Below are positions 1-64,000 of a DNA stretch of 64,000 bases, piece by piece. The notes under the pieces are model-generated. The model worked only from the letters and a program-made list of their open reading frames with translations. It searched no databases and had not been told where the DNA came from. The DNA lies in contig SHVB01000008.1 in the NCBI GenBank assembly GCA_009694375.1, positions 45,743-109,742 on the forward strand, given 5' to 3'. Each line of letters begins with the position of its first letter. Position 1 is the first letter of the stretch. The DNA comes from Acidimicrobiia bacterium. Its GTDB lineage: Bacteria > Actinomycetota > Acidimicrobiia > Acidimicrobiales > VFJN01. The position numbers were made by a program, and so were the translations under genes.

Positions 1-4
1 GGCG

Positions 5-364
5 GTGCAGGCTCCCAAAGCCGTCGCTCGTCCCGCCCGGACGGTGGCCCCGGTCCTGCCCGAATCGGAGCGCTTCGTGCCCCTGGAGTTCCCCAGCCTC
101 GCCCCCGCTCAGTCCTATGACCCCGTGGAAGATGAGTTACTAGATCCGGCCGCGACCTTTCCCGGGTTGCGTGACAGTCAGGGGGATAGCGCCGACCCCG
201 ACGACATCACGCGTCAACTCGCCCAACTCTCCCCCCAGGCAGCCGAAGCGGTTCGCCTGGCGACCTCGGACGAGGCGGAAGCCGACGACGTGGAGTCCGA
301 AGCCAGCGAGGTGTCGCCTGGCCGCGGCATGTTGGTGAAGTTCCTCTCGTCGGTGAAGAGCTAA
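5..364 (+). CDS. 3' end of an acidic low-complexity hypothetical protein (5' end probably outside window)
   Basis: The reading frame is open to the window edge. The sequence is rich in Pro/Ala/Asp/Glu and ends in an amphipathic-looking tail, GRGMLVKFLSSVKS. It lies directly upstream of the pilT-like/pilD pair. No family recognised. Confidence 0.3.
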   Translation: MQAPKAVARPARTVAPVLPESERFVPLEFPSLAPAQSYDPVEDELLDPAATFPGLRDSQGDSADPDDITRQLAQLSPQAAEAVRLATSDEAEADDVESEASEVSPGRGMLVKFLSSVKS

Positions 365-390
365 GGGCATCACTGACGCCCGCAAGTGGC

Positions 391-1980
391 ATGGGGCATG
401 GTTTGACGATGCGTATTTCTTCTCGACGACTGGGTGAGTTCCTGGTGGCTCGGCGCGTGCTCTCTCGCGATGCCCTCGACGAACTTCTGGCCCGTGAAGC
501 CCGCGACGGCGTCCACCTGAGCAATCTTTTGATGATCGATCAGCTCGTGAGTGAGCAGGATCTCATGGCAGCGGTGGCTAGTGAACTTGGGGTGCCTTAC
601 GTCGACCTCGTTGAGAGGTCGATCCTGCCCGATGTATGGGGGCTCGTGCCCGAAGCATTTGCCCGACGCCATCTTGCCGTGGTGCTGGAACGGCGCACTG
701 CCGGCCTCCTCGTGGCGATGGAAGACCCCGGCGACGAGCCGACCGTGGCCGCGCTCGCCGAGTTGTTGGGGGTGCCCATTCTCCCGGCGGTGGCGGTGCG
801 GGCCGACCTACTGGCGCTCGTCGAGCAGATCTATGGCGTGGGTCAGTCTGATGGATCAGGATCCGAGGAGGCGGGCGCGCCCACGTTTGCCACCGCCGCG
901 CCGGGGTCATCCGGTTTGCAACTCAACGATTTATTGGATCAAGTGCTGGCCACCGGTGGCTCTGATCTCCACCTGACGGTGGGTGCGCCACCGGCGGTGC
1001 GGGTGCAAGGCGAACTCTGCCGGATGGCGAACATGGCGCCGCTCAATGGCTCCGAGGTGCGGCGTTTGGTGCTCGGCATGTTCACGGAAAAGCAACGCGA
1101 ACGCTTCCTGGCCGAGGGCGAGCTGGCCACCTCCCATGCCATCCCCGGACGCGGCCGGTTCCGCGTATCGGCGTTCGTTCAACGCGACTCGGTGGGGGCG
1201 GTCCTGCGTTTGGTGCCAGCGGAGATTCCTTCCGCCGAGGACCTCGGTCTGCCCGCCGACGTGATCCGATGGGCCGACCACACCAAAGGGCTGGTGCTGG
1301 TATGCGGGCCGCACGGCTCCGGAACAAGCACCACCATGGCCTCCTTGGTCGACCGCATCAACCGGGCCCGCGCCTGCCACATCCTCACGGTGGAACAGCC
1401 GATCGAGTTTCTTCACAAACACCGGGCCGCCATCGTGAATCAGCGCGAGGTGGGGGAAGACACCGCTACGTTCGAATCGGGTCTGCGCTATTCGCTGCGG
1501 CAGGATCCCGATGTTCTGGTGGTGGGGGAGATCCCCGATGTCGCCACCGTGCGCCATGTGCTCGCCGCCGCCGAGACGGGCCATCTCGTGATGGCCACGC
1601 TCCGCACCCTCGACACGGTCAAGACGCTGGAGCGCTTGGTTGACATCTTTCCGACCGATCAGCAGGTCCAGGTACGGCACCAGTTGGCTACGACCCTGCG
1701 CGGTATCGTGGTGCAGCAGTTGGTGCCGGCGATTGACGGAGGGTTCGCCCTGGCCACTGAAGTCATGAAGCCCACCGCAGAGGTGGTCCGTTGTATCCGT
1801 GAGGGCGACCATGGCAGCCTGGTGAAGGCCATGCTCGGTGGGCCAGCAATGGGAATGGGGACGATGGATCAGTCGTTGGCCCAGTTGGTGATCGAGCGCC
1901 AGGTAACGGTGAGCGACGCCGCCGACCGGGCCGTGGACCCCAACGAACTGCGCTACCTCACCTCCGGTCTCGATGCCTGA
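391..1980 (+). CDS. PilT-family type IV pilus ATPase homolog with N-terminal T2SSE_N/MshEN-like domain; catalytic motifs degenerate
   Basis: PilT signatures are present: DLHLTVGAPPAVRVQGEL, GRGRFRVSAF, NQREVGEDT, TGHLVMATL, MGTMDQSLAQLV. The N-terminal ~150 aa resembles GSPII_E_N. The Walker A reads GPHGSGTSTT. The start could alternatively be ATG 409. Confidence 0.8.
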   Translation: MGHGLTMRISSRRLGEFLVARRVLSRDALDELLAREARDGVHLSNLLMIDQLVSEQDLMAAVASELGVPYVDLVERSILPDVWGLVPEAFARRHLAVVLERRTAGLLVAMEDPGDEPTVAALAELLGVPILPAVAVRADLLALVEQIYGVGQSDGSGSEEAGAPTFATAAPGSSGLQLNDLLDQVLATGGSDLHLTVGAPPAVRVQGELCRMANMAPLNGSEVRRLVLGMFTEKQRERFLAEGELATSHAIPGRGRFRVSAFVQRDSVGAVLRLVPAEIPSAEDLGLPADVIRWADHTKGLVLVCGPHGSGTSTTMASLVDRINRARACHILTVEQPIEFLHKHRAAIVNQREVGEDTATFESGLRYSLRQDPDVLVVGEIPDVATVRHVLAAAETGHLVMATLRTLDTVKTLERLVDIFPTDQQVQVRHQLATTLRGIVVQQLVPAIDGGFALATEVMKPTAEVVRCIREGDHGSLVKAMLGGPAMGMGTMDQSLAQLVIERQVTVSDAADRAVDPNELRYLTSGLDA

Positions 1981-1998
1981 GGCCGATTCGTTAGGTTC

Positions 1999-2781
1999 TT
2001 GGGCATGCCAATGGATGTAACTACAACCGTGGTGCTGGCGGCGGGCCTGGTCGGGTTGCTCGTGGCCCCGGTTCTGAACGTGCTCATCGACCGGGTGCCC
2101 TCGCGGGCGCCGCTCCACGGGGAGCGAGAAGGTGAAGCGGCGGTACCGTTGTCCTGGCTGGGGATACCGGCCCAACCGTGGCTACTTCGTGCCGGCCGAG
2201 CGGCCCAGGGTCCGTTGCCCCGGCGGTGGCTCGCCGTGGAACTGGTGACCGTGGCGACCTTTGCGACCATGGCGGTGCAGTACCCCTCACTGGAACTGAT
2301 CCCCTTGCTGCTCCTCACGGCCTCGCTGATCACCGTGTCGGTGATCGATATTCAGTTGTTGCGCATCCCGGATCGGATCATCTTCCCCACTCTGGCGCTG
2401 GCCCTTCCACTCCTGTTGGCCATCTCCTGGTACCGCGACGATTTGGGCCCGTTCAAGGCGGGCCTGGCCGGCGGCGCTGGTTACTTCCTCCTGCTGTTCC
2501 TGCCACACGTCGTGTATCCGCGCGGCATGGGATTCGGAGATGTGAAATTGGCTCTCCTCATGGGGCTCTACCTCGGGTGGATGGGCTGGAGTTTGTCCTA
2601 TCCCATCGTGGGCCCGATGCGACTGGTGCTCTACGCCTTGATGTTGGGTTGCGCCTTCGGTGTGGTGTTCGGCCTGGTGGCACAAATCGTCACCCGAGCT
2701 TGGGGTGCCTTTCCGTTTGGACCGGCCCTGGCCGTGGGGTGCTACCTCGTGCTGCTTGGCGCGGTGGGTCTCCAGGGTTGA
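1999..2781 (+). CDS. pilD: prepilin peptidase (A24 family, PilD-like)
   Basis: Polytopic membrane protein carrying the two A24 aspartate motifs (VIDIQLLRIPD and GMGFGDVKL). Confidence 0.85.
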   Translation: MGMPMDVTTTVVLAAGLVGLLVAPVLNVLIDRVPSRAPLHGEREGEAAVPLSWLGIPAQPWLLRAGRAAQGPLPRRWLAVELVTVATFATMAVQYPSLELIPLLLLTASLITVSVIDIQLLRIPDRIIFPTLALALPLLLAISWYRDDLGPFKAGLAGGAGYFLLLFLPHVVYPRGMGFGDVKLALLMGLYLGWMGWSLSYPIVGPMRLVLYALMLGCAFGVVFGLVAQIVTRAWGAFPFGPALAVGCYLVLLGAVGLQG

Positions 2782-2836
2782 ACTAGAACGAACCTGGTAC
2801 ATCCCTTCACGCCGACCGCCAGGGAGGAGCCCCGAA

Positions 2837-3886
2837 ATGGCAGTGTCTACCGAACGCGACCCAAGCCTCACTCGGGCCCACCTGGCGGCATGGCTCGAAG
2901 CGCGCACCGGGGCCACCGCCGTAACGGTGGGGGAGGTGTCGATTCCGGGCTTGTCGGGGTTCTCCAACGAGACCTTGCTGTTTGACGCGCAGTGGCAGGG
3001 TGAGGTGCATCGCCTCGCCATTCGGGTGGAACCCACCGGCCACACCGTGTTCCCCGCCACCGCGTTCGATGCGCAGGTTTCGGTGATGCAGGCGCTGGGG
3101 GCAGAAGGCAGCGTGGCGGTGCCCACGGTGCGGTGGTTCGAGCAGGACACGACAGTGCTCGGAGCACGCTTCGTGTGCATGGATCGCGTGGCGGGCGAGG
3201 TGCCGGCCGACAACCCCGGCTATCACGGCGAAGGATGGATGCACGCCCTCGACGGCCCCGGCCAGCGCCGGGTATGGGAGAGCGGCTTGGATGCGATGGC
3301 CGCCATCCACCGGCTTGAGGTTGAGGCGTTGGGGCTCGAGTGGCTCGCCCTGGTGTCGCCGGCTCGGCAGTTGGAACTCGATCGGGAGTACCGCCGGTTC
3401 GCCGGCGGGGATGTTCCCTATCCGGTGGTGGATGAAGCCTTTGCGATCCTCGAAGCTTCCCTTCCCCCCGCGATCGAGCGGCCCGCTCTGTGCTGGGGCG
3501 ACTCGCGCATTGGCAACATGATCTTCGACGAGCACCAACAGGTGGCCGCAGTCTTGGACTGGGAGATGGTCACCTATGGCGACCCCGTGCAGGACCTGGC
3601 GTGGTTTCTCCTGTTGGATCGTCATCACACCATGGCCTTCGAAGTACCGCGCCTCGCCGGGCTACCCAGTCGAGCTGAATCCATCGCCCGTTGGGAGCAG
3701 GCCAGCGGCTACTCCGCTACCCATCTGGGCTGGTACGAACTCCTGGGGGCGGCCCGCTACGCCTCGGTGATGGTGCGGGTCATGATGCTCCTCGATGCGA
3801 GTGGGGTGTTCCCCGGTGCCGCCGATGCCGCCTTCGACCAGACCGGCACCCGATTGCTGGCCGAGATGCTCGCCGAGCGTTCCTAA
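2837..3886 (+). CDS. phosphotransferase-family protein (APH/choline-kinase fold)
   Basis: Catalytic-loop-like CWGDSRIGNMIF followed by LDWEMVTYGDPVQDLAW. SD GGGAGGAG precedes ATG 2837. The track ORF start at 2660 overlaps pilD and is rejected. Confidence 0.75.
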   Translation: MAVSTERDPSLTRAHLAAWLEARTGATAVTVGEVSIPGLSGFSNETLLFDAQWQGEVHRLAIRVEPTGHTVFPATAFDAQVSVMQALGAEGSVAVPTVRWFEQDTTVLGARFVCMDRVAGEVPADNPGYHGEGWMHALDGPGQRRVWESGLDAMAAIHRLEVEALGLEWLALVSPARQLELDREYRRFAGGDVPYPVVDEAFAILEASLPPAIERPALCWGDSRIGNMIFDEHQQVAAVLDWEMVTYGDPVQDLAWFLLLDRHHTMAFEVPRLAGLPSRAESIARWEQASGYSATHLGWYELLGAARYASVMVRVMMLLDASGVFPGAADAAFDQTGTRLLAEMLAERS

Positions 3887-3929
3887 CCCACGGCCCAGCT
3901 TTCGTGCCACACCACCCCAAGGAGATCTG

Positions 3930-4985
3930 ATGCTTTCGCCCCTCGACGACCTGCCGATCCACCAAGTCGCTCACCCGGTTCGCCAACCGGGCACCAGCGA
4001 CCGCAACTTCTACGACCGCTATTACTTCAACTGCCACCCATGTTCCGACGAAATGTTCCTCGTCATGGGCATGGGCCAGTATCCCAATCTCGGGGTGCAG
4101 GATGCCTTCGCGGTGGTGCGGCGCGGCGATGAGCATCGGGTGGTGCGAGCCTCGCGTGAACTAGGTCGCCACCGCGGTGATACGTCGGTCGGCCCGTTCG
4201 CAGTCGAAGTGGTGGAGGGGCTCAAGACGCTGCGTTGCACCCTGGATGCCCCAGAACATGGCCTGTCCTACGACCTCACCTGGGAGGGCTATGTCCCGGC
4301 CTTTCAGGAACCCCCGCACGTAGATCGAAACGCCAATGGCCGCGCGTTCCTGGATGCCTGCCGCTTCGCCCAACTTGGTTCATGGAGTGGGTGGATCGAC
4401 GTGGCCGGCGATCGCTTGGAGGTGACCCCGGACCATTGGTGGGGTAGTCGCGACCGCTCCTGGGGTATCCGGCCGGTGGGTGAACCCGAGGCCCCCGGCA
4501 ATCTGACGAGCCATCCCGCCGGGGCCTTTCGCTGGCTCTACGCCCCCTTCCGGATGCCCGACCATGCCTTGGTGTTCATTTGCCAGGAGCGCGAAAACGG
4601 CAGCCGGGTGCTGGAGGAAGCCGTACGGCTCTGGCCCGACGGTCGCGTCGATTTCCTGGGTCGGGCGGAGCACGATCTGCGCTGGAATGCCAACGGTCCG
4701 GGCCTGTTCGGGCTGGTCGAGGGAGGCACCCTTCGCCTGGGGGACCTCGTGGTGCAGGTGGAGCCGGTGCTCCCCGTGCACATTGGAGTGGGGACGGGCT
4801 ACGGCTTCGACGGTGACGGTTGGAAACACGGCGCGTATCAGGGGGACCTGGAGGTTCAGGGCAAGGTCTACGACCTCGCGTCGGAGACGGGTCGCGCCGC
4901 CATGTTCGGCATCGTGGATTCGGTGTCCAAGTTCACCATCGGCAACCAGACCGGCTGGGGCCTGTTCGAGCACCTCTACGTGTAG
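3930..4985 (+). CDS. conserved hypothetical protein (function unknown)
   Basis: Long ORF with normal coding composition. SD AAGGAG precedes ATG 3930. The track start at 3795 overlaps the upstream gene. No catalytic motif recognised. Confidence 0.6.
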   Translation: MLSPLDDLPIHQVAHPVRQPGTSDRNFYDRYYFNCHPCSDEMFLVMGMGQYPNLGVQDAFAVVRRGDEHRVVRASRELGRHRGDTSVGPFAVEVVEGLKTLRCTLDAPEHGLSYDLTWEGYVPAFQEPPHVDRNANGRAFLDACRFAQLGSWSGWIDVAGDRLEVTPDHWWGSRDRSWGIRPVGEPEAPGNLTSHPAGAFRWLYAPFRMPDHALVFICQERENGSRVLEEAVRLWPDGRVDFLGRAEHDLRWNANGPGLFGLVEGGTLRLGDLVVQVEPVLPVHIGVGTGYGFDGDGWKHGAYQGDLEVQGKVYDLASETGRAAMFGIVDSVSKFTIGNQTGWGLFEHLYV

Positions 4986-4986
4986 C

Positions 4987-5020
4987 GGCCCCCGTTGGAG
5001 GCGATGGTCAAGCGGGGGCC
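4987..5020. terminator. GC-rich hairpin between convergent genes (possible U-tract-less terminator)
   Basis: GGCCCCCG (4987-4994) pairs perfectly with CGGGGGCC (5013-5020) around an 18-nt loop. It lies between the stop at 4985 (+) and the stop at 5008 (-). No U-tract. Confidence 0.3.
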
Positions 5021-6066
5021 AGGCACACGGTCCAGGTGACCGGCACCAGTGATGACCGTTCTGCTCCCATCGAGCCAAAGACCACCACCTCATCGCCGCG
5101 CACCACCAGATTGGTTGCGGTGTAATACGCATCGGTGCTGGGGAGAATCTTGACGACGCGGAACTGGCCGTCGGCGGTGAGCTCTAACACGCCGGCGGTG
5201 AAGCCAACGTCGGCGCCGTCGTCATTCCGCCGGATGCGATCCACCGCCAGGAGTACACGCCCATCGGGGCGGGTGGCCAATCCCCACAGGCGGACATCGG
5301 CGAGGTCGGTGTTGTTGATGATCTCGGTGACTGGTTCATCGTCGGTTGGCCAGTCGGCCAGGAACGGGCGGATGGGGTTACCAACCACAAACCCCACTGC
5401 GCTCGCCCCGGCAGCGGTGGCCTCCAAATCCATCAACTTATTGTCGTCGGGTGCCGACGGTGGGGAAAGAGGCACCTTGGCCGTCGTCCAGTTCTGGCCA
5501 TCCGACGAGGTGACTAGCTCAGCGGTCCTGCCGTTGGCCGCTCCGCTCAGGGCATACCAACGGCCGCCGTCATGGGCGAGCGCGCTCAGGGTGGTGTCGC
5601 CGGTATGACCATCCAACCGCCAGGGAGTTTCGGTCCAGGTGACGAGGTCGCTCGATCGCCACATCCGGGCCGGGGCATCGGTCGTGGAGTTGTCTCTGGT
5701 GGCGACCCACACCTCACCATTGGCCTCGGTCATGGCCTGCGGTTCATCCTTCGGCCCGCCCGGGCGCGCCTGGCTACTCCAGGTGGTTTCCCCGACGGGG
5801 CGAACCCACAGCACATCTCCGATGGCCACCAGTTGCCCATCGGGACGAGCCAGGGCATCGGTGAGGGTGCCTTGATCTGGCGTATCGGGCAGAAGCACCG
5901 GTTCTTCGGTGGTTGCCTCACAGGCGATAGCCTGAAGCCCCGCGGTGGTGGGCGGGGCCTTCTTGGCTGTCGGCGGGTCGCTCTGGGTGCATGACGCCGC
6001 CGTCAAGGCGGCTACCACCAGCAGCAACGCTCCCCGTCCTGGGTATGGGCGGCGATGCGGTTCCAT
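5008..6066 (-). CDS. putative secreted lipoprotein with Asp-box-like repeats (beta-propeller-like)
   Basis: N-terminal signal LLLVVAALTAASC with a lipobox-like AASC. Repeated SSDLVTW / SSDGQNW motifs resemble BNR/Asp-boxes. Confidence 0.6.
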   Translation of the reverse strand: MEPHRRPYPGRGALLLVVAALTAASCTQSDPPTAKKAPPTTAGLQAIACEATTEEPVLLPDTPDQGTLTDALARPDGQLVAIGDVLWVRPVGETTWSSQARPGGPKDEPQAMTEANGEVWVATRDNSTTDAPARMWRSSDLVTWTETPWRLDGHTGDTTLSALAHDGGRWYALSGAANGRTAELVTSSDGQNWTTAKVPLSPPSAPDDNKLMDLEATAAGASAVGFVVGNPIRPFLADWPTDDEPVTEIINNTDLADVRLWGLATRPDGRVLLAVDRIRRNDDGADVGFTAGVLELTADGQFRVVKILPSTDAYYTATNLVVRGDEVVVFGSMGAERSSLVPVTWTVCLAPA

Positions 6067-6119
6067 GGAGAAGAAACCTACCGTCCAGAATAGGTGCCAG
6101 TACCAGCGCGGCCGACCGG

Positions 6120-6125
6120 TAACCT
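6120..6125 (+). promoter_or_regulatory. candidate -10 hexamer TAACCT placed 6 nt before the aroC ATG (leaderless arrangement)
   Basis: The sequence reads TAACCT-ccagcc-ATG(6132). There is no Shine-Dalgarno; the bases upstream of the ATG are CCTCC, which is anti-SD-like. Confidence 0.35.
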
Positions 6126-6131
6126 CCAGCC

Positions 6132-7304
6132 ATGCTTCGGTATCTGACCGCCGGTGAATCCCACGGGCGAGCCTTGGTGGTGATCGTGGAGGGCCTGCCC
6201 GCGGGCTTGGCGCTGGCCACCGAGCAGGTACAAACCGAATTGGGCCGTCGACGCTTGGGGTATGGGCGCGGCCCCCGAATGAAGTTCGAACAAGACGAGG
6301 TGACCATTGTCGGTGGGGTGCGGCACGGCATCACGCTGGGATCGCCGGTGGCCATCGAGGTGGCCAACAGCGAGTGGAACCGCGATCCTGAGAAGTGGCA
6401 GCGGGAGATGTCGGTGCGCGCTGAGGACGGCCCCACGCGGGCGCCCCTTACCCAGGTCCGTCCCGGCCATGCCGACCTCGCCGGGATGCAAAAGTACGGC
6501 CTGGCTGATGCGCGCGATGTCCTCGAGCGGGCCTCAGCTCGCGAAACAGCCGCCCGGGTGGCGGCGGGCACCATCGCCAAGGCGCTCTTGGCCGATCTTG
6601 ATGTGGAGATTCTGAGCCACGTCATCCAAATGGGCGGTGCCCGTTCGCCGGTAGCCGGCCGGCCCGGGCCCGGCGATCTGGCCCGGGTGGATGCGTCGCC
6701 CGTCCGTTGTTTCGACCCAACAGCGGCAGAGGAGATGGTGGCGCAGATCAAACAGGCGGCCAAGGACGGCGACAGCCTCGGGGGCATCGTGGAGGTACTG
6801 GCCTACGGCGTACCCGTGGGCCTCGGAAGTCATGTGCACTGGGACCGCAAACTCGATGCCCTGCTCGCCCAGGCCCTCATGTCGATTCAGGCCGTGAAAG
6901 GGGTGGAGATCGGCGACGGCTTCGAGGTGGCTGGTCGGCGCGGGAGCGACGCCCATGATCCCATCAACTGGAACGCCGAGACGGCCTCCTACCAGCGAGA
7001 GTCGTCGTTGGCCGGGGGCATCGAGGGCGGTATCTCTACCGGTGAGGTGATCGTGGCCCGCGCCGCCATGAAGCCCCTGGCCACGCTCAACCGGCCCACC
7101 CTCAAGAGTGTGGATACCGCCACCAAAGCCGAGACGGTGTCGTTCAAGGAGCGCACCGATGTGACGGCGGTACCCGCCATGGGGGTGGTGGCTGAGACCA
7201 TGATGGCCCTCGTGCTCGCCGACGAAGCCACCCGGAAGTTCGGCGGCGACTCGATGGCCGAGTTGCGCCGCAACCGCGATGCGTTCGTCGCGTCGCTCGG
7301 CTGA
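6132..7304 (+). CDS. aroC: chorismate synthase
   Basis: N-terminus MLRYLTAGESHGRAL and full-length similarity to AroC. Confidence 0.95.
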   Translation: MLRYLTAGESHGRALVVIVEGLPAGLALATEQVQTELGRRRLGYGRGPRMKFEQDEVTIVGGVRHGITLGSPVAIEVANSEWNRDPEKWQREMSVRAEDGPTRAPLTQVRPGHADLAGMQKYGLADARDVLERASARETAARVAAGTIAKALLADLDVEILSHVIQMGGARSPVAGRPGPGDLARVDASPVRCFDPTAAEEMVAQIKQAAKDGDSLGGIVEVLAYGVPVGLGSHVHWDRKLDALLAQALMSIQAVKGVEIGDGFEVAGRRGSDAHDPINWNAETASYQRESSLAGGIEGGISTGEVIVARAAMKPLATLNRPTLKSVDTATKAETVSFKERTDVTAVPAMGVVAETMMALVLADEATRKFGGDSMAELRRNRDAFVASLG

Positions 7305-7308
7305 TCCG

Positions 7309-7866
7309 ATGATCCGTCACGTGGTGCTGGTGGGTCTGATGGGCTCCGGTAAGACGACTATCGGGCGCCGGGTGGCCGGCACCCTCGACCGCCACTTCCT
7401 GGATGCCGACGCCGCCCTCCAGGAGATCTCCGACCGAACCATCGCCGAGATCTTCGAGCGTGACGGCGAGGATGCCTTTCGGGATCTCGAGGCCGACACG
7501 TTCGAAGAACTGCTCGAACATCACGAGCCCTGTGTGATCGCCAGCGGCGGCGGTCTCGTGTTGCGATCGGACAACCGAGCCCGAATGCGGCGCCGTGAGA
7601 TCACCGTGGTCTTCCTGGATGCCACCCCGGCTTTTCTCGCCAGCCGAGTGGAGCGCAAGGACCACCGACCGCTGCTCCACGGGGCTGAGCCGCCGGCAGA
7701 GGTACTCAGGCGGTTGCACTCCACGCGAGCGCCGCTCTACGCCGAGGTGGCCGACATCACCGTGTCCATCGAACCGTTTCATAGCTCAAGCCTCAAGCCT
7801 AAGCAGGCCATGGCGGAGAGCATCGCAGCGTTGGTGTTGGCGCACGAGCAGGCGGTGAGGGTGTGA
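7309..7866 (+). CDS. aroK: shikimate kinase
   Basis: P-loop LVGLMGSGKTTIGR. Start taken at ATG 7309, just after the aroC stop; the track start at 7279 overlaps aroC. Confidence 0.9.
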   Translation: MIRHVVLVGLMGSGKTTIGRRVAGTLDRHFLDADAALQEISDRTIAEIFERDGEDAFRDLEADTFEELLEHHEPCVIASGGGLVLRSDNRARMRRREITVVFLDATPAFLASRVERKDHRPLLHGAEPPAEVLRRLHSTRAPLYAEVADITVSIEPFHSSSLKPKQAMAESIAALVLAHEQAVRV

Positions 7867-8873
7867 TCATCGTGCCGGTGGCGGCAGCCGAGCGCACCTA
7901 CCCCGTACGGATCGGGCCGGGTGCCCGTCACGACCTCGCCGCCGTACTGCCCAAGGGAGTGGGGCGGGTGGCGGTGGTCACCCAAGCCGGCATCGGCATC
8001 ACCGTGCACTCTGGCTGCGAGCAACGCCAGACCGACATCCCTGATGGTGAGGCCCATAAGACCTTGACGACCGTGGAGATGCTCTGTCGTCAATGGGCCG
8101 CCTGGGGTCTCACCCGTGCCGATGCGGTGGTGGCCGTGGGAGGCGGCCTGGTGACCGACGTGGCCGGGTTTGCTGCCGCTAGTTACCACCGAGGAGTGGC
8201 CGTGGTGCATGTGCCCACCACCCTGCTAGGCATGGTGGACGCGGCGATCGGCGGCAAGACCGGGGTGAATCTTCCGGAGGGCAAGAACCTCGTCGGAGCG
8301 TTCTGGCAGCCGTACGCGGTGCTCTGCGACACCGATGCCCTCGCCACCTTGCCCGACCGCGAGTTGCGGTCGGGTCGCGGGGAGTTGGCGAAATACCACT
8401 TCCTGGCCGACGTCGATCTGCTGGGCCTTGATCTGCCCGAACGCATCGCCGCGGCGGTACAAATCAAAGCCACCGTGGTGGCCGGCGACGAACACGAGGA
8501 TCCCCACGCCCGCCGGGGCCGGGTCATTCTCAACTACGGGCACACCCTGGCTCACGCCCTCGAGATCGAAACGGGCCACGCCCTTCGCCACGGCGAGGCG
8601 GTGGCGGTGGGGCTGGCCTACGCCGCCGAGCTGGCTCGTCGTCTCGGGCGGATCGACGATGCTCGTGTGGCGGAGCACCACCGGGTGTTGGCGGCCTACG
8701 AACTGGACTCGGCGTTACCCCCTGGAGTGGCGCCGGACCGGCTCATCGAGTTGATGCGCCATGACAAGAAGGCTCTGCACGGACTGACCTTCGTGCTCGA
8801 TGGACCCGAAGGCGTCGAGGTGGTTTCCGACGTCGCTGAATCCGATGCCCGCGCTGCCCTGGAGGAAATCTGA
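7863..8873 (+). CDS. aroB: 3-dehydroquinate synthase
   Basis: Motifs GGGLVTDVAGFAAA, VPTTLLGMVDAAIGGKTGVN, NYGHTLAHALE. GTGA overlap with aroK. Confidence 0.93.
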   Translation: MIIVPVAAAERTYPVRIGPGARHDLAAVLPKGVGRVAVVTQAGIGITVHSGCEQRQTDIPDGEAHKTLTTVEMLCRQWAAWGLTRADAVVAVGGGLVTDVAGFAAASYHRGVAVVHVPTTLLGMVDAAIGGKTGVNLPEGKNLVGAFWQPYAVLCDTDALATLPDRELRSGRGELAKYHFLADVDLLGLDLPERIAAAVQIKATVVAGDEHEDPHARRGRVILNYGHTLAHALEIETGHALRHGEAVAVGLAYAAELARRLGRIDDARVAEHHRVLAAYELDSALPPGVAPDRLIELMRHDKKALHGLTFVLDGPEGVEVVSDVAESDARAALEEI

Positions 8874-9310
8874 TGTCCACGATCGTGTTGCTCTTGAGTG
8901 GCCCCAACCTGAACCTGTTGGGGGAGCGCGAACCGGAGATCTACGGAACCGCCACCCTGGCGGATCATGTGGCGGCCGCTCAGGCGGTGGCTGAGGCCCA
9001 CGGCCTCACCCTGGAGCATCAACAATCCAACCACGAAGGCGACCTAGTGGACGCCGTGCACGCCGCTCGTGGTCGTTGCGCGGCGATTGTGGTGAACGCA
9101 GGGGCCCTCACCCATTACGGCCGATCGCTGCAAGACGCCCTGGCCACCTTCGAAGGCCCGATCGTGGAACTCCACCTCTCGAATCCGGCCGCTCGCGAAG
9201 ACTGGCGCACCACTTCGGTGATCGCCCCGGTGGCAACGGCGGTGATTGCGGGCCTGGGTGGTCACGGTTACCCCATGGCGCTGGCGGCGGTGGCCCGGCT
9301 GCTGGCGTGA
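8873..9310 (+). CDS. aroQ: type II 3-dehydroquinate dehydratase
   Basis: LSGPNLNLLGEREPEIYG and HLSNPAAREDWR motifs. TGATG overlap with aroB. Confidence 0.93.
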   Translation: MSTIVLLLSGPNLNLLGEREPEIYGTATLADHVAAAQAVAEAHGLTLEHQQSNHEGDLVDAVHAARGRCAAIVVNAGALTHYGRSLQDALATFEGPIVELHLSNPAAREDWRTTSVIAPVATAVIAGLGGHGYPMALAAVARLLA

Positions 9311-9321
9311 TCGTCCCCCCG

Positions 9322-10407
9322 ATGGAAGTGCCGAACCGAGTTCGGGGCCTACAGGCCTGTTTGGACTCGGCGGGTTGTGACGCCCTGCTCGTAAGTCACC
9401 TCACCAACGTCCGTTACCTCACCGGCTTCACTGGTTCCTCCGGCTACCTCTGGGTGGGGCCCACATCGGTGAGTCTGATTACCGACGGCCGTTATGACGA
9501 ACAGGCGAGAGGAGAGTTGCACGCCACAGGGGTGATGGCCGAGGTGATCATCGGTCACACCTCCTCGGCGATACGGCAGGCCCTGAGCGACCACGCCGAG
9601 GGGGTGCGGAATCTCGGCATCGAAGCGGAGCACGTGAGTTGGGCCGAACAAGGGCGCTATGTGGACGACGTGTTCCCCTCCACCACGCTGGTTCCCTCCT
9701 CCGGGCTGGTGGAGGCCCTTCGGGCCGTGAAGGACCGCGGCGAGGTGGCGCGCATCGAAGCCGCCTGTGCCATTGCGGATGCGGCGCTCGGGGCCGTGGC
9801 CCCCGGCTTGGAGCATCGGCCCACCGAGGCAGCGTTCGCCCTCGAACTCGACGCCGCCATGCGGACGGGCGGGGCCGACGCCGTGAGTTTCGACACGATC
9901 GTGGCGTCTGGCCCTCTCGGGTCGCGGCCCCACCACATGCCCTCGGGCCGGGTGATCGAACGCGGCGATCTGGTGGTTATCGACTTCGGGGCGATGATCG
10001 ACGGCTACCACTCGGATATGACCCGCACCATTGCCGTGGGCGGATCCGCCGCTCTCGATGCCACCCAGCGCCGGATGATGACGGTGGTGGGTGAGGCGCA
10101 GGCCGCCGGGGTGGCTGCGGTAGCGGCAGGCGTGAGCACCACGGCGGTGGATACGGCCTGCCGTGAGGTGATCGCGGCGGCGGGCTGGGCCGAGGCCTTC
10201 GTCCACGGAACCGGCCACGGGGTGGGTCTCGACATCCATGAGGCGCCGAGGGTGGCCGCAACTGACGCTGCTACGCTGCTCTCCGGCCACGTCGTCACCG
10301 TCGAACCGGGCGTGTACCTCCCCGGTCATGGTGGGGTGCGCATCGAGGACACCGTTGTGGTCACCGAATCCGGGTGTCGTACCCTCACGCGTGCCCCTAA
10401 GTCCTAG
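9322..10407 (+). CDS. Xaa-Pro aminopeptidase/dipeptidase (M24B family)
   Basis: Creatinase-like N-domain plus M24 metal-ligand blocks (VVIDFGA, YHSDMTRT, HGTGHGVGLDIHE, VTVEPGVY). Start taken at ATG 9322; an alternative GTG at 9307 overlaps the aroQ stop. Track start 9076 rejected. Confidence 0.88.
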   Translation: MEVPNRVRGLQACLDSAGCDALLVSHLTNVRYLTGFTGSSGYLWVGPTSVSLITDGRYDEQARGELHATGVMAEVIIGHTSSAIRQALSDHAEGVRNLGIEAEHVSWAEQGRYVDDVFPSTTLVPSSGLVEALRAVKDRGEVARIEAACAIADAALGAVAPGLEHRPTEAAFALELDAAMRTGGADAVSFDTIVASGPLGSRPHHMPSGRVIERGDLVVIDFGAMIDGYHSDMTRTIAVGGSAALDATQRRMMTVVGEAQAAGVAAVAAGVSTTAVDTACREVIAAAGWAEAFVHGTGHGVGLDIHEAPRVAATDAATLLSGHVVTVEPGVYLPGHGGVRIEDTVVVTESGCRTLTRAPKS

Positions 10408-10425
10408 AGCCGAGGTCCCAACGAA

Positions 10426-10989
10426 ATGTCTGCTGTCTCCACCAACGATCTGAAGCGTGGGATGTCCCTCAACTTGTCCGACGGTCTGTTTCAGGTCGTG
10501 GACTTTCAACACGTGAAGCCCGGCAAGGGTGGCGCCTTTGTGCGCACCACGTTGCGCAACATGCGCAACGGTGCCCAGATGGACCGCACCTTCCGGGCCG
10601 ATGAGAAACTTGAGCAAGCCATGATCGACAAGCGGGAAATGCAGTACCTCTACCGCGACGGCGAAGACTACGTGTTCATGGACAACGAAAATTACGAGCA
10701 ACTCAACGTGCTGCCTACCTCGCTTGTCCATGCCGCCAACTACATCGTGGATGGCTCCACCGTGGTGCTTCAGATGTACGGCGATGAGATCGTGGGGTCG
10801 GATCTGCCGGCGTCGGTGGAACTGAACGTGGCCAACACGGAGCCAGGGGTTCAGGGCGACCGCGTCTCGGGGGCCCGCAAGCCCGCCACTCTCGAAACCG
10901 GCCTCGTGCTCCAGGTGCCGTTGTTCGTGAACCCGGGCGACCGCATCAAAGTGGATACTCGCTCCGGCGAGTACCTCACCCGAGCCTGA
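10426..10989 (+). CDS. efp: elongation factor P
   Basis: Typical EF-P sequence (FQHVKPGKGGAFVRTTLRN). Confidence 0.95.
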   Translation: MSAVSTNDLKRGMSLNLSDGLFQVVDFQHVKPGKGGAFVRTTLRNMRNGAQMDRTFRADEKLEQAMIDKREMQYLYRDGEDYVFMDNENYEQLNVLPTSLVHAANYIVDGSTVVLQMYGDEIVGSDLPASVELNVANTEPGVQGDRVSGARKPATLETGLVLQVPLFVNPGDRIKVDTRSGEYLTRA

Positions 10990-11390
10990 TGTCGCTGGCC
11001 GACGAGCGGCGCCGCGCGCGTGAACGGGCCCTGGCTCTGCTCTATGAGGCCGAAACCAAAGGCTGCACCGGCACCGAACTACTTGATCGCCTACCGGTCC
11101 CCGCCGACGAGTTTGCCGACAGTCTCGTGCGGGCGGTGGACGAACACCAAGAGCAGATCGACGGCCTCATGAGCGCCTTCTCTAAAGGGTGGACGCTGTC
11201 GCGCATGCCGGCCCTCGATCGCGCCGCCCTGCGCATGGGCACGGCCGAACTCCTCACCCGCTCCGATGTGCCCACTGCGGTGGTGCTCAACGAAGTGGTG
11301 GAGTTGGCCACCCGGTTTTCTACCGACGACAGCGGTCGCTTTGTGAATGGGCTGCTCGCCAAGATCGCCACGCAGGTGCGCCCGGGCTAA
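10989..11390 (+). CDS. nusB: transcription antitermination factor NusB
   Basis: RRRARERALALLYEAE and NGLLAKIA motifs. TGATG overlap with efp. Confidence 0.92.
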   Translation: MSLADERRRARERALALLYEAETKGCTGTELLDRLPVPADEFADSLVRAVDEHQEQIDGLMSAFSKGWTLSRMPALDRAALRMGTAELLTRSDVPTAVVLNEVVELATRFSTDDSGRFVNGLLAKIATQVRPG

Positions 11391-11476
11391 GCGGCGGCCC
11401 GGGCGGCCGTGGACGCGTCGGGATCCGCTTGCCATGGTGAGCGGGGTGCCTTCGGTGCTATCCTTCCGTTCTGACG

Positions 11477-11520
11477 TTAAGCGGGTCCCGTGAGGCCCGG
11501 ACGGCAGAAAGGAAACCGGC
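11477..11520 (+). promoter_or_regulatory. PyrR-binding RNA motif (anti-antiterminator-type box)
   Basis: UUAAGCGGGUCCCGUGAGGCCCGGACGGCAGAAAGG. The core GGUCCCGUGAGGCC resembles the PyrR box UCCAGAGAGGC. It lies upstream of pyrR. Confidence 0.6.
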
Positions 11521-11546
11521 TGATGGCCGAACGTGAACGACGGTCA

Positions 11547-11573
11547 ACGCCCCCCTTCGGGGGCGTTTTTATT
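11547..11573 (+). terminator. intrinsic terminator within the pyr leader (attenuator)
   Basis: ACGCCCCC (11547-54), loop CTTC, GGGGGCGT (11559-66), then TTTTATT. The 8-bp stem is perfect. It ends 13-16 nt before the pyrR start. Confidence 0.75.
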
Positions 11574-11588
11574 GCCCGAAGCCAGGTG

Positions 11589-12092
11589 ATGGACGCCGAC
11601 GACGTGCGGCGAGCCGTCTGGCGCATGGCCCATGAGATCATCGAGCACAATCACGGCCTCGACAGCGTGGTTCTGGTGGGCCTCCAGACCGGCGGGGTGG
11701 GGATGGCGGAAGCCTTTGCCGAGGCCCTGGCGGAGATCGGCGGGCACACCCCCCCGGTTGGCACCCTTGATGTGGCCCTGTTTCGCGACGACATCGGGAT
11801 TCGCCCGGTACTTCCCGAGGCCGTCACCGACATTCCCATGGACCTCAACGGCGCCATCGTTGTCCTGGTGGACGACGTGCTCTACACCGGCCGCACCATT
11901 CGAGCGGCCCTTGATGCTCTCAATGCCTACGGGCGGCCGCGATCGGTGCAGTTGGCCGTGATGGTGGATCGAGGTCATCGCGAGTTGCCGATCCGACCGG
12001 ACTACGTCGGCAAGAATCTCCCCACCCGGCGCGACGAGGTTGTGAACGTGAGCCCCACGGGTGTTGATCTCGGAGAGGTGGTGAAGCCGTGA
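11589..12092 (+). CDS. pyrR: bifunctional pyrimidine operon regulator / uracil phosphoribosyltransferase PyrR
   Basis: VLVDDVLYTGRTIRAAL PRPP motif and GHRELPIRPDYVGKN. Start placed after the terminator at ATG 11589 (or GTG 11586). The track start at 11490 would encode the attenuator RNA and is rejected. Confidence 0.9.
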   Translation: MDADDVRRAVWRMAHEIIEHNHGLDSVVLVGLQTGGVGMAEAFAEALAEIGGHTPPVGTLDVALFRDDIGIRPVLPEAVTDIPMDLNGAIVVLVDDVLYTGRTIRAALDALNAYGRPRSVQLAVMVDRGHRELPIRPDYVGKNLPTRRDEVVNVSPTGVDLGEVVKP

Positions 12093-13105
12093 CGCACCTG
12101 TTGTCCATCGCCGATTTGAATCGTGCCGACATCGAACAGCTCCACCAACTCACCGACACCTTTGTGGAGGTCTCGCGGCGGTCCATCCCGAAAGTGCCGG
12201 CCTTGCGGGGCAAGAACGTCGTGTGGCTGTTCTACGAAGACTCCACCCGTACCCGGCTGAGTTTCGAGCAGGCCGCCAAACGTCTCTCGGCGGACACGAT
12301 GACCTTCAGCGTGTCGTCCTCGTCGGTCAAGAAGGGGGAGTCGCTTCGCGACACGGTGCTCACCATCGAGGCGATGGGGGTGGATGCCATCGTGGTGCGG
12401 CATGGATCCGCCGGGGTGCCCTGGCAGATCGCCCGGTGGGTCGAGAATCGGGTGCACATCATCAATGCGGGCGACGGATGGCACGAACACCCCACGCAGG
12501 CTCTGCTGGACAGTTACACCATCCGATCGGAACGGGGCTCGCTGGAGGGGATGCACATCGGCATCGTCGGCGACGTGAAGCACAGCCGTGTGGCCCGGTC
12601 CGATGTGCTGGCCTACACCGCCCTGGGTGCGCAGGTAACCCTGGTCGCACCCCCCACCTTGCTGCCGCCGTCCCTGGCCGGATGGCCCGTCACGGTGAGC
12701 CATGACCTCGACGCCGTACTCCCCAGTCTCGATGTGGTGGGGATTCTGCGCATGCAGCAGGAGCGAATGACTGAGAACCTGGTTCCCTCCCTGCGGGAAT
12801 ACACCAGCCTCTACGGCCTCACCCTGCGCAGAGTGGACACCATGCGCGACGATGCCATCATCATGCACCCCGGGCCGGTGAACCGTGGAGTGGAAATCAG
12901 CGCGGAAGTGGCCGACCTCCCCCGCTCGAAGATCGTGGATCAGGTACGCAACGGTGTCGCCACCCGCATGGCGGTGCTGTATCTCCTGCTCGGCCAAGGC
13001 GTCGACAAGGTCCTCGACCCCGGCGTTCCCGAGGAGGCCCCCGATCAGGAGCACTCCCACGAGTCGGCGACAGACTCGGAATCATCGGTGGGGGTGACGG
13101 GCTGA
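12089..13105 (+). CDS. pyrB: aspartate carbamoyltransferase catalytic subunit
   Basis: STRTRLSFE and HPTQALLD motifs. GTGA overlap with pyrR. Confidence 0.95.
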   Translation: MTHLLSIADLNRADIEQLHQLTDTFVEVSRRSIPKVPALRGKNVVWLFYEDSTRTRLSFEQAAKRLSADTMTFSVSSSSVKKGESLRDTVLTIEAMGVDAIVVRHGSAGVPWQIARWVENRVHIINAGDGWHEHPTQALLDSYTIRSERGSLEGMHIGIVGDVKHSRVARSDVLAYTALGAQVTLVAPPTLLPPSLAGWPVTVSHDLDAVLPSLDVVGILRMQQERMTENLVPSLREYTSLYGLTLRRVDTMRDDAIIMHPGPVNRGVEISAEVADLPRSKIVDQVRNGVATRMAVLYLLLGQGVDKVLDPGVPEEAPDQEHSHESATDSESSVGVTG

Positions 13106-14388
13106 TGGGGACGATCGTGATCAAAGGAGGCCGGGTCGTCGATGCCACCGGGGAACGCGTGGCCGATGTGGTGATTGGGGAAGACGGCCTGATCGCGGCG
13201 GTGGGTTCCGATCTACCGGGCGACACCGTGCTCGACGCGGCGGGCTGCGTGGTGAGTCCCGGCCTGGTGGACCTGCACAGCCATCTGCGCCAGCCCGGTC
13301 AGGAAGAGGCCGAGACCATCGAAACCGGGGCCCGCGCCGCCGCCCTCGGCGGCTACACGTGCATCCTGGCTATGCCCAACACCATCCCGGCGATCGACAA
13401 TGCCGGGATGGTGCGGGAAGTGCTCGAACTGGGACGGGCCGCCCCTTGCGACGTGCGCACCTCCGGGGCGATCACCGTGGGACGCGGTGGCGAGCAACTG
13501 GCCCCGTTGGGGGAGATGGCCGCCCTCGGCGTGCGCTTCTTCACCGACGACGGGGCGGGGGTGGCTGATGGCCGCCTCATGCGGAGGGCCATGGAATACG
13601 CCAGCGGCCTACCCACCGGCGTGATCCTCGCCCAGCACTGTGAGGACCCTATTCTGGCGGCCGGCGGACACATGCACGAAGGCGAATGGTCCGCCCGCCT
13701 TGGTATCCCCGGCCAACCCGCCGAAGCGGAAGAGTTGATGGTGATGCGGGATCTAGCCCTGGCCCGCCTCACCGGTACCCGCGTGCACTTCCAGCACTTG
13801 TCCACTGCCGGTTCGATCGCCATGGTGCAGGCCGCCAAGGCCGCCGGTCTGCCGGTGACCTGTGAGGCCACCACCCATCACTTCACCCTTACCCATGCTG
13901 AGTGTGCGTCCTACGACCCAGTGTTCAAAGTGAACCCACCGCTGCGCACCGCCGCCGATGTGGTGGCGGTACGAGCCGGTCTGGCGGACGGGGCGATCGA
14001 CTGCATCGCCACCGACCACGCCCCCCACACGCAGGAGGCGAAAGAAGCAGCCTTCGACGAGGCCCCGCCCGGCATGCTCGGCCTCGAGACGGCCCTGGCC
14101 CTCGCCCTCACCGAACTCGACCTGCCCATCGCCGCGGTGCTCGCCTTGCTGTCGTGGCAACCCGCCCGAATCCTCGGTGTAGATCACATCCACGGGCTCC
14201 CGGTGTCCTCCGGTAACCCGGGTCACCTCACCGTGATCGATCCGGCGGCCACCTGGATCGTGGATCCTGACGCGTTCGCCAGCCGGAGTCGCAACACCCC
14301 CTACGCGGGCCGCACCCTTACCGGCAAGGTGCGCCACACCCTGCTCTGCGGGGAGCCCGTAGTGATCAACGGAGAGGCCCAACGATGA
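13105..14388 (+). CDS. pyrC: dihydroorotase
   Basis: [14 protein letters not shown] and ATDHAPH motifs. Confidence 0.93.
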
Positions 14389-15517
14389 GCGTGCGCGATG
14401 CGTTACTGGTCTTGGCCGATGGCACCACCTTTGAGGGTGAGGTCATCGGCGCCGATGACCTGGCGGTGGGCGAGGTGGTCTTCAACACGGTGCTCTCCGG
14501 CTACCAGGAGGTGGTCACCGATCCGTCGTACGCCGGTCAGATCATCACCTTCACCTACCCGCACATTGGTAACTACGGCGTGAACCTGGCCGACTTCGAA
14601 AGTCGCCGACCGTTCTGTCGGGGGGTGGTGGTGCGGGACTTGGCTCGCCGTCGTTCGAGTTGGCGCAGCGAGGCCGATCTTGGCGCCCAGTTGCGGGCGT
14701 ATGGGATCCCGGGTATCGCCGGTATCGACACCCGCAAGTTGACCCGTCGCATCCGTGAATTGGGTGCCGTTCCCGGCGCCTTCGGCGCCCTCGACAGACA
14801 CGGCGAAGCATCCCTGCTCGCCGCCGCCCGGGCCGAACCCGGCACCGACGGCGTGGATCTGGTGGCACAAGTGACCACGCCGCTGGCCTATCGCCTGGCC
14901 GACGGCCAGCGACCCCTGGTGGTCGCCTACGACTTCGGCATCAAGCGCACGATCCTGCGCCACCTGGCGTCGTGGTTCGATGTAGAAGTGGTGCCAGCGG
15001 ATACCTCGGCCGCCGACACCCTCGCTCGGGGACCGGCAGGTGTGTTTCTTTCCAATGGTCCGGGAGACCCCGCGGCGGTGCCCTACGCCCGCGACGCCAT
15101 CGCCGCGCTGCTGGGGGAGGTACCGATCTTCGGCATCTGTCTCGGTCATCAACTCCTGGGCCGGGCTCTCGGGGCCGACACGGTGAAACTGCCCTTCGGG
15201 CATCACGGCGGCAATCACCCGGTGCGGAATCTCGCCACCGGGCGCATCGAGATCACGAGTCAGAACCACAACTTTGCGGTGGACGCCGACAGCCTGGCGG
15301 GGCGGGCGGAGATGACTCACGTGAACCTCAACGACGGCGTGTGTGAGGGACTGCGGGTCCTCGACGCCCCCGCCTTCAGCGTGCAACATCACCCTGAGGC
15401 CGCCCCCGGACCCCATGACAGCGTCTATTTGTTCGAAGAGTTCGCCACCATGTTGGGTGTCACCCAACCCCGCGCCGCCCCCGCCGGGCTCCCGGTGGCC
15501 GAACGGGGCGTGGCCTG

Positions 15518-15518
<1 letters not shown>
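14385..15518 (+). CDS. carA: carbamoyl-phosphate synthase small (glutaminase) subunit
   Basis: GICLGHQLL catalytic Cys motif and HHPEA. Confidence 0.95.
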
Positions 15519-18828
<3,310 letters not shown>

Positions 18829-18832
<4 letters not shown>

Positions 18833-19782
18833 AGCCGTCCCGCTTCCCGGAGGTGGACCTGTCCACGATGGTGGGCTCGGTGGCCTTGCCCAATCCGGTC
18901 CTTACCGCGTCGGGCACGGCGGGACATGGCGCCGAGTTGGCCCCCTACCTCGATTTGGCCGCGCTTGGGGCCGTGGTGGTGAAGTCGCTCTCGCCACAGG
19001 CGTGGGCCGGCAATCCGCCGCTTCGAGTCCATGAGACAACCGGGGGGATGATCAACAGCGTGGGTCTGCAGGGTCCGGGGGTGGAGGCCTGGCTGCTTCA
19101 TGACTTGCCCCCACTGTTGGCTACGGGCGCCCGCGTGGTGGCTTCCATTTGGGGTCGCAGTGTGGCCGAGTACGAAGCGGCGGCGCGCGCGCTGGCCGAT
19201 GCTCCCGCCGGGGTCATCGCCGTGGAGGTGAACCTGTCGTGTCCCAACACCGAATCGGGTCGGGATCTCTTCGCCCATTCGGTGACGGCGACGGGTGAGG
19301 CCCTTGCCGCCACCGCCGGCTGCAGACGACCGCGCTGGGCAAAACTCAGCCCCAACGTGACCGATCTCGTGCCGATCGCGGCGGCCGCCCAGGCCGGGGG
19401 CGCGGAAGCCGTGACGCTGGTGAATACCGTGTTGGGAATGGCGATCGATCCCGAGACCGGGGCCTACCGCCTGGGGTCGGGGGCACGAGGCGGCGGACTC
19501 TCGGGCCCGGCGATTCATCCCGTAGCCGTGCGAGCAGTGCACGACGTCCACACCGCCCTCCCTGAGCTGGCCATCGTTGGCGTGGGGGGCGTGAGTAACG
19601 GCACGGAGGCGGCCGAGTTGTTGCTGGCCGGAGCCAGCGCAATCCAAGTGGGAACGGCCACCTTCGCTGACCCACGCGCCCCCGCCCGGGTGCTGCACGA
19701 GTTACTGGCATGGGCGAATCGCACACATCGAACCCGAATGCGTGACATCGTGGGGACGGCTCATGAAAGGACCACCCCATGA
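18829..19782 (+). CDS. pyrD: dihydroorotate dehydrogenase, class 1
   Basis: [21 protein letters not shown], and an active-site Cys in NLSCPN. No N-terminal membrane helix of class 2 enzymes. Confidence 0.9.
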
Positions 19783-20492
19783 CCGCTCAGCCCGCCGCCC
19801 CCGAAGCAGTGCGTTCCCGACTCGCCCTCGTACTTGACCTCGACGACGCCGTGGCCGCGCTGTCTCTCGCGCGGGATCTCCAGCCATGGTTCGGTACCGC
19901 CAAGGTGGGCCTCGAGTTGTACAGCGCGTCGGGTCCCAACGTGATGGGAGCACTGCAGGAGATGGGCTACGACGTGTTCTGCGACCTGAAGTTCCACGAC
20001 ATCCCTACCACCGTGGAGCGGGCCGCCCGGGTTGTCGGCTCGCTCGGCGCCCACTACCTCAACTTTCATGCCCAAGGCGGCACCACCATGCTCAAGGCCG
20101 GAGTGGAAGGCTTTATCTCCGGGGCCGTCAACGCCGGTCTCCCCATCCCAACGGCGTTGGCGGTGACGGTGCTCACCAGCGATGGAGATGCCCCGGCCCA
20201 CATCCTCCCCAAACGCGTGCAGGCGGCATTGGAGTCGGGGTGTGGCGGCATTGTGTGTGCGGCTTCCGATGTGGCGGAGGCAAAGCAGTACGGACCGCGT
20301 CTGTTGACCGTGGTCCCCGGCATCCGTCCGGCGGGTGCTCCGCGCCACGATCAGGCCCGGGCCGCTACCCCCGAGGAGGCCATCACTGCTGGCGCCGACC
20401 TGCTGGTGATCGGGCGCGCCGTGACCCACGCCGACGATCCCGCCGCCGCCGCTACCGTCATCGCAGCTGCCGTGGGCGCGTGTGTGCTCTGA
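19779..20492 (+). CDS. pyrF: orotidine 5'-phosphate decarboxylase
   Basis: LVLDLDD and DLKFHDIPTT motifs. ATGA overlap with pyrD. Confidence 0.93.
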   Translation: MTAQPAAPEAVRSRLALVLDLDDAVAALSLARDLQPWFGTAKVGLELYSASGPNVMGALQEMGYDVFCDLKFHDIPTTVERAARVVGSLGAHYLNFHAQGGTTMLKAGVEGFISGAVNAGLPIPTALAVTVLTSDGDAPAHILPKRVQAALESGCGGIVCAASDVAEAKQYGPRLLTVVPGIRPAGAPRHDQARAATPEEAITAGADLLVIGRAVTHADDPAAAATVIAAAVGACVL

Positions 20493-20501
20493 GTTTGTGA
20501 G

Positions 20502-20507
20502 TAGGGT
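20502..20507 (+). promoter_or_regulatory. candidate -10 hexamer TAGGGT placed 6 nt before the mihF ATG (leaderless arrangement)
   Basis: The sequence reads TAGGGT-cgcccc-ATG(20514). No SD. Confidence 0.35.
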
Positions 20508-20513
20508 CGCCCC

Positions 20514-20828
20514 ATGCCGCAACCTCCCGTTCTGACCGCCGAGCAACGAAGCCAGGCGCTCGTGAAAGCAGCCGAGGCCCGTCGGGCTCGTGCCGAACTC
20601 AAGGAAATGCTCAAAATGGGGTCGTTGACCCTCGCCGAACTTCTCGAGCGATCTGGCAGCGACATCAACATCGACAAGATGAAGGTGCTGGCGGTGATCC
20701 AATCGTTGCCGGGCGTGGGCAAGGTAAAAGCTCGTCGCACGATGGAGGAGATCGGAATCTCCGATACCCGCCGCGTCAAGGGCCTCGGCCAACAGCAACG
20801 CAAGGCGCTCCTGGAAGCGTTTCGCTGA
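20514..20828 (+). CDS. mihF: actinobacterial integration host factor mIHF
   Basis: LTAEQRSQALVKAAEARRARAELK and VLAVIQSLPGVGKVKA are typical of mIHF. Conserved position after pyrF. Confidence 0.88.
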   Translation: MPQPPVLTAEQRSQALVKAAEARRARAELKEMLKMGSLTLAELLERSGSDINIDKMKVLAVIQSLPGVGKVKARRTMEEIGISDTRRVKGLGQQQRKALLEAFR

Positions 20829-20841
20829 TTCGTCGGCGCCG

Positions 20842-21375
20842 GTGCTGATCACGATTTCGGGGCTGCCCGGCTCCGGCACCACCACGGCTTCCCGTTTGGT
20901 ATCGGAGGCTCTCGGGCTTGAGCGCGTTCCCGGGGGGGAGGTCTTTCGTCAGTTGGCGGCGGAAGCAGGTATGTCGCTAGCCGGCTTCGGGGCCTACGCC
21001 CACGACCATCCCGAGATCGATCGGGAACTCGACCATCGTCTCGAGAGTCGGGCCCGCCAGGGCGACTGCGTAATTGAAGCCCGCCTGGCTGGATGGTTGG
21101 CTCAGCAGGCGGGTTTGGCTTCGGTACGGGTGTGGGTGCACTGCGACGACACCGAACGGGCCCGCCGGGTGGCCGAGCGGGATGGCACCACCGTCGATGA
21201 GGCGCTGGTCGACAATGCCGAGCGAGCCGTCGTCGAACGACGCCGCTACCAGTCGGTCTACGGCATCAACCTCCTGGATCAGTCGATTTATGACCTCGTA
21301 CTCGACTCCAGCCGGGAGGCCCCAGAGGTAGTGGCCGAGGCGATCATCGCCCAGGCCCGGGCCACCTTTCCTTGA
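20842..21375 (+). CDS. archaeal-type cytidylate-kinase-like NMP kinase homolog with atypical P-loop (GLPGSGTTT)
   Basis: Collinear resemblance to archaeal-type CMP kinases (MLITISGLPGSG.TT, PEIDRELD, EARLAGW, RRRYQSVYGINLLDQSIYDLVLDS). GTG start. Confidence 0.65.
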   Translation: MLITISGLPGSGTTTASRLVSEALGLERVPGGEVFRQLAAEAGMSLAGFGAYAHDHPEIDRELDHRLESRARQGDCVIEARLAGWLAQQAGLASVRVWVHCDDTERARRVAERDGTTVDEALVDNAERAVVERRRYQSVYGINLLDQSIYDLVLDSSREAPEVVAEAIIAQARATFP

Positions 21376-21456
21376 GGGCCGCTGGACAATGGCGGTGCCG
21401 TCGGTCTCCGCTGGTAGCATCTTTGCTCCACCCGCCCTCAACCAAGAGGATCTGCC

Positions 21457-21759
21457 ATGGCATCCCGCCACGACACGATGATGAACCCGCCGATCGAACA
21501 TCTCCTTGATCGAGCGGGCTCCAAGTTCACCCTGGTAACGCTGGGGGCCAAGCGGGCGCGGGAGATCAATTCGTATTACAACAAATTGTCCGAGACCCTC
21601 GGCACGGTGGTGCCGCCGCAGGTCACCTCTTCGGCCCGCAAGTCCCTCTCGATCGCCTTCGAGGAGATCGAGGCCGATAAAATCCTCGGGGTCTGGCCCA
21701 AGCCGGAAGAAGAGATCGACCCTGACGCCGAGCCCGAGGGTTCCGAGTCGGCTGAGTAG
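21457..21759 (+). CDS. rpoZ: DNA-directed RNA polymerase subunit omega
   Basis: NPPIEHLLDRAGSKFTLVTLGAKRAREIN. SD AAGAGGA upstream. Confidence 0.92.
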   Translation: MASRHDTMMNPPIEHLLDRAGSKFTLVTLGAKRAREINSYYNKLSETLGTVVPPQVTSSARKSLSIAFEEIEADKILGVWPKPEEEIDPDAEPEGSESAE

Positions 21760-21778
21760 GCCGCTCCCACCGCAGCTG

Positions 21779-22978
21779 ATGCTCGAGGGCAAGCGCATCG
21801 TCCTCGGCGTGTCGGGGGGTATCGCCGCTTACAAGGCGGTGGACGTCTGTCGGCGTCTTGTCGACGCGGGCGCCTATGTGATCCCGGTTCTCACCGAGGG
21901 CTCGCAGCATTTCATCGGGCGCACCACCTTCGATGCGTTGGGATCCGAACCGGCGTGGACCGGATTGTGGGACGAGCGACATCCGATTCCCCATACCCAC
22001 CTGGGTCAGACCGCCGATTTGGTGCTGGTGGCACCGGCCACCGCCCGCGTGCTTGGTCTGTACGCCGGGGGGATCAGCGAGGATCTCCTCACCAACGTGT
22101 TGCTGGCCACTCGTGCCCCGGTGCTGGTGTGCCCGGCCATGCACACCGAGATGTGGGAACACCCTGCCGTGCGCGACAACCTTCGCCTCCTGCGCTCCCG
22201 TGGGGTGCACGTGGTGGAACCTGAGAGTGGTCGCCTAGCCGGCGGTGATGTGGGCACTGGACGCCTAGCGGACCCGGCCGTCATCGTGGCGGCCGTGGAG
22301 CACCTCCTAGCCAGCGAGGAGCACCTCGACCTCACCGGTGTTCGTCTCGTGGTCACCGCCGGGGGCACCCGGGAACCGATCGATCCAGTGCGCTTCATTG
22401 GCAACCGCTCCTCCGGCAAGCAGGGCCACGCCATCGCCGCCGAGGCAGCCGCCCGGGGGGCGAAGGTCACCCTCGTCACCACGTCGGCTTCCCCCGCGGC
22501 CGCCGAGATCGATCTCGTGCGAGTGGATACGGCGGCCGAAATGGCCCACGCATTGGAAGCTCGCGCGGAGCAAGCCGACGTAATCGTGATGGCCGCGGCG
22601 GTGGCAGACTTTCGCCCGGTGACGGTGGCTACCGACAAGATCAAGAAATCTGGGGGCGTGCCGGAGATCACCTTGGAGGCCACCCCCGATATTCTCGCCG
22701 ATCTCGCCGCCCGCCGGCGGGCCGGTCAGATCATCGTGGGGTTTGCCGCGGAGACGAGCGATCTGCGCGGCAACGCCGCCGAAAAACTTCGCCGCAAGGG
22801 CATCGATCTCATCGTGGCCAACGATGTCTCGGCCCCTGGCGTGGGTTTCGAGCACGACACGAACGAGGTGGTCATCCTGGGAGCCGATGGATCGGTCCAA
22901 GATGTCCCCCTCGCCGATAAACGGGTCATCGCCCGTGCCATTCTCAATGTTGTATCAACACTAAGGAGCAAGCCGTGA
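21779..22978 (+). CDS. coaBC: bifunctional phosphopantothenoylcysteine decarboxylase / phosphopantothenate-cysteine ligase
   Basis: N-terminal flavoprotein motif [10 protein letters not shown] and a C-terminal CoaB domain ([24 protein letters not shown]). Confidence 0.93.
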
Positions 22979-24171
22979 CCCGCCAGTGGACCTTCACCTC
23001 GGAGTCTGTGACCGAGGGCCACCCCGACAAGATGGCCGACCAGATCTCCGACTCGATTCTGGACGCCATCCTGGCGGAGGACCCGATGGCCCGCGTGGCC
23101 TGCGAGACGATGGTCACCACCGGATTGGCGATCGTGGCTGGTGAGATCACCACCACGGCCTACGTCGAGATCCCCTCCATCGTGCGCAACACGATCAAGA
23201 GCATCGGCTACGACCGTGAGTCGGTGGGTTACGACGGCAACACCTGTGGCGTGATCACTTCGATCGACCCGCAGTCGCCCGACATCGCCCAGGGCGTAGA
23301 CACCGCCATGGAGACCCGTACCGGCGTATCGGGCGAGGATCTTCTCAACAGTCAGGGCGCTGGCGATCAGGGCATGATGTTCGGGTATGCGGTGAAAGAG
23401 ACCGAAGACCTCATGCCGCTGCCGATTTGGCTGGCCCATCGCCTCGCCGAACGGCTCGCCGACGTGCGGAAGTCGGGTGTGCTCCCGTACCTGCGCCCCG
23501 ACGGCAAGACGCAGGTCACGGTGGACTACGAGGGCAACACGCCCACACGCCTCACCACCGTGCTCATCTCCACCCAGCACCAGCCCGGTATCGATGCCGA
23601 GACGCTCATCAAGCCCGATCTCATCGAACACGTGATCACCCCGCTGCTGCCTACCAACATCGACACCTCCGACTTCCGGGTGCTGGTGAACCCCACCGGC
23701 AACTTCGAGTTGGGTGGCCCCTACGCCGACTGTGGCCTCACTGGTCGCAAGATCATCGTGGACACCTACGGCGGAGCCGCTCGCCACGGCGGTGGAGCCT
23801 TCTCCGGCAAGGACCCGTCCAAGGTGGACCGCTCCGCCGCCTACGCGGCCCGCTGGGTGGCGAAGAACGTGGTGGCCGCCGGGGCGGCTGATCGCTGCGA
23901 GGTGCAGGTGGCCTACGCCATTGGTGTCGCCCAGCCCGTATCGATCCTGGTGGAGACCTTCGGGACCGAGACGGTGGAGGAGGCCAAGATCAGCCAGGCC
24001 GTACGCGATGTGTTCGACCTGCGACCGGCCGCCATCATCCGCGATCTCGATCTGCGCCGGCCGATCTACCAAAAGACCGCCGCCTACGGGCACTTCGGGC
24101 GACCGGACAAGGATTTCACCTGGGAGCAGACCACCCGGGTCGACGACCTGAAATCCGCCCTCGGCTTGTAG
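22975..24171 (+). CDS. metK: S-adenosylmethionine synthetase
   Basis: [44 protein letters not shown]. Confidence 0.97.
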
Positions 24172-25904
24172 TGCCGTCGCCGCTCGTCGTTCGCGTCCTT
24201 CCGGACGTGCCGGCGATCGACAAGACCTTCGACTACCTGGTCCCGGACGCCGTTCGGGACCAGGTGCGCGTGGGCGACATGGTGCGCATCGCGTTGCATG
24301 GTCGCCGAGTGGGGGGCTGGGTCATGGCGGTGGACGTGGAGCCACCGGCCGGAGTGGCGCTACACCCGTTGGTGAAACGCAGTGGTCTGGGTCCCACCGC
24401 TGATCTGTTGGAACTGGCGGAGTGGGGGGCGTGGCGGTGGGCCGGACGTCCGGCATCCTTTCTGAAAACGGCCAGTCCGGAGCGAATGGTGGCCGTACTA
24501 CCGGACCCGCCTCCCTCGGCCCGGCCTGCCCCGAGCCATGAACTCCTGGCGCGGGCAGTAGCGGGCCCCCGGTCGGTGTTACGTCTGCCTCCGGCCACGA
24601 ATCTCGTGCACGTAGCCCTGGCGGCGGCGGGATGCGGCAACGCGCTGGTGCTCTGCCCCAGCCAGGCGTTGGTGCGGCGGGTGGCCCATGGCCTCACCCG
24701 CGCCGGGGTGGCGGTGGCGGTGTACCCACAGGACTGGGCCCGGGGGGCGGCGGGCGCCACCGTGGTGGGCACGCGAGGAGCGGCGTGGGCCCCGGTGGGG
24801 GATCTGGCGGCGGTGGTGGTGCTCGACGAGCACGATGAGGGACATCAGCAGGAGCAGGCCCCCACCTGGCACGCCCGGGATGTGGCGGTGGAACGAGCCG
24901 CTCGGGCGGGAGTGCCCTGTGTCCTCACCAGTGCCTGCCCCAGCCTGGAGGCATTGGCGTGGGGCACCCTGCTGCCCGCTGATCGCCGACGAGAGCGGGC
25001 CGGATGGCCAGTGGTGGAGGTGGTGGATCGACGCCGAGGCGATCCGCGTCGCGAGGGCCTCTATTCCGAAGCCTTGGTGCGACTACTGCGCTCGGACCAG
25101 CGGGTGCTGTGCGTACTGAATCGCACCGGTCGGGCTCGCCTGCTGGCCTGCACGGCCTGTGGGGAACTGGCCCGCTGTGATGCCTGTGCGGCGGCGGTGG
25201 AGCAACCGGAGAGTGAACTGCACTGCCGACGATGTGGCGCCGCCCGACCACCGATCTGCTTGTCCTGTGGGGCGGCCCGCTTCCGGAACGCCCGGGTGGG
25301 GGTAACCCGGGTGCGGGAGGAACTTGAGGCACTAGTGGGGGAGCCAGTCACCGAATTGACCGCTCGCTCCGAGCCCGGGGCTTCGGCCACGAGGGTGGTG
25401 GTGGGTACCGAGGCGGTGCTCCAGCGCATCGATCGCGCTGACGTCGTGGCCTTCCTTGACCTAGACCAGGAACTGTTGGCGCCGCGCTACCGGGCCAGCG
25501 AGCAGGCCCTGGCGCTGCTCGCCCGGGCGGCCCGGGTGGTGGCGGCGTCGGGACCGGCGGGTGATCGGGCGGCGGGGCGGCTTCTCCTCCAAACCCGCAG
25601 CCCCGACCACGAAGTGGTCCAGGCCGTCGTGCGCGCCGACGTCAGTGGCGTGAGCAACGCCGAGCGCGGACGGCGGGAGCTTCTCCGCTTTCCCCCCTTC
25701 ACGGCCCTGGCTGAGGTATCCGGAGCGGCGGCAGCGGCTTATGTGGAGGCGTTGGGCACACCTGAGGGCGTCGAAGTCGTCGAGAGCGCGGACGGCCATT
25801 GGTTGGTGCGCGCCCCGGATCAGGCGTCGCTCAGCAACGCCCTTACCTCCGTCCGTCGGCCCCCGGGTCGGCTCCGCATCGAGGTCGACCCGCTCCGGGT
25901 CTAG
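24171..25904 (+). CDS. priA: primosomal protein N' (PriA) homolog lacking a canonical Walker A
   Basis: N-terminal 3'-DNA-binding-domain pattern (FDYLVPD, GDMVRIALHGRRVGGWV). DEHD box. Cys-rich zinc region CTACGELARCDAC...HCRRCG...CLSCG. Confidence 0.8.
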   Translation: MPSPLVVRVLPDVPAIDKTFDYLVPDAVRDQVRVGDMVRIALHGRRVGGWVMAVDVEPPAGVALHPLVKRSGLGPTADLLELAEWGAWRWAGRPASFLKTASPERMVAVLPDPPPSARPAPSHELLARAVAGPRSVLRLPPATNLVHVALAAAGCGNALVLCPSQALVRRVAHGLTRAGVAVAVYPQDWARGAAGATVVGTRGAAWAPVGDLAAVVVLDEHDEGHQQEQAPTWHARDVAVERAARAGVPCVLTSACPSLEALAWGTLLPADRRRERAGWPVVEVVDRRRGDPRREGLYSEALVRLLRSDQRVLCVLNRTGRARLLACTACGELARCDACAAAVEQPESELHCRRCGAARPPICLSCGAARFRNARVGVTRVREELEALVGEPVTELTARSEPGASATRVVVGTEAVLQRIDRADVVAFLDLDQELLAPRYRASEQALALLARAARVVAASGPAGDRAAGRLLLQTRSPDHEVVQAVVRADVSGVSNAERGRRELLRFPPFTALAEVSGAAAAAYVEALGTPEGVEVVESADGHWLVRAPDQASLSNALTSVRRPPGRLRIEVDPLRV

Positions 25905-25911
25905 GGCTGGC

Positions 25912-26184
25912 CTACCGGCCGGGGGCGGGCTGCCAGCGCTCGAAGCGGTTGCCTTCGCGGTCCATGGCCCGGGCGAAGCGGCCGTCATCGACGCCGTAGT
26001 TGACCATGTAGTCGGGCTGAGTGGGGCCGAAGCCGGCGGTCTCACGGTCGAACGCCGCCCACCGGGTGGGTCCGAGCTTGGCGGTGGCGGCGTTGGTGAC
26101 CGGAAGGCCCAACACCGTCTGGTACCAGCGGGCGAGTCGGTCACGATGCGTGGCGCCGATGAACACGCCACCGATCCCCGTGAC
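25912..26184 (-). CDS. short VOC/glyoxalase-family fragment-like protein
   Basis: GIGGVFIGATHRDRLARWYQTVLGL and DREGNRFERWQP resemble VOC proteins, but the ORF is ~90 aa and has an apparent internal gap. Start tentatively GTG 26184. The track N-terminal extension to 26328 overlaps the upstream gene. Confidence 0.35.
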   Translation of the reverse strand, partial: VTGIGGVFIGATHRDRLARWYQTVLGLPVTNAATAKLGPTRWAAFDRETAGFGPTQPDYMVNYGVDDGRFARAMDREGNRFERWQPAPGR

Positions 26185-26237
26185 GTGTCCCGGGCGCGGG
26201 TTCTCGTCGCCGGCCCTGCGGCCAGGCCGACACGCCG

Positions 26238-27467
26238 TCAGTAGGTGGTGGGTGACCAGGGGGCGATCGGCGTGGCCAGCAGCGAGCTGAGCCGACCGAC
26301 GCCCCCGGGGGAGTCCTCGTCGATCCATCCGGCCTCGTGGAGCCGGCCGACGGACGGGCCGCCGAGGTGCAGGGCCCCTAGGGCGCTGATCGGAAGGCGG
26401 ACGTCGGCCGAGTCGGTGGTGGGGACGGCTTGGCTCCCGTCAGGCCCGAGCTCGATGCGCCAGCGTCCGGTGGTGAATCCGAGCCCGTCGACCACCTCGA
26501 CGACCGCCCGGCGCTCGTCGGCCGTGCGGTAGGCGCCAAAGGTGGAGGGAACGTCGAGGATCCGTGACCAGATGACGTCGAACCGATCGCGTGCCACCGC
26601 GGCGCGCCCGTCGACCAGGAAGTAGGGGAGGGGATCGTCGACGCCTCGATCTACGGCCACCACCGTGCTGATCCAGTCGGTCTCGCACAGGTGACGCCAC
26701 AGCTCCCGCTCTGCCTCCGGGGTGGCGCCGACGAGAAGGGTGACCTCGATGGTGCCGCGAGGGCGGTTGTCGATCCAGGCATCCCTGACCTTGTAGGCCG
26801 CTGCCCCGAGCACGGTGCCATGGTGGTCTCGCCAGACGACTCCGCGGCGGAGCCCGGGGGGATCGGTGGAGCCCGGATCCGGCACCGTGCCAGCGAGGCG
26901 GTCCCACACGGCGGGAAGGCGGGTGACCGCACCGGGCGTGCGGGCCCCGCGTAGGTCGTGCGCCGCTTCGAGATGGGGGCGCAGCTGGTCCGGCGTGACC
27001 AGCTCGATCGCCCCGGTCGGGGGGGCGATGAACTCGGCGCTGAGGGCATCCACTCGCCAGGTGCAGGCCTCCACCGACGGCCCGTACCCGTAACGACCGT
27101 AGATGGGCCACTCGGCCGAGATGAGCGTGGCGATCGGTCGCTCCTCGGCCGCGATGGCTGTGAGCTGGGCCTCCACCAGCTTCCGCAGGTACCCGCGTCG
27201 CCGGTGGGTGGCGGCCACCGCGACCGGGCCGACGAGCCCGGCCGGGAGCACTCCACCAGGGACCGAGAGGTCGCCGTGGAACCATCGGACGACGCCCCCG
27301 AGCGTCCCGTGCTCGTCGAAGGCGCCGTGGGTGCGCTCCGGCTCGAACTCGGCGCCCCAGGCATCCTGCACTTCGTCACGCGCGTCGGTGAGCATGGCGC
27401 GGCCGATGAGACGAACACCGGCAGGTACCTCCTCGGCCGTGAGCGTGCGGACAGTGGGTTCAGGCAT
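26238..27467 (-). CDS. Eis-like GNAT N-acetyltransferase (GNAT + SCP2-like C-terminal domain)
   Basis: 409 aa. Acetyl-CoA motif VAATHRRRGYLRKLV. The overall architecture and length are typical of enhanced-intracellular-survival-type acetyltransferases. Confidence 0.75.
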   Translation of the reverse strand: MPEPTVRTLTAEEVPAGVRLIGRAMLTDARDEVQDAWGAEFEPERTHGAFDEHGTLGGVVRWFHGDLSVPGGVLPAGLVGPVAVAATHRRRGYLRKLVEAQLTAIAAEERPIATLISAEWPIYGRYGYGPSVEACTWRVDALSAEFIAPPTGAIELVTPDQLRPHLEAAHDLRGARTPGAVTRLPAVWDRLAGTVPDPGSTDPPGLRRGVVWRDHHGTVLGAAAYKVRDAWIDNRPRGTIEVTLLVGATPEAERELWRHLCETDWISTVVAVDRGVDDPLPYFLVDGRAAVARDRFDVIWSRILDVPSTFGAYRTADERRAVVEVVDGLGFTTGRWRIELGPDGSQAVPTTDSADVRLPISALGALHLGGPSVGRLHEAGWIDEDSPGGVGRLSSLLATPIAPWSPTTY

Positions 27468-27912
27468 GGCGGCACGCTAGGGGACCGAGGGTGAGCCAGC
27501 GCCGCGGATTTACGCCGGAGGGTCCGGTCGGAGCCCGTGGAGTAGACGGTGGGGGCGTGATCGCTTCGAGTCGCATGGCCCGTCGGAAGGCCCCCCACAC
27601 CACCGCCACCTCGGAGTGAGCGTCGAGGATGCTGATGCGCGGGACGGCCGAATCCAGGTGTGCCTCGACGAAGGCTCGGCATCCCCGCACCAGGCTTTCG
27701 AAGGTCTCCGACTCAGCCCAAGCGGAGAAGAGCGCGGCTCCCACGACGTCGGTGACCGGCCGCTTGACGTCCTCGACGACGGCCCGAAAGAGGTCGTCCT
27801 TGTCGCGGAAGCGGTGGGAGAGGGCGCCTTCGGTGACGCCGGCGTGACGGGTGATCGCCTCCACCGGGGTGGAGGCGTACCCCCGCTCACCGAACAGGGC
27901 GCGGGTGGACAC
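27460..27912 (-). CDS. TetR-family transcriptional regulator (start uncertain)
   Basis: HTH region TRALFGERGYASTPVEAITRHAGVTEGALSHRFRDKDDLF. Its stop overlaps the Eis-like start by 8 nt. The first canonical start after the unsupported upstream extension is GTG 27912, which clips helix 1. Confidence 0.6.
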   Translation of the reverse strand: MSTRALFGERGYASTPVEAITRHAGVTEGALSHRFRDKDDLFRAVVEDVKRPVTDVVGAALFSAWAESETFESLVRGCRAFVEAHLDSAVPRISILDAHSEVAVVWGAFRRAMRLEAITPPPSTPRAPTGPSGVNPRRWLTLGPLACRHA

Positions 27913-27984
27913 GATGAGGTCCCGGCGCGTCGCCTCGGCTGGCGCGGCCTTCGACGGCTTGACGAGCGGGCGCGGCGCGGGGGA

Positions 27985-28182
27985 ATGAGCGCCGCCGAGC
28001 TCCAGGGGATCTCGCGGAACTCCAGCCAGATCCTGTCCGACCTGGGGCCGGAGATCCGGTGGCTGCAGAGTTACGTCACCGACGACAAGATCTCCTGCGT
28101 CTACGGGGCGCCCGATGAGGACATGATCCTCGAGCACGCTTGGTGGGGTGACTTTCCGGCCAACCGCGTGACCCGGGTGTGA
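27985..28182 (+). CDS. DUF4242-like small protein (N-terminally short)
   Basis: LGPEIRWLQSYVTDDKISCVYGAPDEDMILEHA..GDFPANRVTRV matches my memory of the DUF4242 pattern. ATG 27985 is preceded by GGGGGAA. Confidence 0.55.
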   Translation: MSAAELQGISRNSSQILSDLGPEIRWLQSYVTDDKISCVYGAPDEDMILEHAWWGDFPANRVTRV

Positions 28183-28198
28183 GCCATGATCGACCCGT

Positions 28199-28729
28199 CT
28201 AGCGCGGAGTAGTCCAGCCGGCTCGCCGCACCTCGTAGCAGGCGATCGACGCGGCCGTGGCCACGTTGAGCGAGCCGACCCTGCCCAGCAGAGGGAGGAA
28301 AGCGACGGCGTCAACGGCGGCGAGGACCCCGGAGGTGCACCCCCGGTCCTCGTGGCCCACGAGCAGACAGGTGGCCTCGGTGAGGCGGACCTCGTGGAGG
28401 GGCACCGCTTCGTCGGCGAGCTCCACGGCCACCACCTGATAGCCCGCAGCGCGGGCGGCAGCGATCGCATGAACGCCGTCGTCGACTCGGTGGAAGGTGA
28501 GGTAGCGCTGCGTGCCCAGGGCGGTCTTGCCGACCTTGCTGTCCTCTGGATCGGGCGTGCGCCCGCTCAGCCAGACGTCGTCCACCCGCAGCGCGGCGGC
28601 GGTGCGAATGATGGCCCCCACGTTGAACGGACCCTGGACGTCGTCGAGCACGAGCGCCAGTCGTCCCTCGCTGCGGCGGCGCCACTCCCGGTGGAGGCGC
28701 TTCATACCGGTGCCGTCTAATTGTTTCAC
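28199..28729 (-). CDS. SpoU/TrmH-family RNA 2'-O-methyltransferase
   Basis: LVLDDVQGPFNVGAIIRTA, LLVGHEDRG, and the SLNVATAASIACYE SPOUT motifs. Start may be the internal ATG at 28705. Confidence 0.8.
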   Translation of the reverse strand: MKQLDGTGMKRLHREWRRRSEGRLALVLDDVQGPFNVGAIIRTAAALRVDDVWLSGRTPDPEDSKVGKTALGTQRYLTFHRVDDGVHAIAAARAAGYQVVAVELADEAVPLHEVRLTEATCLLVGHEDRGCTSGVLAAVDAVAFLPLLGRVGSLNVATAASIACYEVRRAGWTTPR

Positions 28730-29331
28730 CCTCGCTTCACCAGCAACAGGCGGTAACCGGTGCGGGAACCCAACCGGGTAGCCCCGAAGCCCTCGGCTTC
28801 GAACCAGCGTTGGAGCGAATCAGCCCCCAAGTGCTTCTGGACGACCACCACGGCACTCCCGGTGGGGGTGAGGCGAGCCAACCAGGTCCGCAGCATGACA
28901 TGGAGGGCGGGCTTGCCGATACGGATCGGCGGGTTGGACCACAACAGGTCCACCGTGATCTCGGGGGGAACCTCCCCCGCCAGTGCGATGTGCACGTTGG
29001 TGGCTTTATTGGTCGCGGCGTTGGCCCGACAGAGGTCGAGAGCGCGGGCGTTCACATCCACCGCCCACACCTTGGCCGCTGGGGAGCGCAGAGCCAGGGT
29101 GCAGGCAATCGGGCCGTAGCCACAGCCGAGATCGACAAAGGTGCCGGTGGTCGGTGGCGTGGGGGCTTCCAGTAGCAGGTATTTCGTACCGGCGTCCACC
29201 CGCGAGGCGGAAAACACCCCCCGATCGGTGGTGAGGGTGAGGGAACGGTCGGGGAGGTCGAGGCGAATAGTGGTAGCGCGGGAGGGCCCGTGTGGCTCGG
29301 CATCGAAATAGTGCCCCACCGGTTCTGGCAT
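28726..29331 (-). CDS. class I SAM-dependent methyltransferase (RsmC/MTS small-domain type)
   Basis: VDLGCGYGPIA (motif I) and LLWSNPPIRIGK (NPP[IFH] motif). 4-nt overlap with the downstream SpoU gene. Confidence 0.8.
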   Translation of the reverse strand: MPEPVGHYFDAEPHGPSRATTIRLDLPDRSLTLTTDRGVFSASRVDAGTKYLLLEAPTPPTTGTFVDLGCGYGPIACTLALRSPAAKVWAVDVNARALDLCRANAATNKATNVHIALAGEVPPEITVDLLWSNPPIRIGKPALHVMLRTWLARLTPTGSAVVVVQKHLGADSLQRWFEAEGFGATRLGSRTGYRLLLVKRG

Positions 29332-29337
29332 ACGGGG

Positions 29338-29353
29338 AACCTACCGGTAGCCT
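29338..29353. promoter_or_regulatory. back-to-back -10 hexamers (TAGGTT on the minus strand, TAGCCT on the plus strand) around palindrome CTACCGGTAG
   Basis: The start codons are only 28 bp apart. The layout is CAT-N6-AACCTA-CCGG-TAGCCT-N6-ATG, so each TAnnnT sits 6 nt from its ATG. There is no SD on either side. Confidence 0.45.
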
Positions 29354-29359
29354 GGGGCC

Positions 29360-29917
29360 ATGTCCTCGCCCTATGAGATCCGACTGATCGGCGATCCCGT
29401 GCTCCGAGAGCGATCCAGCGAGCTCACCGAGATCGATGGCCGCCTCGCCCGCCTCGCCGATGACATGGTCACCACGATGTACGACGCCTCGGGGGTGGGC
29501 CTCGCCGCCCCGCAGGTGGGGGTCCAGAAGCGCCTCTTTGTGTACGACACGGGTGAGGGACCCCAGGCGATCGTCAACCCCGAGGTTCGCGAGGCGAGGG
29601 GCGAATGGACCTACGAAGAGGGGTGTCTTTCCATTCCCGGGCTGTACTTCACCGTGATCCGAGCGAAGGAAATCCACCTCGTCGGGTTCGACCTCGACGG
29701 TCAGGAGCTCTCGATCGAAGCCAATGAGTACTCGGCGCGTTGTTTCCAGCACGAGTTGGACCATCTCGACGGCGTCTTGTTCATCGACCGTCTCAACGAG
29801 GACGACCGCAAGGCGGCGATGAAGATCATCCGCGAGCAGAAGCTGCAGGCCGATGATCACCTAGACGCCGACATCGCCACCCCCAACGCCGCGCGCGGTC
29901 GCTTCACCCTCCGCTGA
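29360..29917 (+). CDS. def: peptide deformylase
   Basis: GVGLAAPQVG, EGCLSIPG, QHELDHLDG. Confidence 0.95.
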   Translation: MSSPYEIRLIGDPVLRERSSELTEIDGRLARLADDMVTTMYDASGVGLAAPQVGVQKRLFVYDTGEGPQAIVNPEVREARGEWTYEEGCLSIPGLYFTVIRAKEIHLVGFDLDGQELSIEANEYSARCFQHELDHLDGVLFIDRLNEDDRKAAMKIIREQKLQADDHLDADIATPNAARGRFTLR

Positions 29918-29927
29918 TTTCGTTGCG

Positions 29928-30800
29928 ATGACCATCGCGCTGGCCCCCGCGGGCCCAGTGACCCGGGTGGCCTACCTCGGCACCCCCCAGCTGGCGGTGA
30001 CACCGCTGCGCGCCCTGCGGGCGGCGGGTATCGAGGTGGCCCTGGTGGTGTCCCAGCCCGATCGTCGCCGAGGGCGCGGCCGCGCCGTGACGGCCTCGCC
30101 GGTGAAACAAGCGGCGCTGGATCTGGGCCTGCCGGTGAGCGACGACGTGGCCGCGGTGGCCGCGGCGGGGGTGAACCTCGCGGTGGTGGTGGCCTTCGGT
30201 CGGCTGATTGGCCGCCCGGTGCTCGAGGTGGTGCCGATGGTAAATCTGCACTTCTCCCTCCTGCCGCGATGGCGAGGGGCCGCCCCGGTGGAACGGGCGA
30301 TCCTGGCGGGCGACTCCCGCACCGGAGTAGATCTCATGGCGGTGGAGGAAGCCCTCGACACCGGTGGCATCTATCAGCGACGCGAGGTGCCTATCGGTCC
30401 CGACGACACCCTGGAGCACCTGCGGGCGACGCTGGTGGAGGCGGGTACGGCCATGCTGGTGGAGGAATTGCAGCGGGGCCTCGGGGTGGCCAACGCCCAA
30501 CACGGCGAGCCCACCTACGCCGCCAAGATCACCCCCGAGGAGCGGGAGTTGCGCTGGAGTGAAGCGGCGGTGTCCGTGCATCGAGTGGTGCGGCTCGGCG
30601 GGGCGTGGACCACCCATCACGGTAAACGACTCAAGGTGTGGCGCACGCATGTGCCCCCCCAAGGGGATGGCCCCGTGGTGGCCGCCGGTGACGGTCCGGT
30701 CGAACTCGTCGAGGTGCAACCCGAGGGGAAGGCGCCCATGGCGGCGAGCGCCTGGGCAAACGGGGCCCGCTGGCGGCCCGGCGATGGTCTCGGATCGTGA
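29928..30800 (+). CDS. fmt: methionyl-tRNA formyltransferase
   Basis: NLHFSLLPRWRGAAPVERAI motif. Conserved position after def. Confidence 0.92.
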   Translation: MTIALAPAGPVTRVAYLGTPQLAVTPLRALRAAGIEVALVVSQPDRRRGRGRAVTASPVKQAALDLGLPVSDDVAAVAAAGVNLAVVVAFGRLIGRPVLEVVPMVNLHFSLLPRWRGAAPVERAILAGDSRTGVDLMAVEEALDTGGIYQRREVPIGPDDTLEHLRATLVEAGTAMLVEELQRGLGVANAQHGEPTYAAKITPEERELRWSEAAVSVHRVVRLGGAWTTHHGKRLKVWRTHVPPQGDGPVVAAGDGPVELVEVQPEGKAPMAASAWANGARWRPGDGLGS

Positions 30801-31903
30801 GTGTTACGGCGCGCGCCCTGGCGCTCGATGCCCTCGAGCGCATCGAGCGCGACGGTGCCTACGCCAACCTGTTGTTACCCGAGATGCTCAGCCGCACCGG
30901 CTTGGCGCCGCGCGACCGTAACTTCGCTACCGAACTCGTCTACGGCGGCACCCGCATGCGTCGGGCCTGCGACTTCCTCGTGGACCGCTTCTTGACCCGT
31001 GACATCGAGCCCCGGGTGCGCAACGCGTTGCGCCTGGGGGCCTACCAACTGCACTTTCTCGCCATGAAGCCCCACGCCGCCGTGGGGGAAACGGTGGAGG
31101 TGACGCCCAAGGCGGCCCGCGGCCTCGTGAACGCCGTGTTGCGTCGCGTGGCTGAGCATCCGGTGATCTGGCCCGATGACGCCACCCGGTTGAGTTATCC
31201 AGACTGGATTGTGGCGGCTCTCGAAGCCGACTTGGGGAAGGAGGCCGCCCACGCCGCGCTGGCGGTCATGAACGAAGCGCCCTCGGTGACCGAGCGCTCC
31301 GATGGCTACGTGCAGGACCTCGCCTCGCAGTGGGTGGCAACGGCGGTGGGGGCCCAGGACGGTGATCGGGTGGCCGATCTCTGCGCCGCCCCGGGGGGTA
31401 AGGCCACCATGCTGGCCGCCACCGGCGCCCGGGTGGTGGCGGCTGACATCCGACCCGGACGCGTCGGCCTCATCAGGAGCAACGCTCCGGGCTTGGCCGT
31501 GCTGGCCGCTGACGCGGCCCGCCCGCCCTTTGCACCGGGCTGCTTTGATCGGGTGCTCATCGATGCCCCCTGTTCGGGCCTCGGCACGCTCCGGAGGCGC
31601 CCGGATGCTCGCTGGCGAATCGACGCGGCTGCCCCGGCGCGCCTAGCGGCGGTTCAGAAACAATTGGTGAGCGCGGCCGTCGGTCTGCTTCGTCCGGGTG
31701 GAACCCTCGTTTACGCCGTGTGCACCTTGACCGACGCCGAAGGTCGTGGGATCGACGATCATCTCGCCGCCACGTCTCCGGAACTGGAACCGCTCGAGCC
31801 GCTTTCGGCTCCGTGGGAGCGGTGCGGGCGTGGCCTCCGTCTGCTGCCTCAAGCCGCCGGCACCGATGGGATGTACCTCCTGCGGCTTCGTCGCCGGGCC
31901 TGA
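30797..31903 (+). CDS. rsmB: 16S rRNA (cytosine-C5) methyltransferase RsmB/Sun-like
   Basis: NusB-like N-domain plus DLCAAPGGKAT and DAPCSGLGTLRRRPD motifs. GTGA overlap with fmt. Confidence 0.88.
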   Translation: MSVTARALALDALERIERDGAYANLLLPEMLSRTGLAPRDRNFATELVYGGTRMRRACDFLVDRFLTRDIEPRVRNALRLGAYQLHFLAMKPHAAVGETVEVTPKAARGLVNAVLRRVAEHPVIWPDDATRLSYPDWIVAALEADLGKEAAHAALAVMNEAPSVTERSDGYVQDLASQWVATAVGAQDGDRVADLCAAPGGKATMLAATGARVVAADIRPGRVGLIRSNAPGLAVLAADAARPPFAPGCFDRVLIDAPCSGLGTLRRRPDARWRIDAAAPARLAAVQKQLVSAAVGLLRPGGTLVYAVCTLTDAEGRGIDDHLAATSPELEPLEPLSAPWERCGRGLRLLPQAAGTDGMYLLRLRRRA

Positions 31904-31930
31904 GGGAACCGCGCGGGGCAGACTGGCGCG

Positions 31931-32398
31931 ATGGTGCTGCTGGCGAAGGTAATCACGGTGTCCGATGGGGTGGCGGAAGGGTCGCGGGAAGACCGCTCCG
32001 GGGCGGCCCTCGAGGCCTATCTGAGCGAGGCCGGGTTTACGGTGGTGGCCCGCATCGTGACCGCCGATGGTGTCGAGGCCGTGGCGGAGACACTGGGTGC
32101 GGCCTGTGCGGGATTTGCCGGCCTCGTGGTGACCACGGGGGGTACCGGCTTTGGACCCCGGGATCTCACGCCGGAGGGCACGCGGGCGGTGATGGACCGT
32201 GAGGCGCCGGGGTTGGCCGAGGCCATGCGCCTCGTCAGTCCGTTGGGGCGCCTCTCGCGAGCGGTGGCGGGCACAGTGGGTGCCTGCCTCGTGGTGAACA
32301 CGCCGGGATCATCCACGGGGTGCATCGAGACGCTGGCGGCCGTGGTGGATGTCGTACCCCATGCGTTGGACCTGTTGCAGGGAGGCCGACCCCATTAG
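31931..32398 (+). CDS. mog: MogA/MoaB-family molybdenum cofactor biosynthesis protein
   Basis: TVSDG and TTGGTGFGPRDLTPE motifs. Confidence 0.85.
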   Translation: MVLLAKVITVSDGVAEGSREDRSGAALEAYLSEAGFTVVARIVTADGVEAVAETLGAACAGFAGLVVTTGGTGFGPRDLTPEGTRAVMDREAPGLAEAMRLVSPLGRLSRAVAGTVGACLVVNTPGSSTGCIETLAAVVDVVPHALDLLQGGRPH

Positions 32399-32423
32399 GG
32401 CGGACGAGGCCAATCCTCGGTGG

Positions 32424-32443
32424 AACTAGAACGTGTTCTAGTT
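32424..32443. promoter_or_regulatory. perfect AT-rich inverted repeat AACTAGAAC-GT-GTTCTAGTT (TetR/KstR-type operator-like)
   Basis: 9-bp perfect arms. The core TAGAACGTGTTCTA fits TnnAACnnGTTnnA. It lies between the mog stop (32398) and the FMN riboswitch, inside a possible TGGAAC-N18-TAGGGT promoter. Confidence 0.4.
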
Positions 32444-32467
32444 GTAGGGTGAAGGCACAATTGAGCA

Positions 32468-32594
32468 AACCCTCGCGGGGTTGGGTGAAACTCCCGACCG
32501 GCGGTGTAGCCCGCGAACCTCCCCACCACCAGTGGGGCGGCCGATCCGGTGTGAATCCGGAGCCGACGGTGAAAGTCCGGATGGGAGCGAGGAC
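32468..32594 (+). ncRNA. FMN riboswitch (RFN element)
   Basis: Conserved RFN blocks: GGGGUUGGGUGAAACUCCCGACCGGCGGU..AGCCCGCGA and GAUCCGGUGUGAAUCCGGAGCCGACGGUGAAAGUCCGGAUGGGAG. The P1 stem pairs CCUCGC (32471-76) with GCGAGG (32587-92). It lies upstream of ribD. Confidence 0.9.
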
Positions 32595-32663
32595 GCCCGG
32601 TGGTCGACCTTCGGTCGGCGGCCGTCGTCACCCCGCGCGTGGCCGAGCCAGCCCGGAGATGAC

Positions 32664-33674
32664 ATGACCACCGCATCCGATACCGAGCGCATGACCCGAG
32701 CCCTCGTGTTGGCGGCCGCCGTGCGGGCCGCCGCCCCCCCGAATCCCTGGGTGGGTTGCGTGATCGAAACGCCCACCGGCGACGTGTTCGAGGGGGCGAC
32801 CCACGCCGTCGGGGGTCCGCACGCCGAGGCGGTAGCCCTGGCGACGGCGACCGGCCACGATCTCGCCGGCGCCACGGCCTGGGTCACCCTCGAGCCCTGC
32901 TCTCATGCCGGACGGACGCCGCCGTGTGTGGATGCCCTCATCGCCGCCGGCGTGGCCCGGGTGGTGATCGGCCTGGAAGATCCCGATACCCGAGTGCAGG
33001 GTCGGGGGATTGAGCGGCTGATGGCGGCGGGCATCGATGTGATCGTGGGGGTGCTCGCCGACGAGGGCGCCCGCCTGCTGGCGCCTTACCTCCATCACCG
33101 CCGGACCGGTCGTCCCTACGTGGTCCTCAAGACCGCAACGTCCCTCGACGGCCGTACCGCCGCCCCCGACGGGTCCAGCCAGTGGATCACTGGGCCCGCG
33201 GCCCGGGCGGATGGCCACGGCCTGCGCGCCGAGAGCGACAGCATTCTGGTGGGCGCCGGTACCGTGCGGATCGACGACCCCAGCCTGACCGTGCGCGACG
33301 CCCCCGCCCCGCGCGGCGACCCGGTGCGGGTGGTGCTCGGCGAGGCACCCGCCACCGCCCGGGTGCACCCGTGTCTTGAACGCGGCGGTGATCTCGGAGC
33401 GGTGCTCGACGAACTCGGCGCCCTGGGCCATCTCCAACTCCTCGTCGAGGGTGGTCCCACCGTGGCTCACGCCTTTCATGCCGCCGGGCTCGTGAACCGC
33501 TACGTCGTCTATGTCGCCCCCTGCCTCTTGGGGGGCGACGATGCGCCCGGCGTTTTCAGCGGCCCCGGTGCCCCGCGCCTGGACACCATCACCCGGGGTC
33601 GGATTCAGTCGGTGCGACGGCTCGGCGAAGATCTTCGTATCGATCTGGTACCCCACCCCTCGGAGGCCCCCTGA
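32664..33674 (+). CDS. ribD: bifunctional riboflavin biosynthesis deaminase/reductase RibD
   Basis: Deaminase zinc motif HAEAVAL...TLEPCSHAGRTPPC plus a reductase domain. GGAG SD lies 6 nt before ATG 32664. The track start at 32481 runs through the riboswitch. Confidence 0.92.
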   Translation: MTTASDTERMTRALVLAAAVRAAAPPNPWVGCVIETPTGDVFEGATHAVGGPHAEAVALATATGHDLAGATAWVTLEPCSHAGRTPPCVDALIAAGVARVVIGLEDPDTRVQGRGIERLMAAGIDVIVGVLADEGARLLAPYLHHRRTGRPYVVLKTATSLDGRTAAPDGSSQWITGPAARADGHGLRAESDSILVGAGTVRIDDPSLTVRDAPAPRGDPVRVVLGEAPATARVHPCLERGGDLGAVLDELGALGHLQLLVEGGPTVAHAFHAAGLVNRYVVYVAPCLLGGDDAPGVFSGPGAPRLDTITRGRIQSVRRLGEDLRIDLVPHPSEAP

Positions 33675-34249
33675 TGTTCACCGGAATCATCGAGGAACTC
33701 GGTACGGTGCTGTCCCGCCAAGGCCCGCGGCTTCGCATCGGAGCCCACACCGTGCTCGAGGACGTGACCATGGGTGCCTCCATCGCCGTGAACGGCACCT
33801 GCCTCACCGTGGTGGGGTGGTCGGTGGAGGAGGGGTGGTGGGAGGCCGATGTGGTGGAAGAGTCCTACGCCCGCACCGCCCTCGGAGCGCTTGACGCGGG
33901 CCACCGGGTGAATCTGGAGCGACCGGTGCGCATGAGCGACCGTCTCGGAGGACACCTGGTCCAGGGGCACGTAGACGGGGTGGGCACCATCGTGGTGGGT
34001 GCGCCGGATCTACGGATTCGGTGTGCCACGGGCCTTCTGCGCTACATCGTGGAGAAGGGTTCCATCACCATCGACGGCATCAGCCTCACCGTGGTGGTTC
34101 CCACCCCCGAAGGCTTTACCGTGGCGGTCATTCCGCACACCGCCGCCGTCACCACCCTCGGTCTGAAAGGCCCCGGCGATCCCGTGAATCTTGAAGTCGA
34201 CATCACGGCCAAGTACGTGGAACGGCTTCTCTCCTGGAAGGATGACTGA
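33674..34249 (+). CDS. ribE: riboflavin synthase (alpha chain)
   Basis: MFTGIIEELG start and the internal duplication typical of riboflavin synthase. Confidence 0.93.
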   Translation: MFTGIIEELGTVLSRQGPRLRIGAHTVLEDVTMGASIAVNGTCLTVVGWSVEEGWWEADVVEESYARTALGALDAGHRVNLERPVRMSDRLGGHLVQGHVDGVGTIVVGAPDLRIRCATGLLRYIVEKGSITIDGISLTVVVPTPEGFTVAVIPHTAAVTTLGLKGPGDPVNLEVDITAKYVERLLSWKDD

Positions 34250-34250
34250 C

Positions 34251-35471
34251 ATGGCCTTTGCTCGGATCGAAGATGCGGTGGAGGCCTATGCCCGGGGAGA
34301 GATCCTCGTGGTGGTGGACGACGAGGATCGCGAGAACGAAGGCGACCTGATCCAAGCGGCGGAGTTCGCCACCGCCGAGAGCATCGCCTTTTTCCTCCAT
34401 CACACCTCGGGCTACCTCTGTGCTCCCATCACCGCCGAACGGGCCGCCGAACTCGACCTCCCGCCGATGGTGGCGGAAAATACCGAGAGTCAGCGCACCG
34501 CGTTCCTCGTGACGGTGGACTACCGCCACGGCACTTCCACCGGCATTTCCGCCCACGATCGCTGCGCCACCGTACGGGCCCTATGCGACCCGACCATCCG
34601 TCCGGGCGATCTGGCCCGACCGGGCCACATCAACCCGCTCATGGCCCGCGAGGGCGGGGTGCTCAAACGCGCTGGCCACACCGAGGCCACCGTGGACCTG
34701 TGCCGAATGGCGGGGTTGTACCCAGCCGGCTTGCTCTGCGAGATCGTGGACTCGGACAAACAAGACATGGCGCGCGTTCCCGAACTCGAACGCTTTGCCG
34801 AGCAGCACGGTCTGCTCATGATCTCCATCGCCGATCTCGTGCGTTACCGACGCCAGAACGAGAAACTGGTGCGCCGCATCGGCGAGGCCCGTATTCCCAC
34901 GCAGTGGGGCGATTTCACCTGCTACGCCTACGAGTCGCTCCTCGACGGCGAACAGCACGTGGCCATGGTGAAGGGAACGGTGGCGGGGGAAGCCAACGTG
35001 CTGGTTCGGGTGCACAGTGAATGTCTCACCGGCGACGTGTTCGGTTCGCTGCGCTGCGACTGCGGCGTCCAACTCGACTCGGCCATGGCAATCATGGCCG
35101 AGGAAGGCCATGGCGTGGTGGTCTATCTGCGTGGCCATGAAGGGCGCGGCATCGGCATTGGTCACAAGATCCGGGCGTACGGGCTCCAAGAGAAAGGCCG
35201 GGACACGGTGGACGCCAATCTGGATCTGGGGCTTCCCGAGGACAGCCGTGAGTACGGCATCGGAGCACAGATTCTTGTGGACTTGGGCGTAACCACCATG
35301 CGGATCATCACCAACAACCCGAGCAAATACGGCGGCCTCGAAGGCTTCGGTCTGGAGATCACCGAGCGGGTGCCCTCGATCGTGTCGGTGAACCCGGAGA
35401 ACTTGGCCTACCTGCGCACCAAACGCGAGCGGATGGGTCATCTCCTCGAGGGTCTGGACGACGTGTTGTGA
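34251..35471 (+). CDS. ribBA: bifunctional 3,4-dihydroxy-2-butanone-4-phosphate synthase / GTP cyclohydrolase II
   Basis: DDEDRENEGDL (RibB) and VRVHSECLTGDVFGSLRCDCG (RibA). Start taken at ATG 34251, right after the ribE stop. Confidence 0.93.
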   Translation: MAFARIEDAVEAYARGEILVVVDDEDRENEGDLIQAAEFATAESIAFFLHHTSGYLCAPITAERAAELDLPPMVAENTESQRTAFLVTVDYRHGTSTGISAHDRCATVRALCDPTIRPGDLARPGHINPLMAREGGVLKRAGHTEATVDLCRMAGLYPAGLLCEIVDSDKQDMARVPELERFAEQHGLLMISIADLVRYRRQNEKLVRRIGEARIPTQWGDFTCYAYESLLDGEQHVAMVKGTVAGEANVLVRVHSECLTGDVFGSLRCDCGVQLDSAMAIMAEEGHGVVVYLRGHEGRGIGIGHKIRAYGLQEKGRDTVDANLDLGLPEDSREYGIGAQILVDLGVTTMRIITNNPSKYGGLEGFGLEITERVPSIVSVNPENLAYLRTKRERMGHLLEGLDDVL

Positions 35472-35962
35472 CCACGGGGGATCACGGCGCCGCCGCCCCA
35501 CCGGGTCTTGACGGCACCGGATTGCGGATCGGCGTAGTCCGGGCCCGGTGGAACTCGCCCGTCGTGGACCGTCTCGCGGCCGGGGTGGGGCGCGGCTTGG
35601 CGGGCCTCGGGGTGCGGCCCGAAGACGTAGTGGATGTGGAAGTGCCGGGCAGTTTCGAGCTTCCGATGGGGGCTCGCCTCCTGGCCGCATCCGGGAAGGT
35701 CGACGCGGTGATCTGCCTCGGCTCGGTGATCCGGGGGGAGACGTCGCATTACGAACTCGTAGCCGGCCAAGCCGCGGCGGGGATTCAGGAGGTGCAACTC
35801 GCCACGGGGGTACCGGTGGCCTTTGGCATCCTTACTACCGAGGATGAAGCCCAGGCCCTCGCCCGGTCCGAGGACGCCGAGGGCCACAACGTGGGCTACG
35901 ACACCGCCGTGGTGGCCGTAGAGATGGCGCGCCTCGCGCAGCAGTATCCCTGCTCGTCCTGA
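35468..35962 (+). CDS. ribH: 6,7-dimethyl-8-ribityllumazine synthase
   Basis: VEVPGSFELP and GSVIRGETSHYE motifs. Confidence 0.93.
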   Translation: MTTGDHGAAAPPGLDGTGLRIGVVRARWNSPVVDRLAAGVGRGLAGLGVRPEDVVDVEVPGSFELPMGARLLAASGKVDAVICLGSVIRGETSHYELVAGQAAAGIQEVQLATGVPVAFGILTTEDEAQALARSEDAEGHNVGYDTAVVAVEMARLAQQYPCSS

Positions 35963-36010
35963 CCGAAAGGGCACTACGGTCGGGGCCCACGATCGCACCG
36001 AGGGGGATCC

Positions 36011-36820
36011 GTGTTCGCCCGCACCATCTTTTGTTGTTTCACAATCGTGCTACTGGCCACGGGTTGTGGGGGAAAGGACGACTCCGCGTCGACCCCCACC
36101 GAGCCCACCTCGGCCCCGTTAGCGCCCCTCACCGTGTTGGTGACCAACGACGACGGAATCGGTGCCCCTGGCCTCGATACGCTCGTGTCCGTGCTGGGGG
36201 AGATGGAAGGCGTCGAGGTGGTCGTGGTGGCCCCGGCGGAGAATCAGAGCGGCACCTCCGACACGACCACCGCGGGAGCCGTCGTCCACCGCCCCGGTGC
36301 CACCGCCAGCGGCGTGGCGGGCACCGCAGTGGAGGGCTATCCGGCCGATGCGGTGAAGGTGGCCCTCGACGAACTGGCGCTGGTGCCCGATCTGGTGGTG
36401 TCGGGGGTGAACGAGGGGCAGAACGTGGCCAATTTCGCTCAGGTGTCGGGCACGGTGGGGGCGGCTCGCACCGCACTGCGCCGGGGTATCCCCGCGGTGG
36501 CATCGAGCGCCGGGCTGGGTCCGCTGGCCAACTTCAACGCCGGTGCCACGCTGGTGGCGGATTGGATCACCGCGCATCGCGACGAACTGGCGAAGGGAAC
36601 CGCCCAGACGGCCACGGTCACCAGTTTCAACGTGCCCGGATGTACCGTCGGCACCGCCAAGGCCGTGATCGAGGCACCCCTTGCCCCGGCCGTACCGGCG
36701 AATGTGAATGTATTCGTGACCGCCAACTGCGACCTCGTGCCCGCCACGGCCCCCACCAACGATGCGGAAGCCCTGATGGGCGGCTACCTGGTCATGACTC
36801 CCGTACCTGCCGAGTTGTAG
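36011..36820 (+). CDS. SurE-like 5'/3'-nucleotidase with N-terminal lipoprotein-type signal
   Basis: The SurE metal motif VLVTNDDGIGAPGL is preceded by MFARTIFCCFTIVLLATGCGG. GTG start with GAGGGGG upstream. Confidence 0.75.
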   Translation: MFARTIFCCFTIVLLATGCGGKDDSASTPTEPTSAPLAPLTVLVTNDDGIGAPGLDTLVSVLGEMEGVEVVVVAPAENQSGTSDTTTAGAVVHRPGATASGVAGTAVEGYPADAVKVALDELALVPDLVVSGVNEGQNVANFAQVSGTVGAARTALRRGIPAVASSAGLGPLANFNAGATLVADWITAHRDELAKGTAQTATVTSFNVPGCTVGTAKAVIEAPLAPAVPANVNVFVTANCDLVPATAPTNDAEALMGGYLVMTPVPAEL

Positions 36821-36878
36821 CGGCTTCAGGACCAACGCGTTTCTTGCTGACCGCTCGCAGGCTCTACCCTCCACAGTC

Positions 36879-37754
36879 GTGCTTCGTCTCGTGCTTCCCA
36901 AGGGTTCCTTAGAAAAGTCCACGCTCGAGCTTTTCGAGGCCGCCGACCTGCGAGTGGAACGGTCATCGGTCGTCGATTACAAGGCATCGATCAACGATCC
37001 CCGGATCAACGAGGTGCGAATCCTGCGCCCCCAGGAGATTCCCGGGTATGTGGCCGAGGGACTGTTCGACCTGGGGATCGCGGGCCGTGATTGGGTGGAG
37101 GAAACATCCAGTGACGTGGTCATCCTCGGCGAGCTCAAGTATTCCAAGGCCACCAGCCGCCCCTTCACGATCGTGCTGGCGGTGCCGCAAGACTCGCCCG
37201 TCAACGACGTCACCGACCTTCCCCCCGGGGTGCGGGTGTCCACGGAATACCCCGAGCTCACGCGGCAGTTCTTCGAGACCCACGGCATCGAGGCCGACAT
37301 TCGCCTCAGTTACGGCGCCACCGAGGCCAAGGTCCCCGACATCGTGGACTGCATCGTGGACGGTACCGAGACCGGTCGGGCCCTGCGCGCCGGCGGCCTG
37401 AAGATCGTGAACGAGGTGCTCGTTAGTTATACGGCGCTCGTGGCGAACCCCGCCGCCGCCGCCGATTCCGAGAAACGTCACGCCATGGAGCAGATCAAAA
37501 CCCTGCTGGATGGAGTGATGGAAGCGCGAGAGAAGGTCCTCGTGAAACTCAACGTGTCGAGCACCGACCGCGACGCCGTGATCGCCATCCTGCCGGCGAT
37601 GAAGGCCCCCACTGTGTCGCAATTGTTCGGTGACGGCGGTTACGCCATTGAGACCGTGGTGCCGAAAGCCACGATCAACACGCTGATTCCCGCCCTGAAA
37701 GACGCGGGGGCCACCGACATCATTGAACTGGCATTGGCCAAGATCGTGCATTGA
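36879..37754 (+). CDS. hisG: ATP phosphoribosyltransferase (long form)
   Basis: MLRLVLPKGSL start, the HisG catalytic region, and a C-terminal regulatory domain. Confidence 0.92.
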   Translation: MLRLVLPKGSLEKSTLELFEAADLRVERSSVVDYKASINDPRINEVRILRPQEIPGYVAEGLFDLGIAGRDWVEETSSDVVILGELKYSKATSRPFTIVLAVPQDSPVNDVTDLPPGVRVSTEYPELTRQFFETHGIEADIRLSYGATEAKVPDIVDCIVDGTETGRALRAGGLKIVNEVLVSYTALVANPAAAADSEKRHAMEQIKTLLDGVMEAREKVLVKLNVSSTDRDAVIAILPAMKAPTVSQLFGDGGYAIETVVPKATINTLIPALKDAGATDIIELALAKIVH

Positions 37755-37948
37755 TGGAAGGGCTCGTGACCACCTTCGACGACCATCGCGGGTTGGGCTC
37801 CATCCGAGGTGAGCAGAGGGACTTTCCGTTCCATTGCACCGCCCTGCTCGACGGCAGTCGGGAGGTGGCGGTGGGCGCGGCGGTGGCCTTTGCGGTGCGT
37901 CCCGGCGGGCAGGGTCGCTGGGAAGCCACCCAGATTGCCAAACTCTGA
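37754..37948 (+). CDS. small cold-shock-domain-like protein with degenerate RNP motifs
   Basis: Collinear with CspA (GLVTTFDDHRGLGSI...FPFHC). The TGATG overlap with hisG suggests translational coupling. Confidence 0.5.
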   Translation: MEGLVTTFDDHRGLGSIRGEQRDFPFHCTALLDGSREVAVGAAVAFAVRPGGQGRWEATQIAKL

Positions 37949-37958
37949 GGCGAGGTTG

Positions 37959-38390
37959 CTACTGGGTGGAGCCCTGGGTTCCGACTCGGTTATGTACGTC
38001 GAGATAGGCGGCCCGGAGCTGCCCGAGGGCATCGCGGAGGGTGGGTTCGGCCTCGCCGAGGCGGCCCTCGAGCCCCTCGACCAGGGCGGCGAGGGCATCC
38101 ACCGCCAGGCTGGCCTCCACCAACTGGGGTGGCTCGCTCATGAGGTGGATGGCGGCGAGTTCGTACATCCCCATGGCGTGGTTGGCCACCACCACGGCGG
38201 CGGGTGCCGCCAGCAATTCCCGGCGGACTTCCTCCATCTCGGCCTGCATCGCCGCCAGGCGGGCCTGCTCTTCGGGGGGGAGATCCCCAGAGGGCTGGGC
38301 TGGATCAGAGCTCGGCGGGGCGGTCTCCGTGGGCGCGGGCGTGGGGCGGGGGGGCACGGGATGGTCTCCACCGGGTGTCCATAGGCTCAT
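37959..38390 (-). CDS. DUF1844-like protein
   Basis: VVVANHAMGMYELAAIHL...EASLAVDALAALVEGL pattern. GAGGAG SD lies 8 nt before ATG 38390. The track start at 38468 has no support. Confidence 0.65.
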   Translation of the reverse strand: MSLWTPGGDHPVPPRPTPAPTETAPPSSDPAQPSGDLPPEEQARLAAMQAEMEEVRRELLAAPAAVVVANHAMGMYELAAIHLMSEPPQLVEASLAVDALAALVEGLEGRLGEAEPTLRDALGQLRAAYLDVHNRVGTQGSTQ

Positions 38391-38548
38391 CGGTGCACTC
38401 CTCGGGTTGTGGTGCGTCGGAACATCGTCGTACCCTATGCCCCGTAACTGAAAACAGAAGCGGGGCATCGCCCCCGCCCAGCCACCATTTAGGGTGCGTT
38501 GGGTCGACCAAGGTCAATCACTCCTGCGGGTAGTCCGTTGTGGTGCGC

Positions 38549-38588
38549 GGCGGATGTCGGCTTCTCCGACATCCGCCTTGTTGTTTTT
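38549..38588 (+). terminator. intrinsic terminator inside the infC 5' leader (candidate attenuator)
   Basis: GGCGGATGTCGG-cttct-CCGACATCCGCC forms a 12-bp perfect stem, followed by TTGTTGTTTTT. It is functional only on the + strand and lies ~75 nt upstream of the infC start. Confidence 0.7.
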
Positions 38589-38662
38589 GGGCGGCATCGG
38601 TCGGTGAGCCAACCCATTCCGCGCCCAGGAGGTAGCAGCGCCTACATGAACAGGATTTCCCA

Positions 38663-39367
38663 ATAGCCACGCCCCCGGCCACCGGCGAGCCACGGATCAA
38701 TGATCGGATCCGGGCCCGTGAGGTACGACTGGTGGGCCATGACGGGCAGCAGATCGGTATCAAGCCGCTGCCCGATGCGCTCTCCCTTGCCCGGGAACTC
38801 GATCTCGACCTCGTCGAAGTTGCGGCCCAGGCGAATCCCCCGGTCTGCCGAATCATGGACTACGGCAAATACAAGTACGAGGCGGCCCAGAAGGCGAAGG
38901 AATCTCGCCGGAAGACCACCAACGTCGTGATCAAGGAGATGAAATACCGACCCAAGATCGGCGTCGGGGACTTCGACACCAAAACTCGCAAGGTGGAGCA
39001 CTTCCTCACCGAGGGTCACAAGGTGAAAGTCACCTTGACCTTCCGTGGTCGTGAGGTGGCTCATCCGGAACTCGGCCGAAAGATCCTTGAGCAGGTAGAG
39101 GTTGCGGTGAAGGACGTGGGTCGAGTGGAGATCTTCCCTCGCATGGACGGACGCAACATGACCATGGTGCTAGCCCCCGACAAGAAGGCACAGGCAGCGG
39201 CGGCGAAAGCAGCAGCGGCAGCCCTTGCCGAGGCCAAAATGTTGGCCGACGAAACGCCGGTCATCCAAGCCACTGCAGCCATCGAAGCCATCGACACCAC
39301 CGACACCACCGACACCACCGACACCACCGACACCACCGAGACGGACAGCGAGACCAACGCCACCTGA
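38663..39367 (+). CDS. infC: translation initiation factor IF-3 with non-AUG (ATA) start and acidic C-terminal extension
   Basis: RINDRIRAREVRLVGHDGQQIGI and PPVCRIMDYGKYKYE motifs. An in-frame stop at 38633 limits the start candidates, and the IF3 N-domain begins upstream of the track start (GTG 38732). ATA 38663 has AGGA 7 nt upstream. Confidence 0.85.
   Translation: MATPPATGEPRINDRIRAREVRLVGHDGQQIGIKPLPDALSLARELDLDLVEVAAQANPPVCRIMDYGKYKYEAAQKAKESRRKTTNVVIKEMKYRPKIGVGDFDTKTRKVEHFLTEGHKVKVTLTFRGREVAHPELGRKILEQVEVAVKDVGRVEIFPRMDGRNMTMVLAPDKKAQAAAAKAAAAALAEAKMLADETPVIQATAAIEAIDTTDTTDTTDTTDTTETDSETNAT
39293..39337 (+). repeat. perfect 9-bp tandem repeat (GACACCACC)x5 inside infC
   Basis: Five identical in-frame copies encode (DTT)5 in the C-terminal tail. 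Confidence 0.95.
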
Positions 39368-39401
39368 GGTTCTCGGTTCGCCCGAAAAGAGAGATCCACT
39401 C

Positions 39402-39596
39402 ATGCCCAAGATGAAGACCCACCGCGGCGCCAAGAAGCGCTTCAAAGTCACTGGTACCGGCAAGCTCCGGCGACTGCAGGTCAACAACAACCACATCCTT
39501 GAGAAGAAGGCGCCCAAGCGGATGCGCCGGCTCAAGGGTGAAACCAGTGTCGCTCCCGGTGACGCGGCTCGAATCAAACGGATGCTCGGCCTCTAG
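39402..39596 (+). CDS. rpmI: 50S ribosomal protein L35
   Basis: [21 protein letters not shown]. Confidence 0.95.
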
Positions 39597-39619
39597 GCCG
39601 GGTTAAGGAGGAACGACTT

Positions 39620-39988
39620 ATGGCACGAGTAAAGCGCGCCGTCCATTCGAAGAAGAAGCGCCGGGCAACCCTCGAGCGCGCCCAGGGCTACTACGGCAAC
39701 AAGAGCCGGTCCTTCAAGTCCGCCAACGAGGCGGTGATGCACGCCGGTCGCTATGCCTTCCGTGACCGTCGGGCTCGTAAGGGCGACTTCCGCTCGCTGT
39801 GGATCCAACGAATCAACGCCGCCTGTCGGGAGAATGGGACGAGCTACAGCCGTTTCATTTCCGGGTTGCGGGTGGCCGAGATCACCGTCGACCGCAAGGT
39901 GCTGGCCGATCTGGCCGTTCGGGAGCCGCTGGCCTTCGCGTCCCTGGTGCAGACCGCCACCGAGGCCTCGGCCAAGGAGACCACCTGA
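39620..39988 (+). CDS. rplT: 50S ribosomal protein L20
   Basis: [15 protein letters not shown]...[24 protein letters not shown]. Confidence 0.96.
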
Positions 39989-40026
39989 ACCATGATCGAG
40001 GGCCGATCGGCCCCCGACATCCCAGC

Positions 40027-40818
40027 GTGCAACTGCTGCGGCGCCTCTCGGGGCGCCGCGCGGCGCGTCTAGAGGCCGGAGCTTTTGTCGTGGATGGGCC
40101 CGTGCTCATCGCGGAAGCCCTCACCGCGGGAGTGGCCATCCGTGAGGCCTTCGCCACCGACCGCGTGGACCCCGCCCTCATCGACACCCTCGAGGTCGCC
40201 GGCGTCAGGGTGCACGAGATCCGGGAAGAGGTGTTGGCCCGAGCGGTGGACACGGTCAGCCCGCAGGGAATCGCCGCTATCGCCGCCCGGGTGGAGGTAT
40301 CGGTGTCCGAGGCGGTGACCGCCGCCGCCGCCGGGGCCATGGCGTTCGTCCTGGTAGACGTAGCCGACCCCGGCAACGCGGGCACCTTGCTGCGGGCCGC
40401 CGAAGCGTCCGGAGCGGCCGCGGTATTGTTCTGCGGGACCTCCGTGGATCCCAGCAATCCGAAGTGCGTGCGGGCATCAGCGGGGGCGCTGTTCCACCTC
40501 CCGGTGGCCAGCGGAGGAGACACGATGGCGGTAACCGAGGCGCTACGAGAAGCGGGGGTGCGCACGTTCGCCACCGTGGTGCGTGGCGGTACGCCGTACC
40601 ACACCGTCGATCTCACCGGACCGACGGCGATCCTGCTCGGGAGCGAGGCCCACGGCCTGCCCGACGACGTAGCCGCCGCCGTCGATCAGTGCCTCACGAT
40701 CCCGCTCACCGGACGGGCCGAGTCCCTCAACGTGGCCATGACCGGATCCGTGCTGGCGTTCGAGGCCCTCCGCCAACGGACGAGCGCGCCGAAACCGATT
40801 GGCGGCACCCCGGGCTGA
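40027..40818 (+). CDS. TrmH/SpoU-family rRNA/tRNA 2'-O-methyltransferase (start uncertain)
   Basis: SPOUT motifs DPGNAGTLLRAAEASG, ILLGSEAHGL, ESLNVAMTGSVLAFE. GTG 40027 is the first in-frame canonical start after the rplT stop. The track start at 39799 overlaps rplT. Confidence 0.8.
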   Translation: MQLLRRLSGRRAARLEAGAFVVDGPVLIAEALTAGVAIREAFATDRVDPALIDTLEVAGVRVHEIREEVLARAVDTVSPQGIAAIAARVEVSVSEAVTAAAAGAMAFVLVDVADPGNAGTLLRAAEASGAAAVLFCGTSVDPSNPKCVRASAGALFHLPVASGGDTMAVTEALREAGVRTFATVVRGGTPYHTVDLTGPTAILLGSEAHGLPDDVAAAVDQCLTIPLTGRAESLNVAMTGSVLAFEALRQRTSAPKPIGGTPG

Positions 40819-40837
40819 CCGGGGACCATTCTCTGTC

Positions 40838-41836
40838 ATGCTCGAGAACATCGCCGCCCTTGAGACCACCGCGCCGCCGCGTCTGGCGGCCGCCGGCAGC
40901 CTCGAGGAACTGGCGGCGATCGAGTCGGAACTGCTGGGTAAGAAATCGGTGCTGGCCTCCTACAAGTCCCAGTTGGGTGGGCTCGACCCCGATGGGCGGC
41001 GAGCGGTAGGCGGGGCCCTCAACCGGGCGCGGGCCACCGTGGAGAGTGCGGTAACGGCCCGTCGGTTGGAACTGGAGGGGGAACAGCGCCGCCTCCAACT
41101 GAACGCCGAGCGGCTCGACCTCACCGAAGCGGCCCCCGGAACCGGCGCCGGTCACCTCCACCTCGTCACCCAGGCCATGGAGACCCTCGAGGATGTGTTC
41201 GTCGGGATGGGGTTCACCATTGCCGAGGGTCCCGAGGTAGAGACGGATTGGCACAACTTCGGCGCCCTCAATTTCCCGCTCGATCACCCAGCCCGGGACA
41301 TGTACGACACGCTCTACGTGGAGATGGGGGCGCCGGGCTCCACCGTGCTTCGCACCCACACTTCACCGGTGCAGGTGCGGGTGATGAGCGGCGAGGAGCC
41401 GCCCTTCTACATGGTGATGCCCGGCCGGGTGTTTCGCCAGGACACCCCCGACGCCACCCACATGCCTGTCTTTCATCAGATCGAGGGGTTGGTGATCGAC
41501 CGCAACATCACCTTCGCCGACCTCGCCGGCACGCTCGATGCCTTCACGAAGGCGTTCTTCGGCGGCGATTTCACCTCTCGCCTGCGGCCGTCCTACTTCC
41601 CCTTCACGGAGCCTTCGGCGGAGTTCGACATCCAGCGTCCCGACGGCTCGTGGTTGGAACTCGGGGGCTGCGGGATGGTGCACCCCAATGTGTTGAGCAA
41701 CTGCGGCATCGATCCCGAAGAGTGGCAGGGCTTCGCGTTCGGGTTTGGGCTCGATCGCCTCGGGGCCAGTGCCCATGGAGTGGCCGACCTGCGCGACCTC
41801 TTCACCAACGACATCCGCTTTCTGAGTCAGTTCTAA
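40838..41836 (+). CDS. pheS: phenylalanine--tRNA ligase alpha subunit
   Basis: Class II aaRS motifs (FRQDTPDATHMPVFHQIEG, GCGMVHPNVL, AFGFGLDRL). Confidence 0.95.
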   Translation: MLENIAALETTAPPRLAAAGSLEELAAIESELLGKKSVLASYKSQLGGLDPDGRRAVGGALNRARATVESAVTARRLELEGEQRRLQLNAERLDLTEAAPGTGAGHLHLVTQAMETLEDVFVGMGFTIAEGPEVETDWHNFGALNFPLDHPARDMYDTLYVEMGAPGSTVLRTHTSPVQVRVMSGEEPPFYMVMPGRVFRQDTPDATHMPVFHQIEGLVIDRNITFADLAGTLDAFTKAFFGGDFTSRLRPSYFPFTEPSAEFDIQRPDGSWLELGGCGMVHPNVLSNCGIDPEEWQGFAFGFGLDRLGASAHGVADLRDLFTNDIRFLSQF

Positions 41837-41846
41837 GGACAGCAGC

Positions 41847-44195
41847 ATGAAGGTCTTGCTCTCGTGGTTGCGCGACTTCGCTCCCTTCGAAGGGGACCCC
41901 GTCGCGCTCGGTGAGGAGATGAGCGACCTGGGCATGGCGGTGGAGGAACTCGAACGTCTCGGCGAGGGTCTCGGGGGGGTCGTGGTGGCGCGGGTGATCG
42001 ACACGCGACCAGTAGAAGGGGCCAACAAGATTCACCTGGTCACCGTCGATGCCGGAGACGGCGAGCCACTCGAGGTGGGGTGCGGGGCCTTCAACATGCA
42101 GGTGGGCGATCTCGTCCCGTTGGCCACCATTGGCACCACGATGCCCAGCGGGATGGAGATCGGCCGTCGCAAGATGGCCGGCGTATGGTCGAATGGGATG
42201 CTGTGCTCAGCCTCCGAACTGGGCCTGGGTGGTGATACCGGCGGGATCTTCCTCCTCCCGAACCACCTGACTCCCGGGACGCCCTTCACCGAGGCGTTGG
42301 GCATTTCGGCCGATGTCCTCTACGACCTCGAGATCAATCCGAACCGGCCCGATGCGATGTCGATCGCCGGCGTGGCGCGCGACCTAGCGGCGCGGCTACG
42401 GCTGCCCTTCAGTCTTCCCGACCCCACCCCGGTCCTTCTCCCGGCGGCGGCGATTGGCTCGGTCGGGGTGGAGATTTTGGCCCCCGAACGGTGTGGCCTG
42501 TTCGAAGCCCGGGTGCTGCGAGGTGTCGCCGTGGGCCCGGGCGATCCGAAGGTGGCCACCCGCTTGGCGCTGCTCGGAATGCGCTCGATCAACAACGTGG
42601 TGGACGTGTCGAACTACGTCATGCTCGAACTAGGGCAGCCCAATCATCCCTATGACCTCGCCAAGGTGGCGGGCCCCGGCTTTCGGGTGCGTCTGGCGCA
42701 CGACGGGGAAGCGCTCGTCACCCTCGACGCCATCGAGCGTTCTCTGAGCCCCGAGGACCTTCTGATCTGCGATGGCCATGATGTACCCGTGGGGCTGGCG
42801 GGCATCATGGGTGGATCGGCCAGCGAGATCGATGCGAGCACTCAGGACGTCCTCGTGGAGATGGCCTGGTTCCACCCGATAGGCATCGTGAAATCCTCGC
42901 GCCGGCACAAACTTCGATCCGAAGCGTCGGCTCGCTTTGAGAAGGGGACCGATCCCGAAATCGTGGATCTCGCCATGCGCCGGTTCGCCGATCTGCTCGG
43001 GGCAGGGTTGGAAGACGGCTCGGTACGGGCCACCGGCACCTTGCCCGATCGGCCTCCAGTGCTCGTGCGCACTGCTCGCGTGGCCAAGTTGTTGGGTTCG
43101 GATTTGGGTTCAGCTCGCATCGCGGAGGTGCTCGATCCCATCGGCTTCCGGGTTACCGCCGTGGGGCAGGATCTCGAGGTGCAGATTCCGTCGTGGCGCT
43201 ACGACTCCGCCACCGAGATCGATGTGATTGAGGAAGTAGCCCGTCACCACGGCTACACGGCGCTGGGCCGCACCCTTCCTCGCGCCGCCACCACCGGCGC
43301 GCTATCGGCGCGCCAATTGGATCGGCGCCGCCTGCGGGCCACGTTGGTGGGTCGGGGAATCTCCGAGGCCATGCCGATGCCCTTCCTGGCCCCGGGGGAG
43401 TTGGCCCGTTGTGGACTGCCCGACGACGGCATCACCATTGCCAATCCCCTGGCGGCCGAACAGTCCGTGTTGCGCACTTCATTGCTGCCGGGTTTGGTGG
43501 GGGCAGTGGCCTACAACTGGTCGCACCGCAACCACGGCGTGCGGCTCTTCGAGATCGGCCACACCTTCAACCGTCCCCGTGATCCCCACGCGGAGTTGCC
43601 CGATGAACGAGAGGTGCTTGGGGTGGTGTTGGCGGGATCGGCGGCTCCCGACGCCGTCCTGGTGTGGCACGCGTTGGCGGAGGCCCTCGGGCTAAGGGAT
43701 GTGGGCCTGCACAACGACCCTCGGCCCGGCCTGCATCCCACCCGTTCGGCGTCGTTGCGGTTCGGCGATCTCGCGGTGGGGGCAGTAGGGGAAATCGATC
43801 CGGAGGTACTGGCGGTCCACGACATCGCTGAGCGGGTTGGCTACCTCGAACTCGATCTCGATGCCCTTCTTGACCGACCCCACGGTGACGCCGTCTACCG
43901 GTCCTTCAGCCTCTTCCCGAGTAGCGATATCGACCTCGCCTTCGAGGTAGACGACGAGGTCCCCGCCGCGGCCGTGCACGACGCCATCGACGCCGCTGGT
44001 GGTCCGCTGTTGTGGAGCGTGGAACTCTTCGACGTGTATCGCGGGCCAGGGGTGGCCGAGGGTCGCCGGAGCCTCGCCTACCGCCTCCGCTTCCAAGCGG
44101 CCGAGCGCACCCTCACCGAGGGCGATGTTGCTGCCGCGCGCTCAGGGGTGATTGATGCCGTGCAATCGGCGCTGCCCGCCACGTTGCGCACCTAG
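41847..44195 (+). CDS. pheT: phenylalanine--tRNA ligase beta subunit
   Basis: MKVLLSWLRDF start, tRNA-binding domain, B3/4 and B5 domains. 782 aa. Confidence 0.95.
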   Translation: MKVLLSWLRDFAPFEGDPVALGEEMSDLGMAVEELERLGEGLGGVVVARVIDTRPVEGANKIHLVTVDAGDGEPLEVGCGAFNMQVGDLVPLATIGTTMPSGMEIGRRKMAGVWSNGMLCSASELGLGGDTGGIFLLPNHLTPGTPFTEALGISADVLYDLEINPNRPDAMSIAGVARDLAARLRLPFSLPDPTPVLLPAAAIGSVGVEILAPERCGLFEARVLRGVAVGPGDPKVATRLALLGMRSINNVVDVSNYVMLELGQPNHPYDLAKVAGPGFRVRLAHDGEALVTLDAIERSLSPEDLLICDGHDVPVGLAGIMGGSASEIDASTQDVLVEMAWFHPIGIVKSSRRHKLRSEASARFEKGTDPEIVDLAMRRFADLLGAGLEDGSVRATGTLPDRPPVLVRTARVAKLLGSDLGSARIAEVLDPIGFRVTAVGQDLEVQIPSWRYDSATEIDVIEEVARHHGYTALGRTLPRAATTGALSARQLDRRRLRATLVGRGISEAMPMPFLAPGELARCGLPDDGITIANPLAAEQSVLRTSLLPGLVGAVAYNWSHRNHGVRLFEIGHTFNRPRDPHAELPDEREVLGVVLAGSAAPDAVLVWHALAEALGLRDVGLHNDPRPGLHPTRSASLRFGDLAVGAVGEIDPEVLAVHDIAERVGYLELDLDALLDRPHGDAVYRSFSLFPSSDIDLAFEVDDEVPAAAVHDAIDAAGGPLLWSVELFDVYRGPGVAEGRRSLAYRLRFQAAERTLTEGDVAAARSGVIDAVQSALPATLRT

Positions 44196-44209
44196 GCCCA
44201 TCGGCGCCC

Positions 44210-44515
44210 TCAACTACCGGGGGTCTCGTTGAGGCCACCGTCGCCCATCTGGCGGTAGAGGCTGTAGATCTCCTGACAGATGCCACAGAGGGGGAGTTTG
44301 CCGGGATCTTTTTGAGGCACGAAGCGTTCCCCGCACAGGGCCTCCAGCGGATAGCCGAAGATTCGGGCTTCGGTCACTTTGGCCGCCGCTGATTCGCCCG
44401 GTTCGGTCCTCACGATGTGGGCCGATTCGGGTGAGGCGGTGGACAGGTTCTCGTCGGTGCGGCGGTCGAGGTCGGGGTCGATCGTGGTGACCGAGGGGTG
44501 AGACGGGACAACCAT
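44210..44515 (-). CDS. DUF3039-like small protein
   Basis: YPLEALCGERFVPQKDPGKLPLCGICQEIY matches my memory of the DUF3039 pattern. Start taken at ATG 44515; the track extension to 44728 overlaps the argC start region. Confidence 0.6.
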   Translation of the reverse strand: MVVPSHPSVTTIDPDLDRRTDENLSTASPESAHIVRTEPGESAAAKVTEARIFGYPLEALCGERFVPQKDPGKLPLCGICQEIYSLYRQMGDGGLNETPGS

Positions 44516-44595
44516 GAGGCGAGAACATAACGCCTCCCGGCCGCCGAGCGAAACCACGGGGAGGAGGCGGAGAGGGCCGGGAGGCTGAAGGGTCC

Positions 44596-44611
44596 TTGCA
44601 TGATCATGCAA
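44596..44611. promoter_or_regulatory. ARG box (ArgR operator), perfect palindrome TTGCATGATCATGCAA
   Basis: Perfect 16-bp palindrome of the TGCAT-N4/6-ATGCA type, followed by a second ATGCATGAT half-site (44616-44624). It lies immediately upstream of argC, and argR is encoded in the same operon. Confidence 0.75.
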
Positions 44612-44630
44612 GATGATGCATGATTCTCGG

Positions 44631-45647
44631 ATGGTTTCCGTAGGCATCATCGGGGCGTCGGGCTTCATCGGCGCCGAGTTGCTGCGCTTGAGCGCGGCCC
44701 ACCCCGACCTGGACGTCCGTATGGCCACCGGCGACAGCCAAGCCGGGTCCCGGGCCGCCGATCTCTACCCCAGTTTGGCCGCCGCCTATCCGTCGCTCGT
44801 CTACCGGGCGTACGACCCGGCCGAGGTGGCCGGTCTGGATGTGGTGTTCCTCGGCCTGCCCCACGGTGCCAGTCAGGCCATCGTGCCCGAGCTCATCGGC
44901 AAGGTGGGTCACCTCGTCGACCTCGCCGCCGACTTCCGTCTCCAGGACGCCCGCTTGTACCCCCAGTGGTACGGCGAGGCCCACACCGCCCCCGAGTTGC
45001 TGCCGCACTTCGCCTACGGCCTCCCCGAACTGTTCCGCCCCGCCATCCTTGCCGCCACCCACGTGGCCACCCCGGGGTGCTATCCCACCGCAGCGGCCCT
45101 CGCCCTCGCCCCGCTCACGCGGGCCGGGGTCATCGACCCGCAGGGGATCATCGTGGACGCCGCCTCGGGAGTGTCCGGTGCCGGCCGCTCGCCGCAAGCG
45201 TCCACCACCTTTTGCGCGGTGGACGAAGATTTCACGGCCTACGGCCTGCTCGACCATCGGCACACCCCCGAGATGGAGCAGATACTCGGAGCCACGGTCC
45301 TCTTCACCCCCCATTTGGCCCCGATGAACCGCGGTATCTTGGCTACCTGTTACGCCCGCCCCACCGGCACCACCAGCACGACGGCGCTCCTGGATCTCCT
45401 CCGTCAGGCCTACGCCGGCGAGCCCTTCGTGGTGGTCACCGAAACCTCGCCGTCTACCAAGGCCACCCTGGGTTCGAACTGTGCCCATGTCACGGCGCGC
45501 TATGACCCGCGTAGCGGGTACGTGTTGGCCATCGCCGCCCTCGACAACATCACCAAGGGCGCCGCGGGGGCCGCGGTGCAGTGCGCCAACCTGCTCCTCG
45601 GCCTCCCCGAAACCACCGGCCTTCCCATCGCCGGGGTCTACCCATGA
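44631..45647 (+). CDS. argC: N-acetyl-gamma-glutamyl-phosphate reductase
   Basis: VGIIGASGFIGAELLR and the catalytic GCYPTAA motif. Start is ATG 44631 (MVSVGIIGASG), or ATG 44613/44616 inside the operator. Confidence 0.92.
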   Translation: MVSVGIIGASGFIGAELLRLSAAHPDLDVRMATGDSQAGSRAADLYPSLAAAYPSLVYRAYDPAEVAGLDVVFLGLPHGASQAIVPELIGKVGHLVDLAADFRLQDARLYPQWYGEAHTAPELLPHFAYGLPELFRPAILAATHVATPGCYPTAAALALAPLTRAGVIDPQGIIVDAASGVSGAGRSPQASTTFCAVDEDFTAYGLLDHRHTPEMEQILGATVLFTPHLAPMNRGILATCYARPTGTTSTTALLDLLRQAYAGEPFVVVTETSPSTKATLGSNCAHVTARYDPRSGYVLAIAALDNITKGAAGAAVQCANLLLGLPETTGLPIAGVYP

Positions 45648-45711
45648 ACCCCGGGCTGCGGTGGACGACGGAATGTCCCATCCCCCCGTCGGGAGAGATC
45701 GTGAGTTGGCT

Positions 45712-46884
45712 ATGAGTGTGACCGCGGCCGCAGGATTCCGGGCCCACGGGGTGGCCTGTGGCATCAAGGAATCGGGTGATCTCGATCTCAGTATCGTGGC
45801 CACCCACGACGGTGAGCCGGTCAGCGCCACGGCGGTGTTCACGCAGAACAAGATGACCGCCGCGCCGGTGATCACCACGAGTGCCCACCTGCTCTTGTCC
45901 GAGGGGCAGGCCGCCGCGGTGGTCCTCAACAGCGGATGTGCCAACGCCGCCACCGGCCCCTCCGGTGTGGCCGATGCCGAGCGCATGACCGAGTTGGTGG
46001 CGGCGGAGATCGGTTGCGCGGCTCACGAGGTGCTCGTCTGCTCCACCGGGCTCATTGGTTACTCGCTGCCCATGGATGCCATTGCGAGCGGCGTGGTGGA
46101 CCTGGTAGCGGGACTCAACTCCAGCCCCGCCGGTGCCATCGCCGCCTCCCAAGCCATCTGCACCACCGACACCCACCGGAAGGAAGCGGTGGTGCGGGGG
46201 CCGGGGTTCGTGGTGGGGGGCATGGCTAAAGGGGCCGCCATGCTCGCCCCCAACATGGCCACGATGTTGGCGGTGATCACCACCGATGTCGCTCTCGCCG
46301 CGCCCGCCCTTACCGAGGTGCTGCGGGCGGCGGTGGCGGCGAGCTTCAACTCCATGTCCTCGGATGGATGCACCTCCACCAACGACACCGTGATCCTCCT
46401 CGCCTCGGGGCTAGCCGGTCCGCCCACCGACTCGGCGGCGTTCGCTGGCGCGGTGGCCGAGGTGTGTCTCGACCTGGCCACCCAGATGGTGGGCGACGCC
46501 GAGGGCCACACCAAAGTGGTGCGCGTGAAGGTCACGGGAGCCGCCTCCGATGACGATGCGCGCGCCGGCGCTCGTCGGGTGGCGGAGAGCCAACTCGTGA
46601 AGTGCTCCTGGTACGGCAAGGACCCCTACTGGGGTCGGATTGCCAGTGAGTTGGGCGCGGCGGGGATCGTCTTCGAACCCGAACGCCTGACGGTTCGCTA
46701 CGGCGAGTTGATCGTGGCCGAAGGAGGCGTCACCGCGCCGGTGGACCCCATCGCCATCGCCGCCTACATGGACCAGGAGTGGATCGAGGTCACGGCCCAC
46801 CTCGGCCTCGGCGATGGCCGAGCCCAGATCCTCACCAACGATCTCACCCACGCCTACATCGACGAGAACATGGGTACCTCATGA
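45712..46884 (+). CDS. argJ: bifunctional glutamate N-acetyltransferase / amino-acid acetyltransferase
   Basis: GFRAHGVACGIK and the autoprocessing site PNMATMLAVITTD. Start is ATG 45712 (alternative 45673). The track start at 45481 overlaps argC. Confidence 0.9.
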   Translation: MSVTAAAGFRAHGVACGIKESGDLDLSIVATHDGEPVSATAVFTQNKMTAAPVITTSAHLLLSEGQAAAVVLNSGCANAATGPSGVADAERMTELVAAEIGCAAHEVLVCSTGLIGYSLPMDAIASGVVDLVAGLNSSPAGAIAASQAICTTDTHRKEAVVRGPGFVVGGMAKGAAMLAPNMATMLAVITTDVALAAPALTEVLRAAVAASFNSMSSDGCTSTNDTVILLASGLAGPPTDSAAFAGAVAEVCLDLATQMVGDAEGHTKVVRVKVTGAASDDDARAGARRVAESQLVKCSWYGKDPYWGRIASELGAAGIVFEPERLTVRYGELIVAEGGVTAPVDPIAIAAYMDQEWIEVTAHLGLGDGRAQILTNDLTHAYIDENMGTS

Positions 46885-47768
46885 TGCCGACTGTCCCCAC
46901 CGCCCGGGAGACGGCCGAGGCCCGGGCCGCCGTGCTTATCGAGGCTCTGCCCTACATTCAGCGCTTCCATGGCCGCACCATGGTGGTCAAGTACGGCGGT
47001 AACGCCATGGTGGACCCCGCGCTGGCGGCCACCTTCGCCGCCGATGTGGTGCTGATGCGCTCGGTGGGCCTGCGGCCCGTGGTGGTCCACGGCGGAGGTC
47101 CTCAGATCAGTGACCTGATGACGAGGCTCGGCAAGGTTCCTGAGTTTCGCGACGGCCAACGCGTGACCGATGCCGAGACCGTGGACATCGCCCGCATGGT
47201 CTTGGTGGGCAAGGTCAATCGCGAGATCGTGGCCTCCATCAATCTCCACGGATCCCTCGCCGTGGGCGTGAGCGGGGAGGACGCCGGTCTCATCGTGGCC
47301 GGTGCCCGCCACCCCGACCTCGGCTTCGTGGGTGATGTTCAGTCCGTGAACCCGGCCATCCTCCAACGCCTCCTGGCCGAAGATCTCATTCCGGTCGTGA
47401 GCACGATGGGGGCCGATGCCCAAGGGCAGACCTACAACATCAACGCCGACACGGTGGCAGGAGCGCTGGCCGAGGCTCTTGGTGCCGAGAAGGTCATCTA
47501 TCTCACCGACGTCGAGGGCCTCCTCGCCGATTGCGACGATCCGGGCAGCCTCATCAGCCGGATCGATGCTTCCGGCTTGGCTGAACTGGTGGCCGCCGGA
47601 GCCCTGAGAGGCGGGATGATCCCCAAGATCGACGCCTGCTTGCACGCGGTGGGGCATGGGGTGGCCTCGGCCCATCTCCTCGATGGTCGGCTCCCCCATG
47701 TCGTCCTGCTGGAACTCTTCAGCGACGCCGGTATCGGCACCATGATCGTGCCCGAGGAGCCCGCATGA
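46881..47768 (+). CDS. argB: acetylglutamate kinase
   Basis: VVKYGGNAM and VVVHGGGPQI motifs. ATGA overlap with argJ. Confidence 0.93.
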   Translation: MMPTVPTARETAEARAAVLIEALPYIQRFHGRTMVVKYGGNAMVDPALAATFAADVVLMRSVGLRPVVVHGGGPQISDLMTRLGKVPEFRDGQRVTDAETVDIARMVLVGKVNREIVASINLHGSLAVGVSGEDAGLIVAGARHPDLGFVGDVQSVNPAILQRLLAEDLIPVVSTMGADAQGQTYNINADTVAGALAEALGAEKVIYLTDVEGLLADCDDPGSLISRIDASGLAELVAAGALRGGMIPKIDACLHAVGHGVASAHLLDGRLPHVVLLELFSDAGIGTMIVPEEPA

Positions 47769-48976
47769 ACACCCACGCCCAGGCCATGGGCGCACCGTCG
47801 CTCGACCACTGCCCGCTCATGCCCACCTACGGGCCCCCATCGCTACAACTGGTGCGGGGTGAAGGGGTTTGGCTCTGGGATAGGGACGGGCGTCGCTATC
47901 TGGATCTGCTCTCGGGTCTGGCCGTCACCAGCCTCGGCCACAGTCATCCCGCCGTGGCGGACGCCCTCTACGCCCAGGCCCAGACGCTGCTGCATGTCTC
48001 CAACCTCTTCGGCACGGAACCGGGTTGGCAGGTGGCCCAGACCCTCGATCGTCTCCTCGGGGTGGGCCAGCCCGGCTGGCCCGCCGCCGGCGGTATGCGG
48101 GGGCAGGTGTTCTTCGCCAACTCCGGGGCCGAGGCCAACGAATGTGCCCTGAAGTTGGCCCGCCGCTTCGGAGGACGCGGTCGGCATGTTGTGGTGAGCG
48201 CCTTCAACTCCTTCCACGGGCGCACCCTGGCCACGCTCCACGCCACCGGCCAGCCCGCCAAGCACGAGGCGTTCCAGCCCCTTCCGGAGGGGTTCCGCCA
48301 CGTCGCCTGGCAGGACCTCGACGCGCTCGAAGCGGCGCTCGACCCATCGGTCGCCGCCGTGCTCCTCGAGCCGGTGCAGGGCGAGGGTGGAGTGAACCCG
48401 GCGAGTGCGGCCTACTTCCAGGGCGTGCGGCGGCTGTGCGACGAGCGCGGCATTCTCTTCATGGTCGATGAGGTGCAGACGGGCCTCGGCCGGTGCGGCT
48501 CGTGGTTCGCTCACCAACACCTCGGCGTCGTGCCCGATGTGGTCACCATGGCCAAGGCCCTCGGAAACGGCGTGCCCATCGGAGCCTGTTGGGCCAAGAC
48601 CGAGGTGGCGGCGGTCTTCGCTCCCGGCGACCACGCCACCACCTACGGGGGCCAGCCGCTGGCGGCGGCCGCCGCCCGCGCCGTACTGGCGGTGATGGAG
48701 GCCGAAGACGTCCCGGCCCGAGCACAGCGGGCCGGCCAGCGATTGACCCGCGGGGTGACGGCCCTGGCGGGCGTGAAGGAGGTGCGGGGACTCGGGCTGT
48801 TGTTGGCCGTGGAACTCGACGGCCATGATGCCCCTGGCGTGGCGGCTCGCCTGTTGGCTGACGGCGTGATCGTGAATGCCATCACGCCCACGGCGCTGAG
48901 GTTGGCGCCGTCCCTGTTGATCAACGATGAGGAACTCGACGTCGCCCTCGTCGCCCTCACGGAGGTTCTCACATGA
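47765..48976 (+). CDS. argD: acetylornithine aminotransferase
   Basis: FFANSGAEANE and DEVQTGLGRCG, with the PLP lysine context TMAKALGNG. Confidence 0.93.
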   Translation: MNTHAQAMGAPSLDHCPLMPTYGPPSLQLVRGEGVWLWDRDGRRYLDLLSGLAVTSLGHSHPAVADALYAQAQTLLHVSNLFGTEPGWQVAQTLDRLLGVGQPGWPAAGGMRGQVFFANSGAEANECALKLARRFGGRGRHVVVSAFNSFHGRTLATLHATGQPAKHEAFQPLPEGFRHVAWQDLDALEAALDPSVAAVLLEPVQGEGGVNPASAAYFQGVRRLCDERGILFMVDEVQTGLGRCGSWFAHQHLGVVPDVVTMAKALGNGVPIGACWAKTEVAAVFAPGDHATTYGGQPLAAAAARAVLAVMEAEDVPARAQRAGQRLTRGVTALAGVKEVRGLGLLLAVELDGHDAPGVAARLLADGVIVNAITPTALRLAPSLLINDEELDVALVALTEVLT

Positions 48977-49875
48977 CCCGGCACCTGCTCGATCTCGACG
49001 ACCTCTCGCCGTCCGAACTAACCCGGATCCTCGATCTGGCCGATGACCCGTCTCGTCCACCGCTCTTGGCCGGCCAGACGGTGGGGCTCTATTTCGAAAA
49101 GCCGTCCCTACGCACTCGCCACTCCTGCGAGACGGCGGTGGTCCACTTGGGCGGGCACCCGGTGACCTTCCGCTCCGATGAGATCGGCGGGAGCGGGCGG
49201 GAGTCGATGACCGACATCACCCGGGTGCTGTCGGGGTATCACGCCATCCTGGGCGCTCGGGTGTTCGATCACCGGGTCCTCGAGGAGATGACCGCCTGCT
49301 CGCAGATTCCGATCGTCAACCTCCTTTCGGACCGAGCCCACCCCTGCCAGGTGCTCGCTGATCTCCTCACGATGCGCCAAGAGTGGGGGAGTCTGGCCGG
49401 TGCCACGGTGGCCTGGATCGGCGACTTCAACAATGTGGCCCGAAGCCTGGCCCTGGGCGCCGCCATGGCCGGCATGCACTTCCGGATCGCCAGCCCCGTC
49501 GGCTTTGGGCCCAGCCCGGCCGACATCGATCGCCTCATCCTCGCCGGTGCCGCCGGCCCGCCGTTTATGAGTGATCGGCCGGTGGAAGCCGCCGCCGGAG
49601 CCGACGCCGTTCATACCGATGTGTGGTCCTCGATGGGCCAGGAAGACGAAATCGCCGCTCGTCGGGCCGCTTTCGAGGGATTTCAGGTGGACGCCGCCGT
49701 GATGGCCGCCGCCACCGCGAAAGCCGTGTTCATGCACTGCCTGCCCGCCCATCGGGGCGAGGAAGTGGCCACCGTGGTGGTCGACGGTCCACAGAGCCGG
49801 GTCATTGTCCAAGCGCACAACCGTCTCCATGCCTTTCGAGGCCTCCTGCGCTTTCTCCTCGAGGGGACGGCCTGA
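48973..49875 (+). CDS. argF: ornithine carbamoyltransferase
   Basis: FEKPSLRTR, HPCQVLADL, HCLPAHRGEE. Confidence 0.94.
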   Translation: MTRHLLDLDDLSPSELTRILDLADDPSRPPLLAGQTVGLYFEKPSLRTRHSCETAVVHLGGHPVTFRSDEIGGSGRESMTDITRVLSGYHAILGARVFDHRVLEEMTACSQIPIVNLLSDRAHPCQVLADLLTMRQEWGSLAGATVAWIGDFNNVARSLALGAAMAGMHFRIASPVGFGPSPADIDRLILAGAAGPPFMSDRPVEAAAGADAVHTDVWSSMGQEDEIAARRAAFEGFQVDAAVMAAATAKAVFMHCLPAHRGEEVATVVVDGPQSRVIVQAHNRLHAFRGLLRFLLEGTA

Positions 49876-50339
49876 TGGTCGCCAAGCCACAACGACAACA
49901 CCGCATCACCAAGCTCCTCGCCGAGCAGGCGGTGACGAGCCAAACCCACCTCGTGGAACTGCTCAGCGCCGAGGGGGTGAGCGCCACCCAAGCCACGGTC
50001 TCGCGAGATCTGCAGGACCTCGGGGCCATTCGGGTTCGGGTGGCGGGCGGGGACACGGTGTACGCCATCCCCGAACTCCCCGCCGAACAAAGGGCGCCGG
50101 AGGACCATCTCCGACGCGTCTTTGGCGATTGGGTGGTGGAGGTCAATCAGTCCGGCAATCTGGTGGTCCTTCGCACGCCCCCCGGCTCGGCCCACGTGGT
50201 GGGCTCCGCTCTGGATCGCTCCGGGCTCCCCGGCGTGCTGGGTACCGTGGCGGGAGATGACACCCTCATCGTCGTAGTCGCCCAAGACGCACAAGGTTCC
50301 GCAGTAGCCCATCAACTCTCTGATCTCGCTGGTCTCTAA
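49875..50339 (+). CDS. argR: arginine repressor
   Basis: Winged-helix region SQTHLVELLSAEGVSATQATVSRDLQDLG and C-terminal GTVAGDDTLIVV. TGATG overlap with argF. Confidence 0.92.
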   Translation: MVAKPQRQHRITKLLAEQAVTSQTHLVELLSAEGVSATQATVSRDLQDLGAIRVRVAGGDTVYAIPELPAEQRAPEDHLRRVFGDWVVEVNQSGNLVVLRTPPGSAHVVGSALDRSGLPGVLGTVAGDDTLIVVVAQDAQGSAVAHQLSDLAGL

Positions 50340-50362
50340 CCACCCAGGAAGCAGGCATACCC

Positions 50363-51562
50363 ATGACTAAGCGCGTCGTTCTCGCCTACAGCGGCGGCCT
50401 CGACACGTCGGTCGCGGTCCGCTGGATGATCGACAATCTCGGGGTGGAGGTCATCGCCCTGGCCGTAGATGTAGGCCAGGCCGCCGAAGACTACGAGGTG
50501 GTCAAAGAGCGCGCCCGGGCGGCCGGGGCGATCGACGCCATCGTGGTCGATGCCAAGGAGGAATACGCCGCCGAGTACTGCGCCCCGGCCCTGGCGGCCA
50601 ACGCGCTCTACGAGAACCGCTACCCCCTGGTTTCGGCTCTCTCTCGACCGGTCATTGTGAAACATCTCGTGGCCGCCGCCGCCGAGCACGGGGCCGACGC
50701 GGTGGCCCATGGCTGCACGGGGAAGGGCAACGATCAGGTCCGCTTCGAAGTTTCCACTCGGGCCCTCAATCCGGACCTCGAGGTCATTGCGCCGGTTCGT
50801 TCCTGGGGCATGACCCGCGAGGACAGCATTCTCTACGCCTATGACCACAACATCCCGATCGTGGCCACTAAGGAGAAGGTGTATTCAATCGACGACAACA
50901 TCTGGGGACGGGCTATCGAGTGCGGCGAGATGGAGGATCCTTGGAACACCCCCCCGGCGGGCGTCTGGCTCCTCACCCGCCCCACGGCCACCGAACCGGT
51001 CGAGGTCGTCCTGGGCTTTGAGGCAGGGGTGCCGGTGAGCATCGACGGCGAATCCCTCAGCGTCTTAGGGGTCGTCGAGCGCCTCAACGCGTTGGTAGGG
51101 AGCTACGGCTGGGGCCGCGTGGACATGGTGGAGAACCGTCGGGTTGGCATCAAGAGCCGGGAGACCTATGAGTGCCCGGCCAGCCTCGCGCTCATCCTCG
51201 CCCATCGGGATCTGGAAGGCGTCTGCCTCGAACGTGATGTGCAGCGCGAGAAGGCCCGGATCGAACCCCGCTACGCCGAACTCATCTATGACGGGCTCTG
51301 GTTCAGTCCCCTCAAGGAGGCCTTCGATGCCTTCATCGCCGAGACCCAGCGCTACGTCACCGGGGAGGTTCGTCTGGCCTTGGCCCCGGGGTCATGTGAG
51401 GTCACGGGCCGCCGCAGCCCCCACAGCCTCTACGACTACGGGCTGGCCACCTACGAGGCCGACGACTCATTCCGTCATGAAGATTCGGCGGGGTTCGTGC
51501 GGCTGTGGGGGCTGTCGGTGGAGACCTGGGCGGGGACGCAGGGCCGCCTGCACCAACGATGA
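50363..51562 (+). CDS. argG: argininosuccinate synthase
   Basis: VLAYSGGLDTS and HGCTGKGNDQVRFE. Confidence 0.96.
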   Translation: MTKRVVLAYSGGLDTSVAVRWMIDNLGVEVIALAVDVGQAAEDYEVVKERARAAGAIDAIVVDAKEEYAAEYCAPALAANALYENRYPLVSALSRPVIVKHLVAAAAEHGADAVAHGCTGKGNDQVRFEVSTRALNPDLEVIAPVRSWGMTREDSILYAYDHNIPIVATKEKVYSIDDNIWGRAIECGEMEDPWNTPPAGVWLLTRPTATEPVEVVLGFEAGVPVSIDGESLSVLGVVERLNALVGSYGWGRVDMVENRRVGIKSRETYECPASLALILAHRDLEGVCLERDVQREKARIEPRYAELIYDGLWFSPLKEAFDAFIAETQRYVTGEVRLALAPGSCEVTGRRSPHSLYDYGLATYEADDSFRHEDSAGFVRLWGLSVETWAGTQGRLHQR

Positions 51563-52941
51563 GCACGCTCTGGCACGGCCGCTTTGCCGGGGGACCGGCG
51601 GAGGAACTGCTCGCCTACACGGCGAGCCTGTCTTTCGACCAACGTCTCTGGCCCGATGACCTGAAGGGCTCGCGCGCCCATGTGCGGGGTCTCACGGGCG
51701 CCGGCGTTCTCACCCGCGCCGAGTGTGACGCGGTGTTGGGGGCGCTTGATCAGGTGGAGAGCGAACTGAGCGCGGGCTCTTTTGTTTTCGGCCCCGCCGA
51801 TGAGGACATCCATACCGCCGTTGAACGACGGGTTACCGAACTGGCCGGGGCGGCGGGGGCCAAACTTCATACCGGGCGTAGTCGCAACGATCAGGTGGCC
51901 ACGGATCTGCGGCTCTACACCAAGCGGGCCCTGCGAGAGGTGGCCGGACGCATCCTTGGTCTTCAACAAGTGCTGGTGGATCAGGCCATCGCGGTGGGGG
52001 AGGCATACCTGCCGGGGTACACCCATCTCCAACGGGCGCAACCGGTGTTGCTGGCCCATCACCTCTTAGCCCACGGATGGGCTCTGGCGCGCGATGTGGA
52101 TCGCCTCCTCGACTGTCACCGCCGGGCCGACGTGTCACCCCTGGGCGCGGGGGCGTTGGCGGGATCGTCGATTCCCCTCGATCCCGATGGCGTGGCGGCG
52201 GAGTTGGGCTTCGCCCACCGGTTCGAGAACAGCCTTGATGCGGTGTCGGATCGGGACTTCGTGGCCGAGGCGGTATTCGACCTCACCATGGTGGGTATTC
52301 ATCTGTCCCGAATGGGGGAAGAGGTGGTGCTCTGGTGCAGCGAGGAGTTTGGCTTTGCCCATCTCGACGACGCCTACAGCACCGGCAGCTCGATGCTCCC
52401 GCAGAAAAAAAACCCCGACATCGCGGAACTGGCTCGGGGCAAGGCTGGCCGTCTCATCGGAGATCTCACCGGTCTGCTGGCCACCCTCAAGGGCCTACCG
52501 CTGGCCTACAACCGCGATCTCCAAGAGGACAAGGAGCCGTTGTTCGATGCGGTTGATCAGGTATCCCTTGCCCTCACGGCGATGGGGGGCCTGATGGCGA
52601 CGCTGCGTTTCGATGTGGAGCGCATGCAGGCGGCCGCCGACGTACCGGCCGCCGCCGCCACCGACCTGGCGGAATACCTGGTGGTGGGGGGTATGCCGTT
52701 CCGAGAGGCCCACGCGCTCGTGGGGACCCTCGTGCGCCAGTCGATGGAAGCGGGCCCGTCGCTGGCCGCGCTCGTAGCCGCCCACCCCGCCTTGGGTGAC
52801 AACGGTGTGGCGCTGCTCGCGCCGGGGGTGTCGGTCACGCGGCGCACCACTCCCGGCGGGGCGGGCCCGGCCGCGGTAGCGGTGCAACTGCGCCGCTTCG
52901 AGGAGCAACTGCGCGCCGATGGGGAGCGCGTCGCTCTCTGA
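51559..52941 (+). CDS. argH: argininosuccinate lyase
   Basis: LWHGRFAGGP start and the fumarate-lyase signature GSSMLPQKKNPD. ATGA overlap with argG. Confidence 0.95.
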   Translation: MSTLWHGRFAGGPAEELLAYTASLSFDQRLWPDDLKGSRAHVRGLTGAGVLTRAECDAVLGALDQVESELSAGSFVFGPADEDIHTAVERRVTELAGAAGAKLHTGRSRNDQVATDLRLYTKRALREVAGRILGLQQVLVDQAIAVGEAYLPGYTHLQRAQPVLLAHHLLAHGWALARDVDRLLDCHRRADVSPLGAGALAGSSIPLDPDGVAAELGFAHRFENSLDAVSDRDFVAEAVFDLTMVGIHLSRMGEEVVLWCSEEFGFAHLDDAYSTGSSMLPQKKNPDIAELARGKAGRLIGDLTGLLATLKGLPLAYNRDLQEDKEPLFDAVDQVSLALTAMGGLMATLRFDVERMQAAADVPAAAATDLAEYLVVGGMPFREAHALVGTLVRQSMEAGPSLAALVAAHPALGDNGVALLAPGVSVTRRTTPGGAGPAAVAVQLRRFEEQLRADGERVAL

Positions 52942-52984
52942 GCGGCGTCGCCAGGCCGGCCCAATGCGCAAGGCTCGGTAGTTG

Positions 52985-53365
52985 ATGAGCTATCTCCATC
53001 ACGTGCAGATCCGCTACGGCGAGGTCGACATGCAACAGGTCGTCTTCAACGCCCATTACCTGGCCTATTGCGATGATGCCGCCGATTGTTGGTTTCGCTC
53101 GCTGGGCGCCCTGGGCCCGGCGAGCCCTTGGGACGTGATGGTGAAGAAGGCCACCATCACCTGGGACGGCGGCGCCCGGGTGGGCGACGACCTGGCCATC
53201 GCCGTAGCGGTGGTTCGCTGGGGCCACAGCAGTTTCGATGTTGGGTTTGTTGGCACCGTGGAGGGCGCACCCGTGTTCAACGCCGAACTCACCTACGTGG
53301 CCGTGCAGATCGGAACCACCACCACGGTGCGCGTGCCCGAGGACTTCCGCCAGGCCGCCACCTGA
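52985..53365 (+). CDS. acyl-CoA thioesterase (4HBT/YbgC-like hotdog fold)
   Basis: VQIRYGEVDMQQVVFNAHYLAYCDDA matches the 4HBT N-terminal pattern. Confidence 0.75.
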   Translation: MSYLHHVQIRYGEVDMQQVVFNAHYLAYCDDAADCWFRSLGALGPASPWDVMVKKATITWDGGARVGDDLAIAVAVVRWGHSSFDVGFVGTVEGAPVFNAELTYVAVQIGTTTTVRVPEDFRQAAT

Positions 53366-54016
53366 ATGGGGGCGACCCCCACCGAGGCCACGGGGTCGGT
53401 GGCGTTGGCGCGGCACCAACGCGGGGCCTCAAGCCTGGCGCCGAGCGCGGACCTTGCCGTGGCCCAGGACGCCGTGCGAGCCGTTCCCCCGGGGGATCGT
53501 GCCGTCGAGGAGAACCGGTGCCGCATCCTGGCCTTCCTCGCCAACCACCCCGATGCTCTGCACCGCTCCTGCACCCCCGGCCACCTCACCGGCTCTGCGT
53601 TGGTGATCGATGTGGCGACTCGTCGCACCTTGCTGCTGTTCCATACCAAGATGCGGCGATGGCTACAGCCCGGGGGTCATGCCGACGGCGATGCCAACCT
53701 GGCGGCGGTTGCTCTGCGCGAAGCGGAGGAGGAGACGGGCATCGAAGGAATGTCGGTGGTCACCCCCGCCATTGACCTCGATATCCACTGGTTCCATCAC
53801 GCCGGGGGCGCCGAAGGAGATCACCTCCACCTCGACGTTCGGCATCTGGTCTTGGCGCCCGCCGGTTCGGTGGCGGTCACTAACCATGAATCGGAGGGGA
53901 ACCGGTGGGTGGGCCTCGACGATCTGGTGGCGCTGGGGGCCGATCTAGGGACGCGGCGGATGGCGCGGGCGGGTTTTGCCGTGCTGAACGGTCTCAGCCC
54001 ACGTCAAGAGGGGTAG
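53366..54016 (+). CDS. NUDIX-family hydrolase
   Basis: Nudix-box-like PGGHADGDANLAAVALREAEEETGI. The first Glu of the consensus is not in register. Confidence 0.75.
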   Translation: MGATPTEATGSVALARHQRGASSLAPSADLAVAQDAVRAVPPGDRAVEENRCRILAFLANHPDALHRSCTPGHLTGSALVIDVATRRTLLLFHTKMRRWLQPGGHADGDANLAAVALREAEEETGIEGMSVVTPAIDLDIHWFHHAGGAEGDHLHLDVRHLVLAPAGSVAVTNHESEGNRWVGLDDLVALGADLGTRRMARAGFAVLNGLSPRQEG

Positions 54017-54521
54017 CGCAGGCCGGCATGCGGTTGTCAGCGGCAAAGGCATCAATGAACTCCGTGATCTGTTCCCGATCTTTGGCGGACACGAGCAGGC
54101 GGACATCGGGATCGGAACGCAAGGCGTCGGCGTAGCGCTCTCGGTCGCCCAGGTAGATCCGCCAGTCGGCGAGCCAAGCCTCCACCAAACGGCCCTCGCC
54201 GGTGGGGGGCACCAGAGCGTCGAGGTCCTCAAGCATGGCGGCAAACTCGTCGTTGGCGCGCTCCACTACGGCGGCCTGCTCGCTGGCGTTCTCCGACTGA
54301 TTAGCGGTGGGCAACTGACCCACGACGGCCTGGGCAGAAGCGCAGCGTCGCTGGGCGGCCACCGCGAAGGACGGGTCTGCCAAGCGATCCGGTGGCGGTT
54401 GTCGGCCGGGGCCGACGGCGAGGTACACGACATAGACCCACATGGCCACCATGGCCGCCACGAGCACGATCACGGTGATCCGACCAGCGGAGGGGGTAGC
54501 CACAGTGCGCAGCCTCCCCAT
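53994..54521 (-). CDS. membrane-anchored hypothetical protein
   Basis: A single N-terminal TM helix (ITVIVLVAAMVAMWVYVVYLAV) followed by a soluble domain. No family recognised. Confidence 0.55.
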   Translation of the reverse strand: MGRLRTVATPSAGRITVIVLVAAMVAMWVYVVYLAVGPGRQPPPDRLADPSFAVAAQRRCASAQAVVGQLPTANQSENASEQAAVVERANDEFAAMLEDLDALVPPTGEGRLVEAWLADWRIYLGDRERYADALRSDPDVRLLVSAKDREQITEFIDAFAADNRMPACATPLDVG

Positions 54522-54870
54522 CGGGGTGGGGCCGTGTCCACTCGGCTAGTCATCCACGTCAAGGATCACGGTGGCTCCCGGCCGGAACGCCGATGCACGG
54601 TCGTCTCCGGATGGCATGGAAGGTATACCGAAGCGCTTGCGCGGGGCGGTAGATCGTAGAGGACTCGATCTTCTGCGGTGTCTTGGTCAACGTCTCGCGA
54701 CCTTGGTAACGGCAAGCATCAGCAGGAAGGGCCAGGACTGCAAAGCTGCGGAAGGAAGAGCGAATCCGCGGCTGGGCTGGGATCATCTTGACGCATTGAC
54801 CCCGCCCCCTTACGGACGCCGAGCGATTCGGCTGGACCGGGAGGCCCTCCGGCGGGGACGATGGGGAGTG

Positions 54871-56139
54871 ATGGACATACTCGCTGACCTGGATCGTCGT
54901 GGTTTGGTGCAGGACACCACCGACCGCTCGGCGCTCCACGCGCTCATGGAGCAGGGCCCGATCACCCTCTACTACGGCTGTGACCCCACCGCCGCGAGCT
55001 TGCATCACGGCAACCTGATCGGCCTGTTGACCCTGCGCCGTTTCCAAGACGCCGGTCACCGACCGTTGGCCTTGGCGGGGGGCGCCACGGGAATGGTGGG
55101 CGATCCGGGGGGTCGCTCCTCGGAGCGCAATCTGCTCGATCGGGACACCCTGGCGGTAAATGTGGCCGCCATCAAAAGCCAGATCGCGCGCCTCCTCGGC
55201 CCGGAAGGTCCCTGGACGCTGGTAGACAACCTTTCCTGGACAGGGGAACTGCGCTTGTTGGACTTCCTGCGCGACGTGGGCAAGCACGTGACGGTGAACC
55301 AGATGGTGGCTCGCGAGAGCGTGAAGGCGCGCATGGCGGGGGAGAACGGCATCTCCTTCACAGAGTTCTCCTACATGCTTCTCCAGGCCAACGACTACGC
55401 GTGGTTGCACGAGCGCGAGGGGTGTGTCCTGCAGATCGGCGGGTCCGATCAGTGGGGCAACATCCTCTCCGGGGTGGATTTGATCCGCCGCCGTCAGGGT
55501 GCGGTGGCCCACGGCCTGTGTTGGCCGTTGCTCACCAACGCGGCCGGGGCGAAACTGGGAAAGTCCACCGGGGCACAGGTGTGGCTCGACCCGGAGATGA
55601 CCTCGCCTTATGCCTTCTACCAGCACTTTTTACAGACCGAGGACGTAGACGTGCCTCGACTGCTGGCCCAGTTCACCCTCCTGTCGATGGACGACGTCGA
55701 TGCCCTCGTGGCCGCCCATCAGGCCGCTCCCGACCAACGGTTGGGTCAGAAGACCCTGGCGGCGGAGGTCACCGAGGTGGTGCATGGACCCGAGGCACTG
55801 GCGGCGGCCGAGCAGGCCGCCGCCGTGCTCTTTGGCGCTGATCCGCGAGAGGCCTCCGCCGAGGCCCTTGCCGCCGTGGCCCGCGAGGTGCCGGGTGCCA
55901 CCCTGGCTCCGGGAGAGTCGCTGGCCGTCGGGGTCGACCTTGCTCTGGTGCTCGTGCGCACCGGCTTGGCCAGCTCGGGGGGCGATGCCCGCCGCCAGAT
56001 CGACCAGCACGGGATTTCGGTGAACGGCCAGAAGGTGGACGTCGGCCGCCCTCTCACCACCGCTGATCTCGTCCAGGACCGCTGGGTGCTCATTCGGAAA
56101 GGGAAGAAGGGCTGGGCGGTCCTCGACGCAGGGGCCTGA
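54871..56139 (+). CDS. tyrS: tyrosine--tRNA ligase
   Basis: HIGH-type motif ASLHHGNL, KMSKS-type KLGKS, and a C-terminal S4 domain. GGGGAG SD before ATG 54871. The track start at 54571 is unsupported. Confidence 0.94.
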   Translation: MDILADLDRRGLVQDTTDRSALHALMEQGPITLYYGCDPTAASLHHGNLIGLLTLRRFQDAGHRPLALAGGATGMVGDPGGRSSERNLLDRDTLAVNVAAIKSQIARLLGPEGPWTLVDNLSWTGELRLLDFLRDVGKHVTVNQMVARESVKARMAGENGISFTEFSYMLLQANDYAWLHEREGCVLQIGGSDQWGNILSGVDLIRRRQGAVAHGLCWPLLTNAAGAKLGKSTGAQVWLDPEMTSPYAFYQHFLQTEDVDVPRLLAQFTLLSMDDVDALVAAHQAAPDQRLGQKTLAAEVTEVVHGPEALAAAEQAAAVLFGADPREASAEALAAVAREVPGATLAPGESLAVGVDLALVLVRTGLASSGGDARRQIDQHGISVNGQKVDVGRPLTTADLVQDRWVLIRKGKKGWAVLDAGA

Positions 56140-56170
56140 TCACCGCTTCTCCCTCCCCGCTTGCCCCGAG

Positions 56171-56200
56171 TTGACACTCTTCACGGCGGCCCGCTAGGTT
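56171..56200 (+). promoter_or_regulatory. candidate rrn promoter TTGACA-N18-TAGGTT
   Basis: A consensus -35 TTGACA (56171-76) and -10 TAGGTT (56195-200) lie ~350 nt upstream of mature 16S. Confidence 0.5.
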
Positions 56201-56552
56201 GTCCCTTCGCCCCACGGAGGCCCTGACACTGTCGGGTAGCCACCGGAAGGGTGTCTCGGCACCACCGTTGCCCACTGGGTGACGACTGCCGGTTGAGCGC
56301 TGCTCTTCGGAGCGGACGAGGCTCCTTGAAAACAGAAGAGAGGACGAAAAAGCGAGTGCGGGCGTCTGCCCGACTCTCCTCGGAGGGTCGCGCAGCCGTT
56401 CAAAGAATGAAATGCACTTGATACGGACAGCAGTAAATGCTGGCTGTTCTGGTGCCAGTCGGCAAAGAACGGGATCATTCAACCGATCCCGGGATCGCCG
56501 GCTCTTCAAAACCGATCGAAGGGCCCCCCGCCTTGGTGGAGGGTTCGAGATC

Positions 56553-58084
<1,532 letters not shown>

Positions 58085-58342
58085 AGACATCCCCTCATCA
58101 CGAGGGGTACTCCCGAGTTGATCACTCGCTATTCGGTCCTCCATGTCAGGCGACGAAATTGAGTTTCGGCTCTTTCGCACACCGGTGGCAGGTCCCTACG
58201 TCTTCTCTTCTGTTTTGAGGGAGTTTCTCCCTCGAGCTCTGCCAGGCACCGCCGGCCCTTCGGGTCGGTGTCCTGGCGTCTACGACCCGTTGGTCCGGAA
58301 GCTCCTTGAGAATTGCATAGCGAGCACGAGCATCTTTGTTCT

Positions 58343-61402
<3,060 letters not shown>

Positions 61403-61478
61403 GACAATAATGTTCGTGCTCGCTATGGAGTTCCTCAAGGAGCCGCGCCGTCTTTCGGCTGCGCTGCCTTGACAACAG

Positions 61479-61597
<119 letters not shown>

Positions 61598-61606
61598 TTT
61601 GCAATG

Positions 61607-61636
61607 CGAAGGACCCCCAGCGATGGGGGTCCTTCG
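61607..61636 (+). terminator. rrn operon terminator hairpin
   Basis: CGAAGGACCCCC-agcgat-GGGGGTCCTTCG forms a 12-bp perfect stem directly after the 5S. The T-tract that follows (TCGTTTCC) is weak. Confidence 0.65.
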
Positions 61637-61659
61637 TCGTTTCCGGGCCCCGATAGGCT

Positions 61660-62691
61660 GTGACCTTCATGCCAAAACCTCCCCCGTCCTCCTCGTCCTC
61701 CTCCGACCGCGGCCGTCCACCGCGCTCCACCGGCAAGCCCGGTTCCCCGAGAACATCCTCGAAGCCGCGCCCGAGCCGATCATCGGCGCCGCGCGAGAGC
61801 GAGGGCACGCCCTGGCAGCGGAGGGCCGATGATGCCGCCAAGCTCAAGAAGGCGGGCTGGGGGTCAGTGGCCCGCAAAGGGGCCGGGCGCGTGCGCGACA
61901 CCGGCCCCGGCGATGCCTCCAAAGCATTCCGGGAGGCCTCTCCGGAAGGACGAGGCCAGTGGGAGCCGGAGATATGGATCGATGAAGGTGAGGTGCAGGG
62001 AGAGGCCACCCAGGCGGTGAGCCGAGGGCGCTCCGTCCGACGCAACGCCACCGTCGACGACGGCGACGGCGAACTGGCCTCGGATCCTTCGCTGCGCAGG
62101 GCCGTAGCCACCAAGGCGGCCGAACGCCTCGAGACGAAGGTGAAAGAGGCCAGTAAGGCGTTCCGGCGCGAACGGTTCGAGGAGGCCCGGGCGATCCTGC
62201 GGCCGTTGGCGGAACAAGCCCCCACGGTGCAATCGGTGCGGGAGTTGCTGGGCCTGTGCTACTACCGCTTGGGGCGCTGGAAGTTGGCGGTCACCGAGCT
62301 CGAAGCCTTTCGGGGCATGAGCGGGAGCACCGAGCAGAACCCCGTGTTGGCCGACTGCTACCGGGCGGTGGGGCGTCATCGCAAGGTGGTGGAGTTGTGG
62401 GAGGAGTTGAGAGCGGTTTCGCCGAGCGCCTCACTGGTGGCCGAAGGTCGCATCGTCTACGCCGGGTCGCTCGCCGACCAGGGCCGACTGACCGAAGCCA
62501 TCGCCGTCCTCGAGCAGTCAAAACCGCCGGCGAAGAAACCCCAAGAGCACCACCTACGCGTCACCTATGCCCTCGCCGATCTCTACGAGCGGGCCGGCGA
62601 CGTGCCCAAAGCCCGCCATCTCTTCGGCATCGTGGCGGCTGTCGACCCTGACCTAGGAGACGTCACGGCCCGCCTGCGGGCCCTGCGCTAG
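61660..62691 (+). CDS. TPR-repeat protein with basic Ser/Pro/Arg-rich disordered N-terminus
   Basis: The C-terminal half has TPR-like helical repeats ([52 protein letters not shown]). Start is GTG 61660 or ATG 61669. Confidence 0.65.
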
Positions 62692-62765
62692 CCCGGCGTT
62701 GTGCCGCCTCCCCGCCGGTCCGCCATGATGGGCGCACGAGAGCCGAGAAGGGGAACCGGGACGTC

Positions 62766-63653
62766 ATGAACCATGAACAGGTAGCGAAGGTGCGGACGGG
62801 GAATGGTTTTATCGCCGCCCTGGATCAGAGTGGGGGCAGCACGCCGAAGGCACTGGCGCTCTACGGGGTGGGGGCGGACGCCTTCGCCAACGACGACGAG
62901 ATGTTCACCCGCGTTCACGAAATGCGCACCCGCATCGTGTCGAGCCCCAGTTTCACCGGAGACCGCGTGCTCGGGGCCATCCTCTTCGAGGACACCATGG
63001 ACCGTGAGATCAATGCCACCGACACCGCCGAGTATCTCTGGTCGATCAAGGGCGTGGTGCCCTTCCTGAAGGTGGACAAGGGCCTCGCCGATGCGGCTGA
63101 GGATGCTCAACTCATGAAGCCCATTCCCGGCCTCGACGACCTCCTTGCTCGCGCCGTTAGCAAGGGTGTGTTCGGTACGAAGATGCGGTCGGTCATCAAC
63201 CGGGCCAACCCCGCCGGGGTGCAGGCCGTGGTGGACCAGCAGTTCGCCATCAGCGCGCAGATTCTGGGCTATGGTCTCGTGCCCATCATCGAGCCCGAGG
63301 TGGACATTCACAGCCCCCAAAAAGCCGAGACCGAAGCGCTCCTCAAGACGGCGCTGCTCGCCCACCTCGATGCGCTGGCGGCGGATGAACTGGTGATGTT
63401 GAAACTCACCTTGCCCGAGACCGACGGGTTCTATGGCGAACTGACCAACCACCCCAATGTGCTGCGGGTGGTGGCGCTCTCCGGTGGCTACAGCCGCGAC
63501 GAGGCCAACGGCCGCCTCAGCCGTAACCCGGGGGTGATCGCGAGTTTCTCCCGGGCCCTCACCGAGGGTTTGACGGCCCACCAGACCGACGCCGAGTTCA
63601 ACGCCGCCCTGGGGGCGTCGATTCAGAGCATCTACGACGCCTCCATCACCTGA
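62766..63653 (+). CDS. fba: fructose-bisphosphate aldolase, class I
   Basis: [17 protein letters not shown] plus the LKVDKGL and EPEVDI motifs of the bacterial class I FBA family. Confidence 0.88.
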
Positions 63654-63761
63654 TCCATCCGGGCCGGGTGTCCATGGTCGGACTGACCCGATCGAGAGCG
63701 GTAGGCTCCTTCCACGGCCTTAGGCGCAATGGCGCGTCTCAGGTGACCCGGGGGTGGGCCG

Positions 63762-64000
63762 ATGTCTGACATCGCAGAACACACGGCGCCGAAAGCGGCC
63801 ACCGAACGACTCGATCGGGTGGTCATTCGCTTCGCCGGGGACTCTGGCGATGGGATGCAGCTCACCGGCGACCGATTCACCGACGCCAGCGCCCTGTTTG
63901 GGAACGACCTCGCCACACTGCCGGACTTTCCCGCGGAGATTCGGGCACCCGCTGGCACACTGGCGGGCGTTTCTGCCTTCCAGGTGCATATCTCAGACCA
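63762..64000 (+). CDS. korA: 2-oxoglutarate/2-oxoacid:ferredoxin oxidoreductase alpha subunit (5' fragment, runs off window)
   Basis: [21 protein letters not shown]...[27 protein letters not shown] is typical of the KorA N-terminus. It is absent from the ORF track because no stop falls within the window. Confidence 0.8.

Follow-up and report, generated by a model that had tools for sequence, protein, structure and literature searches.

A PilT ortholog with replaced catalytic residues and an MshEN-type N-terminal domain in a reduced pilus locus of the Microthrix clade

Introduction

What does a pilus retraction ATPase do once its catalytic residues have been replaced and the pilus genes that flank its relatives are gone? 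PilT-family ATPases have been studied as motors, and database entries name the protein considered here "PilT/PilU family type 4a pilus ATPase" or "twitching motility protein PilT", which would wrongly imply twitching motility in Microthrix. Its gene (positions 391..1980, plus strand, as are all features given below) lies in a 64-kb stretch of Acidimicrobiia DNA, the whole of which was analysed and is called the window. The initial annotation of the window had proposed a non-hydrolysing pseudo-ATPase with an MshEN-like N-terminus, perhaps a nucleotide-sensing regulator of pilus dynamics. No description of a degenerate PilT, of an MshEN-PilT fusion or of Microthrix pili was found in the literature searched, the Microthrix genome paper being outside that search. 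In this study, the protein was compared with its active relatives, its neighbouring genes and known pilus ATPases, and the possible roles of such a protein were weighed.

Results

Domain organisation and predicted fold

The gene encodes 529 aa, and an alternative start, ATG 409 (M7), at which most orthologs begin, may be the true one. The MshEN/GSPII-like N-terminal domain (421..843, residues 11-151; PF05157) was modelled with a pLDDT of about 90 and matched the N-domain of MshE (PDB 5htl) over residues 11-122 (7.8e-10). It is joined by a variable and disordered linker (844..918, residues 152-176), with a mean column conservation of 0.35 vs 0.80-0.86 in the rest of the protein and a pLDDT of 31-41, to an N2D domain (919..1215, residues 177-275) and a C-terminal RecA-like ATPase-fold domain (1216..1977, residues 276-529). 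In Pfam, the protein scored 52.6 bits for MshEN (cutoff 23.1) and 119 bits for T2SSE, and it passed the NCBIfam model pilT_fam (TIGR01420) with 384.5 bits against a cutoff of 319.1; active orthologs reached about 474-480 bits in the latter and members of the degenerate clade 369-408. We confirmed that it is a PilT-family protein with an MshEN-type N-domain in which catalytic positions are replaced, as the initial annotation had it.

The closest solved structure was that of Geobacter metallireducens PilT (E = 3.5e-93). The AF2 model (mean pLDDT 83.9) was superposed by Foldseek on PilT4 (6OJX/6OKV) with a target-normalised TM-score of 0.94 and an rmsd of 1.6-1.9 A, and the N2D and RecA-like CTD fold of PilT is predicted to be retained. 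With PilT retraction ATPases such as PilT4 and Pseudomonas aeruginosa PilT (3JVV), the protein shares, at about 45% identity, the Arg fingers, the Walker B Glu and the majority of packing-unit contacts. Unlike them, it lacks the Walker A Lys, the second His of the His box, the GEMRD Arg, the Asp-box Asp and the AIRNLIRE motif, carries the additional MshEN-like N-domain, and has no adjoining PilB, PilC or PilM genes.

Catalytic positions lost, kept and newly fixed

All motif strings quoted in the initial annotation were present as described. The Walker A remnant GPHGSGTSTT (1306..1335, residues 306-315) has T312 (codon ACA, 1324-1326) in place of the Lys and H308 in place of a Thr. In the Asp box VEQPIEF (1390..1410; with the preceding Thr, residues 333-340), the Asp is replaced by Q336, a position that is Q, E or D across the family, and the Mg-contacting Glu E339 is retained. 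The end of Walker B, GEIPD (1525..1539, residues 379-383), keeps the catalytic Glu E380 and has P382 for the GEMRD Arg. The His box TGHLVMATLRT (1576..1608) keeps T396 (Geobacter T221) and, in the sequence from the window, the first His (H398), while the second His is R405 within TLRT (residues 403-406). At the position of AIRNLIRE (1774..1803), the 118 active orthologs described below have TPAVRNLIRE or TPAIRNLIRE, and the degenerate protein has TAEVVRCIRE. AIRNLIRE is the PilT signature on which retraction in vivo depends.

These replacements are conserved in orthologs. Among the 120 closest clusters listed (63-100% identity), the Walker A Lys position was T in 88, I in 17, L in 9 and M in 6, and never K; in the 137 canonical relatives it was K in 100%. 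H308, P382 and R405 were each found in 118 of the 120, and C305 in all of them. Sequencing error, against which the initial annotation had argued, was rejected, since the substitutions recur in 120 independent clusters.

Further changes are D246A and N260S, which hit N2D residues conserved in active PilTs, T305C, A364G, and F452, by which the Arg equivalent to Geobacter R278 is lost; these, together with the loss of AIRNLIRE and the degeneration of the second MshEN motif, had not been recorded in the initial annotation. Nine core positions conserved in the 137 canonical relatives are all changed together, and at 63 positions a residue conserved in at least 90% of active orthologs is replaced, including the Walker A Lys, the His-box His, the GEMRD Arg and the AIRNLIRE motif. 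Many of the replacing residues are themselves invariant: W83, A261, C305, V441, P461 and D473 in 120 of 120 listed clusters, and K479 in 118.

The claim that all catalytic motifs are degenerate held for the Lys, the Asp, the Arg and the second His, but not for E380, the Asp-box residues E335 and E339, the Arg fingers R256 and R258, or H398, all of which are kept, as are the NQREVG motif and the P-loop glycines. E380 is present in most clade members, some of which have no Walker B Glu (TGSLPD, AGALPD, and VSALPD in the P0270 lineage).

In Geobacter PilT, the open and closed inter-subunit contacts are H230-T221, T221-T133 and R195-D161, T133 and H230 belong to a proposed proton relay, and roles of D161 and E164 have been given (PMC6858323). 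Geobacter T133, D161 and H230 correspond to H308, Q336 and R405 here; judged from this alignment, the changed residues form one network of inter-subunit contacts and proposed relay. The ring contacts S248, R256, E339, E353, G355, R370, E395, T396, R415, L444, P446 and G451 are kept.

MshEN-like domain

The N-domain contains a motif pair (427..585) in which motif I, RLGEFLVARRVLSRDALDELLARE (residues 13-36), the spacer ARDGV (residues 37-41) and motif II, HLSNLLMIDQLVSEQDLMAAVASE (residues 42-65), meet the 24 + 5 + 24 spacing of MshEN domains exactly. When compared with the relaxed MshEN pattern (Wang et al., 2016; motif rules from PMC5013675 and PMC11731258), motif I fails at positions 10 (R) and 24 (E), and motif II at 1 (H), 3 (S), 10 (Q) and 24 (E). 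Both motifs thus have a terminal Glu in place of the Gln whose side chain forms hydrogen bonds with the phosphate and ribose (PMC5013675, PMC11731258). The NCBIfam model NF053729 (c-di-GMP_motif) scored 29.3, under its cutoff of 38; scores were 21.6-33.9 in members of the degenerate clade, 32-40 in active PilT orthologs and 57-62 in PilB of intact clusters. The loss of G10 and Q24 from motif II is specific to the degenerate clade.

The domain resembles Vibrio cholerae MshE and GSPII-B/C of Thermus thermophilus PilF in its Pfam family, its 24-5-24 layout, a motif I near consensus, and a predicted helical subdomain with the motif pair followed by an alpha/beta subdomain. It differs from them in the terminal Glu of both motifs, in a motif II that begins with His and has neither Gly3 nor Gly10, and in its score below the NCBIfam cutoff. 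The domain comes nearest to PilF GSPII-A, which has a degenerate motif beside a good one and does not bind c-di-GMP (PMC11731258). Canonical c-di-GMP binding is therefore doubtful. The G->R and Q->E changes of the first helix are present as stated in the initial annotation, but they are ancestral in active orthologs and not specific to the dead copy.

Active orthologs and the reduced locus

Of the 120 nearest relatives listed for P0190, 118 are Acidimicrobiia proteins of about 530-540 aa with MshEN and PilT domains, which share the N-terminal motif of the degenerate protein and have canonical Walker A, Asp box, Walker B and His box. For this class, the initial annotation erred in stating that canonical PilT proteins lack such an N-domain. 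Since the active orthologs carry the MshEN fusion, it predates the degeneration. No characterisation of these active aro-embedded proteins was found in the literature searched. Full-length identity to them was 48-50%, vs about 30% to PilB, by which an origin from PilB is ruled out.

The active proteins, of which P0350 in locus L026 and P0278 in locus L027 are examples, are like the degenerate one in length, domain order, the motif RLGEFLVxR(K/R)VLSRD...E and the chromosomal slot after aroE, and unlike it in their canonical GPTGSGKST, EDPIEF, GEMRD, TLHT and AIRNLIRE motifs and in their flanking PilB, PilC, pilin, PilD and PilMNO genes. Five intact loci, from other Acidimicrobiia, have the order aroE-(PATAN)-PilB-PilT-PilC-pilin, up to aroC, with PilD, PilM/N and PilO also present before aroC where the contig extends that far. 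In contrast, about 15 reduced loci have the order aroE-PATAN-degenerate PilT-PilD-(APH)-aroC. The protein is therefore, by its position, orthologous to the active MshEN-PilT retraction ATPase found in the type IVa pilus cluster of Acidimicrobiia.

When PilB, PilC, pilin, PilMN and PilO of intact clusters were searched by tblastn against the window and 13 related loci, only the degenerate PilT and PilD matched. No association with PilB, PilC, PilM or pilin was seen in the window or within 10 kb on either side in the 13 loci, no second T2SSE ATPase was detected in the window (phmmer, six-frame ORFs), and no pilin class III signal peptides were found in the window or the Acidimicrobiia loci. In the P0270 lineage, which is more degenerate, an uncharacterised 288-aa gene lies 5' of the PilT gene and PilD is not adjacent. 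None of the 5 intact loci had a dead PilT and none of the roughly 16 reduced ones a live PilT; intermediates of either kind were not seen. Placed in a series, the intact loci, a three-gene remnant (PATAN, degenerate PilT, PilD) and the P0270 lineage suggest that a pilus locus within a housekeeping operon was taken apart step by step.

Neighbouring PATAN and PilD genes

The 3' end of a PATAN gene (5..364, the last 119 codons) lies 26 nt upstream of the PilT gene. The full protein (342 aa) was available from locus L001, which is identical to the window across the shared 2.4 kb; it comprises a PATAN/DUF4388 domain (PF14332, 3.4e-15), a wHTH-like segment, a Pro/Ala-rich disordered region and a conserved C-terminal peptide. 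This peptide, GRGMLVKFLSSVKS (320..361), was invariant across 10 orthologs, and in the intact pilus cluster L026 the PATAN protein has the same peptide, NRGLLLKFLNSVRS. Possibly, it forms an amphipathic helix that serves for docking or for targeting to the membrane. The C-terminal peptide is also given in the form RGLLLKFLSSVKS. The gene is directly 5' of the degenerate PilT in 13 of 13 reduced loci with DNA examined, and also 5' of it in L028, L029 and the parent contig (Pfam PatA_N). It was called in only part of the intact clusters, with no call in L025 and L027, and a clade-specific and hence narrow HMM found no PATAN genes near the unrelated PilT loci L014-L023.

Downstream lies a prepilin peptidase homolog of the A24 family (2011..2781). 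This PilD retains both catalytic Asp motifs, has lost the four-Cys zinc motif, has a clade-specific insertion of about 10 aa, and gave a dN/dS of 0.32. Its intact catalytic Asp residues hint that prepilin-like substrates still exist.

Selection

The window and Ca. M. parvicella RN1 are about 94% identical in DNA. In this comparison, dN/dS was 0.10 for the degenerate PilT and 0.04 for its MshEN part, and 0.09, 0.06 and 0.17 for aroC, aroK and aroB, respectively. Within the clade, identity of the protein tracks that of AroE, MltG and RuvX, and over 120 independent protein clusters, drawn from many assemblies and sources, have an uninterrupted full-length ORF. Two features by which a pseudoenzyme is recognised were found: the dead copy is under purifying selection, and the loss of catalytic residues is fixed clade-wide while the predicted fold is kept.

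Discussion

In this study, the best reading of the protein is a selected pseudo-ATPase and not a decaying gene, because its dN/dS of 0.10 is like that of aroC and many of its replaced positions carry new invariant residues; the proposal of a non-hydrolysing pseudo-ATPase in the initial annotation was thus supported. Furthermore, its conservation remains strict in the absence of the pilus genes that accompany its relatives, so it probably now has a non-motor job. Considering the above results, we favour, with a probability of about 65%, the explanation that it is a clade-degenerate PilT ortholog that now acts as a static, non-motor partner of the PATAN protein.

We picture the history and role of the protein as follows. 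In the Microthrix clade, the aro-embedded cluster has lost PilB, PilC, pilin and PilM/N/O, leaving in the slot only the PATAN protein, the degenerate PilT and a remodelled PilD. The PilT has lost the residues for ATP hydrolysis and for its coupling to the open/closed subunit cycle, along with AIRNLIRE, while keeping its predicted fold and most ring-contact residues and gaining new invariant ones. It would still form a PilT-like ring, now static. Since its P-loop backbone and Arg fingers survive, as does the Glu that contacts Mg, it may still bind nucleotide. Its job would be to dock onto the PATAN-wHTH protein or to signal with it, with the contact probably made by the MshEN-like domain, and it could act on a remnant of a type IV filament system encoded at another place in the genome or on a process unrelated to pili.

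The partnership with PATAN is our best guess and is modelled on cyanobacteria, in which PATAN domains bind the N-terminal region of PilB1, that of PixE binding PilB1 residues 1-366 (bioRxiv 10.1101/2021.06.11.447907). Here, as with PixE, PixG and LsiR, genetic coupling links a PATAN/DUF4388 protein to a pilus-type ATPase whose N-terminal region is of the MshEN type. Unlike those regulators, the PATAN protein of this locus has no receiver domain, but has a wHTH-like segment and the conserved C-terminal peptide, and its neighbour is a dead PilT and not an active PilB. The analogy is weak at this point, as the precedent concerns PilB1, and the same regulators bound neither PilT1 nor PilT2 of Synechocystis in yeast two-hybrid assays (bioRxiv 10.1101/2021.06.11.447907).

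Dead domains and motor ATPases that act by binding or conformation have precedents in FimX, with degenerate GGDEF-EAL domains, and in PilB as a signal for exopolysaccharide (PMC5595344, PMC6957770). Those proteins, however, belong to cells whose pilus machine works, and no PilT paralog or ortholog deprived of its own catalysis is among them, unlike the protein described here.

The most probable alternative is the reading of the initial annotation, in which the protein senses c-di-GMP or a nucleotide and thereby controls the dynamics of a type IV pilus, or of a Tad or Com filament, encoded elsewhere in the genome, where it would compete with or poison motor ATPases at the PilC/PilM platform. 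The prepilin peptidase with intact catalytic Asp motifs next door, a PATAN partner whose family controls cyanobacterial pilus motors, and the 24-5-24 MshEN layout preserved under very strong selection (dN/dS 0.04) are consistent with this, and with most ring contacts kept the protein could dock at the site of PilT. However, neither PilB, PilC, pilin, PilM/N/O nor a second T2SSE was found in the window or within 10 kb on either side of the 13 related loci, and since the former genes are absent from the window and the roughly 15 reduced loci, a regulator of pilus dynamics has no local support. AIRNLIRE is gone, and the P0270 lineage keeps the protein without an adjacent PilD. Sensing of c-di-GMP is opposed by the score of 29.3 against the cutoff of 38 (about 22-34 in other clade members), by two Glu-terminated motifs, the second without Gly3 and Gly10, and by the precedent of PilF GSPII-A. 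We consider this role unlikely.

Less probable still is an ATPase with a rewired active site, in which H308 and R405 would replace the phosphate contacts of K312 and R382, as in kinases with a relocated catalytic lysine. Residual or unorthodox ATPase activity may persist, because the protein retains the P-loop glycines, both Arg fingers (R256, R258), E339, NQREVG and the catalytic Glu E380, the last of these kept in most members, and because the two positive charges lost (K312, R382) are balanced by two gained (H308, R405), each of the latter in 118 of 120 clusters. In contrast, the old Lys position varies freely among T, I, L and M, which indicates that no phosphate-contacting role is left there, the Walker B Glu is itself missing in some members (TGSLPD, AGALPD and, in P0270, VSALPD), the nine core positions changed together, and the pilT_fam score falls from about 475-480 bits in active proteins to 369-408. 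Taken together, we regard a rewired ATPase as improbable.

A functionless decaying pseudogene or an assembly or sequencing artefact, to which the loss of catalytic residues and of most pilus genes from the locus might point, is effectively refuted by full-length ORFs intact in more than 120 independent clusters, a dN/dS equal to that of housekeeping neighbours, new invariant residues at many replaced positions and a confident AF2 model.

A further reading is that a retraction motor turned non-catalytic has outlived its pilus and serves, with its PATAN-wHTH partner, a pilus-independent function in filamentous Microthrix. We put this forward tentatively, as clearly less likely to be right than wrong; gene regulation and an envelope or filament-growth process would be candidates for such a function.

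Microthrix is an important bulking and foaming organism of wastewater plants. If the proposed role is correct, this would be the first PilT-family pseudoenzyme with a selected role of its own. The protein is a natural dissection of PilT, in which the residues for hydrolysis and relay have been removed while ring contacts and the N-domain stay under strong selection. Therefore, it could reveal roles of PilT rings beyond pulling pili, as well as what PATAN domains and non-binding MshEN-type domains recognise.

Fold and Motifs of PilT*

The ORF at 391-1980 (+) is intact and encodes the degenerate PilT, here PilT*, of 529 aa. Its start is ambiguous between 391 and 409, with six unconserved residues following ATG 391 and most orthologs beginning at the equivalent of M7, so translation may actually begin at ATG 409. 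NCBIfam pilT_fam covers residues 178-519 with 384.5 bits (cutoff 319.1), PilT structures rank highest among solved relatives, with G. metallireducens PilT4 at the top (E = 3.5e-93), and the V. cholerae MshE N-domain matches N-terminal residues 11-122. The MshEN and T2SSE domains proposed in the initial annotation were found with Pfam, the former at residues 66-151. An AlphaFold2 model built from an alignment of 76 family sequences was confident (mean pLDDT 83.9) and superposed on PilT4 with a target-normalised TM-score of 0.94 and an rmsd of 1.6-1.9 Å. PilT* is a PilT ortholog whose PilT fold is confidently predicted.

All motif strings quoted in that annotation occur in the ORF: motif I RLGEFLVARRVLSRDALDELLARE (residues 13-36), the Walker A remnant GPHGSGTSTT (306-315, Thr312 being ACA at 1324-1326), the Asp box VEQPIEF (334-340), the Walker B end GEIPD (379-383) and the His box TLRT (403-406). 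Its statement that all catalytic motifs are degenerate was nevertheless too broad. The PilT* family differs at nine core positions (D246, N260, T305, T308, K312, D336, A364, R382, and H405) that show at least 85% conservation among 137 canonical relatives, but it retains E380 of Walker B, the Glu residues of the Asp box, both Arg fingers (R256 and R258), and NQREVG.

The 120 best-matching protein clusters listed, at 63-100% identity, all have the MshEN+T2SSE architecture, and the source names that carry a taxon are solely Acidimicrobiia, Acidimicrobiales, Microthrixaceae or Actinomycetota. The Walker A Lys is found in none of them (Thr in 88, Ile in 17, Leu in 9, Met in 6), and H308, P382, and R405 are each present in 118. 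Of the K→T, H→R, and D→Q changes, the loss of Lys and R405 are conserved, but the Asp-box position varies (Q in 65, E in 37, D in 13). Judged from these alignments, degeneration is a fixed character of the clade. The more divergent lineage of P0270 reads GQSRSGRSTT, VSALPD, and SMSV. Outside Acidimicrobiia, the second module of the tandem PilT-PilT proteins P0170, P0171, and P0186 has "LPD" for "MRD" and lacks the His-box His, and P0252 (L023:10001-11644), an unrelated MshEN-PilT with GPTASGTTTI, VDRLPD, and ALPT, has neighbor genes unrelated to pili; R→P plus His loss thus recurs independently.

Changed Residues Mapped on Geobacter PilT

By alignment to G. metallireducens PilT, PilT* numbering equals Geobacter + 175 for residues 213-450. 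H308, T312, Q336, P382, T396, R405, and F452 correspond to Geobacter T133, K137, D161, R207, T221, H230, and R278, respectively. In Geobacter PilT, the contacts H230-T221, T221-T133, and R195-D161 define the closed and open packing-unit interfaces, a proton relay E204→H230→T221→T133 has been proposed, and R278 adjoins the nucleotide site (McCallum et al., 2019, PMC6858323). Since the changes fall on interface-contact and relay residues, they hit one functional network, through which hydrolysis is linked to the opening and closing of the ring. The ring contacts S73, R81, E164, E178, G180, R195, E220, T221, R240, L269, P271, and G277 are kept, as S248, R256, E339, E353, G355, R370, E395, T396, R415, L444, P446, and G451. 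The alignments show substitutions at the residues for hydrolysis and relay and in AIRNLIRE; probably, the ring architecture has been retained and the motor cycle lost.

A Reduced Pilus Locus

The window begins within the gene upstream of PilT*. On contigs with the identical protein, the order is alaS - ruvX - mltG - aroE - PATAN(DUF4388) - PilT* - prepilin peptidase - APH, followed by two genes of no assigned family, aroC - aroK - aroB - aroQ - pepP - efp - nusB. The two genes between APH and aroC, 3930-4985 (+) and 5008-6066 (-), are conserved and without family match; the former holds the same position in related loci, and the latter has a lipoprotein-like signal (…LTAASC) at its start. Some 15 clade loci share the order PATAN-PilT*-PilD, and in the P0270 locus aroE is followed by an upstream gene and PilT*, with PilD not adjacent. 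The top genome match was Ca. Microthrix parvicella RN1 (97% protein identity, ~94.4% DNA identity over 12 kb).

In a representative search, the entire PilT* clade fell into one cluster at 50% identity, below which the score dropped sharply, from 687 to 476 bits. The outgroup fragment P0190 combines a canonical Walker A with the clade-type N-terminal motif, and 118 of the 120 matches listed for it were Acidimicrobiia MshEN-PilT proteins of ~530-540 aa, with the clade motif RLGEFLVERKVLSRD...E and canonical GPTGSGKST, EDPIEF, GEMRD, TLHT, and AIRNLIRE; these contradict the earlier assertion that canonical PilT proteins lack this N-domain. The active orthologs occupy the PilT* slot in the order aroE - (PATAN) - PilB - PilT - PilC - pilin - PilD - PilM/N - PilO ... 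aroC, with PilD and PilM/N or PilO visible only as far as contigs and gene calls reach. In other Acidimicrobiia (L025, L026, L027, L030, and L031), the type IVa pilus cluster lies within the housekeeping aroE...aroC operon, and MshEN is carried by PilB and PilT alike. Over its full length, PilT* is 48-50% identical to active PilTs and ~30% to PilBs. PilC, pilin, PilMN, and PilO were not detectable in the 64-kb window or in 13 clade loci, the remaining window genes being housekeeping. The same slot, the shared N-motif, the identity and the missing pilus genes together show PilT* to be the ortholog of an active MshEN-PilT, remaining in a pilus locus cut to three genes.

The PATAN/DUF4388 gene (3' end at window 5-364; full gene L001:2414-3442) encodes a protein without a receiver domain, composed of a PATAN domain, a wHTH-like segment (weak MarR_2 match) and a long disordered stretch rich in Pro and Ala, in which short islands (ERFVPLxLPG, SYDP, and AFPGL) are conserved. 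Its C-terminal peptide RG(L/M)L(L/V)KFLSSVKS (RGLLLKFLSSVKS) is invariant and recurs in the PATAN protein encoded by the intact pilus cluster of L026. Conserved gene order indicates that PilT* is genetically locked to this protein, in a locus stripped of pilus machinery. The PilD homolog (2011-2781), compared with L026:13587-14357 and L027:13975-14745, keeps both catalytic Asp motifs in the reduced loci; in 12/12 reduced-locus copies, the CxxC...CxxC zinc motif seen in intact-cluster PilDs has none of its four Cys left, and an insertion of ~10 aa after GWLGW has been gained.

Selection

Between the window and Ca. M. parvicella RN1, dN/dS was 0.10 for the whole PilT* gene, 0.04 for its MshEN part and 0.09 for its core, and 0.09, 0.06, and 0.17 for aroC, aroK, and aroB. 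PilD gave 0.32, a looser constraint than its neighbors. Strong purifying selection on PilT* is evident from these ratios. At 63 positions, residues at least 90% conserved in active orthologs are replaced in the clade, many of them invariantly: W83, A261, C305, V441, P461, and D473 occur in 120/120 clusters and K479, like H308, P382, and R405, in 118/120, and the AIRNLIRE block and the following helix are rewritten. PilT identity across the live/dead split is relatively lower than inside the active clade, and inside the PilT* clade it parallels that of AroE, MltG, and RuvX, as would be expected if change was first rapid and constraint then returned. The pattern points to neofunctionalisation, not decay.

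N-Domain and c-di-GMP

The motif pair of PilT* has the exact 24-5-24 layout; compared with the relaxed pattern given by Wang et al. (2016), two positions deviate in motif I and four in motif II. Glu is the last residue of both motifs, and position 3 of motif II is Ser. In c-di-GMP-binding motifs, the terminal Gln of each hydrogen-bonds the phosphate and ribose 2'-OH, and the Gly3 backbone donates a hydrogen bond to guanine (PMC11731258). The G→R and Q→E deviations noted earlier in motif I are present but not specific to the dead clade, as a terminal Glu and a basic position 10 are common to active orthologs; specific to it are, in motif II, Gly10→E/Q/H/D and Gln24→E (117/120). Scores for NCBIfam c-di-GMP_motif (cutoff 38) form a gradient, from canonical in PilB of intact clusters (57-62 bits) through borderline in active PilT (32-40) to 22-34 in the PilT* clade (window copy, 29.3). 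In PilF, the GSPII-A domain pairs a good motif with a degenerate one and shows no c-di-GMP binding (PMC11731258). Unlike MshEN c-di-GMP receptors, PilT* thus has the fold without the receptor motif, and given the motif failures, the sub-cutoff score and the GSPII-A precedent, canonical c-di-GMP binding is doubtful. The very low dN/dS of the domain shows that it has some function.

Other Features of the Window

A PriA-like ORF of 577 aa at 24171-25901 (+) matches the PriA 3'-DNA-binding domain alone, with no Pfam helicase domain when matches up to E <= 0.1 are admitted, and a GxGKT Walker A is not visible. The ORF still has a DEHD box and may be another degenerate ATPase. An FMN riboswitch (32467-32596, +, 104.8 bits) precedes ribD-ribE-ribBA (32664-35471). 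The minus-strand ORF 32628-33656, which overlaps ribD, matches no family and is unlikely to be a gene. A complete rRNA operon lies at 56553-61597 (+), with 16S at 56553-58078, 23S at 58342-61403, and 5S at 61481-61597.

Discussion

PilT* carries the database names "PilT/PilU family type 4a pilus ATPase" or "twitching motility protein PilT". It agrees with PilT in profile and fold and departs from it in each catalytic motif, in AIRNLIRE and in genomic association, and is therefore unfit to be filed as a retraction ATPase.

We give a probability of about 0.65 to the core reading, in which PilT*, a pilus-derived ortholog that has lost its motor residues and is maintained by selection, serves as a static, non-motor protein. 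PilT* would form a PilT-like ring, may still bind nucleotide, and would dock or signal with the PATAN-wHTH protein via its MshEN-like domain. In Synechocystis PixE, the PATAN domain is the output module and binds PilB1 residues 1-366 and PilC-NTD, with no binding to PilT1 or PilT2; the partner proposed here, in contrast, is PilT*. That PilD has been kept speaks for a prepilin-like substrate of some kind, which favors the alternative that PilT* regulates a pilus encoded elsewhere in the genome, although we consider this much less probable. An unorthodox active ATPase is less plausible still. A protein without function is hardly credible beside a dN/dS so near that of aroC.

The literature searches turned up neither a degenerate PilT clade, nor MshEN-PilT fusions, nor pili in Microthrix, and we regard PilT*, on its sequence, as a putative PilT-family pseudoenzyme. 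Its output could be a type IV filament system that persists elsewhere, or a process independent of pili.
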